Positions 1-59,988 of a DNA stretch of 59,988 nt are shown here, piece after piece. Positions within the stretch are counted from its first letter, which is position 1, and each line of letters begins with the position of its first letter. The stretch is from Gemmatimonadales bacterium. GTDB lineage: Bacteria > Gemmatimonadota > Gemmatimonadetes > Gemmatimonadales > GWC2-71-9. The position numbers were made by a program, and so were the translations under genes. The notes beneath the pieces were generated by a model. It searched no databases and was not told the origin of the DNA. It saw only the letters and a list, made by a program, of their open reading frames with translations. The stretch lies in the NCBI GenBank assembly GCA_037189525.1, contig JBBCJC010000013.1, positions 1 to 59,988 of the forward strand, read 5' to 3'.

Positions 1-3000
1 TCCCCGCATGCGCGGGGAACGCGGAAACGCCCTCGAGCCGAGCACGGCGCCGGCCGGTTCATCCCCGCATGCGCGGGGAACGCCACAAGAGTCGCGGCGG
101 CATTTCGGGACCTCCCGGTTCATCCCCGCATGCGCGGGGAACGCGCACGATGTCGTCGGCTGGTGTCTATCGCGCTCGGTTCATCCCCGCATGCGCGGGG
201 AACGCTCAGCCATCTCCGCCTCGGACGGCGCGGGGTCCGGTTCATCCCCGCATGCGCGGGGAACGCACGGGGTTACGCTCCAATCAGGTAGAGGTAATCG
301 GTTCATCCCCGCATGCGCGGGGAACGCCTTTGAGGTCAACTCCCGTCCGGCCCGAATTGCGGTTCATCCCCGCATGCGCGGGGAACGCCGCGTGCGCGAG
401 GTCCCCGCTGAGGGGGGACGCGGTTCATCCCCGCATGCGCGGGGAACGCCCGGTGTTACGATCTCGACCGTGATCCGCCGCCGGTTCATCCCCGCATGCG
501 CGGGGAACGCGGCCGCCACCCTCCTCGCCAGCGGATCACGCCCGGTTCATCCCCGCATGCGCGGGGAACGCGCGTTGCGCACCGTCGCGCTCATTTTGAT
601 TGCCGGTTCATCCCCGCATGCGCGGGGAACGCGGCGTACTGGCTCGCGCGGATGTTGGCGACTGCGGTTCATCCCCGCATGCGCGGGGAACGCTCGTTCC
701 GGTTGTCGGGGTGGCCGAGATCGACCGGTTCATCCCCGCATGCGCGGGGAACGCACCTTCAAATCTCCGCGCGCAACTTCGTAGGCCGGTTCATCCCCGC
801 ATGCGCGGGGAACGCGTCTCGATCACCATGTACCGGGGTGCCGCCAGCGGTTCATCCCCGCATGCGCGGGGAACGCCGGGTGCGCACGGTCCGCCGCCGT
901 TCGAAAGTCGGTTCATCCCCGCATGCGCGGGGAACGCGAATTGGCCGGCCCCTGTACCGATTACCACGGCGGTTCATCCCCGCATGCGCGGGGAACGCTG
1001 CCGCCACCTCGAGCGCGGCCACCGCGGCCCCGGTTCATCCCCGCATGCGCGGGGAACGCGATCGGGACGGCGTTGCAGGATTATGCGGTCGCGGTTCATC
1101 CCCGCATGCGCGGGGAACGCCCGATATCGGCACATTTTGCGCACCGACCGTCCGGTTCATCCCCGCATGCGCGGGGAACGCCCAGGTTGGCCATCGGCTC
1201 TGGGTTCGGGAGTCGGTTCATCCCCGCATGCGCGGGGAACGCGAGGCCCGACTGCTGCAGGAACTCCTCGACCTCGGTTCATCCCCGCATGCGCGGGGAA
1301 CGCCCGTCCACATGAGTGATATTGATCAGGTGTGGCGGTTCATCCCCGCATGCGCGGGGAACGCTGACGCGGCAGGGCGGGTGCATTTAGACGCTGCCGG
1401 TTCATCCCCGCATGCGCGGGGAACGCCGCAATTGGGTCGAATTGTACAACGGGTTTTCCGGTTCATCCCCGCATGCGCGGGGAACGCGAAAACTCTGAAG
1501 GAGGGATGACCGATGCGCGCTCGGTTCATCCCCGCATGCGCGGGGAACGCCTCCTCCGCCGAGCCCTCAAGGTGCGGCGGGCCGGTTCATCCCCGCATGC
1601 GCGGGGAACGCGAGCTAGAGCGAGCGGTCGATCGACTGGAAGCCGGTTCATCCCCGCATGCGCGGGGAACGCGCGGTAGAGGACCGATTCGAGCCCGAAC
1701 CGGACGGTTCATCCCCGCATGCGCGGGGAACGCGTGCTACCAGCTACACTAACCCCTAGTACTGCCGGTTCATCCCCGCATGCGCGGGGAACGCGCGGTA
1801 ATAGCAGGGCGGGCAATGATCAAACACGGTTCATCCCCGCATGCGCGGGGAACGCAGCAACGCTCGTAGGGTGGCGAGTGACGACGGCGGTTCATCCCCG
1901 CATGCGCGGGGAACGCAAGCGATTATACAGCTGAATACAGCATTTAGCCGGTTCATCCCCGCATGCGCGGGGAACGCACCCCGGCCGACAACGCGCTCGA
2001 GTCTGCCCGCGGTTCATCCCCGCATGCGCGGGGAACGCTCCCGGATTCGTGCCGGTAGGGGATACGCCCCCGGTTCATCCCCGCATGCGCGGGGAACGCA
2101 CCGGACGATTGATTGGCCCACGTCATGCGGCCGGTTCATCCCCGCATGCGCGGGGAACGCGTGTGCGCCGTCGTCGCCGTTGTCGGATGCCTCGGTTCAT
2201 CCCCGCATGCGCGGGGAACGCTGGTCGTTCGGACAGTGGATTGACCAGCAGGTCGGTTCATCCCCGCATGCGCGGGGAACGCGCCTTGCGTCGGAACGAA
2301 TGGAACGCCCGGCCCGGTTCATCCCCGCATGCGCGGGGAACGCGAGCCCAAGTAGGGCGGACGCGGATTGGATCGCGGTTCATCCCCGCATGCGCGGGGA
2401 ACGCGCCGATCGCGACGGAGCAGACCTGGCGGATCACGGTTCATCCCCGCATGCGCGGGGAACGCCACGACTCGATCAGGTGCGCGGCGGCCGTCGTCGG
2501 TTCATCCCCGCATGCGCGGGGAACGCTCCGACGCGCAACGCGCCGCCGATGCCGAGACCGGTTCATCCCCGCATGCGCGGGGAACGCTCCCTGGCCGAAC
2601 AGCAGGACCTCGTGGTCGACGGTTCATCCCCGCATGCGCGGGGAACGCGTGCTCGGTCGCCCTCGAGCGCAGGCCGAATACGGTTCATCCCCGCATGCGC
2701 GGGGAACGCGGATTCCCGATGACGTTCCCGGTTCCCTGCACCGGTTCATCCCCGCATGCGCGGGGAACGCCCTCGCCCTCGGTGGTGCCGATGTGTTCCA
2801 GGCGGTTCATCCCCGCATGCGCGGGGAACGCCTCGATCGGGGACGTATAATAGAGTTTGCCGGCGGTTCATCCCCGCATGCGCGGGGAACGCTACGACCA
2901 CTACCTCAAAGGGGAATGGGACGACGGTTCATCCCCGCATGCGCGGGGAACGCCTCGGTCTGGAATACCGGACTGACCGGCGTTCCGGTTCATCCCCGCA

Positions 3001-3319
3001 TGCGCGGGGAACGCACGAGAAGCACTCGCAAATGATGCGCTGGCGGCGGTTCATCCCCGCATGCGCGGGGAACGCCACGATGATACCTGTGTGCCCTGCT
3101 GTCGCGCCGGTTCATCCCCGCATGCGCGGGGAACGCTCGAGGTGATCGATCCGAAGCAGGTGCTCGGTCGGTTCATCCCCGCATGCGCGGGGAACGCCGG
3201 CCGATCTCCCATCGGGGTCGGCGTCGGAGCGGTTCATCCCCGCATGCGCGGGGAACGCATGCCTAGAATTTGGCGTAATGCGGTGACGATCGGTTCATCC
3301 CCGCATGCGCGGGGAACGC
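1..3319 (-). CRISPR. Type I-E CRISPR array: 55 repeats (first cut by window edge) and 54 spacers; repeat GCGTTCCCCGCGCATGCGGGGATGAACCG on the minus strand
   Basis: 29-bp repeat (+ strand CGGTTCATCCCCGCATGCGCGGGGAACGC) at 61-bp period; spacers are 32 nt except 33 nt (1365-1397) and 34 nt (1488-1521); resembles the E. coli I-E repeat; last repeat 3291-3319 adjoins the leader and cas2. Confidence 0.99.
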
Positions 3320-3379
3320 TCTAAAATGTAATGGCAATAGTATCAACGAGTTAACGACTTCGCCGACCACCTACCAGCT
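3320..3379 (-). promoter_or_regulatory. CRISPR leader with IHF-binding site
   Basis: AT-rich gap between the cas2 stop and the first repeat, ending ...TTTTAGA on the minus strand; TATCAACGAGTTA (3341-3353) matches the IHF consensus WATCAANNNNTTR. Confidence 0.85.
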
Positions 3380-4604
<1,225 letters not shown>

Positions 4605-4608
4605 ACAC

Positions 4609-5299
4609 CTACCCTCGGCGTAACAGCATTAAGCCGCACCCGAACGCCTTCGCACGACCGAAGCCACTCGCTACCGCTCCAACGAAGACCTCCGGATCCG
4701 AGACTTGAAGCACACCCTCAAACTCCAAGACTCCGATCTTGAGTGGGGCACCTTTGTGCTCGATCCGCATGGTCTGATACGAGGTAACATCCACACCAGA
4801 AACGCTCGACGAGCCTCCGCCTAACCTGAAGCCGCTCTTTGCCCCTTGGCGGGCAAGCCATCCGAGTCCCGCTTCGCTGACCTTCGCGGTCCGTTGCTCA
4901 GCTCTCGTCCCAGACGGCACGTGATACAAAGCATCCATGACGACGTCGCACGGTTTCCCTCGTTTATCCGGCCCTCCCCCACGTGCAACCGTGGCATTCG
5001 CGCGTAGCGAGAATGCCAACCGATCACCCACGGTGAGCGATGGGGCAAACTTTTTTGGCGGGTCAATCTCGAACATCTCATGCTGATCGTTCGGAGCCCG
5101 CCGCGACAGGGTATAGAACAAGCCCGGCTCGGCTTCACGCCACAGAAAGTCTCGGCTACGATCAGCTGTATCAGCGAACAAGGTCCAAAGCAACCGATGG
5201 GAGGCGCCAGCCCTCAGTTCGGTCGACGAAGGCACCAACAAACGCGCCAAAGCATGAATTGGCGCATCTCTCCTAAGGCGTACTCGAGACAGATAGAGA

Positions 5300-5310
<11 letters not shown>
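4609..5310 (-). CDS. cas6e: Cas6e (Cse3/CasE) crRNA-processing endoribonuclease
   Basis: N-terminal LYLSRVRL, HRLLWTLF, C-terminal Gly-rich GFGRAKAFGCGLM loop. Confidence 0.95.
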
Positions 5311-7711
<2,401 letters not shown>

Positions 7712-7715
<4 letters not shown>

Positions 7716-9424
7716 TTGGATACCGCCCTTCGTGGTTTGGAAGCCCGTCGCGGCGACTTCGGCGTGTCGGGAACGGCAAGACCCAATTCCGTATACAGCT
7801 TTGTGCCTACCTTCGTGCGCGGATGAAAAACACCAGATAAGCTATAACGCGCCTTGACGACTCGTCGCAGGGTCTCTGGATTGGTTGATTCGAGTGGACA
7901 CCACTGGTCGAAGATCGCCAGAGCAGCCTTCTGCAGGACATCGAGAAAGACACGACGCACGTCGAGCGCCCGTTCTTCGTCGGCTGACCCTTGAGCCAAA
8001 CCCTCCAATGCCGAGTAAAACGCACTCGACGTGTCCTCCCAAAACCCGCGCCGAATACTCGAGAAGTCGCCTCCGGCATTGTCGGAAGAAGAGAAAAGGC
8101 CTGCCTTGATGTTTCCGACGAGCATGCCAACCACAAGTTCGGCAGCACCGGTCAATGAAGTCGCCGTGGTGAGGAGGATCCGTCGCAACTGGGGATCGGT
8201 GGTGACAAAAACAGGCATGGTTGCACCCAACCAACTCCGGCACTTCATATTATCGAAGTCAACACCAAAGGTTCGAAGCGAAGCTTTGCTGATCCGAAGT
8301 GCCGGCCCACGCACTTGAGAGAAATGACTGACCACCTGCGCCGGCTCGTATCCCTGCTCCGCCTCACCTACCGTAAGTCCGACCCAATCATTCCAGGCAA
8401 GGCCGTCCGGCTGAGGATGGACAGGGAGCAACTCCGCCGCTGACTTGGATCGGTAGTACGGAGACAGCGGATGACGCCACGCTGAGTACTCTACCCCAAA
8501 ATTCCTAGTCCGATACCCGACAACGGTTCGATCATACTCGATCCCAGTAAGATCACAGACCCCTGGCCCTCCAAACTCGAGGCGAATCCGACGCGGAACC
8601 CCGAAGTAGACCTGCAGCTGATGGGCATCGACTGGAGTTGTTGCTCGCCCCCCGTCTTTGGGGTTGGATGTTCGGGTGGCGCCGAGCCAGGGGAACAGAT
8701 CCTCCGCGCCCACCTCCGACTCCCTTCGGGGCCGTTCCCGCCATTGCGCCACAGTTTCTACGTTAGCCCACAACAACCGCCAAAGGGATTGCGACTTCGG
8801 ACCATCCCCCGCTCCATCACTTGAGCGGGGATCAACAAGTGTCGTGAGAGGGCCGCCACCTCTCATCGAAGTGCGGTGACCTTGTCCACCGGAAGGGGCA
8901 TATCCCTGCATAGCTAACAGACACATGGCAGCAGCGGGATAACCGAATACGCTACCACGACCCCGCTTCACAAATAAGTCACGGTTCAGCTTGGTAGTCT
9001 GCTCGCCTGGAGTATCGAACAACAATCGATCAATCGAATTGACTTCAGCCTCAGCGAAATCCCGCACCACAAAATCCTGCATGAAACGGGGGCCATCGCC
9101 ATCGAGAACGAAAGCATCGGGCAGCGCCGCGAGAGCTCGATTCAGAGCGTCACTCGTTGGTGGCTTATCCCACAACTGCCGCCAGTGAGCTTCGTCCTTC
9201 GGCTGCAAGGACGCAGAGAGCAGGCCAATCAGAAACTCGAGAACCGCCCCTGTGAATTCGGGACGTGAAGCATTTATCGCAACGACAGGATCCTCACCCA
9301 AGTCATCGACGAGACTGGCAACGCTTCCCCATTCGACGCGACCGCTGAGCCTTCGAAAAGGAATCCACCGTTCTATACGCAAATCGTAGGTCAAACCCAC
9401 ACCTCGCAGATCAGTCGTAGACAA
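7712..9424 (-). CDS. cse1: Cas8e (Cse1/CasA) large subunit
   Basis: DLRIERWIP, FLIGLL, GPRFMQD, APSGGQGHRTSMRGGGPLTTLV, WRHPLSPY motifs. Confidence 0.95.
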
Positions 9425-9457
9425 TGGTTCTGGTTACAAGGTAGGGGCACAGCGCCC

Positions 9458-12199
9458 CTATTCTGCATGGCCTCCCCCCTTGAAGGCGAGCCCTTCACAC
9501 AACAAATAAGAGATCTCGACCCTCCGACGATCGACAATCAATCCACCCTTCCATCGATCAGACCCATCATTCACAAGGACAACTCCAGGTAAATCCTGTT
9601 CGAACTCCCCCCACATCGCACGCGCCTTCCTCATCGCTTGCATGGCCTCTGGTGGATCCTCCGACCGCGCCGGCACCCGCCAAGCAGAAACCCGAACTTC
9701 CGACAGCGCCCACGCCTTTCGGACATCCTGGTTGTCGAACCATGGCACCACTGCACCGTGATCATTCAACCGAGCCAGCCGGAGTACCGTCTGCTTCTTT
9801 CCGATCCGCGTCATGACCTGTAAGTCCGTCTCCCACGAACGCAGCGAACCGCCATAACCGTCCTCGAGCTTGAGAACCGCAAAAAGGGCGGTGGACATAT
9901 CCGCGTTCGCCTCGGAAAGCGCTTTCCAATCCCGATCCGCAAGCCCGTCTGGAATGTCTCGATATGCCGACTCGATAAGTTCCCGAACCACACCCGATGA
10001 TCGAATCTCCCCGTGATGAAGCAACAACCTGGCAGTCTGCCAAAGAACTCCATGCCGGAGGTAGACAGCACCAGTCCCCCTGAAATCACCGGAGATCCAT
10101 TGGTTCGTCGGCTCATCCACCGGGTCTGGCGAGACAACGACCATTTCGCACTCCATTCCCGGAGGACGATCGGCATTCCGCCTCGGGTGCCGCCACAGTC
10201 GGCCCGCACGCTGAATCAAGAGATCCATAGGGGCCAAGTCGCTCACCAGAAAATCGAAGTCGAGATCGAGGGACTGCTCAATAACCTGAGTGGCCACAAT
10301 GACCCGCCCAGCCCGCAACACCTGCGAAGCATCCGGGCCAAAGCAGCGCATCACCTCTCGCTCCCGAACTTGCCGATCGCCCTGAGCAAACCGGGCATGA
10401 AATACCAGCGGTTCGATACCGGCTTCTCTCAGCATTCGAGCAGCCGCCAAGCAGTCGTCCACCGTATTCCGGATCCATGCGACGGCCCCTCCGCTCGCCT
10501 GTGCCGCCAAGACCTCTTTCACCGCTGAAGTCGGCTCCCGCACCAGTCGGATCCGCACGCTCCGGCCCGATGCCGCCTCCGTCGCTTTCACCGGATCCTC
10601 AACGACGACGTCCGCCGTAATGACCGTCGCGAGCGGATAGGCTTCGCTCGACACCAGACTGGACACCGCCGGACCAAGCAGCCCCTGCGGACGCCCCCAC
10701 TCGGGATCGAAAGCACGACGCCAGGCCAGAGCAAGCTTACTTCGATCCTCATGTCGAAGGGTGGCAGATAAGACGATGGCGTGCCCTCCTAGCGCCGCGT
10801 GAAACTGCAAGAGCGTAGTAGCTTCGACTCCCATGTAGGCATCGTAGGCATGTACCTCGTCTAGCACGAGGACTTTGTCTGCTAAGCCAACCAACCGAAC
10901 CGAACTGAACTTGCTGGGATGAACAGCGAGGAACGCCTGATCCACCGTTCCCGCTCCGACATCGGCAAGGAGACTGGCGCGACGATCTGCCGCCAAGAAA
11001 GCTGCACACGCCGCAGTCGCCGTGAGTTCGTCATCATTGTTGCCATAAGAAAGCTCCTGCTGAGCCATTTTCGGCTCGAGGGCAAGCTCTCGAAAGGCAC
11101 CTTGCAACCATGCTTGACTGTGTGCTAAGGTGAGAGATGGCTGGCTGTCGTCGGCAAAAAGGGTTGAGATCGCTTTGCCTTGCCGACCAAACATCGCATT
11201 GGCAGTCGCCTGGGTCGGCATTCCCCAGTAGGCCCCGCTTGCTCGTCCAGCTGCCAGGAGACGGTGAACCAAAACCTGCGCCGCTTCCGTCTTACCAGCG
11301 CCAGTGACATCCTCGAGAAGGAACAATGTTGGCCCGTCCGGAATCGCAACCTCACTCGCCCACCGCTGGAGAGGGGTCGGGTTCTCCTTACCAGTAAGAC
11401 CCACAAACGACTTGAGGGCGGCCGGCGATGCCGCCACCAATCCCGCTTCTGCGACCTTACTCGCTGCACGCGCTTGAGCAACCGGCCAGTACTCCTCAAC
11501 CGGCAAAGGATCATGGTATTGGAACTGAGAGCCGATCCAATCAGCAAGAGTGATGAGACCCGCAACCCACCAACTGGCAATCCGAAGATCGCGTTCACCG
11601 AGTTCCTGCGGTATCGAGACCGGCCCCACCAAGGCCAGTAGATCGCGGACGCATGTTTCCGCAGCTAGTAGGCCCACTTCCCCAAAGGTCCAATTTACTG
11701 AGGCCGACGAACGAGAGGTTGGCTTCCCATGGTGCCCAAAAGAGGCCATGAGCAACGGAAGGAGCCCATGGAAGGTCGCAGGGAGGAGTTCCCCAACGAT
11801 TCGGTCGCTGAGATATTCCTCCCACAAAAGCAAGCCATCTTGGGTATGAGTAGATGGCGACAACTTCGAACGATCGAGTACCCCCAATTCGATCGGCCAG
11901 TACGCCGGTGCCTTGGCCTGAAAGAAACGAGCGAACTTACCGATGTCGTGAAGGAGGGCTAGTACAACCAGAAGACGAACCGCACTTTCCTCGTCCAACT
12001 GCAACAGACGAGCCGCCCTCGCACGCATTACGGGCCGAGCCTGAAGAATCGACTTCATTGCAGCGGCAACATCCAGCAAATGAAATGCAACCGGATGCCA
12101 TTGCGGGCCTTCGACCTCGAGAGGCCGCGCTTTGCCCCAATACATAAGGTACGACTGAAGACCCGACACTTCTGGCCCTTTCTCAAGGCTGTGTACCAA
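9458..12199 (-). CDS. cas3: Cas3 HD nuclease-helicase (start uncertain)
   Basis: YWGK..HLLDVAA, LHDIGK (HD), TGAGKTEAA (Walker A), LDEVHAYD, SAT, ATQVIEQSLDLD, QRAGRLWRH. Confidence 0.97.
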   Translation of the reverse strand: MVHSLEKGPEVSGLQSYLMYWGKARPLEVEGPQWHPVAFHLLDVAAAMKSILQARPVMRARAARLLQLDEESAVRLLVVLALLHDIGKFARFFQAKAPAYWPIELGVLDRSKLSPSTHTQDGLLLWEEYLSDRIVGELLPATFHGLLPLLMASFGHHGKPTSRSSASVNWTFGEVGLLAAETCVRDLLALVGPVSIPQELGERDLRIASWWVAGLITLADWIGSQFQYHDPLPVEEYWPVAQARAASKVAEAGLVAASPAALKSFVGLTGKENPTPLQRWASEVAIPDGPTLFLLEDVTGAGKTEAAQVLVHRLLAAGRASGAYWGMPTQATANAMFGRQGKAISTLFADDSQPSLTLAHSQAWLQGAFRELALEPKMAQQELSYGNNDDELTATAACAAFLAADRRASLLADVGAGTVDQAFLAVHPSKFSSVRLVGLADKVLVLDEVHAYDAYMGVEATTLLQFHAALGGHAIVLSATLRHEDRSKLALAWRRAFDPEWGRPQGLLGPAVSSLVSSEAYPLATVITADVVVEDPVKATEAASGRSVRIRLVREPTSAVKEVLAAQASGGAVAWIRNTVDDCLAAARMLREAGIEPLVFHARFAQGDRQVREREVMRCFGPDASQVLRAGRVIVATQVIEQSLDLDFDFLVSDLAPMDLLIQRAGRLWRHPRRNADRPPGMECEMVVVSPDPVDEPTNQWISGDFRGTGAVYLRHGVLWQTARLLLHHGEIRSSGVVRELIESAYRDIPDGLADRDWKALSEANADMSTALFAVLKLEDGYGGSLRSWETDLQVMTRIGKKQTVLRLARLNDHGAVVPWFDNQDVRKAWALSEVRVSAWRVPARSEDPPEAMQAMRKARAMWGEFEQDLPGVVLVNDGSDRWKGGLIVDRRRVEISYLLCEGLAFKGGGHAE

Positions 12200-12766
12200 T
12201 ATCGACCTCTTCTCGGCCAGTTCAAGTTAGGAAAAAACCTTGCTTTCCCCGACAATAAACCGAAACAATCAGTGGAACTGGGTCAGATCATCGTCGCGCT
12301 CGATCGACCGCTCCGTTTCCATTGAGGATCGACGGACTCGTTGCGGGCACACCTAGCAAGGAGGACGGCATGGTGCGGCTGCCGCAAATAACGAATGGAT
12401 GCCGACCATGCGCGGCGACGCTGACCCACTCGCCAGCTTACAAAGCTGGGCTTCGAGTCGGCGGCGGCGAGTCGCCCCTCAGGAACAGCGCACCGTCACT
12501 CTGCTCCCCGATCGCCTGAGCCCTCGCCAGAAGACGAGTGATCCTCACCTTAACTGGCGCGACTGATACACCGAGGCTGTAGATGCTAAGCCTGAACTCG
12601 TCTAGACAGTATGACACCACCCAGCTCCTAGCAGACCTCGCCGGGGCATCGAACGACGAGAACTGAGCGCGGGCGCTCTCTTGCACTCCGGAGAATTGTC
12701 GACAGAATTGTACTCCGACCATCACTTTTGCCCCGTAGGGCACCCTTCCGCCTGGAACATCAACCG

Positions 12767-15700
12767 ATGACGATCAGAGCGTTGCTCACCTCCATCGCAC
12801 TCACCCTTGCGGTGACCTCGAACGTCGGAGCCCAGGCCCCCGCCGACACCGGATGGGACGTCACCAAGCCACGCGGCCAAACCCGCACCGTCGACTTCAC
12901 CGTCTCGGAAGGCACTTGGACCTCGGTCGACGTTTCTCCGGACCGGCAATGGCTGGTCTTCGATCTGATCGGCAGCATCTATCGACTGCCCGCGGCCGGC
13001 GGCACGGCGGAGAACCTGACCGCCGCCAGCGGCATCGCGGTCAACTCGCATCCGCGGATCTCACCAGACGGCAAGACAATCGCGTTCATCTCCGACCGCG
13101 GCGGACAGGCCAACCTCTGGATCATGGACGCCGACGGCCGGAATCCGCGCGCCGCTGCCGTCGATCCGACATCGACAATGCGCTCGCCGGTCTGGACCGC
13201 CGACGGCCAGTACCTGATCGTCGTCAAATCGCCGAATCTCTTCGGCCGCTCACTCATGATGTACCATCGGAATGGCGGCCGCGGCATCGAACTGGTCAAG
13301 GGCGACATCGGACGCGCCCCGTCCCGCCCGGTCATCTCGGCCGACGGCCGATATCTCTACTACGACGTCTACACCGCGCAACCAACCGGCTTCTGGGGCC
13401 AGGACGACGCGCTCAAGGGCGCCGTTCAGATTCATCGCTATGACATGAGAACCGGTGAGGTGCGCCCGATCACTGCGGGTCAGTCCGGCCAGCAGGATCG
13501 CGGTACCAGCGGCGGCGCCTATGCCGCAGAACCCAGCCCCGACGGGCGCTACCTGGCCTTCATCCGCAAAGTCCCCGGCGGCACCCTCGAATACAAAGGT
13601 CAGCGCTTCGGACCCCGCTCGGCGCTCTGGATTCGCGATCTCCAGTCCGGCAGTGAACGCCTGGCAATGGATCCCGTCGAGATGGACCTCGCCGAGGAGA
13701 GTATTCCCGTCAACGGAACCTATCCCGGCTACCGTTGGACCGCCGACAACCACATCGTGATCCACCAGGGCGGCAAGATCCGCAAGCTGGACGTGGCGAG
13801 TGGCCAGGTGAGCACGATTCCGTTCACCGCGCGCGTCCAGCGCACCATGTCGGAACAGATCTGGGTCAAGAACAAGTTGTCGGATGGCGCCTTCGACGTT
13901 CGCTTCATCCGCTGGGCCAGCGCATCGCCCGACGGCAAGCGCCTCGCCTTCCAGGCGCTCGGGCGGATCCACCTTATGGACCTGCCGGGCGGCGCCCCCC
14001 GTCGCCTAACGCCCGCCGACTTCCAGCCGCTCGAGTTCCAGCCTGCCTGGTCTCCCGACGGGCAGTCGATTGCCTTCACGACGGTAGACGACGCCAACCG
14101 CGGCGGGCTCTGGCGCATCGCGGCAAGCGGCGGCGCGCCGCAACGCCTCACCGCCGACGCCGGCGAGTACCTCAATCCCGCCTGGACTCCGGACGGGGGC
14201 GAGATCATCGTGGCTCGCGGATCCGGCGCCACGGCACGCGCGTCGACCCTGGGACGCAACCCGTACTTCGATCTGATCCGGATCAGTGCGCAAGGAGGCG
14301 CGGAAACCGACATCGTGCAGGTCGCCGGCTCAGGTGCGCAGCTGCGGGCGACCGTGGGCAGCGACGGTCGGGTATTCTACGCCATCTCCAAGGGATTCGG
14401 CGCGGACGGCTTCGGCGTCGAGGTCGCCTCGATCCGAATGGACGGCACCGACCGACGGGTGCTCGCCAACGTGCGACACGCCGACGATGCGGCCGTCTCT
14501 CCGGACGGGCAGTGGGTTGCCTTCAAACAGGGCAGCAACATCTACCTTGCCCCGATTCCCGTGGGCGGCTCGGGCAACCAAACACCGCTGATCGCCAAGA
14601 CCGGCGGAACCTTCAACGCCAAGCCACTCACGACCACGGGCGGACTCCTGCCCCGCTGGCGCAATGCCACGACGCTCGACTACGCCAGCGCCGATCGGTT
14701 CTTTGCGCACAACACCAGCTCCGGACGCACCGACACGACGACGGTCAAGCTCTCCGCCAATCGCGCCGTGGCCGCCGGCACGGTCGCGCTGACCGGCGCC
14801 CGGATCATCACCCTCGACAAACAGCGGGTGATCGACCGCGGTACCGTGGTGGTGCGCAACGGACGGATCAGCTGCGTCGGAGACTGCCCCACCACCGGCG
14901 TGGACCGCGTCATCGACGTCGCCGGCAAAACCGTGATCCCGGGGTGGGTCGACACCCACGCCCATCACCATCGCGAACACATGGGGATGATGCCGCGCCA
15001 GAACTTCGAGAGCGCGATCTACCTGGCCTATGGCGTCACAACCACCAGCGATCCCTCGACCTCCTCCCTCGCGGCCTTCCCGACCGCCGAGATGATCGAG
15101 GCGGGCGTGATGGTCGGACCACGCGTCTTCAGCGTGTCGGAAGCGTTGACCAACGGCGATTCACCCGGCACCAACGACGTGACCAGTCGCGACGTCGCAC
15201 TCAACGAGATCCGGCGCCGGCAGTCGTGGGGCACGATCATGCTCAAGCAATACCTTCAGCCGACTCGACGCCAGCGCCAATGGGCGGTCGACGCCGCCCG
15301 GCAGCTGGGCATGCGCGCCACGGCCGAAGGCAGCGCGGACATGACCCACAAGATCGGCATGGTCATGGACGGCTACACCGGCGGCGAGCATGCTACCGTG
15401 CACGCGCCGCTCTATGCCGACCTGACGACCTTTTTTGGCAAGTCACGTTACGTCTACGCCCACACGCCACTGGTGAGCGGTTACGGGGCATGGAACGAGG
15501 AGTTCTTCTGGCAGGAGAGCCCCATCTGGCTCGACCCGAAGCAGCAGAAGTGGGTCCCGTGGCGCCAGTTGATTCCCCACACGCGGCGCTTCATCATGCG
15601 TCCGGAAACCGACTACTCGAAGGACATCATGGCGCAGCAGATCGCCGATGTCGTGGCCGCCGGCGGCTACTCGTCGGTCGGTTCGCACGGCCAGCAGGCG

Positions 15701-16051
15701 GGACTTGGCTCCCACTGGGATGTCTGGATGCTGGCCAAGGCCGCCGGCGCGATGACGGCCCTCGAAGTTGCCAGTATGCACGGCGCCATCTTCCTCGGCA
15801 TGGAAGACGACCTCGGATCGATCTCGGTGGGCAAGTTGGGCGACCTGATGGTGCTCGACGGCAACCCGCTCGACAACATCCGGAATACCGCGGGCATCCG
15901 CTACGTCATGAAGGCGGGCACGCTCTACGATGCGATGTCGCTCGACGAAATCTGGCCGACCCAGCGCCGCTACGGCGACAGCTACTGGATGGTGCCCGAG
16001 ATGTACCGGCAGGACACCAAGTCGGTCGACACTTGGGACCGGCCCCGCTGA
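12767..16051 (+). CDS. Secreted amidohydrolase with N-terminal TolB-like (PD40) beta-propeller repeats
   Basis: Signal peptide, repeated SPDG motifs, PGWVDTHAH metal motif, GSISVGKLGDLMVLDGNPL C-terminus. Confidence 0.88.
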   Translation: MTIRALLTSIALTLAVTSNVGAQAPADTGWDVTKPRGQTRTVDFTVSEGTWTSVDVSPDRQWLVFDLIGSIYRLPAAGGTAENLTAASGIAVNSHPRISPDGKTIAFISDRGGQANLWIMDADGRNPRAAAVDPTSTMRSPVWTADGQYLIVVKSPNLFGRSLMMYHRNGGRGIELVKGDIGRAPSRPVISADGRYLYYDVYTAQPTGFWGQDDALKGAVQIHRYDMRTGEVRPITAGQSGQQDRGTSGGAYAAEPSPDGRYLAFIRKVPGGTLEYKGQRFGPRSALWIRDLQSGSERLAMDPVEMDLAEESIPVNGTYPGYRWTADNHIVIHQGGKIRKLDVASGQVSTIPFTARVQRTMSEQIWVKNKLSDGAFDVRFIRWASASPDGKRLAFQALGRIHLMDLPGGAPRRLTPADFQPLEFQPAWSPDGQSIAFTTVDDANRGGLWRIAASGGAPQRLTADAGEYLNPAWTPDGGEIIVARGSGATARASTLGRNPYFDLIRISAQGGAETDIVQVAGSGAQLRATVGSDGRVFYAISKGFGADGFGVEVASIRMDGTDRRVLANVRHADDAAVSPDGQWVAFKQGSNIYLAPIPVGGSGNQTPLIAKTGGTFNAKPLTTTGGLLPRWRNATTLDYASADRFFAHNTSSGRTDTTTVKLSANRAVAAGTVALTGARIITLDKQRVIDRGTVVVRNGRISCVGDCPTTGVDRVIDVAGKTVIPGWVDTHAHHHREHMGMMPRQNFESAIYLAYGVTTTSDPSTSSLAAFPTAEMIEAGVMVGPRVFSVSEALTNGDSPGTNDVTSRDVALNEIRRRQSWGTIMLKQYLQPTRRQRQWAVDAARQLGMRATAEGSADMTHKIGMVMDGYTGGEHATVHAPLYADLTTFFGKSRYVYAHTPLVSGYGAWNEEFFWQESPIWLDPKQQKWVPWRQLIPHTRRFIMRPETDYSKDIMAQQIADVVAAGGYSSVGSHGQQAGLGSHWDVWMLAKAAGAMTALEVASMHGAIFLGMEDDLGSISVGKLGDLMVLDGNPLDNIRNTAGIRYVMKAGTLYDAMSLDEIWPTQRRYGDSYWMVPEMYRQDTKSVDTWDRPR

Positions 16052-16076
16052 CCGACTGACACGGCCGCCGAGATAC

Positions 16077-16114
16077 ACGAGCGCCCGGACGCGAGGATGC
16101 GTCCGGGCGCTCGT
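16077..16114. terminator. Hairpin between convergent genes
   Basis: Perfect 16-bp stem ACGAGCGCCCGGACGC / GCGTCCGGGCGCTCGT with a 6-nt loop; no U-tract. Confidence 0.55.
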
Positions 16115-16129
16115 CATTCGAGCCTCACC

Positions 16130-17266
16130 TCAGGCGCCCCAGATTTCCTTCGCAAACCGGACGTAGTTGAGGCCGAGCACCTTCTCGGTTACCCGGGCAC
16201 CGACCCCCGATTTGTCGAGCGCGCGGGCCAGTGCCCTGAACTGATTCGGCCCGGTCAATCCCTGCGCAAAAGGAAGCACCTTGGGATCCTCACCCGTCGA
16301 CGCGGTGCGTGCCTCGAGACGGCGGCGGACGAAGTCACCCCAGTAAGCCCGGACGCCATCCATGTCACCGAGATCGACGATCCCGTAGTCGGTTCCGATG
16401 CCGACATGATCTTCCCCGCACACCTTGATCGCGTGCTTGATGTGCGCCACGACATCGTCGGCCGTCGCTTCCCGACCCCGCGCCAGAAACATCATGAAGT
16501 AGATCCCCACGAATCCGCCCCGCTCGGCCACCAGCTTGAGCTCTTCGTCGGTTTTGTTCCGGGGCACATCCGACAAGGCCCGGCATCCGGTGTGATTGAT
16601 CGAAATCGGCGCCGTGGACGCCCGCGCCGCATCCAGGCAAATCTGCCGATTGCTGTGCGAGAGATCGACCATGACGCGCTTCGCATTGAGACGCGCCACA
16701 ATGTCGCGACCGAGCGGAGTGAGACCCTGATCCGCAGTATCCATCGCCCCGCTGCCCAGCTGATTGCGAACGTTATAGGTCAGCTGGATACAGCGCATGC
16801 CGAGATCGGCAAAAACGTCGACCCGATCGGCCTTGTCGCCGACCATCGTCGCATTCTGAAAGCCAAAGATCAGCCCAACCTTCTTCTCGGCCTTGGCACG
16901 TCGAATATCCTCGGTCGTCATGACCTTGAGCAGATCGTTGGCGTTGGCCCGGATAAACGCATCGTACCGGCCGATGGCCCGCACCGCCGTTTCGAAGTCG
17001 TCACCACCGGGAAGCGTGGAGTTGATGGCGGTCAACCCCGACGCCTTCGCAGCAGCCAGCGCCGTGGCACTCACGATGGCCGGCGGACCGGACGGGCGCG
17101 GGCCGTACGGTTCGTCCAGAAAGCCGAGCGCATTGACGACGATCATGCCCGCGAGCGGATCGGGTTGCGAAATCCCTGGCGCCACCCGACCCAAGGTACG
17201 ACTGACCGGCACCGCGCCGAGTGCAAGAGCGGACGACGACCACAGAAACGAACGGCGACTGACCAT
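16130..17266 (-). CDS. Membrane dipeptidase (peptidase M19) with Tat signal
   Basis: SRRSFL twin-arginine motif; IQLTYN, VDLSHS, RNKTDE, DHVGIGTD motifs. Confidence 0.88.
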   Translation of the reverse strand: MVSRRSFLWSSSALALGAVPVSRTLGRVAPGISQPDPLAGMIVVNALGFLDEPYGPRPSGPPAIVSATALAAAKASGLTAINSTLPGGDDFETAVRAIGRYDAFIRANANDLLKVMTTEDIRRAKAEKKVGLIFGFQNATMVGDKADRVDVFADLGMRCIQLTYNVRNQLGSGAMDTADQGLTPLGRDIVARLNAKRVMVDLSHSNRQICLDAARASTAPISINHTGCRALSDVPRNKTDEELKLVAERGGFVGIYFMMFLARGREATADDVVAHIKHAIKVCGEDHVGIGTDYGIVDLGDMDGVRAYWGDFVRRRLEARTASTGEDPKVLPFAQGLTGPNQFRALARALDKSGVGARVTEKVLGLNYVRFAKEIWGA

Positions 17267-17384
17267 GAGTGGCAGCTCCGATTGAAACACGGTTCGACAA
17301 GGACGATGCGGACGCCGGAGAGAATATCACGACGTCCGCATCATTGCCACGAATCCGAGCATCGGCAGGCTCGGACCGCGCCGT

Positions 17385-19820
17385 CTACTGCGCCCGGATC
17401 ACCACGCCGGGATCGATCCGGGCCGCGCGCACGGCAGGAATCCAGCAGGCAACCAGCCCGATGACCGCCATGAGGAGCGCGACCACGAGCAGGGTCGACG
17501 GGTCGTGCGGCGCAACACCATAGAGCAAGCCCTGGATCATCCGGGTCGCCAGCAGGGAGCCGACCAACCCCAGCACCAGACCCACGCCGAGCAGGACTCC
17601 CCCTTCGGAGATGATCATCCGCTGGACTCGGCCGCTGTCGGCGCCGAGACTCATGCGAATCCCGATTTCCCTGGTGCGCGCGCTGACCGAGAAAGCCAGC
17701 ACCCCGGCAATGCCCACGGCGGCAATCAGCACCGCGAGCGCTCCGAAGGCGGCCACCAGCGTGGCATTGAGCCGCCGCGGCGCCACCCGCTCACCCTTGA
17801 GCTCGGCCACGGTCCGGATATTCTCGATCGGCGCCCGCGGCGCGATCTTGCGCACCAACTGGGTTGCCGCCGGCGCCATCGTCGCGGCATCCCCGCGGGC
17901 GCGAATCACGATCCCGCCGCCAAACATCCCCTGGGTCAGCGGATGGAAGAGCACCGGTCGAGACCCGCCGTCGAGCCCGTCGTCCTTGGTATCGGCGACC
18001 ACGCCGACTACGGTGCGCCAGTCGCCGCTCACGGGAATGAACCGCAGCACGTCACCGGTCCAAGCCACCCGGCGACCGATCGGATCGAGCCCGGGAAAGA
18101 GCCGGTCGGCCAGTGTCTTGTTGAGGATCACCACCATCGCGGTTCCCTGCCCGTCGGTCACATCGAAGGCGCGACCCGCGATGACCGGCACCCCGGCGGC
18201 CCGGAAGAACTCCGGACTCGCCGTACGGTAGTCGGCGCGAGGCATCGGCTCGTCGGGCGCCACATCCCGACCCTCCGCTTTGACTTCGAGCTGGAAGCTG
18301 TTCGCCAACGGCATGGTCGACCCGATGCCTACTTCCATGACTCCTGGGATTCCGGCCAACTCAGCCTGCATCCGCTGATAGAGCGCGACCTGATCCGCCT
18401 GGCTGCGGCCGGCTTCGTCGACCGCCACCTGCATGGTGAGCACTTCATTGCCCGCATCGAAGCCGGTATCGACCTCCGACAGGCGCAGCATCGACCGCGT
18501 CAGCAACCCTGCTCCGGTCAGCAAAATGACCGACACTGCTACCTGCGCAACAACGAGGGCTCGCTGCAATCGCTGGCGCCCGCGCCCGGCCGACGACTTC
18601 CCCGCCCCCGCCAGCGTCGCGGCCAGTACCCGTTCCTTGACCAACCCCGGCGCAAACGACAGCAGCAGAGCGACCACGATGGCCAGCACCAGCGTGAAGC
18701 CCAGCACCACGAGGTCGACCCGGATCTCATCCGCCCGCGGTGAGTAGCGCGCCACCAGCGACGCCAGCATGCCCACCCCGCCGAACGCCACCACCAGACC
18801 GACCAGACTGCCGGCCAGCACCAGCAACCCGTTCTCCACCAATAACAACTGCCGCAGCTTGGCCGTCCCGGCGCCGAGCGCGGTGCGTACCACCAGTTCG
18901 TGCTCGCGCCGCACCCCGCGCATCAGCGTCAGATTGGCCACGTTGGCACACGCGATGATCAGGACGAACGCCGCGGCGCCCATCAGCAACCAGAGCGTCA
19001 ACCGCGCCCGCTCGCCGAGCACTTCCTTGAGGGGGCTGACCGTGACCTTGTAGTTCGAGGCGGCATCGTACGCATCGGGATGGTCGATCTGCACCCGCTT
19101 CCGCACGTCGGCCACCTCGCCGCGCGCCTGCGCCAGCGAAACACCGGGCGCCAGGCGCGCAATCATCTCGGTCATCCGATGAGTGCGCCCATGCACCATG
19201 GTGGCGCTGGTATGGTGCTCACTGATCACCATGTTCATCAGCGCGTCCATCCGATTCGGGAAGTACGGCGCCGACTGCACCACCCCGATCACGGTGACCG
19301 CGCGGTTGTCGATCAGGACGGTTTTCCCGACGATGCTACTGTCGCCCTGAAAGCGATTGAGCCAGTACTCGTGGGTCAGCACCATCACCGGCGGCACCCC
19401 GGTACCGTCATCGTCGGATGTCGTCAGGCGACCGAGCACGGGCCGGAGACCCATGACGCTGAAGTAGTTCCCGGTCACCAGGCCGACGTTGATCCGGACC
19501 GCGTCGTCGGTGCCCTGCAGCGTATAGGTCATGCCCGAATACTCGGCGATACCACCCAGGCTCTTGGCGCCGTTCCGGAAGTCCAGAATTTCCGGCACCG
19601 AAAACAGTACGTTCTCGGCGCCCAGCCCATCGGCCGACTGGCGGAGGTAGACCAGCCGATCGCCGTCCTGATGCGGAAGCGGCTTGAGCAGCACGGCACG
19701 CACGACGGAAAAGATGGCCGTGTTGGCACCGATACCGAGCCCCAGGGTCAGCACGACGGCGAGGGTGAACCCGGGGGATCGAATCAAGGACCTGACGGCG
19801 TACCGAATGTCGCTCAGCAT
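17385..19820 (-). CDS. ADOP-family duplicated ABC permease (MacB/FtsX-like)
   Basis: [61 protein letters not shown]. Confidence 0.92.
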
Positions 19821-19882
19821 GGACGACGACCCTCTTAATTCCGCGTGAGATGTGACCTGCGGCTCCGAGCCCTGCGTCTGCC

Positions 19883-20365
19883 TCAATCCCTGACGTAGAA
19901 GGGCGGCGGCTCGATCCCCAGCGCGCGCAAGTAGACGTACCCCTGGGCGCGATGATGAATTTCGTTGTCGATGATATAAAGCAACAGGTTGCAGAGCAGA
20001 TCGGTGTACTCACCGTAGATGGTCATCTTTTCCTGGAACTTTCCCGCCAGCCCCGGCCAGTTCCGGTCGATTTCCACCGTATCCCTGTCCCAGGCCGCCA
20101 GCAACTCGGCCTTGGGCCGAACCGACCGATCCATATCATGGTCCCACTGGCCCGTGGCCACGCCCCGCACGGTCGGCGCCGCCATGGACAACAGTTCCAG
20201 CACCATGACCCCGAACGGGCGCATCCCACCGACCTGATAACTGAACAGCTGATCCTCGGGAAAGGCCTCGATGACCCGCCGGGTCAGCCGGCGATGTCCC
20301 TGCCAGTGGGTCCGGAACCCTTCGGGAGCGATGACGACCTCGGCCGCCGCGGCACCATTGGACAT
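19883..20365 (-). CDS. DinB family protein
   Basis: [19 protein letters not shown]...[21 protein letters not shown]. Confidence 0.88.
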
Positions 20366-20666
20366 AGAGCACCTCCTCGAGAACGATTTTCGGTATTTAT
20401 TCGGCTAGATCCAGAAGCTATCGCCCGAATCGGGGGTCCGCAACCCGGCCCGGACGCCGCTCCGGACGAGGCGCGATCCAAGCTGGTTTCATCCCGAGGT
20501 CCGGCGCCGGGCGCCGCGCCCCGGAGACGCCTTTCAAACCCTTATGAAAAAATGACTTACGCCGCTCGCCCGCGGTTGCTACCGGGCCCGGATGGCGACT
20601 ATATTTCCCTGCTTTGGCGGCCCGCGTCCGGGCCGCCTGAAATCTCTTCCCGAACACCCGAGTCTC

Positions 20667-23144
20667 ATGACCGCACCTCATTCGCGCGAGCGGATTCTTC
20701 CGCGCACGATCGAAGAGGAGATGAGGCAAAGCTTCATCAACTATTCGATGAGCGTGATCGTGTCGCGCGCCCTGCCGGACGTGCGAGACGGTTTGAAGCC
20801 GGTTCACCGCCGGATCCTGAATGCGATGAACGAGTTGGGCCTGGTGCCCGGCCGTCCCTACAAGAAATCGGCGACGGTCGTCGGCGAAGTGCTGGGTAAG
20901 TATCACCCGCACGGCGACGCACCGGTCTACGATGCCTTGGTCCGCATGGTGCAGGATTTTTCGCTGCGCTATCCGCTGATCGATGGGCAAGGCAACTTCG
21001 GCTCGGTCGACGGCGACCCCGCGGCGGCCTATCGGTACACCGAAGCCAAGCTGACCCGCATCGCGGTCGCGATGCTCGAGGATATCGACAAGAACACGGT
21101 CGACTACCAGCCCAACTACGACGATCGGCTCCAGGAGCCGACCGTCCTGCCGTCGAAGATCCCGAGCCTGCTGGTCAACGGTTCGAGCGGTATCGCCGTC
21201 GGCATGGCCACCAACATCCCGCCGCACAATCTGCGGGAAGTTTGCAACGCCATCGCGGTGCTGATCGATAATCCCGACGCGTCGATCCAGGATCTCACGA
21301 AGCACATCCAGGGCCCCGACTTCCCGACCGGCGGGTACATCTACGGGGTGCAGGGTATCCGCGAGGCCTACGAAACCGGCCGCGGCAAAGTCGTAATGCG
21401 GGCGCGGGCTCAGATCGAAGAGAAGGAATCTTCGGGCCGGACCTCGATCGTAGTCACCGAGCTGCCCTATCAGGTCAACAAGGCCACGCTGGCCAAGGAC
21501 ATTGCCCAGCTGGCGGTCGACAAGAAGATCGAAGGCATCTCGGCAGTGCGCGACGAGTCCGACCGGGACGGGATGCGGCTGGTCATCGAACTCAAGCGCG
21601 ACGCGATGGCCCATGTGGTGCTGAACCTGCTGTTCAAGCACACCTCGATGCAGTCGACCTTCGGCGTCATCAACCTCGCGCTGGTCAAGGGCCAGCCGCG
21701 GGTGATGAACCTGAAGGAGATGCTGCAGCACTACATCGAGCATCGCCACGAGATCATCGTCCGCCGGACCCAGTTCGATCTCGACCAGGCCAAGGCGCGG
21801 GAACATATCCTGGAAGGCCTCAAGATCGCCGTCGACAACATCGACGAGGTCGTGAGCATCATCCGGAGTTCCAAGGACGTCGACGAAGCCGACGAACGGC
21901 TCCGCAAGCGCTTCAAGCTCTCCGAGAAGCAGAGCGAAGCGATCCTCAACATGCGGCTCGCCAAGCTCACCGGCCTCGAGATCGAAAAGCTCGAAGCCGA
22001 GTTGGCCGAAGTGCGCGCGATCATTGCGGAGCTGGAGTCGATCCTGGCGTCGTATGAGAAGCGGATGCAGATCCTCAAGGACGAGATGTCGGAAGTGGCG
22101 GAGACCTTCGGGGACGACCGCCGCACCGAGATCATCCCCGATCAGAGCGACTTCTCCATCGAGGATCTGATCGTCGAAGAGGACATGGTGATCACCATCT
22201 CGCACACCGGGTACATCAAGCGGACTCCGGTGTCGACCTATCGGCGGCAGCGGCGAGGCGGCAAAGGCCTCACCGGTGCGACGACCAAGGAAGATGATTG
22301 GATCGAGCACCTCTTCATCGCGAGCACCCACGATTACGTGATGTTCTTCTCGAACCGGGGCCAGGTCTACTGGCTCAAGGTCCACGAGATCCCGCAGGGC
22401 GGGCGCGCCACGCGGGGTAAGCCGATCATCCAGTGTATCGCGATCCGGCCGGACGAGCAGATCACCGCGCTGGTGCCGGTGCGCGAATTCAGCGACAACC
22501 GCTGGCTGACGTTCGCGACCCGGCATGGCACCGTGAAGAAGTCGGTGCTGTCCGACTACGGCAACCCGCGCGCGAACGGCATCATCGCCATCAATATCGA
22601 AGACGGCGACGAACTGATCGACGTCCAGCTGACCGATGGCAACAACGATATCGTCCTGGCAACCAAGGATGGCATGAGCATCCGGTTCCACGAGAGCGAT
22701 GTCCGTCAGATGGGGCGCGCCACGGCCGGCGTCAAGGGAATCGAACTGAGCAAGGGCGACCGGGTCATCGGAATGGTGGTGATCCGCCGGGATGCCACCC
22801 TGCTCGTGGTCAGCGAGAAAGGCTTCGGCAAGCGATCGGAACTGACCGAGTATCGGGTTCAGAAGCGCGGTGGCAAGGGCATCATCACCTTCCACAACAC
22901 CGACAAGACCGGCGATTGTGTCGCGCTCAAGGAAGTGCAGCCGGAAGATGAACTGATGATGATTACCAAAGTCGGTGTGATCATCCGCCTGCCGGTCGAC
23001 GGCATCCGGGTGATCGGTCGCAACACCCAAGGGGTCAGGGTCATGAACCTCGATACCGGCGACACCATCGTCGGCGTGGCACGCGTCGTGAAGGAAGACG
23101 AGTCCGAAACCGAAGCCACCGAGCCGGCCGAGGCGCCGGAATAA
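20667..23144 (+). CDS. gyrA: DNA gyrase subunit A
   Basis: [24 protein letters not shown], catalytic YRYTE, GyrA-box QRRGGKG, C-terminal pinwheel repeats. Confidence 0.97.
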
Positions 23145-23157
23145 TCAACGGAATCCC

Positions 23158-24120
23158 ATGACCACGACCGCTTTACCGACCATCTCGCGCGAAGACCTCG
23201 CCCGCACGCAAGCCGCGCTGGCGACGATTGCAGTGCGGACTCCGCTCGTCGAATCTGCCGCGCTGTCGCGACAGTTCGGCGTGCCGGTGCGCGTCAAGTG
23301 CGAACACCATCAGCCGATCGGCGCCTTCAAGATCCGGGGCGCCTACACGGCCATTTCCCGGTTGCCCGAAGCGCAGCGCGCCCGAGGCATCATCACGCAC
23401 TCGAGCGGCAACCACGGCCAGGCCGTGGCCTACGTGGCCAAGCACTTCGGCGTCAAAGCCGTCATCGTGATGCCCGAAACCGCCCCGGCAGTCAAGGTGG
23501 AAGGGATCCGGCGTCACGGCGCCGAGATCGTCTTCACCACCAAGAAGGAACGGGAACAGCGGGCTCAGGACCTGATCGACAAACATGGCTATGTGTTCGT
23601 CGCACCCTACGACAACGTCGATGTCATCATGGGGCAAGGCACCTGCGCGTACGAAATCTTCGAGGACCAGCCGGAAACGTCCCTCCTGATCTCGCCGGTC
23701 GGCGGCGGGGGCATGATCGCGGGTACCTGCGCCGCCATCGCCGCCATCAAGCCCTCGGCGACGATCTATGGCGTCGAGCCGGCGAGTTCGCCCAAGCTCC
23801 GGGCCGCCCTCGATGCCGGGCACCCGGTTCCGTTCGAGCCGGTCGACACACTGGCCGATGGTCTGGTGCCTCCGTCGCTCGGCAGCATCACGCTCGAGTA
23901 CATCAAGCCGGTCGTCAAAGACGCGATTGCGCTGACCGAAGCCGAGATCGCCGCCGGCGTGCGCTTCCTGTTCCGCTCGATGGGCCTCAAGGTGGAGCCC
24001 TCCGGCGCAACTTCGGTTGCGGCGATCCTGGCCGGCAAGATCAAGCCGACCGGACCAACGGCCTGCATTCTGACCGGGGGGAATGTCGACCCCGCGGTGT
24101 TTGCGCGGTTGGTCGGCTGA
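23158..24120 (+). CDS. PLP-dependent threonine/serine dehydratase
   Basis: GAFKIRGA (PLP lysine), SSGNHGQAVA, PVGGGG, VEPSGA, TGGNVD. Confidence 0.9.
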   Translation: MTTTALPTISREDLARTQAALATIAVRTPLVESAALSRQFGVPVRVKCEHHQPIGAFKIRGAYTAISRLPEAQRARGIITHSSGNHGQAVAYVAKHFGVKAVIVMPETAPAVKVEGIRRHGAEIVFTTKKEREQRAQDLIDKHGYVFVAPYDNVDVIMGQGTCAYEIFEDQPETSLLISPVGGGGMIAGTCAAIAAIKPSATIYGVEPASSPKLRAALDAGHPVPFEPVDTLADGLVPPSLGSITLEYIKPVVKDAIALTEAEIAAGVRFLFRSMGLKVEPSGATSVAAILAGKIKPTGPTACILTGGNVDPAVFARLVG

Positions 24121-24126
24121 AGCGCG

Positions 24127-25557
24127 ATGTCCACGCCGGCGTCGCACGTTCTGATCGTTGACGACGACCAGCCCCTCAATCGGTCGCTTTCCTCCATTCT
24201 CGGCGCAGAGGGGTACCGGATCTCCAGCCGGTACTCCGCGTCGGGACTGATCGAGTACCTCGACGACAATCCGGTCGACCTCGTCATCCTGGACATCGGC
24301 CTGCCCGGTGTCGACGGCTTATCGGCGCTCGATACCATCAAGCATCACCCGAGACATCGCGACCTGCCCATCCTAGTGCTGTCGGGATCACCGCCCGGTG
24401 AGGCCTCGGTCGAAGCGTTAGGCCTGGGCGCCGCCGATTTCGTGACCAAGCCCTTTCGGCTGGATGATTTCCTCGCGCGGATCCGAGCCCACCTGCGCGC
24501 AGGGCAGGCGCTCAACGAAGCCCGGAACCAGGCCCGCAGCGACACCCAGCTGATCAGCCTGATCACGGAGGTGTCCGCCGCCGCCACGCCCGCCGAGATT
24601 TTCACGGTCCTGGTGCGCAGAATCGCGACTGGCCTGTCGATTTCGCGCTGCTCGATCGTGCTCGATGACGAGAACGGAGAAACCGCGACCGTCGTGGCGT
24701 CGTCGGAAACGCCCAACCTCCGGCATCTGACGATCGACCTCCGGCGCTATCCCGAACTCGAGAAGCCCATCTCCAGCGGTACCCCGCTGCTGTCGGGCGA
24801 CGTGCGCAGCGACCCGCTCTTCGCCTCGGTTCGCGAACTCTGGCGGGTCGAGGGACGCACGGTTCCGACCACGTCGGTTGCCGTCGTGCCGTTCCAGGTT
24901 CGTGATCGCCCCGCGGCCTTCTTCCTCCGCACGACCGGTTCCGACGCCCGGCTCGGCGAGGCCGATCTCCGCTTTGCCGCCCGGGTCATGGAAGCCGCCA
25001 CCCCGCTCATCTTCCGGGCCTACGACTTCGAAGAAGCGCTGCGCCGTCAGGACGAGATGAAGCAGCTGGCCGAGACCGACCCGCTCACCTCGCTCTACAA
25101 TCGGCGGGCACTCAGGGAACGGCTCGACCACGAATTGGCGCGGGCCCAGCGCCAGAGCACGGTACTCTCCTGCCTGATGCTCGACATCGACCACTTCAAA
25201 CGCCTCAACGACACCTACGGTCATGAACTCGGCGATCGCGTCCTGATCCAGCTGTCCGATCTGTTGCGTCGAGAGCAGCGGGCCATGGATGTGCTGGCTC
25301 GCCTGGGCGGCGAAGAGTTCGTCGTGCTGCTGCCCGAAACCGGTATTCGCGGCGCCCGGATCTACGCCGAGCGGATTCTGCGCAAGGTCAACGCGGCGAC
25401 GCTTGGCACCTCCGAGTATCCCGTCCAGATCACCGTCAGCATCGGGATCGCCACCGTGCCCGACGAACGCGTCACCGATTCGGACTCTCTGCTTCGCCTG
25501 GCCGACGCCAATCTGCTGCGGGCCAAAGCGGACGGGCGGAACCGGTACCGGGACTGA
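24127..25557 (+). CDS. Response-regulator / GAF-like / GGDEF diguanylate cyclase
   Basis: N-terminal REC domain (LIVDDD, LDIGLP, KPF); DIDHFKRLND; RAMD I-site followed by LGGEEF. Confidence 0.92.
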   Translation: MSTPASHVLIVDDDQPLNRSLSSILGAEGYRISSRYSASGLIEYLDDNPVDLVILDIGLPGVDGLSALDTIKHHPRHRDLPILVLSGSPPGEASVEALGLGAADFVTKPFRLDDFLARIRAHLRAGQALNEARNQARSDTQLISLITEVSAAATPAEIFTVLVRRIATGLSISRCSIVLDDENGETATVVASSETPNLRHLTIDLRRYPELEKPISSGTPLLSGDVRSDPLFASVRELWRVEGRTVPTTSVAVVPFQVRDRPAAFFLRTTGSDARLGEADLRFAARVMEAATPLIFRAYDFEEALRRQDEMKQLAETDPLTSLYNRRALRERLDHELARAQRQSTVLSCLMLDIDHFKRLNDTYGHELGDRVLIQLSDLLRREQRAMDVLARLGGEEFVVLLPETGIRGARIYAERILRKVNAATLGTSEYPVQITVSIGIATVPDERVTDSDSLLRLADANLLRAKADGRNRYRD

Positions 25558-25560
25558 GCC

Positions 25561-26586
25561 ATGAGCGGCCTGCGCTGCCCCCGTTGCGGCACCGGCTACG
25601 CACCGCCGGCGCGCTTCTGTATGAAGGACGGCTTTCCCCTGATTGCCGATAACGGCGAAAGCGCGATCCGTCCCTCCCCCAGCCGCCGCGCCAGCGAACG
25701 CAAGCTCGAACGTCCGGCCACGAGCGAACCGGCATCGGCGCTACAGGGCCGTATCATCGACGGACGGTACGCCATCGAGCGCCGAGTCGGCGAAGGCGGG
25801 ATGGCCTACGTCTACCGGGCCGTCGATCGCGAAACGAAGCAACCGGTCGCCGTCAAAGTCCTGATGTCGCGCCTGGCCAACGATCCGGAATCGGTGGCCC
25901 GCCTCAAGCGTGAAGCGCAGCTGGCGCTCAAGCTCAACCATCCGAACGTCTGCGGCCTGCTGGCCTATGGCGAAGCCAATACGCTTCCCTACCTAGTGAT
26001 GCCCTTCCTGGAGGGCGAAACGCTGTCGACCCGGGAAAACCGGACCGGCCCCATGCCAGCCGCGCAGGCCGTCCCGATCCTGGTGCAGATTGCCCACGGC
26101 CTCCAGCACGCGCACGATCAGGGAATCCTGCATCGCGACCTCAAGCCCGAGAACGTGATGCTGGTGCCGGAAACCAGCCGCGAGCGCGCGGTGGTGATGG
26201 ATTTCGGCCTGGCCAAAGAGCGGATTGCCGGCGGTGAGATCTCCAAGTTGACGGCGACCGGGATCGTGCTCGGCACACCCGAGTTCATGAGTCCCGAACA
26301 GATTCGGGGCAAGGCCATCGACCATCGCAGCGATATCTTTGCGCTCGCCGTGCTGGCGTTCGAATTGCTGACCGGCGAGTTGCCGTTCGACGGCACCAAT
26401 GCGCAGGAAACCATGCTCAACCACCTGACCGGAAAGCCGCGGCGGCTCCGCAGCGTCTATCCGGGCGCGTCCGAGCAGCTCGAGCAGGTCATCGGGAAAG
26501 CCATGGAGCACGATCCGTCCGCGCGCTTTGCGTCGATGCGAGAATTCGCCGGCGCCCTTGCTGCCACGATCGGTGGGCCGCGCTAG
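25561..26586 (+). CDS. Hanks-type Ser/Thr protein kinase with N-terminal zinc ribbon
   Basis: CPRC..FCMKDG; GEGGMAYVY, VAVK, HRDLKPEN, DFGLAK, GTPEFMSPEQ. Confidence 0.93.
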   Translation: MSGLRCPRCGTGYAPPARFCMKDGFPLIADNGESAIRPSPSRRASERKLERPATSEPASALQGRIIDGRYAIERRVGEGGMAYVYRAVDRETKQPVAVKVLMSRLANDPESVARLKREAQLALKLNHPNVCGLLAYGEANTLPYLVMPFLEGETLSTRENRTGPMPAAQAVPILVQIAHGLQHAHDQGILHRDLKPENVMLVPETSRERAVVMDFGLAKERIAGGEISKLTATGIVLGTPEFMSPEQIRGKAIDHRSDIFALAVLAFELLTGELPFDGTNAQETMLNHLTGKPRRLRSVYPGASEQLEQVIGKAMEHDPSARFASMREFAGALAATIGGPR

Positions 26587-26625
26587 GCTACTGACCGACA
26601 CCGTTCCGACAATCGAGGGTCATCC

Positions 26626-28054
26626 ATGTCACGCATCCGAGGTGCGCTAGCTTCGCTGGCCGTGTTGGCGACTTGCTGGGCCCTGCCCGCTCATGCTCAG
26701 GACGTCGCCGTAACCGGCGGCACCGTGATCGACGCCACCGGCCGCGCGCCGATTCCCAACGGGGTCGTGCTGATCCGGGACGGACGGATTACGGCGGTCG
26801 GTCCGGCCGCCTCCGTGACGATTCCGGCCAACGCGACCCGGATCGATGCCCGGAACGGTTTCGTCATTCCCGGGCTGATGGACGCCAATCTCCATCTCTA
26901 CCTGAACGGCGATCTCGAAACCCTGATCCGCTACGAAGGGCGTTACCACGAGATCATCATCGAGGCCGCGCAGATCGCACTGCGCGCCGGGCTCACCACG
27001 GTGTTCGACACCTGGGGGCCCGCGCGCGCCGCTGATCCGGGCGCGCGATGAGATCAACGCCGGACGGGTACCCGGCAGCCGCTTCTATCTGGCCGGCAAT
27101 ATCATCGGGTTCACGGGTCCGTTGGGCGCCGACTTCCGCGCGCCATCAGCTGCGCACGCCAGCCGGGCCTTCGTCCAGCGCACCAACGCGCTGTGGGAAG
27201 ATGGCACCGGACGGGAGTTGCTCTGGCTCACGCCGGATTCCGTTCGCCAGGTCATCCGCGGCTACACCAAGCTCGGCAGCGACTTCCTCAAGTTCGGCGG
27301 CAGCGGGCACGTCGACATGAACCTGATTTCGTTTTCGGAACGGGTCCAGCGCGCCATCGTCGAGGAGGGACATCGCGCCGGCATGACCGTCCAGGCCCAT
27401 ACCACGTCAGTCGAGAGTCTCGACATGGCCATCGAGGCCGGCGTCGACATCGTGACTCACGGCGACATTTCCGGCCCGACCCAGCGGATTCCGGAAGTCA
27501 CGCTCCGCAAGCTGGCCGAGCGCAAGATCGCAGTCTCGGCGCTGGCGGTGACCCAGCGGCACCTCGACGCGATGGCAAAGCATATCCCCGATGGCGTGCT
27601 CACCCCGTACATGACGGTCGGTCGCGACAACATCCGGAACATGATCCGCGCCGGCGTCACCCTGCTCATGTCGACGGATGCCGGGATCGAGAATCCGATT
27701 CTCGCGAGTGAGTCACGCACCCGCGCCGCCGATACGGTCGACTCCCGGGTCAAGCTCGGCGAGGGGCACTTCAACGCGCTGGTCGCTTTCGAAGAAGCCG
27801 GCATGGCGCCGATGGAGGTGCTCCGTTCGGCCACCAGTCATGTCGCCCGCGCGTATCGATTGGAGAAGGACATCGGCACCCTGGAGCCGGGGCGACGGGC
27901 CGATCTCGTCATTCTCGATGCGGATCCGCTCGCCAGCGCGCGCAACTACCGGCAGATCCGCACTGTCATCAAAGACGGCGTCGCCGTCGATCGGGCCAGC
28001 TTGCCGCGCAACCCGATCATCAGCGCGCTGGTTCCTCCATCTGCCGGGAAGTAA
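26626..28054 (+). pseudogene. Secreted amidohydrolase split by a +1 frameshift near 27014-27021 (pseudogene or sequencing error)
   Basis: ORFs 26626-27051 and 27122-28054 join as ...DTWGPRAPLIRARDEINAGRVPG... if one base is removed from the GGGGGCCC run; C-terminal GTLEPGRRADLVILDADPL. Confidence 0.85.
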
Positions 28055-28056
28055 TC

Positions 28057-28461
28057 ATGATTCGGATCACGATTGGCGATCTCGTCCTCACCGCGCGTCT
28101 CGAACGAGAGCAGGCGCCTCGCTCGGTCGCGGCCTTCCTGAGCCTTCTTCCCCTGACCGGCTCGCTGCTGCAGGCCCGCTGGAGCGGCGAGGCGGCGTGG
28201 GTACCATATGGTGATCTCCAGACCGGCGTCGGCGAGGAGAACGCTACCGATCAGCCGGCTCCGGGACAGATCCTGCTCTATCCCCAGGGCGTTAGCGAAA
28301 CCGAAATCCTGGTCCCGTACGGTATTACGGTCTTTGCCAGCAAGTTCGGCCGCCTCCGCGGGAACCATATCCTGACCGTCGTCGAGGGGCTCGACCTCCT
28401 TCCCGAAATCGGCCGCCGGGTCGTTTGGGAAGGCGCTCAACCGATCCGATTCGACTCCTGA
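28057..28461 (+). CDS. DUF3830-like cyclophilin-fold protein
   Basis: ARWSGEAAWVP, ENAT..PAPGQILLYP, SETEILVPYG, FASKFGRLRGNH. Confidence 0.75.
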   Translation: MIRITIGDLVLTARLEREQAPRSVAAFLSLLPLTGSLLQARWSGEAAWVPYGDLQTGVGEENATDQPAPGQILLYPQGVSETEILVPYGITVFASKFGRLRGNHILTVVEGLDLLPEIGRRVVWEGAQPIRFDS

Positions 28462-28520
28462 CCCTCCCCGCTCCACCGCCCGATTGCAACTAATTCGACC
28501 TGTCGCTCGTCTAAAGGAGC

Positions 28521-28853
28521 ATGGCCGATCCACGTTCCGATGTGCTCCAGGGTACCCTGGAGATGCTGATCCTCAAGCTGTTGTCCGCAGAAACGTCGCA
28601 CGGCTGGGGGCTCTCGTTCCGGCTGCGGCAGGTTTCGGGTGACGTTTTCGATGTCAACCAGGGCTCGCTCTACCCCGCCCTGCAGCGACTGCTCCGGCGC
28701 GACCTGATCCGCGCCGAGTGGCGTGCGAGCGAGAACAACCGCCGCGCCCGGTACTACCACCTGACTCCGGCGGGGCGCCGAGCGCTCGACTCCGCCGTTG
28801 CCGACTGGCGCCGCTCAGCGGGAGCGGTCGAGCGCGTCCTTCGCTTCGCCTGA
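28521..28853 (+). CDS. PadR-family transcriptional regulator (acidobacterial type)
   Basis: LQGTLEMLILK, VNQGSLYPALQRL, SENNRRARYY; directly upstream of an ADOP permease. Confidence 0.93.
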   Translation: MADPRSDVLQGTLEMLILKLLSAETSHGWGLSFRLRQVSGDVFDVNQGSLYPALQRLLRRDLIRAEWRASENNRRARYYHLTPAGRRALDSAVADWRRSAGAVERVLRFA

Positions 28854-28860
28854 GGTTCTC

Positions 28861-31560
28861 ATGGCCCGGTTCTCCCTTCGTTCGGTTCTCGATGCGCTGA
28901 TGGGACGGCGCCGGGCCGATCGCGAGCTCGCCGAAGAGATTCGCCATCATCTGGACCTCGAAACGGAATACCGGGTCAGTCAGGGGGAAACTCCCAAAGA
29001 CGCCCGGCAGACCGCGCTCCGCGCCTTCGGCAACGCCACCAACGTGGCCGAAGAGGTCCGGGACGAACGAGGCGGCACCCGCCTCGAGTCGGTGCTCAAG
29101 GATCTCGCCTTTGCGGTCCGCTCGCTCCGTCGCGAGGCTGGCATGACCGCGATCGTCGTACTCACCTTGGGCGTCGGTATCGGGACCGCAACCGCACTGT
29201 TCGCAGTGGTGCGCAGCGCGCTGCTGACACCCCTGCCATATACGAACCCGGCCGGGGTTGTCACGGTCTGGAGCGCCTGGACCGGCTTCGAACGGACCTG
29301 GGTTTCCTACGATGAGTACGAAGCGTGGCAAGCGGACATTCCCGCACTGGCCGATATCGCGATCTTCGCGAGTGGCGCCGTCAACCTGACCGGCGGCGAT
29401 CAGCCCGAACGGGTCCGGAGCGCGCAGGTCGGGGCCAACCTGTTCCGCGTCTTCGGGGTCGCCCCGGTGCGCGGCCGCGCTTTTACCGACGAGGAGGACC
29501 GCCCGGGCGGTCCTGCCGTCGCCGTGATCAGCCACGAACTCTGGTCCAGGCGCTTCGGCGCCGACCCCGCGGTGCTCGGCGGCCCCATCGAGATCAACGG
29601 CTCCGCCGTCTCGCTGATTGGCGTGATGCCTCCGGGTTTCAAGCTGCCGCTCGACTTCGGCAGCGACGGGGCCACCGAGGTGTATCTCCCGCTGGCAACC
29701 GATGCTACGCAGCAAGGAGCCATCCCGGGCCCCGCCATGAATCTCAACGGCGGCAGCCACGGTCTCCATGCGGTGGCACGCCTGGCCCCCGGCGCCACGG
29801 CAGCGCTCGCCAACGGACAGCTGCGCGATCGGGTGGCCGCCCTGGTGCGCGATAACGTGTACGCCCCGAGCTTCGGATTCCGCGCCTTTACCGTTCCGGT
29901 CGACGACCTGGTGAGCGGCGAGGTGCGTCAGCCGCTCCTGATCCTGCTCGGTGCGGTGGCCATCGTGCTGCTGATTGCTTGCGCGAACGTGGCCGGCCTG
30001 CTCCTCGTGCGCGGCGAGCGACGTCGCCGGGAACTCGCGGTGCGCACTGCGGTGGGCGCCGGACAGGGCCGCCTGGTCCGGCTGCTCTTCGTCGAAACGG
30101 GCGTGCTTGCTGGCGCCGGCGCCGTGGCCGGCGTCCTGATTGCCTGGCTCAGCATCGAGGGTATCAAACAGCTGGGCATGACGTCACTGCCGCGGGTAGC
30201 GGAAGCCCGGATCGACCCTGTGTTACTGGGCGTTGCCCTGCTGATCGCGGTGCTCACGGCCATTCTCACCGGTATCCTGCCGTCGCTCCAGGCCCGCCAA
30301 GTCGACCCAGCCGACGAGTTGCGCGAGTCGGGCCACCGCGCCTCGGCGGGCAGAGGCCGGCTGCGCTGGCGACAGACGCTGGTGACGGCGGAGATCGCGC
30401 TCGCGGTGGTCCTCGTTACCGGCGCGGGACTCCTGGTGCGCACCGTCCGGAATCTGTTGTCGCTCGATCCGGGCTTCGATCCGCGCGGGGTCCTCACCAT
30501 GCGTCTATCAACGCCGTCCACCTGGTACGGCGATTCCGCGGCCGTGGCAGGCTTCTGGAGCATGCTCACCAGCGGGGTCAGCCGGATTCCGGGGGTTCGC
30601 TCGGTTGGTGCGGTGCGCCTCCTTCCACTCGCGACCGAGATGGGCGACTGGGGCATGATCGTCGAGGGCTACACCCCGCCGCCCAACCAGGGCACCCCGG
30701 GCGACTGGCAGATCGTGACGCCGGGCGCCTTGGAGGCGATGGGTTATCGCCTGATCGAAGGACGTCTCCTCGACGCCGGCGACGACCTGAACGGGCCGCT
30801 CGCGATGGTGGTCAATCAGACCTTTGTCGAGCGCTACCTGGCAGGCCGGCCCGCTCTGGGCACCAGCGTCCGGGTCGGGAGCTCGCAAGGACTCGCCGCG
30901 CCGGCCTATCACATCGTTGGCGTCGTCGAGGATGCCCGCCATAGTACGCTGAAGAGCGCCACCAAACCCGGCTTCTATGTCACGGTTGCTCACTTTTCCC
31001 GCGCCCCCGGATTCACCATTCGCAGCCTGAGCCTCGCAGTCCGTACCGACGGCGACCCCAAAGCGCTGATCGGGCCGGTGCGCAGCGCGGTGCGGCAGAT
31101 CGATCCGCGGCTTCCGATTTCGGAAATCCGCACCATGGAGGAGGTCATCGGCGCATCGATTGCCGCGCCCCACTTCGCGATGCGATTGTTGAGCGGTTTT
31201 GGTATCATTGCACTCGGCCTGGCCGCGATCGGCATCTTCGGCATCGTTTCGCACGCCGTCGCAGTCCGGCGCCAGGAATTCGGGATCCGCGCGGCACTCG
31301 GCGCGCAACCGATCGAACTGCTCCGCGCCGGGATCGGGCCGGGCCTGCGCCAAACTGCTGTCGGAATCGCCATCGGGACCGCGCTCGCGCTCGGGTTGAC
31401 CGGACTCTTGAGCCGAGTACTGGAGGGGGTCACGCCGACCGATCCGCTGACGTTCGGCGTCGTGATTCTCCTGACCGGCATGGTGGCGTTCATCGCGAGC
31501 CTGCTGCCCGCCATCCGGGCCGCGCGGGTGACGCCGGGGAGTGTCCTCCGAGCAGACTAG
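28861..31560 (+). CDS. ADOP-family duplicated ABC permease with permease-prefix domain
   Basis: ELAEEIRHHL..ARQTALRAFG prefix, LIACANVAGLLL, RRQEFGIRAALGA, PAIRAARV. Confidence 0.92.
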   Translation: MARFSLRSVLDALMGRRRADRELAEEIRHHLDLETEYRVSQGETPKDARQTALRAFGNATNVAEEVRDERGGTRLESVLKDLAFAVRSLRREAGMTAIVVLTLGVGIGTATALFAVVRSALLTPLPYTNPAGVVTVWSAWTGFERTWVSYDEYEAWQADIPALADIAIFASGAVNLTGGDQPERVRSAQVGANLFRVFGVAPVRGRAFTDEEDRPGGPAVAVISHELWSRRFGADPAVLGGPIEINGSAVSLIGVMPPGFKLPLDFGSDGATEVYLPLATDATQQGAIPGPAMNLNGGSHGLHAVARLAPGATAALANGQLRDRVAALVRDNVYAPSFGFRAFTVPVDDLVSGEVRQPLLILLGAVAIVLLIACANVAGLLLVRGERRRRELAVRTAVGAGQGRLVRLLFVETGVLAGAGAVAGVLIAWLSIEGIKQLGMTSLPRVAEARIDPVLLGVALLIAVLTAILTGILPSLQARQVDPADELRESGHRASAGRGRLRWRQTLVTAEIALAVVLVTGAGLLVRTVRNLLSLDPGFDPRGVLTMRLSTPSTWYGDSAAVAGFWSMLTSGVSRIPGVRSVGAVRLLPLATEMGDWGMIVEGYTPPPNQGTPGDWQIVTPGALEAMGYRLIEGRLLDAGDDLNGPLAMVVNQTFVERYLAGRPALGTSVRVGSSQGLAAPAYHIVGVVEDARHSTLKSATKPGFYVTVAHFSRAPGFTIRSLSLAVRTDGDPKALIGPVRSAVRQIDPRLPISEIRTMEEVIGASIAAPHFAMRLLSGFGIIALGLAAIGIFGIVSHAVAVRRQEFGIRAALGAQPIELLRAGIGPGLRQTAVGIAIGTALALGLTGLLSRVLEGVTPTDPLTFGVVILLTGMVAFIASLLPAIRAARVTPGSVLRAD

Positions 31561-31577
31561 GAACTGACGAGCGCGGT

Positions 31578-32888
31578 ATGAGTCATCGGATCCTTCTGAC
31601 CAGCTTCGGTTCCTACGGAGACGTGTTTCCGTATGTCGGCCTGGCACTCGAACTTCGCGCTCGTGGCCATCACCCCGTGCTCGCCATGCCGGGATATGCC
31701 CGCGAGCTGGTCGAGCGCGAGGGTCTCGAATTCCATCCGGTTCGGCCCGACGGTGACTTGAACGACACCGCGACGATTGCCCGCATCATGGATCCGGCGC
31801 GCGGATCGGAGTTTCTGGTCCGCGAGATCATCATGCCCTCGTTGGCCGACGCCGAGTCCGACGTGGCGCCGCTCCTGGCCGATGTCGATCTCGTCGTCAC
31901 ACATCCCGTGTCGTTTGCCGCGGCCTACCTGACCCAGAAGGCCCGGCTTCCCTGGGTCTCGACCGTCCTGGCCCCGATCTCGTTCTTTTCCCGCTACGAC
32001 ATGCCGGTCGCTCCAGTGGCGCCGTGGACCAAACGACTCGAAGTGATTCCCGGGGTGCCCCACCTCGTCACCGGGCTCGGCAAGTGGATGGCCCGGCGGT
32101 GGCTTCGTCCGGTCGAAGCTCGCCGCCGCGCGCTGGGACTTCCGCCCGGGCGCAACCCGCTCGTCGAGGGGCAGCACTCGCCTCAGGCGGTCATTGCCCT
32201 GTTCTCGAGGCTGCTCGCCGACCCGAAGCCCGACTGGCCCGCCAACGTCACCGTTGCGGGCGCCGTCGAATACAACGGCGCCGATGCGGAGCAACCGCTT
32301 TCCGCCGAGCTGCTCGAGTTTCTGGCAGCCGGTCCGCCGCCGGTGGTGTTCACGCTGGGCAGTGCGGCGGTCGCTGCGGCCGGCTCGTTCTTCGATGAGA
32401 GCCTGGCCGCGATCCGGGCGTTGGGTATCAGGGCGGTCCTGCTCGTTGGCGCTCACGCGCAGAACCGGCCGGCCGGGGAGATTCCCGATACGGTGCGCCT
32501 CGAGCCCTACGCCCCGCATGCTGCGCTCTTTCCTTATGCCTCCGCCATCGTCCATCAGGGCGGCATCGGCACGCTGCACCAAGCACTGCGATCGGGGCGA
32601 CCGACGCTGATCGTACCCTTCTCTCATGATCAGCCGGACAATGCCCATCGCACTGCGCGCCTGGGCTGTTCGCGCACCATCCTGCCACACCGGTATCGCG
32701 CCGACCGCGTTGCGCGCGAGCTTCGTATGCTGCTCGACGATCCGATCTTTCGCAACCGGGCTACAGCGGTCGGAGAGCAGGTCCGCGCCGAGGGAGGTGC
32801 CCGAGCTGCATGTGACGTGATCGAGTCAGTGCTTCCGCAATCCCGACCGGTTCGCGGTCACCTCACCCCGCGCGCCCCGGCGGGCTGA
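31578..32888 (+). CDS. Family 1 (GT-B fold) glycosyltransferase
   Basis: GSYGDVFPY, RARGH, VFTLGS, IVHQGGIGT, HDQPDNA. Confidence 0.9.
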   Translation: MSHRILLTSFGSYGDVFPYVGLALELRARGHHPVLAMPGYARELVEREGLEFHPVRPDGDLNDTATIARIMDPARGSEFLVREIIMPSLADAESDVAPLLADVDLVVTHPVSFAAAYLTQKARLPWVSTVLAPISFFSRYDMPVAPVAPWTKRLEVIPGVPHLVTGLGKWMARRWLRPVEARRRALGLPPGRNPLVEGQHSPQAVIALFSRLLADPKPDWPANVTVAGAVEYNGADAEQPLSAELLEFLAAGPPPVVFTLGSAAVAAAGSFFDESLAAIRALGIRAVLLVGAHAQNRPAGEIPDTVRLEPYAPHAALFPYASAIVHQGGIGTLHQALRSGRPTLIVPFSHDQPDNAHRTARLGCSRTILPHRYRADRVARELRMLLDDPIFRNRATAVGEQVRAEGGARAACDVIESVLPQSRPVRGHLTPRAPAG

Positions 32889-33007
32889 CCCGCACCACGA
32901 GCGCCCTGAGCGACCTGCGCCACCCAATACTTGCGCCACTCGGGAGCGCGCCGCACCTTCTGGTATCCGGCCCTGTTGCGCCGGCCTTCCCATCCCAGGA
33001 GGCAGTG

Positions 33008-33571
33008 ATGGTCTCGATGGCTTCGCTGTGGCTTCCGATCCTGATTTCAGCAGTCGTGGTGTTCGCCGCAAGCTCCATCATCCACATGGTGCTTGGCTAC
33101 CACAAATCCGATCTGGGACGAGTCCCCGACGAAGACGGCGTGCGCGCGGCGCTCCGGCCCTTCGCCATTCCCCCCGGCGACTACGTCATGCCGCGGGCCC
33201 AGACCTCCGCCGAGATGCGGTCGGCCGAGTATCTGGAGAAACTGAATCAGGGCCCGAACGTCCTGATGATCGTGATGCCGAACGGGGTGTTCAACATCGG
33301 AAAGCAGCTGGGCCAGTGGTTCGTCTTCTGCATCGTGGTGGGAATTTTTGCGGCCTACGTCGCGGGGCATGTCCTGCCCCCGGGCGAATCGTATCTGCGG
33401 GTCTTTCGCGTGACGGGAACCGTGGCCTTTGCCGGGTATGGATTGGCGCAGATTCAGCAGTCGATCTGGTTCGCGCGCAGCTGGAACACGACCATCAAAT
33501 CGCTGTTCGACGCGCTCATCTTTGCCGCGCTCACCGGCGGCGTGTTCGGCTGGCGCTGGCCGGCGGCGTAG
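33008..33571 (+). CDS. Hypothetical membrane protein
   Basis: Several hydrophobic segments; AGGAGG RBS upstream. Confidence 0.75.
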   Translation: MVSMASLWLPILISAVVVFAASSIIHMVLGYHKSDLGRVPDEDGVRAALRPFAIPPGDYVMPRAQTSAEMRSAEYLEKLNQGPNVLMIVMPNGVFNIGKQLGQWFVFCIVVGIFAAYVAGHVLPPGESYLRVFRVTGTVAFAGYGLAQIQQSIWFARSWNTTIKSLFDALIFAALTGGVFGWRWPAA

Positions 33572-33768
33572 CGTACTCCCAGGGCTGGTCGGCACTCGAT
33601 GATGTCGACCAGCCGCTCCACGTAGAGCCGACGAAAGGCACGCCATTTCATGGGCGTGCCTGCATTACAGGGGGAGCTTTCCAGCTTACGATGTGAGCGA
33701 CCGTCCCGCCTGAACACCTCGATTTCCAGACCTCAGGGACGAGACTTCGACCTCAATGAATGACGTGG

Positions 33769-34635
33769 CTATCCTCTCGCTGCTGCGTACCTGGTCAACA
33801 AGCGGAGCGTGCGGCGATCATTGGAGACTTCATCATCACCTTTCGGCGTTTCCAGAATCTTGGGGACAGCGGCGAAGCGCGAATCCGCCATCAGGCGGCG
33901 AAAGGGCGCATAGCCCATCGTCCCTTTACCGATCAGGGCATGCCGGTCGCGGCGGGCGCCGAACGGGGTGACCGAATCGTTGAAATGGAAACACCGCAGC
34001 AGATCGAGGCCGAGGATCCGATCCCATGCCTGCCAAACACCCTCGTAGTCGTTGATCAGATCGTACCCGGCGCTGTGGAGATGGCAGGTATCGGCGCAGA
34101 ACGCGACCCGCTCGCGGACCGAGGGGTCGACCTGGTCGCGGATCTCGCGGAGTTCTTCGAATCGCGCACCAAGCGTGGTACCGGTTCCTGCCGTTGTTTC
34201 GAGCAAGACCATGACCTCGCCCGGCACCGCTTGCAGGCACACCGAGTATCCCTCCGCCGCGCGACGAATCCCTCGGGCCGCATCGTCGAGATAGTTCCCG
34301 GGGTGCGATACCACGGCATCGAGGCCCAACGCCGTCGCGCGCACCAGTTCGGCCTTGAATGCTTCGACGGATCGCTCCCACAACGCAGCGTCGGGAGAGG
34401 CCAGATTGATCAGATAGGAATCATGCGCCACCGCCGATCGAATCCCGACACTGTGCCGGGCCGCGCGAAAGGCCTCCGCCTCCTCAGCCGAGATGGTGCG
34501 CTCCCGCCATTGGTTAGGGGTCTTGGTAAAGATCTGAATGGCGGTGGCGCCGATGGCCTGGCCTCGTCCGGGCGCGTGGACGACTCCGCCGGCCGTGGAC
34601 ACATGCGCCCCGATCAACGGAGACCCATGTTTCAT
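33769..34635 (-). CDS. nfo: Endonuclease IV (AP endonuclease 2)
   Basis: IGAHVSTAGG, QIFTK, HDSYLINLAS, LETTAG, DTCH, HFNDS, DRHALIGKG, ILETP. Confidence 0.95.
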   Translation of the reverse strand: MKHGSPLIGAHVSTAGGVVHAPGRGQAIGATAIQIFTKTPNQWRERTISAEEAEAFRAARHSVGIRSAVAHDSYLINLASPDAALWERSVEAFKAELVRATALGLDAVVSHPGNYLDDAARGIRRAAEGYSVCLQAVPGEVMVLLETTAGTGTTLGARFEELREIRDQVDPSVRERVAFCADTCHLHSAGYDLINDYEGVWQAWDRILGLDLLRCFHFNDSVTPFGARRDRHALIGKGTMGYAPFRRLMADSRFAAVPKILETPKGDDEVSNDRRTLRLLTRYAAARG

Positions 34636-34661
34636 CTGATTGCCCGAACGTGGCACCCTGC

Positions 34662-35984
34662 TCACTCCTGGACGAACCTCGACACGCTCGAACTCATCCA
34701 GGTTCCCGCTTGGCGAGGAGTACGAATGCCGCCGGCAGAAGAAGACCACCCGAAGGACTCGAGAACCAGCACCGCACCCTCGAGAGCCAAACCCCACGAG
34801 GAGTTCCACCCGTCAACCACCGAGAGATCGGGCACCGATATATCGATCTGTTGCGACCCGTTGCGGTATGCCTGCGTCTGCATGATGACGACCGTACGAG
34901 CGGAGGGATCCAGCAAACCAAGTATCGCGAGCTTGGCATACTCGCTCTGTACCGCGACCTGGGTCCGAACCCGCAATGCGGGCGCCGACGAGAGAACGGT
35001 CACCGTTCGGTCCGCCATCGGAGGACCGAAAGCAAGCGATGTCGGAGGCTGTACGCCGAGCACCCCGGATCGCAGGATCTGGTCTCGGATGCCTTCGGAG
35101 TTGGCGACAGATCGGTTGATCGTCGTACCGATCAGCTCACTCGGCCCCAATAAGTCGCGCGGCGGGAAGACGACCTCGAGACTGGCCGCCGTCGAGGAGG
35201 TTGGCATGCCCGCGCCCGCGACCTCAAACGAGTCCGTCGGCGTAAAGAGAATCGTGGTGACGGCCCAGCTCGTCGGAGCCGATGCAACGAGATTGACGGT
35301 ATGGCGCTCGGTAGGTACGCTGGCGGCCGACCCGAAATCGACCAGGGGAAGATCACCGGACCCCGACACTTCCGCCGCCCTCCGTATCAGCATCGCGGAC
35401 GGCTGGGCTACACCTGGACCAGTCGAGGCGATGAGATCGAACGTCCCAGTTGGTGCGTCGGGAATCACGATCCCGGCTCCCACCGCAATACGCAATGTAC
35501 TGACCGTCTTCCCGCCGTAGCGGACGGTCACGTCATCGAAATCACTGCCGCCGGCTACAGGAATCCGCACCTGGCGTACCGTCGCAGGCGCACAACGGCT
35601 CTGCGCCAGGCTCTGGAGTTCCGCCAACGATCCGTAGACGATCTGGGTTCGTGGCACCGTCTGGTTGGTCGTGACCCAGGCAATCGCGCCCCGCTCGGTT
35701 ACCGGAAACGCATAGGTGTTCTGGGCGCCGGCAATCCGCGTCCACGTACCGCTGCCATCCTGGGCAGCGACCCAGATCGGAATGTGCGTCTGATCCGGCC
35801 CGCAGAACGCCCACGTAACCGTCGTGGGTGACGGAGGCGGCGGGGGTGGAGGTGGTGGCGGTGGCGGCGGCGGATTGACCGGAGGTGGAGGCGGCGGGTT
35901 GGTCACATCCGATGAACAGCCCGCGACAGCCAGGCTCACTGCCACACCGAGCAAAACAGCTCGGCCCACCAAACGGCTGGGCAT
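34662..35984 (-). CDS. Putative lipoprotein with poly-proline linker
   Basis: Lipobox LAVAG-C followed by a long proline run and a beta-rich domain. Confidence 0.75.
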   Translation of the reverse strand: MPSRLVGRAVLLGVAVSLAVAGCSSDVTNPPPPPPVNPPPPPPPPPPPPPPSPTTVTWAFCGPDQTHIPIWVAAQDGSGTWTRIAGAQNTYAFPVTERGAIAWVTTNQTVPRTQIVYGSLAELQSLAQSRCAPATVRQVRIPVAGGSDFDDVTVRYGGKTVSTLRIAVGAGIVIPDAPTGTFDLIASTGPGVAQPSAMLIRRAAEVSGSGDLPLVDFGSAASVPTERHTVNLVASAPTSWAVTTILFTPTDSFEVAGAGMPTSSTAASLEVVFPPRDLLGPSELIGTTINRSVANSEGIRDQILRSGVLGVQPPTSLAFGPPMADRTVTVLSSAPALRVRTQVAVQSEYAKLAILGLLDPSARTVVIMQTQAYRNGSQQIDISVPDLSVVDGWNSSWGLALEGAVLVLESFGWSSSAGGIRTPRQAGTWMSSSVSRFVQE

Positions 35985-36055
35985 TGCGAGAATCCTCTAA
36001 AACGAGAGTGCGGATGGCTCTACGCTACGATACTCCGCAGCGAATGTCCAGAGTC

Positions 36056-36607
36056 CTACGACACGACATCGTAGTGCAGTTCCGCCATGCCGGCGCTGAT
36101 CTGCCGGACCGAGCGCAGCTGGAGCACCGGACTTTCGATCCGCCGCGGCAGGAGCGGCTTACCCGACCCAAGGGTGACCGAGCCGAGCTGAACGATCAGT
36201 TCGTCGAGAAGACCCGCATCGTAAAACTGCCCGACCAGGTCGCCACCGCCGACGATCCAGACATTCTTCGACCCGGCATGGGCAACCATGTCTGTATGCA
36301 CGGGCCTCACATCGCCGGACACGAACCGGATTGCGGCGCCCGGCGGTGCCGGCAGCTGCCGGCGACTGAAGACCCAAGCAGGCTGCGCATAGGGCCAGGG
36401 CGCCTGGTCCTCCGTGCCGAGTTTGACCACATGCCGCAACAGCCATTCATAGGTCGACGATCCCATGGCCATCGCCCCCACTTCCGCAAAGAATGCCGGG
36501 TATCCGGTGTCCTCGAGCCGAGCCAGCGGAAAGAGCCATTCCAGGCCGTGGTCGTCCGTCGCGATGTAGCCATCCAATGTCGCCGCGGTAAAGTATTGCG
36601 TCTTCAT
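36056..36607 (-). CDS. Dihydrofolate reductase / RibD C-terminal family protein
   Basis: TLDGYIA, MGSSTYEW, NVWIVGGGDL, LLDELIV..VTLGSGKPL. Confidence 0.88.
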   Translation of the reverse strand: MKTQYFTAATLDGYIATDDHGLEWLFPLARLEDTGYPAFFAEVGAMAMGSSTYEWLLRHVVKLGTEDQAPWPYAQPAWVFSRRQLPAPPGAAIRFVSGDVRPVHTDMVAHAGSKNVWIVGGGDLVGQFYDAGLLDELIVQLGSVTLGSGKPLLPRRIESPVLQLRSVRQISAGMAELHYDVVS

Positions 36608-36655
36608 CGATCGACTCGACTCCGAGATTGAAGGATCGGCCGGGATCAATCAGGA

Positions 36656-37129
36656 TCACGTCGATCCCGATTCGGCAGGCCGCCGGCGGCGCAGCGCAAC
36701 AGCCATGACCGCCACCACGATCAGGTTCAGCACGAGTACGACGGCCACGAACACCGACGGGCGACGGATCAGTTCGGCGATTTCGATCGGAACATAGATC
36801 CCGCTACTCAGAGCGGCGAGCCACTCCGCCCAAGCTCGCTCGTTGAAGAGACCATACGCCTCGGCGAATCGTACCAGCGCATACGTGACCCCGCCAACCG
36901 CCAGCCACGCAATATGGCCGGGCTCCAGATGCGCCGCGAGATCGAGGACGGCATGAGGATACCGCGACGTCGGACTCAGATGCAGATGACTGACGATCTG
37001 GGCAGCCACGGCGTGCAGGTCGTCATGCACGAGCAGCAGCAATCCGGTGGCGACAAGCAGGACAGCGATGCCCTTGATCATCTCGATCCACGCCACCATC
37101 CGGACGGTGGCCCGAGTCCGCTCGGACAT
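36656..37129 (-). CDS. DUF2127-like membrane protein
   Basis: EMIKG, YALVRFAEAYGL, WAEWLA, YVPIEI. Confidence 0.8.
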   Translation of the reverse strand: MSERTRATVRMVAWIEMIKGIAVLLVATGLLLLVHDDLHAVAAQIVSHLHLSPTSRYPHAVLDLAAHLEPGHIAWLAVGGVTYALVRFAEAYGLFNERAWAEWLAALSSGIYVPIEIAELIRRPSVFVAVVLVLNLIVVAVMAVALRRRRPAESGST

Positions 37130-37150
37130 CCTAGACGCGCGCCGCCGGGT

Positions 37151-37945
37151 TCACCGCAGCGCACCGAGCGGATGGCGCTGCAGAAACTCGACCACGGTTC
37201 GAAACGTCGCATCGTCGAGTTCAGCCACGATTCCATGCCGCCCGCCCGGGATGAGCACGAGCTCGGCGCCGGCAATGGCGTCGGCCATACGCTGGGCGTT
37301 CTCGGGAGGCGTGATCTGATCATCAGCGCCATGCAGAATCAGCGTGGGCCGATCGATCGACGCCAACGCCGCCCAGGCATCGTGGGTCTCACTCGCCTGA
37401 TAGTGCCCTCGCCGCGCAGCTGGCGGTGTGCCCGACACCCGCCACGGCTGACCACCCTCGGCCAGGAACTCCGATGAATAGAAGAGGAGATCGAGCGCCT
37501 CCATGTTGCCGCTCTGCAGGAGCGCCGTCACCCGGCGGTCCCGTGGCACACCGCGCGAATTGCCCGCCGTCGTTGCCGCCAAGACCACTGCACCGACTCG
37601 GTGCGCATGATCGACCGCAAGCCATTGGCACACCCGTCCGCCCATCGAGAAGCCGAACAGATGGGCCTTGGGCGTACCAACCGCATCGAGCACCGCCACC
37701 GCATCTTCCGCAAAGAGGCGCGTCGTATAGGCCGGCGTGTCGGGCTTGTCGCTTGCGCCGGTGCCGCGATGATCGAAGGTGATGACGGTGAAATGAGGCG
37801 TCAGGCGGGGAACCAGCGTGTACCACATCCGATGATCGAGACTCTGCCCGCTGACCAGCAGCAGCGGATCGCCCGCTCCGGCTATCTGATAGGCGATCTT
37901 CGTCCCATCGGCTGAAACCGCGACGCCATCCGGTTCGCGCTTCAC
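37151..37945 (-). CDS. Alpha/beta hydrolase (start uncertain)
   Basis: DHRGTGAS, GFSMGG nucleophile elbow, LHGADD, GGRH. Confidence 0.85.
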   Translation of the reverse strand: MKREPDGVAVSADGTKIAYQIAGAGDPLLLVSGQSLDHRMWYTLVPRLTPHFTVITFDHRGTGASDKPDTPAYTTRLFAEDAVAVLDAVGTPKAHLFGFSMGGRVCQWLAVDHAHRVGAVVLAATTAGNSRGVPRDRRVTALLQSGNMEALDLLFYSSEFLAEGGQPWRVSGTPPAARRGHYQASETHDAWAALASIDRPTLILHGADDQITPPENAQRMADAIAGAELVLIPGGRHGIVAELDDATFRTVVEFLQRHPLGALR

Positions 37946-38116
37946 GATGACTGGTCCGCAAGCGCGGACGCGCGCGATGACCGCCGCTGGTCCATGTCGT
38001 CTCAGGTAAAACGGGGGCGGAAAGCTGCGTCGGGACGCGGCAAAGGGCAAGTTAGGGCCCACACGACAAACGCTGAGGTCGGCCACAGGAACGGACCGAC
38101 CTCAGCAACGCGACAC

Positions 38117-40165
38117 TTATGGAATGGCTGGCGCCGGTCGAGTGTATTTCTGGAACCACTGCTCCCGCAGATTCAGGGTGTGCAGGAAGTTCGACGGCCG
38201 ATTGAAGTAGGCATGCCATTCGTCCTGCAACCGCACCATGGCCGTCGGAACTTTTCGCATCTTGAGCGCCATGTAGTACTCCTCGGTCTGCGGCATCGGG
38301 GTTCGGAGATCGCCCTCGCCCGTGATCAGGAGCGTCGGCGTCTTGACGTTGCCCACATACATGAGCGGCGAGCGGCGGAGATGCTCCGACGGATCTTCCC
38401 ACGGCAGCTTGGCAAAGTTGCGATACCAGCCTGGACCATCGGTCGTCCCCACGAACGAGAGCCAATTGGTCACCGGACACTCCGACGACGCCGCGGTAAA
38501 GCGATCGGTGTGGCCCACGACCCAGGCCGTCAGCACGCCGCCGCCACTGCAGCCGTAGACGAACAATTTGCTGGTGTCGACGTATCCGCGGTTGATCACC
38601 GTATCGACGCCGGCAATCAGGTCGTCGTAGTCCTTACCCGGATAGGCATTCTTGATTGCGTTTCCGAACGCGCTTCCGTAGCCCGAACTACCTCGCGGAT
38701 TGGTATGGAGCACGACGTACCCCATGCCCGTATAGATCTGCCATTCCCACCACATATACGACATCGTACTGGCAAACATCCCGTGCGGACCGCCGTGGAT
38801 CGACAGCATCAGGGGATACTTCTTCGAGGGATCGAAATCCGGCGGCTTGATGACCCATCCCTGGATCTTGAGTCCTTCGACCGAGGGATACCAGATCTCT
38901 TCGACCGTCGCCAGACGCTTGCCCGCCAGCACGTCGCCGTTGAGATCGGTGATTTTGCGCGGCGCCGGGGTGGCGAGATCGAAGACCACGATATCACCGG
39001 GAGAATCGACCGTGTTGAGGATCGCAGCACCCCGGGTGCCGGCTGCGCTGAGCTGGCCCAGGAATACATCCCCCTTGCTCAGCTTGCGGGCTTCCCCTCC
39101 CGATACCGGCGCAAAGAAGAGGTGACTCTGCCCCAGGTCCTGGGCCATGAAGTAAAGTCCGGACCCGTCCGGAGCCCAGGTTACGTTCTCGGGCGATCGA
39201 TCGAGGCTTCGAGCGAGCTGCCGGGGATTGCTGCCATCGATCCCCATGACGTAGAGCTTGTTCGTGATATAGGTATCATCGGTCCAGTCGTAGCCGAGAT
39301 AGGCCACCAACCGGCCATCGGGAGACACCACCGGACCCGAATCGGGACCCTTGCGCCGAGTCAGCTGGCGGATGGCTTTACTGGCGACGTCGACCGCATA
39401 GATCTCCGTCTCCCGCCACTCATACTCAGCCTCGGGAACCCGGAGGCTCGAGAAAAGAATTTCCTTGCCGTCGCGCGACCAGGCCAGTTGGCCGTGGTTC
39501 CAGGGCCCCGTGGTCAGTTGGGTTGGAGTTCCACCCGATGCGGGCACCACGAACACCTGTGCGTAGCCGGCGTCGATGTACCCGGTCCAGTCGGAACGGT
39601 AGTTGAGCCGATCGACGATCTTGGGCGGCGCCGTCCATGTCGCCCCTGTGGGTTTGCCGGGAATCGCGCTGGTCCAGGCCGGCACCTGCCGCACCAGCGC
39701 GGTATACGCAATCCACTGCCCGTCCGGCGACCAGGTCAAGTTGCCGGCGCCGGTCTCGACCCGGGTGATCTGGGTCTCCGCCCCTTCGTCATTCATGTAC
39801 CGGACGAAGATCTGCGCCCCAGCCGGTTCTCCCTGTTTGACGAACGCCAATCGGGTACCGTCCGGCGACCAGGTGTGGCCACCCGCATCGACCAACCATC
39901 GATTTCGGGTGCCGTCGGCGTCGACCAGCCAGATCGACTGCCGCCATCGGTCGGCCATCTTGTCGATCCACCAGCGGGAATAAGCAACGCGTTTGCCATC
40001 CGGAGACAGCTGAGGACTGCCGCCCCGAAAGAAGTCGCGCGGGGCCTCGGCGTTGAGATAATCTTCGTAGGTAATCCGGTCCTGGACGGGGGTCTGCGCG
40101 GTCACCGCGGGCGCGAGCGCCACGAGCGCCAGCAGCGAGGGCGTTAGGCAACGCGAGCAAATCAT
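38117..40165 (-). CDS. Secreted S9 family peptidase (acylaminoacyl-peptidase-like)
   Basis: SPDG propeller repeats, IHGGPH, NPRGSSGYG, GCSGGG, GEGDLRTP, catalytic His. Confidence 0.92.
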   Translation of the reverse strand: MICSRCLTPSLLALVALAPAVTAQTPVQDRITYEDYLNAEAPRDFFRGGSPQLSPDGKRVAYSRWWIDKMADRWRQSIWLVDADGTRNRWLVDAGGHTWSPDGTRLAFVKQGEPAGAQIFVRYMNDEGAETQITRVETGAGNLTWSPDGQWIAYTALVRQVPAWTSAIPGKPTGATWTAPPKIVDRLNYRSDWTGYIDAGYAQVFVVPASGGTPTQLTTGPWNHGQLAWSRDGKEILFSSLRVPEAEYEWRETEIYAVDVASKAIRQLTRRKGPDSGPVVSPDGRLVAYLGYDWTDDTYITNKLYVMGIDGSNPRQLARSLDRSPENVTWAPDGSGLYFMAQDLGQSHLFFAPVSGGEARKLSKGDVFLGQLSAAGTRGAAILNTVDSPGDIVVFDLATPAPRKITDLNGDVLAGKRLATVEEIWYPSVEGLKIQGWVIKPPDFDPSKKYPLMLSIHGGPHGMFASTMSYMWWEWQIYTGMGYVVLHTNPRGSSGYGSAFGNAIKNAYPGKDYDDLIAGVDTVINRGYVDTSKLFVYGCSGGGVLTAWVVGHTDRFTAASSECPVTNWLSFVGTTDGPGWYRNFAKLPWEDPSEHLRRSPLMYVGNVKTPTLLITGEGDLRTPMPQTEEYYMALKMRKVPTAMVRLQDEWHAYFNRPSNFLHTLNLREQWFQKYTRPAPAIP

Positions 40166-40355
40166 GTGATCTCTCCGACGGGACGATCCAGCGGGTTCTG
40201 TTGTCTTGGGGCAGGTCAGTAATCTACCGCGAGTCGCCGGCAATCGCGCAGGGGTTCCCTCCCGAAACCTTGTTGCCCGCCCTGACCTCCCCTATCGTTG
40301 CCCCGGGATCTCGCGTCCCGTTCGCCTTCGAACGACTCTTTGCCGGAGAAGCCGC

Positions 40356-42830
40356 ATGTTTCGCCCATTTTACGCCATCCTGACAGTTCTTGCCCTGACG
40401 GCTGCCTCGACGGGGCTCGAAGCCCAGGACCGCGCGGCGTACGAACGGGCCGATCGAATTCGTACGTTCGACCCCGAACTGGTCGGCGGCCGAGTCTGGC
40501 CGGTATTTCTGACCGACAGCATCCGATTCTATTACGAAGCGTCCGGCAACGGCCCCGATTGGGGCACCCTCTACCTGGTCGACCCGCGCCGCCGCACCCG
40601 CCGGCCGATGTTCGACCACGTAAAGCTCGCCGCCACGCTGTCGACGCTGGCCGACACGACGGTTTCGCCGCACCGGCTCCCACCGCGGAAACTGGTCGAC
40701 GCCGACCGGGTCATGCAGTTCGAACTGCGCGATCGGATCATCCGCTGTACCCTGAGCACGCAGGCCTGCGCGTTAGCCGACTCGGCGCAGCTCGCTACGC
40801 ACCGCCGAACCACGCCACCCTCGTGGGTAAGTCGTTCCCCCGACGGCGAGTGGGACGCGTTTACCTGGAACCACAACGTCTATATTCGTCCCGCCAGCCT
40901 GGCGGCAAACGAGCCACCGCTGCCGCCTCGACGCGGCAAAGTCCCGCGACTGGCGTGCGACGCGTTTGCCTCGCCTGGTGAGGAGTGGATCGCGGATTCG
41001 CTGCCGCTGCCGAGCGGCGCGATTGCGCTCACGACCGACGGCGAACCACAGTACGGCTACGGCCTGTACCGCTTTGGCGGCAGCCTGGCCCAGTACAAGT
41101 CGAATCGCTATCGCCCGGAAAACCCCGGCCTCAGCTGGTCACCGGATTCCCGCCGGCTGATGGTGAAGCGCGATGACCTGCGCGGCTTGCGGATCTTCCC
41201 GCTCTACTCAACCACGAGTATCGTACCGATCGACCACAGTTACTACTACGCGGTGCCGGGCAACTCGCTGATCCCGCGGTTCGACACCTACCTCATCGAC
41301 GTAGTCGAACGCCGGGCCGTACGGATCCAGGAACCGCCGGCTGCGGTGATCGGGTCGTATTCCAGCTCCAAGTGGGGTACTGATCCGAACGAACTCTTCA
41401 AGCTCTCGTCGACCCGCGCCAACAAGTCCGTCAGGGCGTCCGTGGTCGATGTGCGGACCGGCATTGCCAAACTCATCGTCATCGACTCGGCCAAAGCGAC
41501 GTCCCTCGGCATGGGTCCCGACGGCGGCGAGGTCTGGGGCCTGATCGAGGGTGGCAACGAGATCCTCTGGTTCTCGGAGCGCGATGGCTGGGGACATCTC
41601 TATCGGTATCGTAAAGACGGGACGCTGATCAATCAGGTCGAGCGGGGTGACTACACCGTCACCGATATCATCCGTGTCGACGATGCCCGGCGCCAGATCT
41701 ACTTCACCGCGTACGGCAAGGCCGATGGCAATCCGTACTATGCCCATCTGTATCGCATCAATTTCGACGGCAGCGGGATCACCCACCTGACGCCGGAACC
41801 CGGTAATCACAAACTGATCACCGTACCGAAGGCGCCGTTCTTCATCGACACTTACTCGACCATCGAATCACCGCCGGTCACGGTGGTGCGCGCGGCCGAC
41901 GGGTCGATCGTCATGGAGCTGGCGCGCGGCGAAACCACCGAGCTGGAAAAAACGGGGTGGACGCCGTCGCAGGTGGTCACGGTCAAGGCGCGCGACGGCC
42001 AGACCGACCTCTGGGGCATCATGCACCGGCCGAGCAACTTCGATTCGACCAAACGCTACCCCATCATCGTGAACATCTATCCCGGTCCGCAGATCGGCAG
42101 CGTGGGTGCCTGGGACTTCAAAGGCCCCGACGCGCGCGACGGCGTCCGCCATGCGCGGAGGGAGTACGATCGCGTCTGGTCGGTCGACGGGGTGGGCCGT
42201 TCGCTGGCTGAGCTGGGATTCATCGTGATCCAGATCGACGCGATGGGGACGACGAAACGCTCCAAGGCCTTCCACGATTTCTATTACGGTAAGATGGGCG
42301 ACAACGGCCTGCCCGATCACATCGCGGCCGTCCGCCAGCTGGCAGCACAGCATCCGTCGATCGACACCACGCGTGTCGGCGCCTGGGGTCACTCCGGCGG
42401 CAGCTACTCCTCGGCAGCGGCGCTCTTCAAATATCCCGATTTCTTCAAGGTAGGCGTCAGCCAGTCCGGCGACCACGACGTGCGCAGCTATGGCTGGTAC
42501 TGGGGCGAGCGCTACCAGGGTCCCTACGTCAAAACGGCAACGGGCGACAACTACGAGAACGAAGCCAACTACCGCTACGCTCATCAACTCCGCGGTAAGC
42601 TGCTGCTGATGCACGGGGAGATGGACTGCAACGTCCACCCCATCACGACGCTGCGTGTGGTGGATGCGCTGATCAAGGCCGACCGGGAGTTCGACATGTA
42701 TTACGTCCCGGATGCCGGCCATCAGCTCCCGGCGTTCAACATCCGGATGACGTGGAACTACTTCACACGGCACCTGGCCGGTGTGGAGCCGCCTGACTAC
42801 CGGATGCTGCCCATGCCTACGGGCCGGTAG
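40356..42830 (+). CDS. Secreted dipeptidyl-peptidase IV-like S9B peptidase
   Basis: SERDGWGHLY, IYPGPQ, GAWGHSGG, LMHGEMDCNVH, PDAGH. Confidence 0.9.
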   Translation: MFRPFYAILTVLALTAASTGLEAQDRAAYERADRIRTFDPELVGGRVWPVFLTDSIRFYYEASGNGPDWGTLYLVDPRRRTRRPMFDHVKLAATLSTLADTTVSPHRLPPRKLVDADRVMQFELRDRIIRCTLSTQACALADSAQLATHRRTTPPSWVSRSPDGEWDAFTWNHNVYIRPASLAANEPPLPPRRGKVPRLACDAFASPGEEWIADSLPLPSGAIALTTDGEPQYGYGLYRFGGSLAQYKSNRYRPENPGLSWSPDSRRLMVKRDDLRGLRIFPLYSTTSIVPIDHSYYYAVPGNSLIPRFDTYLIDVVERRAVRIQEPPAAVIGSYSSSKWGTDPNELFKLSSTRANKSVRASVVDVRTGIAKLIVIDSAKATSLGMGPDGGEVWGLIEGGNEILWFSERDGWGHLYRYRKDGTLINQVERGDYTVTDIIRVDDARRQIYFTAYGKADGNPYYAHLYRINFDGSGITHLTPEPGNHKLITVPKAPFFIDTYSTIESPPVTVVRAADGSIVMELARGETTELEKTGWTPSQVVTVKARDGQTDLWGIMHRPSNFDSTKRYPIIVNIYPGPQIGSVGAWDFKGPDARDGVRHARREYDRVWSVDGVGRSLAELGFIVIQIDAMGTTKRSKAFHDFYYGKMGDNGLPDHIAAVRQLAAQHPSIDTTRVGAWGHSGGSYSSAAALFKYPDFFKVGVSQSGDHDVRSYGWYWGERYQGPYVKTATGDNYENEANYRYAHQLRGKLLLMHGEMDCNVHPITTLRVVDALIKADREFDMYYVPDAGHQLPAFNIRMTWNYFTRHLAGVEPPDYRMLPMPTGR

Positions 42831-42831
42831 G

Positions 42832-44100
42832 ATGGCTGGCCTGGAGCTGACCGCGGCGCAGCAAGCCCAGCTTGCGGGAGCGGCCGGCCCCGCTGCGGCC
42901 CTGGCCATGCGGCTGGTGGCGCGCATGGGCGAGATCACCGGCGCGACCGGGCTGGTGCCGATCAGCCGCGCACACATCGACGGCTGCCTGTATCACGGCC
43001 CGGCGAGCGTCGATTTCGCCCGGACGCTGGCGGAAGGGGGCGGCAAGGTGACCGTCCCCACCACGCTCAACGTCGGCGCCGTGGATCTGCTCCACCCGGA
43101 GCTGTTCCGCGGCAAAGCCGAGGTGGCGAGCGCCGCGCGAGAAATGATGCGGTACTATCAGGCCATGGGCTGCCGGCAGACCTGGACCTGCGCACCATAT
43201 CAGCTGCGCGATCGCCCGGGGCTCGGTGAGCAGATTGCATGGGCCGAATCGAACGCGATCGTCTTTGCCAACAGCGTGCTCGGCGCCCGCACCGAGCGCT
43301 ACGGCGACTTCATCGACATTTGCGCAGCCATCGTGGGCCACGTCCCGCTGGTCGGTCTCCATACCGACGCCGGCCGTCGGGCTCGCGTGGTGGTTCGGCT
43401 CCGCAACGTGGCGACGCGCCTCCTCGAACGCGACACGACCTTCGCCGCCCTGGGACATCTGCTCGGTTCGCTCGTCGGCGGCAGGATCCCGGTCATCGTC
43501 GGCATCGATGCCGCGACGGAAGACCAGCTCAAAGCACTCGGCGCCGCCTCGGCCTCTTCGGGGGCGGTTGCGATGTTCCATGTCGCGGGAGTGACCCCCG
43601 AAGCGCCGACCGAAGCAGCGGCGCTCGGCGGTACCGCCCCTGAGGCCGTCTTCGAGATCGGACCGAGCGATCTCCGCGACGCCGTTCGCGCCCTGACCTC
43701 GACGACGACCCGTCAACTCGGGGCCGTCAGTGTCGGCACACCGCACTTTTCGCACACCGAGTTCGTCAGGCTGCGTGAGTTGCTGCGCGGGCGACGCATT
43801 GCGTCGGATATCGAATTCTTCGTCTCGACCGGGCGCGACACTCTGGCCCGGATTCGTGACGAAGGCTGGGAGGACGAGTTGCGCAGCACCGGACTCCAGA
43901 TCGTGACCGACACCTGCACCTACATCACCCCAATTCTGTCTGGGCGGCCGGGCGCCGTGATGACCAACTCCGCCAAATGGGCGTGGTACGCTCCGAACAA
44001 TCTCGGCTACGAGGTCGTCTTTGCCAGCCTCGAGGAGTGCGTCGAATCGGCCGTCCTGGGCAGCGTCTGGCGCGATGAGACGGCATGGGAGGAATCATGA
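42832..44100 (+). CDS. Aconitase X catalytic (large) subunit
   Basis: AHIDGCLY, TCAPY, WAESNAIVFANSVLGART, MFHVAGVTPEA, GTPH, DTC, MTNSAK. Confidence 0.9.
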   Translation: MAGLELTAAQQAQLAGAAGPAAALAMRLVARMGEITGATGLVPISRAHIDGCLYHGPASVDFARTLAEGGGKVTVPTTLNVGAVDLLHPELFRGKAEVASAAREMMRYYQAMGCRQTWTCAPYQLRDRPGLGEQIAWAESNAIVFANSVLGARTERYGDFIDICAAIVGHVPLVGLHTDAGRRARVVVRLRNVATRLLERDTTFAALGHLLGSLVGGRIPVIVGIDAATEDQLKALGAASASSGAVAMFHVAGVTPEAPTEAAALGGTAPEAVFEIGPSDLRDAVRALTSTTTRQLGAVSVGTPHFSHTEFVRLRELLRGRRIASDIEFFVSTGRDTLARIRDEGWEDELRSTGLQIVTDTCTYITPILSGRPGAVMTNSAKWAWYAPNNLGYEVVFASLEECVESAVLGSVWRDETAWEES

Positions 44101-44522
44101 TGATCCGAGACGCCGAGATCCTGCTGGCGGGCACGGCGACCGGTTCACTCCTGGTGCTGGACGAGCCGCTTTCGTTCTGGGGCGGTGTGCACGAAGCCAC
44201 TGGCGTCATTACCGACACGCATCACCCGCAACACGGACAGCCGGTGACCGGAGCCATCCTGCTCATGCCCAGCGGGCGGGGGTCGAGCTCGAGTTCGAGT
44301 GTTCTGGCCGAACTGATTCGCGCCGACGTGGGGCCAGCCGCCATCGTGCTCGGATCCCGTGACCCCATCATTGCGCTCGGTGCGCTGGTGGCGGAAGCGC
44401 TGTACCGGAAGGTAGTCCCGATCATCGTCCTGCCGGCCGATACCTACCGTGCGGTATCGGCCCAAACCGGGATGGTGCGGCTCGAGGCCGCCCCGGGCGA
44501 GGTCTCGATCACCCCTGCCTGA
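44097..44522 (+). CDS. Aconitase X swivel (small) subunit (DUF126)
   Basis: PLSFWGGV...HHPQ.G...GRGSSSSS; ATGA overlap with the large subunit gene. Confidence 0.9.
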   Translation: MMIRDAEILLAGTATGSLLVLDEPLSFWGGVHEATGVITDTHHPQHGQPVTGAILLMPSGRGSSSSSSVLAELIRADVGPAAIVLGSRDPIIALGALVAEALYRKVVPIIVLPADTYRAVSAQTGMVRLEAAPGEVSITPA

Positions 44523-44543
44523 GGCAGCCCGAGTACACCGGAA

Positions 44544-45485
44544 CTACTTGGACGCGATCATCCGATCGCTCAGAGTGCGGAGCTTCTCGCGCGCGTCGGC
44601 GTCATACGCTTGCGCGTGCGCCTTGACGGGCTTGAGTTGGTTGAAATAAGTCCCCGACGGCTCCGTCGTCGTCACCGCATTGACTACCGACTCGACACCC
44701 TCGGCAATGGTCGACCGCGGATTCACCTTGAGCGCGAGCGCCATCGTGGTTCCCATGGTCGTGGCCGGATGCAGCGAGTACGTCAGAACACCCTGACGCT
44801 CGAGATCGGGAGCCATATCGATGGTCATCATGACCTGGGCCAGCTTGCTCTGCGCATAGCCGCGTCCCCCGTTGTACCCCTTCGCCATCATCACGTCATC
44901 GAAATCGATGGCCGTCTGCGACCCGGACGACACGTTGATGATGCGTGAAGGCGCGCTCGCGACGACCAACGGGATCAGCTCCTTGGTCAGGAGATAGTGC
45001 GCCAGGTAGTTCACCGCGAAGTGCATCTCATGCCCCTCGGCGCTGAACTTCCTGGTGCTGTCGAAAATGAAGCCGACGCCGGCATTGTTGATCAGCAGGT
45101 CGAGGCGCTTGTTGTCCCGGCGAACCGAGGCAGCGAGTCGGCGGGTTTCGTCGAGCGACGCGAGATCGGCCCGATAGAACTTGGCACTTCCCCGTCCGCT
45201 CTTCTGGATCTCGTCGACCAGTTCTTTACCGCGCTGTTCGCTCCGCCCGGTGACGAGAACGTGCGCGCCCGCTGCCGCCAGCCGCCGGGCAACGTCTCGG
45301 CCGAGACCGTCGGTCGACCCGGTGACCAACGCCACTTTGCCGGTGAGGTCGGGTAGCGGTGGCGCCTTCGGGAAGTCCGTTCTGGGCTGCGGCGCGGCCT
45401 GGGCATGCAACGAGGACGCCGCGAGCAGCAGAACGACGGGCACCGCCCGGAGCAACGCGACGAGGGAACGAGAAGAGAGGTTCAT
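44544..45485 (-). CDS. Short-chain dehydrogenase/reductase with signal-like N-terminus
   Basis: TGSTDGLG, NNAG, YAQSK. Confidence 0.9.
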   Translation of the reverse strand: MNLSSRSLVALLRAVPVVLLLAASSLHAQAAPQPRTDFPKAPPLPDLTGKVALVTGSTDGLGRDVARRLAAAGAHVLVTGRSEQRGKELVDEIQKSGRGSAKFYRADLASLDETRRLAASVRRDNKRLDLLINNAGVGFIFDSTRKFSAEGHEMHFAVNYLAHYLLTKELIPLVVASAPSRIINVSSGSQTAIDFDDVMMAKGYNGGRGYAQSKLAQVMMTIDMAPDLERQGVLTYSLHPATTMGTTMALALKVNPRSTIAEGVESVVNAVTTTEPSGTYFNQLKPVKAHAQAYDADAREKLRTLSDRMIASK

Positions 45486-45736
45486 GGCGACTCGATGATG
45501 ATGGTGTAATTCGACCAACTCCCTGCTTCAATACGGCGAGTGCCCCCAGGATGTTACCGATCGGCAGCGCCGGATTCCCGACCGAACCCCGCCGGGAATT
45601 GCGACCATGCAGCCGGGGTCGACCGGGCCGTTCGGGCGCCGGAAATCCCCCACGGCACTGCCCCCAGGCGACTCGTGCGCTCCAACGCTGGCCGGGTATC
45701 TTATGGACACATCCCACCCGTATCCGAGGCTGCCCG

Positions 45737-46897
45737 ATGACCGCGTCCCGACGCGACTTCCTTCGCACCACCGCCGTAGTTGGTACCGGGCTCGCGCTCG
45801 GCCCGACCCAGGCACGGCTCCAGGCCACTCCAAATCCGTCGCTTCGACCGGCCACGGATCGGATCGGCGCTCCCAAAAAGCTCCTGATCCTGGGCGGCAC
45901 CGGGTTCATCGGACCGCACATGGTGCAGTACGCTCTCGAGCGCGGCCATCAGATCACCATCCTGACCCGGGGCCGGAGCCAGGCCAAGGTGACCGGTGTC
46001 GAACATCTGATCGGCGACCGCGAGGGCGACCTGAGCGTGCTGAGCAAGCGGAAGTGGGATGCGGTGCTCGACAACAATGCCCGCGATTATCGCTGGGTTG
46101 CTCGCAGCGTCAAAGCGCTCGAGGATTCCACCGATCACTACCTGTTCGTCTCGTCGATCTCGGCGTATCGCACCAATACGATGAGCTACACCACGGCCGG
46201 GACCGTGCTGAGCAAGCCGGCCGTCGACGAGGACTCCGAACGATTCGCGCCGCCTCCCAACTGGAAAGACGGCGAGACGGTTCCGTACGGATTGTCCAAG
46301 GCCATCGCCGAGAATCTGACACATGCGGCGTTTCCGGGGCGAACCACGGTGGTACGCCCGGGGCTGATCGTCGGCCCGACCGATCCGACGGACCGGTTTA
46401 CCTACTGGCCGGTCCGGATCGATGAAGGGGGCGAAGTCCTGGCCCCCGGCAATCCGAACCATTCTTCTCAGGTCATCGATCAGCGCGATTTGACGGAGTG
46501 GATCGTTCGCCTGGTCGAAGCGCGCACCCTGGGCGATTTCAACGCGACCGGACCGGGCACTCGGCTCTCCGTCGGCGAACTGCTGGCTGCGTGCCGCGCC
46601 GTTACCGCCACGCCGGTCGAACTCACCTGGGTGCCCGAAACCTTCCTGGCCGAGCAGAAGGCGGCAATCTGGAGCGATATCCCGGCGTGGTCGCCAGGGG
46701 ATCCTCTGTCCTATGTCAGTGTGCAGCGAGCGGTCGACGCCGGCCTGACCTTCCGACCGCTGGCCGTCACCGCACTGGACACCCTCGTGTGGGATAAGTC
46801 CAGACCTGAGGCCGAGCGCGCTAAACGAGCGGCCGGACTGACCCGGGCGCGCGAAAAGGAAATCCTGGCGGCGTGGCATGCACGCCAGCCGCGCTGA
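45737..46897 (+). CDS. Tat-signal NAD-dependent epimerase/dehydratase family protein
   Basis: SRRDFL; LILGGTGFIG; YGLSK; RPGLIVGP.D.TDRFTYWP. Confidence 0.88.
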   Translation: MTASRRDFLRTTAVVGTGLALGPTQARLQATPNPSLRPATDRIGAPKKLLILGGTGFIGPHMVQYALERGHQITILTRGRSQAKVTGVEHLIGDREGDLSVLSKRKWDAVLDNNARDYRWVARSVKALEDSTDHYLFVSSISAYRTNTMSYTTAGTVLSKPAVDEDSERFAPPPNWKDGETVPYGLSKAIAENLTHAAFPGRTTVVRPGLIVGPTDPTDRFTYWPVRIDEGGEVLAPGNPNHSSQVIDQRDLTEWIVRLVEARTLGDFNATGPGTRLSVGELLAACRAVTATPVELTWVPETFLAEQKAAIWSDIPAWSPGDPLSYVSVQRAVDAGLTFRPLAVTALDTLVWDKSRPEAERAKRAAGLTRAREKEILAAWHARQPR

Positions 46898-46924
46898 ACC
46901 TGAACTCTGCCGGAACCGACCGTC

Positions 46925-47701
46925 ATGAAGAATATCGGCACCAAGCGACTGATCGCCTACCGATTGACCGACGAGGCCCCCGAGATCAGGCCCGGCGGTG
47001 TCCGTCGTCAGTGGATGGACGACTCACCGCACCGGTTTGCCTACCGCTGCCTTCCGCTCACCATCGCGAACTCGTTCGGATGGGAGTTGTTGTCGCCCGT
47101 CACCTTCGAAGCGACCTGGAACGGCGGCACCCGCACCGAGGACGCCACCGTCAACATCCTCGAAGGGCCCTCCGACGCGGTCATCAGCCATTTCGGCGTC
47201 GGCGTCCTGACCTTCCACACGGGTTACCTCTTCCGAACGGAAGCCGGCATCTCCCTGATGGCGATGGGCCCGCCTAACGATCCGAAAGACGGGATCTCCG
47301 CCCTGGCCGGCGTGGTCGAAACCTCCTGGGCGCCCTACCCCTTCACCATGAACTGGCGCTTTACCCGCCCGGGCGCCACGGTCCGATTCGAAAAGGGCGA
47401 GCCGTTCTGTTTCATCGTTCCCGTTTCGATCGGGATGCTCGAGGGAACCCGCCCGGAACTTTCGACGCTGGCGGCCGATCCGCGCACCAAGGCCAAGTAC
47501 GACGAATGGGTCGCATCGCGTGCCACCTTCATCGACGACCTGAAGGTGGAGGGCAGCGAAGCGCGCGCAGAAAAATGGCAGAAGCGCTACCATCGCGGCC
47601 TCGAGCCCGATGGAGCCAAAACCCCTTACGACCATCGCTCGGCGTTGACGGTCCGCGAGTTTGCTCCGCCAGGCGGCAACGACGGCAAGCGCCGGAAATA
47701 G
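46925..47701 (+). CDS. DUF6065-like protein
   Basis: RFAYRCLPLTIANSFGWE, SHFGVGVLTFH, GPPNDPKDGI, PFTMNWRFTRPG. Confidence 0.75.
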   Translation: MKNIGTKRLIAYRLTDEAPEIRPGGVRRQWMDDSPHRFAYRCLPLTIANSFGWELLSPVTFEATWNGGTRTEDATVNILEGPSDAVISHFGVGVLTFHTGYLFRTEAGISLMAMGPPNDPKDGISALAGVVETSWAPYPFTMNWRFTRPGATVRFEKGEPFCFIVPVSIGMLEGTRPELSTLAADPRTKAKYDEWVASRATFIDDLKVEGSEARAEKWQKRYHRGLEPDGAKTPYDHRSALTVREFAPPGGNDGKRRK

Positions 47702-47763
47702 TCCGAACCGGTCAGCACGCTTGGCGCGCTGGCCGGTTTCCTCTACCTATCCTATTCTGGTGA

Positions 47764-48612
47764 TCAGCTACCGAGGAAATCGAGCAGGAGAGTATTGAGG
47801 CGCACCGGCTGATCGAGCATCAGCCAGTGTCCCGCATTGCCGAGTCGTTCGTATCGCCATGGGGCATCGACCATCGGGCCGGACATGGCCATCTGTGCTT
47901 CGAGCAAGAACGGATCGCCCTCGCTCCAGATTCCCATGGTCGGGCACTGGACCTGAACCCAGGCGGGCAAATCGGGTAACGGACCTTCTCCCGGAAAAGG
48001 CGGCATGAACGCCCCGCGATACCAGTTGAGACCGGCGGTGAGCGCACCGGGTCGAGCGAGATCGGTCAGATACCGTTCCTGATCGCCCTGCCCTCGGCTC
48101 CATTCCCGAAAGAGCTGCCAGTCTTGCCGCATGATTTGAGTTTCCGCATAGCCCGTCTTGCAGAAGAAGTCGAAGTACCAGGACTTTTCCCGCTGGGCAA
48201 TGGTTTCCCATCCGGGACTGGTCGGCGCACCAACCGAAAGCACCACCAGGCGATCGATCCGTTCCGGATAGGACCCGGCCACGCTCCAACTGAGCGAGGC
48301 ACCCCAATCGTGACCGACGAGTGTGACTCGATCGAGACCGAGTTGGTCGAGCAGATTCAAAACGTCGGCCACCAGCAGCGGACGTCGGTAGGCGCGCACA
48401 TCGACCGGTCTCGGCGCCTCTCCGAAGCCGCGCAGATCCGGGGCGATGACCCGATAACCGGCGTCGACCAAAGCGGGTATCTGCTGGCGCCAGAGGAAAC
48501 GGGAATCGGGAAAGCCGTGCAGCAAGAGGACCGGACGACCGGCGCCGGCATCGGCGACGGGGAAATCCTCACCGGCCAGGTCGATATGCTTGGTTACGGA
48601 ATGCAGATCCAT
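47764..48612 (-). CDS. Alpha/beta hydrolase, epoxide-hydrolase-like
   Basis: LLHGFP, PDLRGFG, GHDWG, LNWYR, AGHW. Confidence 0.9.
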   Translation of the reverse strand: MDLHSVTKHIDLAGEDFPVADAGAGRPVLLLHGFPDSRFLWRQQIPALVDAGYRVIAPDLRGFGEAPRPVDVRAYRRPLLVADVLNLLDQLGLDRVTLVGHDWGASLSWSVAGSYPERIDRLVVLSVGAPTSPGWETIAQREKSWYFDFFCKTGYAETQIMRQDWQLFREWSRGQGDQERYLTDLARPGALTAGLNWYRGAFMPPFPGEGPLPDLPAWVQVQCPTMGIWSEGDPFLLEAQMAMSGPMVDAPWRYERLGNAGHWLMLDQPVRLNTLLLDFLGS

Positions 48613-48645
48613 GGAGTACTCACGCCGCGCGGTCGGAGAAGGCAG

Positions 48646-49134
48646 TCATCTGGCTGGGCGCCCCATCCAGCGACAGACGGCGCCGGCATATCCCAAGTAC
48701 TCGGCACCAAAGGCAGCCGTCAGGTACCGCTCCTCGGGAGCAATCAGCACGAGATAGCAGGCAACCACAGTCAGCGGCAGGAGCAGCAGCACCCAGGTCA
48801 GCTTGGCAACCAGGGCCAATCCGATCAGGAAGAGGATCGCGCCGATGTAAATAGGATTGCGTGAGTACGAGAAGATCCCGGTCGTGACCAAGTGGCGGGT
48901 TGGGTGACCGGGATCGGTCGGCTGACGAAATCGCGCCAGCTCGCGCCGCGCCGCTCGGACGACCGACAAGCCGCCAAGCATCACAATCACACCAAGCACC
49001 AGGATGACCCCGCGATATCGCGCGCCGGGCAGCGCCACCGGCACCAGCGATTGCAGAGCTATCGCAGCAAGCAGCGGCAGACCGAGCACCACCTCACCGA
49101 TTTGCCACCACCGGTTGTGTGCCGATCTCGTCAT
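48646..49134 (-). CDS. Isoprenylcysteine carboxyl methyltransferase / PEMT family membrane protein
   Basis: LVTTGIFSYSRNPIY, EERYL..FG.EY..Y...V.RW. Confidence 0.88.
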   Translation of the reverse strand: MTRSAHNRWWQIGEVVLGLPLLAAIALQSLVPVALPGARYRGVILVLGVIVMLGGLSVVRAARRELARFRQPTDPGHPTRHLVTTGIFSYSRNPIYIGAILFLIGLALVAKLTWVLLLLPLTVVACYLVLIAPEERYLTAAFGAEYLGYAGAVCRWMGRPAR

Positions 49135-49533
49135 CCGCCTTCTCCGATCGATGGTGCTACACTATCGGGCTGCCAGCGTCAGCGCCAGGCCGACCAGCCC
49201 GGGACTAGCCGCGTCCCTTTCCCACTAACCTGGCTGCTGATCTATAGTATTCCACCAGCCACCGGCATGTCCAGAATCGAGATCCCACTCGATGCCCACC
49301 GGAGGTCCTCGACCCCCACCGTCAACGCCTCTCCTGCGGCCTGCAAGCCGAGGAGAATCAGGCCTGAACCATAGCCGCAGCGACCGCGCCGTCCTCCCCG
49401 CCAAGGGGGCTGGGCCGCGGCGGCTGGCCCTTTGGGGTCCGACGTCGTACACTTCGCATTGGGTGGTGCTCTCCCTGGCTCCAGTGGCATCCTTGCCAGG
49501 ATCGCGCTCCCGGCATCCGCTGCAACATTGACC

Positions 49534-49805
49534 ATGCCCGCGCTCCTTCTCGCGTTAGGCCTGGCGCTTCCCTGGCAGCCGGTCGCTCCCGGGGTCTGGC
49601 ATCGCGAGATCAGGATGGCCGACGACGGGCCGCTATCGGCGGTCAGGGTCATTGCGATCCGCCTCGACCCGGTACAGGTCACGTTCGCGCTCGACAGCGC
49701 AACCCGCGATTACGAGACGCGCGGGCTTGGACATCGGACCGGCTCCCACCTGGTGCGCACGCCGCGCTGAATACGGGCCAATTCATTGGCGGCGTATCCT
49801 GGGGG
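49534..49805 (+). pseudogene. Frameshifted, truncated secreted-protein fragment (possibly phosphodiester-glycosidase-like)
   Basis: MPALLLALG..WQPVAPGVWHRE..AIRLDP; restoring one G near 49723-49725 gives RGAWTSDRLP..ALNTGQFIGG.SWG, after which protein-like sequence is lost. Family assignment is from memory. Confidence 0.5.
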
Positions 49806-49847
49806 TTACGGGATCGGAATCGCAGTGGTTTCAGGACCTGCGGAGCG

Positions 49848-49986
49848 GTCGAGCGATCTCTGCTTCAGCGGCAGACGCGGACGGATCGAAGCAGTCGCGC
49901 CATGAGCGTGCTCAGGCTCGCGGTCGAGGCGGAGCGGTTCGCAAGGGGGGGCCAAGCCGTTCTGGAGCACGCGGGCTGGCGCGAGT
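49848..49986. repeat. Degenerate orphan copy of the attC-like repeat
   Basis: 49864-49903 matches attC5 (58679-58718) at 32/40 nt without gaps; internal inverted repeat 49893-49915 / 49962-49986. Confidence 0.55.
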
Positions 49987-50076
49987 CCGCCGGGCGACTG
50001 ACATTTGATGACGTGATGGATCCCTCGAGGATCCCGTGCATCGATTCGTAGGAACAACTTACAGCCCAGGTCGTCC

Positions 50077-51507
50077 ATGCGTTTCCTCCTCATTGTGGCT
50101 CTTCTCCCTTCGACCCTCCTGGCCCAGCCGCGGGACCGGTTCGACTACTGGGGCCCGCAACGCGTCATGATCCAGCGCGGCCAACAGGCCGTGCTGATGT
50201 GCAACGGTCTCTTCACGTCGAACCGGACTCTGGAGCAGATCTTCGATCAGGAACTGAAGCTCGTCTCGGGCGTGGTGGGAACGGCGCGAGGCGGAGACTA
50301 TGTCGTGGACCAGACGCGGAAAGCGGTCGCGATCGGGGCACCGGGAGGTGACGCACCGGTGATGCGGGCGGCGTTCCGCGACGGGATCGGCTGCGTCGTC
50401 ATGGCACCCAACCAGACCTTCGACGACATCGACAGGCTTCCGAGAATCTCCACGGCGCCGCTCGCCGGGGATGCCGCCACGATCCCGTGGCCGGACGGCG
50501 ACAAGGTCGAGCCGCGCCCGCTCCCGGCCGGCATCAGCGCAGCAGCTCTCCAGGCCGCGTCCGACTGGTCATTCAACCGGTCGAGCCCGGAGCAGGTCAC
50601 CCTCAGCCTATTGGTCGTCCACAAGGGACAGATCATCCACGAGCGATACGCACCTGGCGTGAACGTTTCGACCCGCACCCGCACCTGGTCGACGGCGAAA
50701 AGCATTGCCTCCACCCTGGTGGGCATCCTGGTCGACCAAGGCAAGCTCCGGCTCGACGATCCGCTCGGCATCGAGTGGTTGCCCAAAGCCGAAAGCCCGG
50801 CCGACGATCCGCGTAACGCGATCACCCTCCGCCATGTGCTCAACATGTCGAGCGGGCTCTATCCGATCGACAACGCGGGGCTCGAGTACGCCACGGGTTC
50901 GGGAATGTCCTATTGGGCCGGTGTCAGCTCGATCGAGCAGGCGCGCGACAAAGCATTGGTCCGGAAGCCCGGCTCCACCTGGGACTACGAGAACTACGAT
51001 ACCATTTTGGCCGTGTACCGGATGAAGCTCGCGCTGGGGAGCGACCAGACCTACCTGGAGTGGCCTCGCAAGGCGCTGTTCGACCGCATCGGCATGCGGA
51101 ACACCCTGGTGAGCACGGATCGTTTCGGCGACTTCATCCTGAGCAGTCAGGTCTACACCAACGCGCGAGACCTGGCGCGCTTCGGGCTCCTCTATCTGAA
51201 CAATGGGATGTGGAACGGGCAACGGATCATCTCGGAAGACTGGATCCGCTTCGTCCGTACGCCGGCGCCGTCGAGCGCCGTGCGCGGCCATGACTACGGC
51301 GGCCAGTTTTGGCTGGTGCCCGACAACCGCAAGGGTGAAATCCCGGCCGATGCCTACGCCACCCGAGGCAATCGCGGGCAGTACACGGTGATCGTTCCCT
51401 CGCATGACCTGGTGATCGTACGCCGAGGCCTGGACTATGGGCGACAGGGATTCGACACCTGGGACCTGACGCGGGAAGTACTCAAGGCGTTCCCGGCCAG
51501 GAACTGA
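50077..51507 (+). CDS. Secreted serine hydrolase, beta-lactamase family
   Basis: WSTAKS (SxxK), WDYEN, ARDLARFGLLY, YGGQFW, GNRGQY. Confidence 0.9.
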   Translation: MRFLLIVALLPSTLLAQPRDRFDYWGPQRVMIQRGQQAVLMCNGLFTSNRTLEQIFDQELKLVSGVVGTARGGDYVVDQTRKAVAIGAPGGDAPVMRAAFRDGIGCVVMAPNQTFDDIDRLPRISTAPLAGDAATIPWPDGDKVEPRPLPAGISAAALQAASDWSFNRSSPEQVTLSLLVVHKGQIIHERYAPGVNVSTRTRTWSTAKSIASTLVGILVDQGKLRLDDPLGIEWLPKAESPADDPRNAITLRHVLNMSSGLYPIDNAGLEYATGSGMSYWAGVSSIEQARDKALVRKPGSTWDYENYDTILAVYRMKLALGSDQTYLEWPRKALFDRIGMRNTLVSTDRFGDFILSSQVYTNARDLARFGLLYLNNGMWNGQRIISEDWIRFVRTPAPSSAVRGHDYGGQFWLVPDNRKGEIPADAYATRGNRGQYTVIVPSHDLVIVRRGLDYGRQGFDTWDLTREVLKAFPARN

Positions 51508-51575
51508 AGCATGGAGCTTCGGCAGCCTCGAGACGCTCAACCTGTGCCGACGTCATCGCGCGACCAGGAGACCCG

Positions 51576-52725
51576 ATGCACCAGATGAATCGACGCGGCT
51601 TTGTCGGCACACTCGGCACCTCGGCCGCCGTCGGAATGACGGCGCCCTGGACCATCGATAGCCTCCCAAACCCGGCTCCGTCCGGGCCGGTCACGATGTT
51701 CGGCGACGGGATCAATTTGTCTCCCGCCGAGTACGCCGCACTCCTTGCGCGCCTCAGCGCCGAGAAGGCGCCGTATGCCGACTCGTATCTCCTGGGCGGG
51801 GAGATCGAGGCATTCGAGCGGCACTGGGCCACGATCCTCGGCAAGGAAACCGCAGTGTTCATGCCGTCGGGTACCCTTGCCAACCAACTGGCCCTGCGAA
51901 CGCTTGCCGGGCATCGCCGGCGGGTCATCGTGCCGGAGCCGAGCCATGTCTACAACGATACTGGTGACGCCTGCCAGACCCTCTCCGGCCTGACCCTCCT
52001 CCCGCTCGGCGCCAGAAAGCCGACCTTCACCCTCGCGGAGGTCGAAGCAACCCTCGCCCGCGCCGCCGGCGGGCGCGTGGCGACCGAGGTTGGTGCCATC
52101 CTCGTCGAAAGCCCGATTCGCCGGCTCCGTGGCCAGCTGTTCGATGCCGCGGAAATCGAACGGATCGCCGCGTTCGCCCGCGCCAAGGGAATCGGACTGC
52201 ATCTCGATGGCGCCCGACCCTTCATCGCGTCGGCGTACACCGGCATCTCACCCAAGGACTACGCGGCTCCGTTCGATACTGTCTACGTGTCGCTCTGGAA
52301 GTATTTCAACTGCGGCATCGGCGCGATCCTGGCCGGCCCGAGATCGGTCCTCGACAGGATGTACCACGTCCGGCGGATGTTCGGCGGCAACCTGGCGCAG
52401 GGATGGCCCGCTGCCATGGTCGCGACGCACTACATGGACGGATTTCTCGGCAGGCTCCGGTCAGCCGTGCGGATCTCCGAGGAATTCTTCCAGGCAATTG
52501 CTGCGCAGCCAGGGCTGACCGTCGAGCGGGGTACCTGGTGGCACTAACCTGGCGACGCTGACGCTGGCGGGGCGGGACTGGAGCGGTGTGGCACCCAGGC
52601 TCGCTGCGGAAGGAATTCGCATCACGGCGGACACGAGCCCTCGTCTCACGGTTGCCGTCAACGAGACCTGGAACCGACTCCCAGTGGGGGACCTCAACGG
52701 CCGATTCCGCCGGGCACTGGGATAG
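51576..52725 (+). pseudogene. Tat-signal low-specificity threonine-aldolase-like PLP enzyme with a +1 frameshift near 52528-52531
   Basis: NRRGFV; GKETAVFMPSGTLANQLA; HLDGAR; removing one G gives ERVPGGTNL...VAVNETW...ALG* ending at 52725. Confidence 0.82.
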
Positions 52726-52868
52726 AGCGGAATCCCGGCTTGTGCAATTTCGACGAGTACGCCTAACACCCCGGCCAGCGCCCCCTCATGCCGGGACCAA
52801 CAGCGTGTCAGGTCGCTGATGTCTCCAGCGGCGAAGGCTGCATGTCGCCCTTCCAAGCCGCGGCGCGG

Positions 52869-53465
52869 CTACCGCCTCTCGGCGAAGTAATAGTGGTTCT
52901 CGCCCTCATCCTGCGCTTCGGCCACCCACGTCATACCAGCATCACGCAGTAAGCGCTCGTAGGTGTGCGTCCCGAGGGACTGCGATGGCCGGCCGGTCAT
53001 GGCGTCAAACCATTCGAGGGGCTCTTTCGGAGCCGTGAATAGGAAACGTCCTCCGGGATTGAGCGCGCCAGCCACCTTCTCGATGACAAGCGCTTGCGCT
53101 GCTGGCGTGAGCAAGAACAGGAGCCCCCAGGCCAACACACCATCGAAGGTCCGGTCGAAGAACGCAGACGCTTCGACCGTGTTGTGCTCGATCGGCACAC
53201 CCGGGAAGCGCTCGCGGAAGGCAGCGACCATCGCCGATGAGGCATCGACAGCGTAGGGTACGAGGCCGGCCTCCTGCAGTATCCGTGTGCTCGGTTCACC
53301 GGGGCCGGAGCCGAGATCGAGGACGGTCGCCCCCTGGGGAAAGGCCTGGGCCCACGCTCGGACGATGGCGCCGCCGATCGCATCGCCGACGAGGGGACGG
53401 GTGCCACGTCCGGCAACGTAAAGGCTCGCGATCCCCTCATATCCATTGGAACCATCCTCGCTCAT
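52869..53465 (-). CDS. Class I SAM-dependent methyltransferase
   Basis: VLDLGSGPG, AVDAS, FDGV, LNPGGRFLF. Confidence 0.9.
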   Translation of the reverse strand: MSEDGSNGYEGIASLYVAGRGTRPLVGDAIGGAIVRAWAQAFPQGATVLDLGSGPGEPSTRILQEAGLVPYAVDASSAMVAAFRERFPGVPIEHNTVEASAFFDRTFDGVLAWGLLFLLTPAAQALVIEKVAGALNPGGRFLFTAPKEPLEWFDAMTGRPSQSLGTHTYERLLRDAGMTWVAEAQDEGENHYYFAERR

Positions 53466-53511
53466 GGACACCAACTTGAGTATGTGTTGCCTGCTGCGGA
53501 TCAACGCCGTG

Positions 53512-54474
53512 CTACTGGGATTTCAGAAATGCCGATGCAAATTCCGTGACAGCCGCAGAACCAAGGAGAGACATGTGCGTCGTGTTCGGGATGATCGCGA
53601 GGCGGTTTGGCGATCGTAGCGATCCATCGAGACCGGCGTCGCGTTGTCCCCCGCCCAACAGTTTGTAGAACTCGACGACGTGTTCAGGGCGAATCGCGTC
53701 GGCATCCGCAAACACGAGCAGAGTCGGCGCCTTGATGTCGGCCACGGATGCCGACCAATCGTTGCTGCGATTGGCGAGCTCACCCGTCTTCCTGAACATG
53801 GTCTCCCAATTCACAGACGGATACAGTGATGCGAGCGGCGATTTGCTCACCTCGGCCGCGATCATCGGCGCCGCCGAGGGCATCTGCGCGAAGGCCTCGA
53901 GGACCTCCGGGTAGTAGCCGTCTGATCGAAACGCGGTCGAGATCACAATCAATTTGTCGACGAGTTGGGGATGGCGGATCGCGGTCTGAAGCGCGACGAG
54001 AGCGCCGCTCGAGTACCCCATCACACTGGCCTTCTCGATGCCGAGATGACCCATCAACGCGGCAACGTCATCGGCAAAGGCCTCGAACGACCACGGTCGG
54101 CCGCTGTCCTTGCTCAGGCCGTGGCCCCGGGTATGTATCGCAATGACCTTGTGCCCCTTGGCCATTTCCGCCAGGGGCGCACCGAACATCTCCGAAGGAG
54201 TGACACCCCCGTGCAGCATGATCAGGGGCGGGCCGTCGCCGTAGACCTCGTAGTACAACTCGACGTCGTTGACTTTGGCATAACCCTTCGATTCTGGTGT
54301 ACGCATGGCTTGTGCTCCCGCCGTCGTTGTGAGCGCGGACACGGCAAAGGCCGCGGCAATGAGGAGCAGCAATGGCCGCGTGGCCCTCGCACCGCTTGCC
54401 TTGCCGGTCATGGCGACCAGCAGCTCTATGCCCGTTTCGCGTTGGGCTTCAGGCTCAGGTCGGGACTTTCTCAT
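53512..54474 (-). CDS. Alpha/beta hydrolase (start may be 54411)
   Basis: LYYEVYGDGPPLIMLHGG, RGHG, GYSSG, AIIPNTTH. Confidence 0.88.
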   Translation of the reverse strand: MRKSRPEPEAQRETGIELLVAMTGKASGARATRPLLLLIAAAFAVSALTTTAGAQAMRTPESKGYAKVNDVELYYEVYGDGPPLIMLHGGVTPSEMFGAPLAEMAKGHKVIAIHTRGHGLSKDSGRPWSFEAFADDVAALMGHLGIEKASVMGYSSGALVALQTAIRHPQLVDKLIVISTAFRSDGYYPEVLEAFAQMPSAAPMIAAEVSKSPLASLYPSVNWETMFRKTGELANRSNDWSASVADIKAPTLLVFADADAIRPEHVVEFYKLLGGGQRDAGLDGSLRSPNRLAIIPNTTHMSLLGSAAVTEFASAFLKSQ

Positions 54475-54956
54475 GGTCTTACCAAGGCGACGAGAAGCTC
54501 GTCCAGCTGCTCGAACTGCTCACCTGCCGCACCCGTGCCTGAGCTACCGGAGGCGATGGCCTCGTCGAGAGCTTGCTTCGAAGGATAGAGTTCGGTCATG
54601 ACCAGGAGCGTCTTGCCGTCCTTTTCCTCGAAGGTCACGGTGGTAACGGCATTGTCGGCGCTCTCCTCGTTCGTCCAGACGATACGCGAGTGAGGCATCA
54701 CTTCGATATACCGGCCGAAGAACGCCATCGGCTCCTCGAAGTCAGGGTGGCTGAACACGAAACGGTACGTGCCACCCGTGCGGACATCGGCCTCGCAGGA
54801 AACGAAGGTTATTCCAAACGAGGGCGGCGTCCACCACCGCTTGAGCAACTCGGGCTTGGTCCAGGCCTCGAACACGAGGTGCGCAGGGCCGTTGAAGGTG
54901 CGCGTGACGACCAGCTCACGCTCGGATGTTCGCTCCACCGTCGTGGGGTTCTTCAT
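54471..54956 (-). CDS. SRPBCC / AHSA1-like ligand-binding protein
   Basis: RELVVTRTFNGPAHLVFEAWTKPELLKRWW, DVRTGGTYR. Confidence 0.92.
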   Translation of the reverse strand: MKNPTTVERTSERELVVTRTFNGPAHLVFEAWTKPELLKRWWTPPSFGITFVSCEADVRTGGTYRFVFSHPDFEEPMAFFGRYIEVMPHSRIVWTNEESADNAVTTVTFEEKDGKTLLVMTELYPSKQALDEAIASGSSGTGAAGEQFEQLDELLVALVRP

Positions 54957-55330
54957 GGGGTTGGGCTCACTTTCCTTTTTCGTTTTCCAACGACTCGTTT
55001 CTCCCGTTTCAATTCCTCGACGATCTCGTCCAACTCATCGAAGCGTGCAGCCCAGAGCTGGCGGTACCTCTCGATCCATGCCGCCTCTTCCTCCAGCCGG
55101 CGCACGCCGAGCGTGCACGTTCGTACTCGCCCGACCTTTTCCGTGGTGACGAGCCCTGCCTGCTCCAAGACACCGACGTGCTTCTTCATGCCCGTGAGAG
55201 TCATACGGAACGTCTCGGCAAGCTCCGTAATCGAAGCGTCCGCATGCCCTAGCCGCTCCAGAATGCCGCGTCGGGTGGCGTCCGAGAGCGCGGAGAACGA
55301 GGCATCCAGGTGGGCTTGATACTGAACCAT
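54953..55330 (-). CDS. ArsR/SmtB family transcriptional regulator
   Basis: FSALSDATRRGILERL, KHVGVLEQAGLV..EKVGRVR. Confidence 0.93.
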   Translation of the reverse strand: MVQYQAHLDASFSALSDATRRGILERLGHADASITELAETFRMTLTGMKKHVGVLEQAGLVTTEKVGRVRTCTLGVRRLEEEAAWIERYRQLWAARFDELDEIVEELKREKRVVGKRKRKVSPTP

Positions 55331-55366
55331 ATGGTTCAGTATATATCAGCAGAGCGGCGTGCGCAA
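55319..55366 (-). promoter_or_regulatory. Sigma70-type promoter with a 24-bp palindromic operator for the ArsR-SRPBCC operon
   Basis: TTGCGC (55366-55361), 17 nt, TATACT (55343-55338), then 7 nt to the ATG; perfect palindrome ATACTGAACCATATGGTTCAGTAT at 55319-55342. Confidence 0.8.
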
Positions 55367-55695
55367 GGAGAGGTGGGGTGAGGGCTGCACCCGCGGTACT
55401 TATTCGCGGACGTCCCGGGAGTAGAACCGGGGGTGGCACTCACCAGTCGACCCGTGCACCCGCGACCATCCAGGGACCGCGGTCGAGCGGGACGGGATCG
55501 TCGAGGAACTCGTGGCGCCAGATACACATCTGTATTTCCCATACGATTGCTGGCGGTGGGAAGCGTTCGCTACCGTCGTCTCGACTGATCAGGATCGTAG
55601 CTTCTGCTCGATCGAGCACGGCTGCGTAATAGGTGAAGCTCCGTGCATTAATCGCGTGGAGACCGATGAGTGCTGCAGCTTCCTCATACTAAGCG

Positions 55696-55831
55696 GTCTA
55701 ACGACTTTGGTGTTCAGCGGCAGCCGGAACGGAGCCGAGCGGCCGCGCCAACCTCCCCCCAACATGGGGGCGCGGCCGCGACTTCGGAAGAGGAACCCCG
55801 CCCGGCTGCCCGCTGCAAACCCTTATTAGGC
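55696..55831 (-). repeat. attC-like site 1 (distal, degenerate)
   Basis: + strand GTCTAAC...ATTAGGC, 136 bp; core G-to-A change and mismatched L arms. Confidence 0.85.
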
Positions 55832-55877
55832 AACCGTACGCGGAGACCTACACTTACCCTACCCATGTTCGGTGAAG

Positions 55878-56420
55878 CTACCGGCCACTTCGGTGAAGGT
55901 ACTCAAGCCAATCGGCGCTATCCCGAAGGGATCGAGCAAACACGACTTGCAGACGCGAGGCTTCCGCCTGCAGGGCGCTCCAATCCGGGGCATAATTCCC
56001 TCGCAGTGCAGCATGATACCCCGCACAATGAGCCGCAGCCCAAAGCAGATTCAGCGCTAAAAGAGTTTCGTTGCCACTTTCCGGTCCACGAAAGTCGGAA
56101 ATATAGGCCCGCACACCGCCAAGAAAGCGGCGTGCGCGGCGACGATGTACCGCGATGACCAGTCGAAGCCCATCATCCACCGTGTGACTCCACTCCTCGC
56201 CGCTAGTGCCGATCAGGGCCGTTGCCCGAGCGACCGTTCCCCTGATGAGGCGCCTGCGCTCGGGATCGGTCGTCTGCCAGCTATGATACTGGATCGGAGG
56301 TAAATCCTCGGGAGGGTTCCGCCAGCTGAGAACGCGCGGCCCAAAACCCTCAACCGCCACTAGGATGCGCTCCCGGAGCGGAAAACGGGCCGTCGGCCGC
56401 ACAAAGTCCACGCTGCTCAT
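55878..56420 (-). CDS. Cassette ORF A, hypothetical protein (180 aa)
   Basis: Single ORF filling the space between attC1 and attC2 in array orientation. Confidence 0.7.
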   Translation of the reverse strand: MSSVDFVRPTARFPLRERILVAVEGFGPRVLSWRNPPEDLPPIQYHSWQTTDPERRRLIRGTVARATALIGTSGEEWSHTVDDGLRLVIAVHRRRARRFLGGVRAYISDFRGPESGNETLLALNLLWAAAHCAGYHAALRGNYAPDWSALQAEASRLQVVFARSLRDSADWLEYLHRSGR

Positions 56421-56468
56421 GGTTGGGTTGTCATTCGGAGCGAGTGAATATGGGAGCCTAGTCAGGTT

Positions 56469-56609
56469 GCCTAACGACTTTGGTGTTCAGCGGCAGGCGC
56501 GCGCACGGAGCCGAGCGGCCGCACCAGCCTCCCAACCAACATGGGGGCGCGGCCGCGACTCCGCAAACCGGCACCCCGCGCGCCTGCCCGCTGCAACACC
56601 TTGTTAGGC
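56469..56609 (-). repeat. attC-like site 2
   Basis: GCCTAAC...GTTAGGC, 141 bp; L boxes GTTCAGC / GCTGCAAC on the + strand. Confidence 0.9.
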
Positions 56610-56610
56610 C

Positions 56611-57153
56611 TCACGATTGCTCGGTAACCGCTGCGACAAGACTCGGCCAGGGACAGGTCTCGTCCAGCCAACAAATGCTACTAACCGGATCAGCCCAGAT
56701 TCCGCGCTCAACAACGCTCACGAACTGCGGTGGTACCCAGGTGACCAAAAAATTTCGACCAGAGGAATCACACACCGACGGTACGGAAATAAAGGCAACC
56801 CAGGGCGGCGTATTGTACACGTCGAAGTAACCCTGTGTCTCCGCTTCCGCCGCCCCGTCACTTATCTCCGCATCGGGATAATAAAGCAGAAGCCGACCAC
56901 CCGCGGAACCGCGATGGGGGCGCGCCCGGCCACGCCTCAACTGGTGAACGCGGTTGAGGGCGACATGTTTAACCGCTTCCGCATAGGAGGGTTCCAAAGG
57001 ACGTGGTGCGAGGTCCGTCGTCCGCAAGCATGTCTTTGGAGCAGCGACGTCCACTCGAGGCTTACACCAAGCGACAACTTCCGCCAGCCGATCCCATAAG
57101 GGATCGAACGAGGCGGTACAATTGGGCTCAGTCTGGATATCTTCTTTACTCAT
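56611..57153 (-). CDS. Cassette ORF B, hypothetical protein (180 aa)
   Basis: Stop codon 1 nt from attC2; globular-looking core GRLLLYYPD..SDGAAEAETQGYFDVYNTPPW..LVTWVP. Confidence 0.8.
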   Translation of the reverse strand: MSKEDIQTEPNCTASFDPLWDRLAEVVAWCKPRVDVAAPKTCLRTTDLAPRPLEPSYAEAVKHVALNRVHQLRRGRARPHRGSAGGRLLLYYPDAEISDGAAEAETQGYFDVYNTPPWVAFISVPSVCDSSGRNFLVTWVPPQFVSVVERGIWADPVSSICWLDETCPWPSLVAAVTEQS

Positions 57154-57184
57154 GAAGCGGCCTAGTACCTGATGGTCGCGTGAG

Positions 57185-57321
57185 GCCTAACGACTTTGGG
57201 TTTCAGCGGCGGCCGGGCACGGAGCCGAGCGGCCGCGCTATCCTCAGCTAACATGAGGGCGCGGCCGCGACTCGGGAAGAGGAGCGTCGCCCGGCCGTCC
57301 GCCTGCAAACCCTTGTTAGGC
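57185..57321 (-). repeat. attC-like site 3
   Basis: GCCTAAC...GTTAGGC, 137 bp. Confidence 0.9.
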
Positions 57322-57327
57322 CGCTTG

Positions 57328-57945
57328 CTAGCGAAAGAGCCGGGCTAGCTCCGCCATCACATCGGGACCATACTCCGGATCCTTCCGGATGAGCAGAGCG
57401 CGTCGGCTGATCGGGTCCAGGGCGAGAAAAACCTCCGCTTCACCGTCCTGGAGGAAGAGCTTGGTGACCAACCAGGAACCAGCGGGTGACGTGGTGAACT
57501 CTCCGGCGACTGTCGAACCTGTCCCATCACCAGCTCCCCGCGTCAGGTTTTCGCCGAGAATGCCCACATCAAGAGTGAGGGAGTCAACGTACGGACGCTC
57601 TTGCCACGCGGCCCCCTCAGCAAGTGCTTGCTGTAACATCGCGAGAAAGTCGACCGGCCGGCGCTCGGCTCGCCCGCGCAAGATTCCGCGAGCGAAGCTG
57701 AATCGCGGCGAGTCAGCGGCGGATCGCCGCGGCCCGAGTTCTAGCTCGAGAGTCGCTGGGGTACTTCCCTCCAGGAGTGGTCGGAGCGTCCAGCGTCCCA
57801 GGCCGTCATCAGGGTGGTACTCTGCGACTAGTTCAACGGTGTCGACTACACTCGGAACCGGTCGTCGCGACGTTCTACGCAGCCTCAACACGAGCACAGT
57901 CCCGAGCAGAATAAGTAGGAGGACGGCGATAAGACTCTTTGTCAT
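57328..57945 (-). CDS. Cassette ORF C, hypothetical protein with N-terminal membrane anchor
   Basis: MTKSLIAVLLLILLGTVLVLRLRR; AAGGA RBS just inside the cassette start. Confidence 0.78.
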   Translation of the reverse strand: MTKSLIAVLLLILLGTVLVLRLRRTSRRPVPSVVDTVELVAEYHPDDGLGRWTLRPLLEGSTPATLELELGPRRSAADSPRFSFARGILRGRAERRPVDFLAMLQQALAEGAAWQERPYVDSLTLDVGILGENLTRGAGDGTGSTVAGEFTTSPAGSWLVTKLFLQDGEAEVFLALDPISRRALLIRKDPEYGPDVMAELARLFR

Positions 57946-57966
57946 AGGAGAATCCTTCCGCAAGCG

Positions 57967-58102
57967 GCCTAACGACTTTGGGTTTCAGCGGCAGCCGCGC
58001 TAGGAGCTGAGCGGCCGCGCCATCCTCCAGCAACATGGGGGCGCGGCCGCGACTCCGGAAGCGGAACTCTGCCCGGCTGTCCGCTGCAAACCCCTGTTAT
58101 AC
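57967..58102 (-). repeat. attC-like site 4
   Basis: GCCTAAC...GTTATAC, 136 bp; the toxin stop codon TAA lies inside the R'' box GTATAAC. Confidence 0.9.
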
Positions 58103-58396
58103 CGCATCCGTAGGAAGCGGAAACAGACGCGCCCCATGGAAAACCGTGAGAATATGCACGACGTCGGGGCCGACAAGGTAGACAATTCGGTAAGCACCGA
58201 TGAGCACTTCGCGAACGTCGGCTCGGTCGAGCTCCGGAACGATGCGGCCAGTTTCAGGAAACTGCTGCAGGTGATCTGCGGCGGCGAACAGACGCTCGAC
58301 GTGCAAGGCTGCATACCGTGGGGAACTGCGAGAGATATAAGACCGGATGGCTTCGAGATTCTCGATCGCCCGTTCCGTCCAGATGATGCGGGTCAT
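58097..58396 (-). CDS. RelE/ParE family type II toxin
   Basis: IIWTERAIENLEAIRSYI...FPETGRIVPE...REV..GAYRIVY...ILTVFHGAR. Confidence 0.92.
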   Translation of the reverse strand: MTRIIWTERAIENLEAIRSYISRSSPRYAALHVERLFAAADHLQQFPETGRIVPELDRADVREVLIGAYRIVYLVGPDVVHILTVFHGARLFPLPTDAV

Positions 58397-58578
58397 GGGC
58401 GACCCAACAACCGCCGTTTTGCCTCTTCGTGGGACACCACTTGGCCGGCCTCCACCTGCCGAAGCCCGGCCTCGATTTCGGCCAGAAAATAGAGCCGCTC
58501 CATGGCTTCCTCGACCGACGTCTCGGCCGGAAGGCGCTTGATGACTTCCAGAACTTGGTCTCGGGTGGTCGGTGTCAT
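58393..58578 (-). CDS. Putative cognate antitoxin (61 aa)
   Basis: LPAETSVEEAMERLY...IEAGLRQVEAGQVVSHEEAK; ATGA overlap with the toxin; GGAG RBS. Confidence 0.85.
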   Translation of the reverse strand: MTPTTRDQVLEVIKRLPAETSVEEAMERLYFLAEIEAGLRQVEAGQVVSHEEAKRRLLGRP

Positions 58579-58606
58579 GGGACAAACTCCATCAGGGTGC
58601 CACCGA

Positions 58607-58635
58607 AGAGTAGACCGACTCACAAGGAGGGGCAA
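58607..58635 (-). promoter_or_regulatory. Internal promoter of the toxin-antitoxin cassette
   Basis: TTGCCC, 17 nt, TACTCT upstream of the antitoxin. Confidence 0.6.
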
Positions 58636-58661
58636 CCCAGGAGGATTGGGGAGTGGATGCG

Positions 58662-58799
58662 GTATAACGACTCTGGTGTTCAGCGGCAGGCGCTCACGGA
58701 GCCGAGCGGCCGCGCCATCCTCCAATCAACATGAGGGTGCGGCCGCGACTTCGCAAACCGGCCCTCCGCGCGCCTGCCCGCTGCAACACCCTGTTAGGC
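58662..58799 (-). repeat. attC-like site 5
   Basis: GTATAAC...GTTAGGC, 138 bp. Confidence 0.9.
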
Positions 58800-58816
58800 A
58801 GTAGGTACGACAAACG

Positions 58817-59362
58817 CTAATGCTGCATCCCATACTCGATACGAACAACGCGCCATTGTCCAGCACGATGCTGGACCTCGACAAACACTTCGCTGCCGTG
58901 ATCAATTCGCACGGGATAGACCGCGAGGCGGACAACGAGAGCGCTATCGCCTCGCCAGCTAACGGGCGCGAGCACGATAAGTGGGCCACCCGGACGCAAG
59001 GTGCGGCCATCTTGGGCGACAATGCGTCCGGAATCGACAACAGCCAATTTGGGATATATCGCACGAAGACTGGGGAGTTCCATGAGATCAAGGAGTTCAA
59101 TCGGAGGAGATAGGCGGCCATCGAGGCGGCGGAGCGGCTGGTAATGTGTTGTGGACAGAATACGTGGATCCATCAATTCGATCTGCTGCGAACTCTGAAG
59201 CCATCGGAGGACGGAATCGAGCGCCGCAGAGCGGACCTCACGCTCAATGCACCACATGACTGCACATCTCTGCGACGTGCGCGCAGGTCTCTCTTGGGCA
59301 AGGATCGTCGTCGGGGTTCCTGCTAGGAGTAGTATCGCAAGGAGGCTGAGTGCTTGAAGCAC
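58817..59362 (-). CDS. Cassette ORF E, secreted hypothetical protein
   Basis: Signal peptide ending ..TILA-Q; AGGAG RBS immediately after the R' box; GTG start. Confidence 0.78.
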   Translation of the reverse strand: MLQALSLLAILLLAGTPTTILAQERPARTSQRCAVMWCIEREVRSAALDSVLRWLQSSQQIELMDPRILSTTHYQPLRRLDGRLSPPIELLDLMELPSLRAIYPKLAVVDSGRIVAQDGRTLRPGGPLIVLAPVSWRGDSALVVRLAVYPVRIDHGSEVFVEVQHRAGQWRVVRIEYGMQH

Positions 59363-59378
59363 GAGGATACTCCTATCT

Positions 59379-59518
59379 GCCTAACGACTTTGGGTTTCAG
59401 CGGCAGGCGTGCTCACGGAGCCGAGCGGCCGCGCCAGCCTCCAACCAACATGGGGGCGCGGCCGCGACTCCGGAAGAGGTAGCCCGTCGCGCCTGCCCGC
59501 TGCAAACCCCTGTTAGGA
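59379..59518 (-). repeat. attC-like site 6
   Basis: GCCTAAC...GTTAGGA, 140 bp. Confidence 0.9.
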
Positions 59519-59545
59519 CGCTAGGAGCGACATCGCCGTGCGGAC

Positions 59546-59947
59546 CTAGCTACCCCGGCCATAGCCGGCCAATCGGCGCCAACGTGAATCAAAAATGATC
59601 GTCCCACCGAACGCCACGCCCGGAAGGAAGTCGCTCATGGGTTGAACAAACCAGTAGGGGCCTGCTCGAACAACGGCGACGGCTCCTTTATGCGGGTTCA
59701 AAACACCGTCTTTGTCGTATTCGGCCGCCGCACGAGCGCAGATCGAGGCATTCCGTACCAAGGCAACACGCGAGGGGGGCACTCTGGTCATACCATAGTC
59801 CGACCGCCGGTCGTCATTGACCGAGTCTGGCGACGAAGCGATCTGTCGCACCGTGACCGCAAAGGAATCTGCCGCCGCGCCGGATCCGCAGCCATGCGCT
59901 GCGGGGTTAGTCAAGAGAACAAGAGAGACAAACATCGTGCCCACCAT
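59546..59947 (-). CDS. Cassette ORF F, small probably secreted hypothetical protein
   Basis: Hydrophobic N-terminus, two Cys, GAGGGG RBS-like sequence; the cassette's other boundary is outside the window. Confidence 0.7.
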   Translation of the reverse strand: MVGTMFVSLVLLTNPAAHGCGSGAAADSFAVTVRQIASSPDSVNDDRRSDYGMTRVPPSRVALVRNASICARAAAEYDKDGVLNPHKGAVAVVRAGPYWFVQPMSDFLPGVAFGGTIIFDSRWRRLAGYGRGS

Positions 59948-59988
59948 GGGTGCCCCCTCTCAACTGATCACCAGAACAGCGCCGCGCA

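Follow-up and report, generated by a model that had tools for sequence, protein, structure and literature searches.

The window, the whole 59,988-nucleotide stretch analysed here (contig C13), is best explained as carrying the distal end of a large sedentary chromosomal integron of a Gemmatimonadales-like bacterium. It contains six directly repeated attC sites, and the cassette ORFs share one orientation. The top strand of the array is the minus strand of the window, on which the cassette genes read in sense. The plus strand of the window is the recombinogenic bottom strand; on it the left arm of each pair is the cassette end (R'') and the right arm the cassette start (R').

Features of the array, all on the minus strand:
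59379–59518, minus: attC of the cassette upstream of E, R'' to R' as arrayed, its R' side also serving as the start of cassette E
58668–59384, minus: cassette E, crossover to crossover; 181-aa ORF at 58817–59362, no Pfam match
59372–59385, minus: start arm of cassette E (R' plus extension); extra base 59376 at position 10, which the fold shows as a bulged, unpaired T of the plus (folding) strand
58793–58805, minus: end arm of cassette E (R'' plus extension), circle partner of 59372–59385
58662–58799, minus: attC of cassette E
57973–58667, minus: TA cassette; ParE-family toxin at 58097–58396 (PF05016, E 1.1e-18), whose stop is the TAA of R''
58393–58578, minus: short ORF of the TA cassette upstream of the toxin, presumed antitoxin, no Pfam match
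58655–58668, minus: start arm of the TA cassette, 14 bp, perfect
58096–58109, minus: end arm of the TA cassette, overlapping the last toxin codons
57967–58102, minus: attC of the TA cassette
57191–57972, minus: cassette C; ORF at 57328–57963, no Pfam match
57960–57973 (start) and 57315–57328 (end), minus: arms of cassette C, 14 bp
57185–57321, minus: attC of cassette C
56475–57190, minus: cassette B; ORF at 56611–57153, no Pfam match
57179–57191 (start) and 56603–56615 (end), minus: arms of cassette B, 13 bp
56469–56609, minus: attC of cassette B
55702–56474, minus: cassette A, last of the array; ORF at 55878–56420, no Pfam match
56465–56475 (start) and 55825–55835 (end), minus: arms of cassette A, 10 of 11 positions
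55696–55831, minus: attC of cassette A, terminal site of the array, with a degenerate R'' (AAT for AAC)

The sites show the attC anatomy R''(RYYYAAC)-spacer-L''...L'-spacer-R'(GTTRRRY) as a bottom-strand hairpin, with AAT in the R'' of the terminal site. In the folds, the L'' arm carries two bulges six pairs apart, and the proximal extrahelical base is C on the bottom strand, not the usual G. A genome-wide profile search returned 71 matches, some of them partial, and the attC sites of this genome form a homogeneous family of about 135 bp. They would be recombined by IntI as the folded bottom strand.

The window array presumably belongs with an intI gene on contig C2, given their common attC family. 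TIGR02249 matches C2:2394–3322 in two frames (225 and 131 bits, each piece below the 265-bit cut-off); the C-terminal piece aligns over its whole length with VchIntIA (2A3V, E 7.5e-46), and full-length relatives are known at 92–97% identity, as expected of an integron integrase, a tyrosine recombinase with the integron-specific insertion. The gene (C2:3322 to 2394, minus) lies in two reading frames and is transcribed toward its array, as is intI in Gemmatirosa. With the crossover placed at C2:2297, the first cassette matches its own end over 12 bp, which makes this position a candidate attI.

Pairing between the start and end of each cassette

The initial annotation had assigned each of the five cassettes private inverted ends of 10/11 (A), 13 (B), 14 (C), 14 (TA) and 9 + 4 bp with one bulge (E). 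All ten arms were recovered at the coordinates given, with gap-free self-pairing runs from the crossover G of 11, 13, 14, 14 and 9, respectively; in cassette E one extra base follows the nine pairs, and then four further pairs. In cassette A the R'' ends in AAT, so the arms begin with a mismatch. The left arm of the TA cassette encodes the final codons of the toxin, as had been described, together with its TAA stop. The extensions had also been held to be specific to each cassette and to pair across the cassette, not across the linear attC. This is borne out, since the run sum of 61 for the five cassettes ranks first among 120 pairings, whose mean is 36.2, and pairing across the window's six linear attC sites covers only 4–8 bp.

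The excess over shuffled end pairings extends to the genome as a whole. After removal of cassettes with an inner attC or of 1.3 kb or more, 49 of 51 detected cassettes were retained; their own ends pair over a mean of 10.65 bp (median 11, maximum 14), reaching at least 9 bp in 44 and at least 12 bp in 20. Self-pairing of R' and R'' is thus extended to 9–11 nt in the circular form. Shuffled pairings with other cassettes average 5.59 bp and linear attC sites 5.69 bp, and none of 5000 permutations attained the observed mean. Chance and consensus bias are ruled out both by permutation and by comparisons restricted to pairs with identical 7-bp cores (10.9 own versus 7.7 other), and pairing across the linear attC is ruled out at 5.5–5.7 bp. 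Coding overlap was likewise rejected as a cause: where the stop lies at least 15 bases away, runs in this genome are no shorter (mean 11.2, n=25, versus 9.6, n=17), the ORFs in this comparison being longest-ORF guesses, spurious ones included. Short runs on contig C7 in the profile-based set were an artefact of four second-family attC sites missed by the profile and recovered by a structural detector.

Within the filtered set of this genome, pairing is complete (48/48) at positions 6 and 8. The paired length is bounded: only 1 of 15 runs reaching 14 bp in the same genus goes beyond, as does 1 of 39 reaching 11 bp in Gemmatirosa, where base composition explains the ceiling, with 4 matches at position 12 against an expected 4.7. 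The R- and L-arm consensus agree at positions 7, 9 and 10. Internal mismatches comprise 8 bottom-strand G-T, 4 top-strand G-T and 16 transversions, with no clear bottom-strand bias. Such a bias was rejected as proof of selection, since base composition largely predicts the first-break excess (71 versus 20) and there are too few internal mismatches. With the cassette's own start in place, predicted recombinogenic folding scores higher in 47/48, 79/84 and 53/64 cases, as expected by construction; its median in this genome is 0.79 for linear attC sites and 0.86 for the circular form.

Comparable pairing is found in other lineages. Runs of at least 9 bp occur in 79 of 97 cassettes of the same genus and 58 of 68 of Gemmatirosa. 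For class 1 integrons, 24 rows were reduced to 17, representing 12 genes, after exclusion of 7 in which an inner attC had been missed, the start was fused or attI was misplaced. Five of these 12 distinct cassettes are perfect for 12–13 bp (GES 13; aacA4, catB8, aadB and aadA2 12), and 7 agree at no fewer than 10 of their first 12 positions. A genome scan of other phyla gave 8 usable cassettes of 11, with runs of 7–11 bp. A pattern search of five relatives gave only 2 sites, and the Pseudoalteromonas and Vibrio halioticoli stretches held too few for a Vibrio-type superintegron figure.

The extra R-arm base at position 10

The bulge of cassette E belongs to a recurrent pattern. Of 231 cassettes, 43 have an extra base at position 10, which almost always sits on the start side (start only in 35, end only in 4; P 3e-7) and is mostly T on the folding strand. 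In this genome it accompanies 11 unrelated genes. It lies on the AAC-ending strand of the R arm after nine paired positions, and the distal extra base of the L arm fits the same position in 44 of 48 sites of this genome and 62 of 64 Gemmatirosa sites. R-arm position 10 is the symmetric counterpart of the known L-arm extrahelical T, although the mirror is inexact in this genome, where on the top strand the extra base is mostly G in the L arm (36/44) and A in the R arm (9/11).

Renewed pairing at position 11 establishes the bulge in this genome (match 0.91 own versus 0.28 other, n=11) and in the genus (0.90 versus 0.23, n=10); the metagenome loci are weak cases (0.58 versus 0.42, n=12). In Gemmatirosa, pairing does not establish it, as only one pair follows the bulge and position 11 matches at 0.10 own versus 0.23 other (n=10). 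The 12 distinct class 1 cassettes have no extra base at position 10.

The R-arm base resembles T12''/T24 of the attC L arm in the VchIntIA–VCR structure (2A3V) in its strand, the nine preceding pairs and its identity, mostly T. In contrast, T12''/T24 is known only on the L arm, whereas the R-arm base is optional (43/231) and sits on the cleaved arm. According to one study, binding of the distal L-arm extrahelical base in cis disables that monomer (PMC2727003). The IntI of this genome retains the His-His pair that in VchIntIA stacks the distal L-arm base (roles of the pair: PMC3053210).

Tentatively, the R arm may form a complete integrase half-site of 11–14 bp that mirrors the L arm; in about one-fifth of Gemmatimonadota-type cassettes it would have an extrahelical T of its own, placed where such a base disables the monomer on the L arm. 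Supplied by the cassette start, this T could then be an inherited brake or tuner of R' cleavage, particular to each cassette. It could work in the circle and also within the array at the upstream attC, where it can still be framed by the conserved positions 9 and 10. We regard this reading as possible but doubtful. If true, it would give the attC code a fourth unpaired feature and narrow the range of models for the making of cassette ends; if the integrase reads the bulge, cassette mobility would be set in part by the first eleven bases of the cassette. The passages on attC available from the literature list three unpaired features, the position-10 bulge not among them, and contain no description of it in the R arm; nor do those of Bouvier et al. 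(2009) mention a recurrent extra base there. Within the literature available in this form, the bulge is the one detail for which no published account was found, and it is the remaining lead.

Maintenance and origin of the matched ends

Related cassettes have changed at both ends. In a pair with 73% protein identity and alignable leaders, positions 4, 8 and 11 differ at both ends while each cassette is perfectly self-complementary; a four-member family with 37–44% identity has likewise changed at both ends. Self-complementary but different ends in related cassettes indicate continued upkeep. Together with the cassette specificity of the pairing and its presence in other lineages, this pattern is probably best read as follows: the ends together make up the entire R arm that the integrase binds in the circular attC of the cassette, and selection preserves this arm at every integration. 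Crossover at insertion would split the R arm of the cassette's own attC into its two ends; in the excised circle the bottom strand would fold, and start would pair with end over about 11–14 bp, not 7. The paired length may correspond to the stretch covered by one integrase monomer, because the R arm shares the L-arm base preference at positions 7, 9 and 10 and sometimes a bulge at 10. This footprint, read from sequence, could be kept long by the need of each cassette to fold well as a circle for integration at attI.

Several observations weigh against this explanation. Excision naturally acts on linear attC sites, which pair over only 4–8 bp, and in this genome they are predicted to fold nearly as well, so the gain from extension may be small. 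Mismatches persist in aadA1 and the contig C7 copies, the L- and R-arm extra bases mirror each other inexactly in this genome, G-T bias is not clear, and the Gemmatirosa ceiling reflects base composition. Selection also leaves unexplained how a new cassette first acquires matching ends.

A rival explanation is an origin at cassette birth: one end would be copied from the other, for instance through template switching or through fill-in while a single strand is folded, giving a perfect 11–14 bp repeat that later decays. Cassette genesis is stated as unresolved (PMC5371416; PMC4792948), and such copying would suit the near-perfect pairing at variable positions 6 and 8 around unrelated genes, the lineage-specific lengths, the contrast between aadA2 (perfect) and aadA1 (two mismatches), and ends that are uncorrelated with attC-body similarity. 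However, copying yields no one-sided extra base at a fixed position in 43 of 231 cassettes, the two-sided changes call for either upkeep or capture of one gene family more than once, and positions 7, 9 and 10 are conserved in sequence as in the L arm. We consider this origin unlikely, and the initial proposal that one end may have been templated from the other is not supported.

Ongoing repair, by which the stem would be perfected whenever the cassette is a folded single-stranded circle, through mismatch repair or quasi-palindrome template switching, with the ends co-evolving without selection, would account for both near-perfect pairing and two-sided changes. It is quite improbable: three dispersed copies of one contig C7 cassette retain the same mismatch, aadA1 and one catB8 allele retain theirs, and the position-10 bulge stays.

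Swapping of genes inside existing cassettes, with ends and bulge from a few parent scaffolds, is very improbable; one end 12-mer does recur 4 times among 45 in this genome around unrelated genes, a short leader motif recurs at positions 16–19, and attC bodies of bulged cassettes are somewhat more alike here (score 103 versus 85–89, without a significance figure), but bulged Gemmatirosa cassettes show no such excess (35.4 versus 36.6), and inheritance of the ends with the attC body was rejected for want of correlation (rho -0.10 to 0.07, all P > 0.1; this genome n=45, Gemmatirosa n=60), in a test of limited power because attC bodies within an array are alike.

Whichever route applies, any model of cassette genesis must yield matched 11–14 bp ends and an optional one-sided bulge, a constraint that does not itself identify the mechanism. 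Models of attC and synthetic sites that end at the 7-bp R box omit 4–7 paired bases present only in the circular form.

Comparison with known integrons

The intI gene of Treponema-type sedentary integrons is transcribed toward attI (PMC3607928), and intI in this genome and in Gemmatirosa likewise points toward its array; those integrons belong to another phylum, and intI here lies in two reading frames. The suggestion that each unit had existed as a circle with an extended attC stem stands in that the ends pair only in the excised circle, where they lengthen the folded stem, but it is not new. According to Bouvier et al. (2009; PMC2727003), who cite Rowe-Magnus 2003 and Sundstrom 1991, R'/R'' pairing reaches 9–11 nt in most cassettes. 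That extended attC, as presented there, shares with the present sites self-pairing beyond 7 nt, the R''-L''-L'-R' anatomy and extrahelical bases; the quoted range is 9–11 nt, whereas here the median is 11 and runs extend to 14. Class 1 cassettes (blaGES, aacA4, catB8, aadB and aadA2) have perfect 12–13 bp matched ends like those described here, although their attC sites are mostly shorter and mutually unlike, in contrast to the homogeneous family of about 135 bp in this genome. With class 1 cassettes of equal length and a published range of 9–11 nt, the ends are real but not novel, an outcome that the initial annotation had itself allowed for. Extended matched ends are already known in integrons, and the main observation is a clean measurement of them, not a new phenomenon.

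The cassette array and its integrase

The array and related elements of the genome comprise the following features.

55696–59518: six copies of a ~135 bp repeat, with single genes between them
55696–55831, minus strand: terminal repeat of the array, whose R'' has AAT instead of AAC
Contig C2, 2394–3322, minus strand: integron integrase gene, split over two reading frames
Contig C7, starts near 3309, 4601, 5791 and 9755: four ~345-bp cassettes whose attC sites form a second family

On the minus strand, the order within each repeat is RYYYAAC and then, after a spacer of 5 nt, an L box carrying one additional base; a long stem separates this box from its partner L box, and a further spacer precedes GTTRRRY. 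This anatomy is that of integron attC sites. This orientation places the cassette genes in sense and makes the plus strand used in the initial annotation the bottom strand, which folds and recombines. At all six sites the bottom strand has C, where G is usual, as the proximal extrahelical base. The terminal attC is probably decayed; beyond it, a short stretch without a further cassette leads to ArsR-type HTH and AHSA1 genes. One cassette encodes a ParE-family toxin (Pfam); no Pfam match was obtained for the presumed antitoxin or for the ORFs of the other four window cassettes.

Across the 4.65 Mb genome, in which the window is contig C13, an attC profile built from the window sites gave 71 matches, some partial, on eight contigs. 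Several small contigs are cassettes throughout (contig ends of C4, C12 and C16). C4 and C12 both terminate in the opening bases of the partial cassette on the right edge of the window; the assembly therefore interrupts the array at repeats and does not give its cassette order. The four ~345-bp cassettes on C7 lack a convincing ORF and are possibly promoter or RNA cassettes; three are near-copies sharing a mismatch at position 7 of their end arms.

The integrase gene is oriented toward its array, as described for Treponema (PMC3607928). Its named relatives come from Gemmatimonadales, full-length relatives share 92–97% identity, and an alignment of the C-terminal piece with VchIntIA has an E value of 7.5e-46. 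Read from sequence, the two-frame gene may indicate an inactive integron or an assembly error.

Pairing between the two ends of a cassette

The initial annotation proposed that each of cassettes A, B, C, TA and E (55825–59385) carries a private inverted repeat, paired within the cassette and not across the linear attC. We located all ten arms at the positions it assigned. Own-start versus own-end runs are 9 bp for E, 14 for TA, 14 for C, 13 for B and 11 for A. None of the 120 possible pairings gives a higher sum, and pairing across the six linear sites spans 4–8 bp. Genome-wide, with 49 of 51 detected cassettes kept, own pairing has a mean of 10.65, a median of 11 and a maximum of 14, reaching at least 9 bp in 44/49, against averages of 5.59 between different cassettes and 5.69 at linear sites; none of 5000 permutations was as high as the observed mean. 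Among pairs with identical 7-bp cores the values are 10.9 (own) and 7.7 (other). The circularized junction folds as a continuous stem, with an average gain in stability of ~6 kcal/mol over the linear junction; this gain reflects the pairing itself and is not independent evidence.

Similar values were obtained elsewhere: a mean of 10.36 and maximum of 14 in other genomes of the host genus (97/118 cassettes kept), a median of 11 in Gemmatirosa kalamazoonensis (68/69 kept) and 7–11 bp in other phyla (8/11 kept). For class 1 integrons, boundaries were intact in 17 of 24 rows, which gave 12 distinct cassettes.

Own pairing in class 1 integron cassettes
blaGES: 13
aacA4, catB8, aadB, aadA2: 12 each
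aac(6')-IIa: 11/12, with mismatch
aadA1: 10/12, with mismatches
arr-3, dfrA14, dfrA27: 8 each
dfrA12: 7
DUF1010 cassette: 5

Bouvier et al. 2009 (PMC2727003) reports, with reference to Rowe-Magnus 2003 and Sundstrom 1991, that most cassettes extend self-pairing past the 7-nt R'/R'' to 9–11 consecutive nucleotides, and Loot 2017 states that R' and R'' within an array need not match (PMC5371416). Given this range and the class 1 lengths, matched cassette ends are a general, already published phenomenon, the outcome that the initial annotation had itself described as real but not novel.

The Gemmatirosa array (NZ_CP007129.1; loci L045, L159) is unannotated, adjoins an integrase and contains at least 70 cassettes. 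Its end arms have G at position 12 in 52/64, where the start has A or C; in 31 the result is a T-G wobble on the bottom strand. Leaders of unrelated cassettes repeatedly contain a short purine-pyrimidine-ATC motif at start positions 16–19 (L024–L043, L160–L219, L045, L159). It occurs at starts versus ends in 19/84 versus 3 in the genus and 14/64 versus 3 in Gemmatirosa, and more weakly in the host genome (8 versus 5 of 48).

The R arm as a candidate integrase half-site

Crossover at G|TT divides each attC such that the G, with all that precedes it, remains at the cassette's end and the rest of R' lies at its start. Only the excised circle, the sole form integrating at attI, brings a cassette's two ends together. 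The most likely interpretation is that the R arm forms a full integrase half-site whose pairing is selected by integration. Four results bear on this: bounded length, an L-arm-like consensus, two-sided changes and a bulge at position 10. In the genus, 1/15 runs reaching 14 continues, and in Gemmatirosa 1/39 reaching 11, although base composition at position 12 predicts the same limit there. Xer and Cre sites typically have arms of 11–13 bp. C7, G9 and C10 are common to the R-arm and L-arm consensus. Two cassettes with 73% identical proteins and alignable leaders differ at end positions 4, 8 and 11 on both sides, each pairing perfectly, and a four-member family (37–44% identity) shows likewise two-sided changes, one of them spanning a lost stop codon, although this pattern could also arise from separate captures of a single gene family.

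Linear attC sites, with 4–8 bp of pairing, are the natural excision substrates and are predicted to fold nearly as well in the host genome (median 0.79 versus 0.86), which counts against selection on a half-site. Mismatches also persist in aadA1, one catB8 allele and three copies of a C7 cassette, which weakens the case for strong selection as well as for repair at every cycle. No clear bottom-strand wobble bias is seen among internal mismatches.

The initial annotation also suggested that one end was templated from the other at cassette birth. End sequences do not track attC-body similarity, and variable positions 6 and 8 pair in 48/48 of the filtered host set, making such a step possible; it is nevertheless unproven, and we retain it as an unlikely rival. 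PMC5371416 and PMC4792948 describe the mechanism of cassette genesis as unresolved. A templated origin followed by selection can coexist with the half-site interpretation.

An optional extra base at position 10

After removal of duplicates, cassettes above 1.3 kb and those with fewer than 5/6 matches at positions 4–9, 231 of 265 cassettes remained, 43 of which carry one extra base at start-arm position 10; in 34/43 this is a top-strand A, hence a T on the folding strand. Of the 57 breaks at this position, an extra base fits the start side only in 35, the end side only in 4 and both in 8, and free one-gap alignment gives a weight of 23.4 there and at most 5 elsewhere. Past the extra base, own pairing resumes at 0.91 in the host, against 0.28 with other cassettes (n=11), and at 0.90 against 0.23 in the genus (n=10). 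Resumption is weak in metagenome loci (0.58 against 0.42, n=12) and absent in Gemmatirosa (0.10 against 0.23, n=10). The 11 host cassettes, window cassette E among them, encode different proteins. The bulge is absent from all class 1 cassettes examined, and we found no description of it in mostly open-access main text, including passages of PMC5027507, PMC7439510 and PMC2095811.

This optional extrahelical T is the remaining lead; a role as a brake or tuner, read by the integrase, is a tentative suggestion. By two-fold site symmetry, it corresponds to the distal extrahelical base of the L arm, which fits position 10 in 44/48 host, 62/64 Gemmatirosa, 28/35 metagenome and 44/84 genus sites. In the non-attacking monomer, P232, H240 and H241 stack the distal L-arm base (PMC3053210), whose binding disorganizes the active site of that monomer (PMC2727003). 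The host integrase keeps the His-His pair in alignment with VchIntIA. The mirror is inexact in this genome, where most L-arm bases (36/44) are a top-strand G.

Follow-up and report, generated by a model that had tools for sequence, protein, structure and literature searches.

The distal end of a probable large sedentary chromosomal integron in a Gemmatimonadales bacterium

The window, a stretch of 59,988 nt (positions 1 to 59,988 of contig JBBCJC010000013.1, here C13, assembly GCA_037189525.1), carries at its right end six closely related repeats on the plus strand that separate unrelated ORFs on the minus strand (Table 1). The initial annotation had described this arrangement, and all six repeats were recovered at the positions it gave, with a family length of 135–141 nt. 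It had also placed some of the ORFs' stop codons in or next to the repeat cores; one lies inside the right core of copy 4 (58097–58099, the ParE gene) and another is one base off a core (56611–56613). The array stops at 55696, bordered by conserved chromosomal genes, and a search with the family's own covariance model at E ≤ 10 found no attC to the left of this position, in the remaining 55 kb of the window with its housekeeping genes. A query with the flanking AHSA1 protein, used as a control, matched 18 of 21 congeneric genomes, versus 0 of 21 for two of the cassette proteins. The stretch between the last repeat and the flanking genes is possibly a remnant cassette; contigs from another study follow it at ~97% identity up to 55750. 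RpoB is 83% identical to that of a Gemmatimonadales MAG, versus 42–58% to those of three other phyla, which places the host in the Gemmatimonadales as judged from this protein and agrees with the Gemmatimonadota-like host thought probable at the outset.

Table 1. Repeats, cassette ORFs and left flank at the right end of the window
Feature	Coordinates	Strand	Details
ArsR-type HTH regulator + AHSA1/SRPBCC protein, chromosomal flank	54471..55330	-	Pfam
Stretch between last attC and first flanking gene	55331..55695	.	attC-free in model search
attC copy 1	55696-55831	+	138 bits, own covariance model; last (distal) array site
Cassette ORF, 180 aa, no family	55878..56420	-	0/21 congeners with this query
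attC copy 2	56469-56609	+	150 bits, own covariance model; fold z -7.3
Cassette ORF, 180 aa, no family	56611..57153	-	0/21 congeners
attC copy 3	57185-57321	+	136 bits, own covariance model
Cassette ORF, 206 aa, hydrophobic N-terminus, no family	57328..57948	-	
attC copy 4	57967-58102	+	144 bits, own covariance model; fold z -5.7
ParE/RelE-family toxin, TA cassette	58097..58399	-	PF05016 E 1.1e-18
Small partner ORF, 62 aa, likely antitoxin	58393..58581	-	overlaps toxin start
attC copy 5	58662-58799	+	158 bits, own covariance model
Cassette ORF, 181 aa, signal-peptide-like start, no family	58817..59362	-	
attC copy 6	59379-59518	+	146 bits, own covariance model
ORF of cassette running past window end, 133 aa	59546..59947	-	

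Of the seven cassette ORFs, five matched no family in Pfam, NCBIfam or PADLOC. The product of 56611..57153 has nine metagenome homologues at 40–60% identity and is encoded by a real, conserved gene. The TA cassette recognized earlier holds up in the Pfam match of its toxin, which also scores 27.4 bits with TIGR02385, just below the cut-off of 27.9, and in a weak, below-cut-off match of its partner to the RelB/ParD model NF050811 (E 0.0012, 19 bits). Among the contigs of four runs compared with the window, coverage extends over the left flank and the attC copies; those of X2, X4 and X6 cover none of the cassette interiors, which does not count as evidence that the cassettes are absent.

The aligned window copies have a mean column identity of 83% (n = 6). 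With a covariance model built, like every attC model used here, solely from copies of this family, they score 136–158 bits on the plus strand and 13–23 bits on the minus strand. Rfam at its gathering score gave no match in the whole window, where it missed a CRISPR repeat too; to our knowledge, Rfam holds no attC family. As had been proposed, the repeats are imperfect palindromes that end in RYYYAAC and GTTRRRY boxes (for example, GCCTAAC...GTTAGGC), with a few exceptions in letters: the right box of copy 1 is ATTAGGC, the right box of copy 4 is GTTATAC and the left box of copy 5 is GTATAAC. The last two are partners of each other across the TA cassette. The L stem of copy 1 has two mismatches.

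Alignment and folding of the 60 full-length copies in the genome define the structure more closely. The proposed central stem (GCGGCCGCGCC/GGCGCGGCCGC) is present, with 11 pairs and 99.2% of its cells paired. Across the whole fold, pairing holds in 96.6% of 2219 pair cells, a value that falls to 33–48% once the partners are slid by 1–3 columns. Compensatory swaps occur at four L-stem pairs (in 20, 20, 17 and 5 copies); most of them trace to two subfamilies, of 36 and 20 copies, and the independent events are therefore few. As single-stranded DNA, two copies folded on both strands are far more stable than their shuffles (z from -5.4 to -7.3; 0 of 200 shuffles equal). The features of an attC are all present, namely the imperfect palindrome, the R-type boxes, the L boxes, an unpaired central spacer (6 nt versus 2 nt, the centre holding the 11-bp stem) and a variable terminal structure. 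The L-box pairing departs from the earlier description, which had given it one unpaired base; there are instead two 1-nt bulges per site, both on the 3′ arm of the plus strand, in 60 of 60 copies. The bulged bases lie 6 bp apart and are a C, followed by a C (51/60) or a T (9/60). The bulge nearest the R box is a C in all 60 copies and likewise in 9 of 10 folded relatives.

We counted the family across the 4.65-Mb genome and obtained 72 nhmmer matches, 60 of them full-length (≥100 bits), with a mean column identity of 86%. All but two of the full-length copies (58/60) lie in arrays on contigs C1, C2, C4, C7, C12, C13 and C16, on one strand per contig and spaced 598–3337 nt apart (median 840). 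At the variable core and flank positions of 50 neighbouring pairs, the right end of one copy complements the left end of the next at 0.94–0.98, compared to 0.40–0.82 for the two ends of one copy and 0.33–0.83 for random pairs. Box partners that face each other across an ORF, rather than inside a repeat, are the hallmark of integron cassettes, and they bear out the cassette architecture named in the initial annotation.

The same measurements bear on the reading of these repeats as REP/MITE-like palindromes that spread alone, unrelated to any integrase. The repeats are indeed palindromic and abundant, and there are a few scattered or decayed ones, as small clusters and solo copies (C2:627543, C2:1021204-1024417, C5:157847-168202 and C5:1125383). 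However, such elements are dispersed, self-contained units in either orientation, while nearly all full copies here lie in one-directional arrays, none sits among the housekeeping genes in the rest of the window and one array adjoins intI and attI. The pairing of end boxes over the ORF already contradicts the reading, and we regard it as extremely improbable.

The attC model matches in 21 of 21 congeneric genomes and weakly beyond the genus, as expected of the lineage-specific repeat that had been suggested; the attC is conserved genus-wide, while the cargo is hypervariable. We found no published description of this attC family in the available portions of the literature. Together, the 60 full copies, the homogeneous family shared within the genus, the chromosomal flanks and the ParE cassette match the sedentary chromosomal type to which the array had been assigned; the available text of PMC9024848 sets the threshold for sedentary integrons at >10-19 attC sites.

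The integrase gene lies on another contig (C2:2379-3343, minus strand), beside three further attC copies. It matches TIGR02249 in two frames with 130 bits (model positions 1–139) and 227 bits (142–314), where the model's cut-off of 265 is meant for one protein. The C part aligns to residues 146–318 of VchIntIA (2A3V; E 5e-46) without notable gaps and across the IntI-specific stretch that XerA, XerC and XerD leave uncovered. The genome thus encodes a tyrosine recombinase with the IntI-specific segment, in a frameshifted gene. Its relatives at 55–61% identity include records from Treponema, Spirochaetaceae, Chlorobiaceae, Synechococcus and Planctomycetota.

The frame is broken by a 7-nt gap. Seven letters are inserted behind C2:2911 in one contig each of X2, X4 and X6, which are runs from two other studies, and in none of X1, which is probably the source sample. 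An independent assembly of X1 yielded a 31.7-kb contig that reproduces C2:1598-3500 identically at a depth of ~108, again lacking the seven letters. With X1 as the probable source sample, an assembler slip is excluded and a population variant is not. Because intI is broken, present activity in this strain is unlikely. An alternative holds that the integron is active in this strain, the frameshift being bypassed or an error of the assembly; the very uniform attC copies, the intact look of the cassettes and the existence of near-identical intI alleles without the gap speak for it. Against it stand the X1 contig, the length of the gap, which is atypical of read errors, and the recurrence of split intI genes in congeners G002, G010 and G015, so that we consider it very unlikely. 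Separately, 'skip' and 'go-back' contig joints in X1 were examined as excision products and rejected; their sides are short (mostly ≤30) and lie in repeats, and they are probably repeat-derived.

At C2 ~2288-2305, at most 90 nt from the intI stop, the first cassette joins sequence that is not attC; over 12 nt, the flank of this cassette is complementary to the first attC. From sequence, a putative attI adjoins intI, with the first cassette joined behind the G of GTTRRRY. In 6 of 6 congeneric loci, the intI stop is followed by 55–95 nt and then GTTRRRY; the exact 12-nt attI-side word is absent from these loci, whose attI regions differ in sequence. In X2 and X4, contigs break off at the attI junction (C2:2293-2295), which hints at heterogeneous cassettes at this point, although contig ends alone prove nothing.

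The polarity that we assign to the array draws on three lines: the bulges on the 3′ arm, the attI junction on C2 and a G that follows AAC at the plus-strand 5′ end of 60 of 60 copies, a feature of the R′ box according to the available part of Bouvier 2009 (PMC2727003). On C2, intI and the cassettes are co-oriented, which is the inverted-integrase layout. The attC model strand is likewise opposite to intI, with the sites downstream, in 23 related loci and in Gemmatirosa, and is the same as the intI strand, with the sites upstream, in five canonical loci.

The initial annotation expected intI and attI to the right of the window. The polarity and the right end of the window, which overlaps the array contigs C4 and C12 by 141 nt, support an array that continues in this direction; that it reaches an integrase is less certain. 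In the overlap graph, C13 forks to C4 and C12, and C7 forks to C2 and C11, all through 141-nt overlaps. Two ends are distal, on C13 (55696) and C1 (11175), and two are proximal; of these, C2 carries intI and C11 lacks it. The first 200 nt of C11 and C2 (C11:1-200 and C2:1-200) are 99.5% identical, after which C11 continues into other sequence. This sequence and the attI region of C2 have 11 nt beside the core and a 14-nt word in common, and no IntI-like reading frame was found in the first 6 kb of C11. With two array ends in the genome, the window array may terminate at an attI-like site that lacks an integrase. It would then be a second array, effectively a large CALIN ending at C11 and served by IntI in trans, to which we give slightly less than an even chance. 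The two distal and two proximal ends, the sequences that C11 shares with C2 and the presence of 2–3 intI copies in several congeners favour this possibility, but the forks lie at 141-nt overlaps, through which a path from the window array to C2 is just as possible. If it were correct, the platform of the cassettes would change and their nature would not.

Taken together, we conclude, with a probability of roughly 93%, that the six repeats are attC sites and that the cassettes they delimit form the distal end of a large sedentary integron on the chromosome, as the initial annotation had proposed; the host is a member of the Gemmatimonadales. IntI is predicted to excise and insert cassettes by acting on the folded plus strand of each attC. 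The plus strand would be the recombined (bottom) strand, cut before the C of RYYYAAC at the left end of each copy, and the two bulged bases of the 3′ arm (C; C or T) may act as the extrahelical bases that govern strand choice. For the cassettes, the minus strand would be the one that is read, in the same direction as intI. Given an intI without the 7 nt, the arrays are presumably frozen in this strain at present, unless an integrase is supplied in trans.

A further reading combines the C-type bulges, the 137-nt attC with its almost invariant branched centre, its presence in 21 of 21 species, the unshared cargo and platform ends that number two or more, one without an integrase. According to it, the lineage makes its own cassettes through a machinery that attaches one fixed attC, and its IntI clade employs a C/C(T) code instead of a G/T code. 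We offer this as speculation and consider it unlikely.

Integrons of this layout have already been published from Gemmatimonadota, and the array, a sound but rather ordinary instance of a known system, leaves the current understanding of integrons unchanged. For a phylum of soil and sludge whose integrons have been listed but little described, it supplies a well-documented case of a large sedentary integron. The documentation covers two platform ends, a genus-wide attC family, a natural on/off polymorphism of 7 nt in intI and a polarity to which three independent features contribute. The system could serve as a non-proteobacterial test bed for the co-evolution of attC bulge identity with the integrase and for the origins of cassettes.

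CALINs are attC clusters without an integrase (Cury 2016, Neron 2022) and, according to the available text of PMC9024848, represent degraded integrons with fewer sites. The small clusters and solo copies on C2 and C5 resemble them, as would the window array if it ended on C11. In contrast, the sites of the window array are intact and uniform, and an intI is present in the same genome.

The VCR integron of Vibrio cholerae shares the large array, the genus-wide homogeneous long attC, the hypervariable cargo and the TA cassettes. In Vibrio, intI is divergent from the cassettes. Also shared are bulged bases in the 3′ arm of the recombined strand, of which the VCR has three (G16, T20 and T24), according to the available part of PMC2727003. 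The present sites have two, and the first is a C, whereas the same part of that paper gives a conserved G for VCR and class 1 sites and reports for VCR assays that changing the first base from G to C had a cost of only 1.2- to 2.7-fold (PMC2727003). The available portions of Nivina 2016 (PMC5027507) yielded no passage on the identity of bulged bases.

The inverted-integrase group, of the Treponema denticola type, shares the order of intI, attI and cassettes, all in the same direction; the group and its layout are named in the available parts of PMC3575428 and PMC13323075. It differs, as far as those parts describe it, in host phylum and in attC family, the sites here being 135–141 nt long and branched, with a highly conserved centre. 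A further comparison is Gemmatirosa kalamazoonensis KBS708 (NZ_CP007129.1, a 1.1-Mb replicon), from the same phylum and the same family-level neighbourhood, whose integron is listed among the largest 'plasmid' integrons in the available text of Neron et al. 2022 (PMC9024848). Its IntI is 59.6% identical to ours over 90% of the C part, and at least 29 attC-like matches all lie downstream of its intI and on the strand opposite that of the model, in the same inverted layout and as one homogeneous family. Its attC sites are 96–98 nt long (one is 130) and score 20–38 bits with the model of the present genus; they form a different family, on a secondary replicon.

The six repeats at the right end of the window occupy exactly the positions given by the initial annotation (table below), and are 83% identical column by column when aligned. 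They carry end boxes of the RYYYAAC and GTTRRRY types (mostly GCCTAAC or GTCTAAC on the left and GTTAGGC on the right) and, in all six aligned copies, the central stem GCGGCCGCGCC/GGCGCGGCCGC. Folding two copies on both strands as single-stranded DNA yielded -42 to -53 kcal/mol. In each case, not one of 200 dinucleotide shuffles did as well (z of -5.4 to -7.3). The stem departs from its first description in one respect: we see two one-base bulges instead of one unpaired base. A covariance model of the copies found no further attC copy in the other 55 kb of the window, even at E 10. At the contig's left end lies a CRISPR array in which a 29-nt repeat recurs every 61 nt, about 54 times in all; this repeat has no Rfam match at gathering score.

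The genome comprises 16 contigs (4.65 Mb), and the window is all of contig C13. Searching all 16 with an HMM of the six copies returned 72 matches, 60 of them full copies at 100 bits or more: 17 on C7, 14 on C12, 8 on C4, 6 each on C13 and C1, 4 each on C16 and C2, and 1 on C5. Copies keep to a single strand within each contig and mostly form arrays, with gaps of 598-3337 nt (median 840) between successive full copies; C4, C7, C12 and C16 are array from end to end. Outside the arrays, two full and about ten partial or decayed copies form CALIN-like small clusters and solos.

Coordinates of the integron features and neighbouring elements
Feature	Location	Strand	Remark
CRISPR array	C13:56-3320
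attC copy 1	C13:55696-55831	plus	distal end of one array
attC copy 2	C13:56469-56609	plus
attC copy 3	C13:57185-57321	plus
attC copy 4	C13:57967-58102	plus
attC copy 5	C13:58662-58799	plus
attC copy 6	C13:59379-59518	plus
Cassette ORF	C13:56611-57153	minus
ORF stop	C13:56611-56613	minus	one base from core
ORF stop	C13:58097-58099	minus	within core
ParE toxin ORF		minus	Pfam E 1.1e-18
62-aa ORF before ParE toxin		minus	weak RelB/ParD match, E 0.0012, below cut-off
Decaying distal tail	C1:8404-11175		distal end of other array, at 11175
intI, two frames	C2:2379-3343	minus	four-base frame overlap at 2912-2915
attC copies adjoining intI	C2:194, 859, 1487
attI-like junction	C11:1-520		second, without integrase
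Copies away from arrays	C2:1021204-1024417; C5:157847-168202; C5:1125383; C2:627543

The 60 full copies, 135-141 nt long, align with 86% mean column identity, and standard pairs fill 96.6% of their 2219 pair cells; sliding the 3′ partners by one to three columns lowers pairing to 33-48%. Compensatory changes are found at four L-stem pairs (20, 20, 17 and 5 copies), and mostly trace to two subfamilies of 36 and 20 copies, so that they represent few independent events. In the window's last attC (copy 1), a left arm of subfamily A faces a right arm of subfamily B, leaving two L-stem mismatches. A few further copies are likewise mosaics of the subfamilies, a pattern suggestive of gene conversion among the sites.

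Integron crossover takes place inside one end box. In arrays, therefore, the outer box letters belong to the neighbouring cassette. We scored the variable core positions and the first two flank positions in 50 neighbouring pairs of full copies. Across the ORF, the right end of copy k and the left end of copy k+1 were complementary at 0.94-0.98; the two ends within one copy matched at 0.40-0.82, and randomly paired ends at 0.33-0.83. In the window, 12-14 of 15 letters matched in four of the five pairs, including GTTATAC/GTATAAC around the toxin-antitoxin cassette. Pairing across the ORF is the prediction of mobile cassettes and runs counter to the alternative that the repeats are REP or MITE elements. 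Such self-contained units are very unlikely, because the end boxes pair across the ORF and not within a copy.

As annotated, the ORFs between the copies are unrelated and lie on the minus strand (six ORF sets), with some stops in or near the core. The proposed toxin-antitoxin cassette holds for its ParE toxin, while the match of the partner ORF is weak. The other five cassette ORFs have no family match in Pfam, NCBIfam or PADLOC; the one ending next to copy 2 is a real gene, judging by its nine metagenome homologues (40-60% identity). Cassette interiors have a G+C content of 59.8%, compared to 65.5% for the genome. Two window cassette proteins were matched in none of 21 congeneric genomes; as a control, the flanking AHSA1 protein was matched in 18.

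An integron integrase NCBIfam model matches contig C2 in two frames (model positions 1-139 at 130 bits and 142-314 at 227 bits), adjoining three attC copies. The C-terminal part aligns with residues 146-318 of the Vibrio cholerae integrase 2A3V (E 5e-46), including the IntI-specific stretch between conserved boxes that XerA, XerC and XerD leave uncovered. Two model positions are absent where the frames overlap. In each of three public sequencing runs (X2 and X4 from one sample, X6 from another study), one contig about 98.7% identical to intI has seven extra letters behind C2:2911, which in the minus-strand frame restore the missing Val-Lys pair and leave the reading frame uninterrupted. The usual box at this site is LRVKD. 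A 31.7-kb contig from run X1, probably the source sample, is identical to the assembly and lacks the seven letters. Consequently, this population carries a broken intI, and its close relatives an intact one. IntI is matched at E 1e-30 or better in 18 of the 21 other congeneric genomes, and 13 have a match above the cut-off within one uninterrupted frame; several congeners have two or three copies, and intI is split in G002, G010 and G015.

The integrase gene, the cassette ORFs and the attC top strand all share one strand. Along the minus strand of C2, about 75 nt outside the repeat family separate the intI stop from a GTTAGAC core, after which come the first cassette ORF, whose start is lipoprotein-like, and the first attC. 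Past the crossover, 12 letters are complementary to the beginning of this attC, which identifies the site as the attI-cassette junction. Three features agree in predicting that recombination uses the window's plus strand as the bottom strand and cuts it at each copy's left end: the bulges on its 3′ arm, the G after AAC at its 5′ end (60 of 60 copies) and the attI junction. Bouvier et al. (PMC2727003) describe a G after AAC for the R′ box. The direction in which intI and attI had been expected, to the right of the window, thus agrees with all three. Directly after the intI stop, C2 and the intI loci L110-L115 of several congeners have a short semi-conserved word of the GATTAT/GATATC-CTTGC type; it may serve the attI region as a promoter or as an integrase-binding element.

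Contig ends share 141-nt overlaps that join the right end of C13 to C4 or C12, C4 to C16, C1 to C7, and C7 to C2 or C11, giving two distal and two proximal ends. Of the two arrays, one has its six distal cassettes in the window, which had been annotated as the distal end of a possibly large chromosomal integron; this array may lead to either proximal end. Another study's contigs match the window's left flank and the beginning of copy 1 with about 97% identity, indicating that related strains have this array end at a fixed place in the chromosome. At the distal end on C1, attC copies decay progressively (105, 76 and 70 bits), unlike the window's last attC, which is well kept at 133 bits. The start of C11 is 99.5% identical to the cassette end C2:1-200 and, beyond the core, has 11 letters and a 14-letter word in common with the C2 attI region, consistent with a second attI-like junction. 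No IntI-like frame was found in the first 6 kb of C11. Read on the strand that does not carry the cassette genes, the 14-nt word contains TATAAT.

The host was expected to be Gemmatimonadota-like, and its RpoB is closest, among those compared, to that of a Gemmatimonadales MAG (83% identity), followed by a Gemmatimonadota chromosome (71%), a cyanobacterium (58%), an acidobacterium (47-52%) and an Eisenbacteria MAG (42-51%). The attC model matches every one of the 21 other species in the genus (best E per species 1e-20 to 1e-40; 103-160 bits among the matches listed), and beyond it has only weak matches, at E 1e-8 to 1e-17, to 9 of 19 same-family or same-order genomes, as befits a lineage-specific repeat. 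We also scanned 80 loci around IntI relatives (best IntI identity 66%, in Gemmatimonadota MAGs) with the model from 60 copies. In 23 loci, attC-like sites lie downstream of intI on the strand opposite to the model, the inverted-integrase layout; in 5, they share intI's strand and lie upstream of it, which is the classical layout. In each layout, the model's strand acts as the bottom strand. Of ten folded relative sites, nine have the geometry seen here, in which six pairs separate two bulges on the 3′ arm and the bulge closer to the R box is C; the remaining site (60 nt, z -1.3) lacks this two-bulge shape.

We conclude that this is a genuine chromosomal integron, large, sedentary and of the inverted type, whose long attC is specific to the genus. 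Three details are worth keeping: its C-type bulges, the 7-nt polymorphism that occurs naturally in intI, and the second platform end, which has no integrase. Two papers treat the inverted-integrase group as an established class (PMC3575428; PMC13323075), and the list of integron-bearing phyla includes Gemmatimonadota (PMC8618304), a phylum for which Ghaly et al. 2021 (PMC8352920) have no taxon-specific attC model. Neron et al. (PMC9024848) mention the Gemmatirosa array. Gemmatirosa kalamazoonensis KBS708 likewise has the inverted layout, with an IntI 59.6% identical, but its sites (at least 29) measure 96-98 nt (one of 130), compared to 135-141 nt here. The first bulge is C here, whereas VCR and class 1 sites have a conserved G. 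In VCR assays (PMC2727003), changing this G to C cost only 1.2- to 2.7-fold. Together with the C common to many relatives, this small cost makes the C-type bulge a trait of the clade, not one peculiar to this array.
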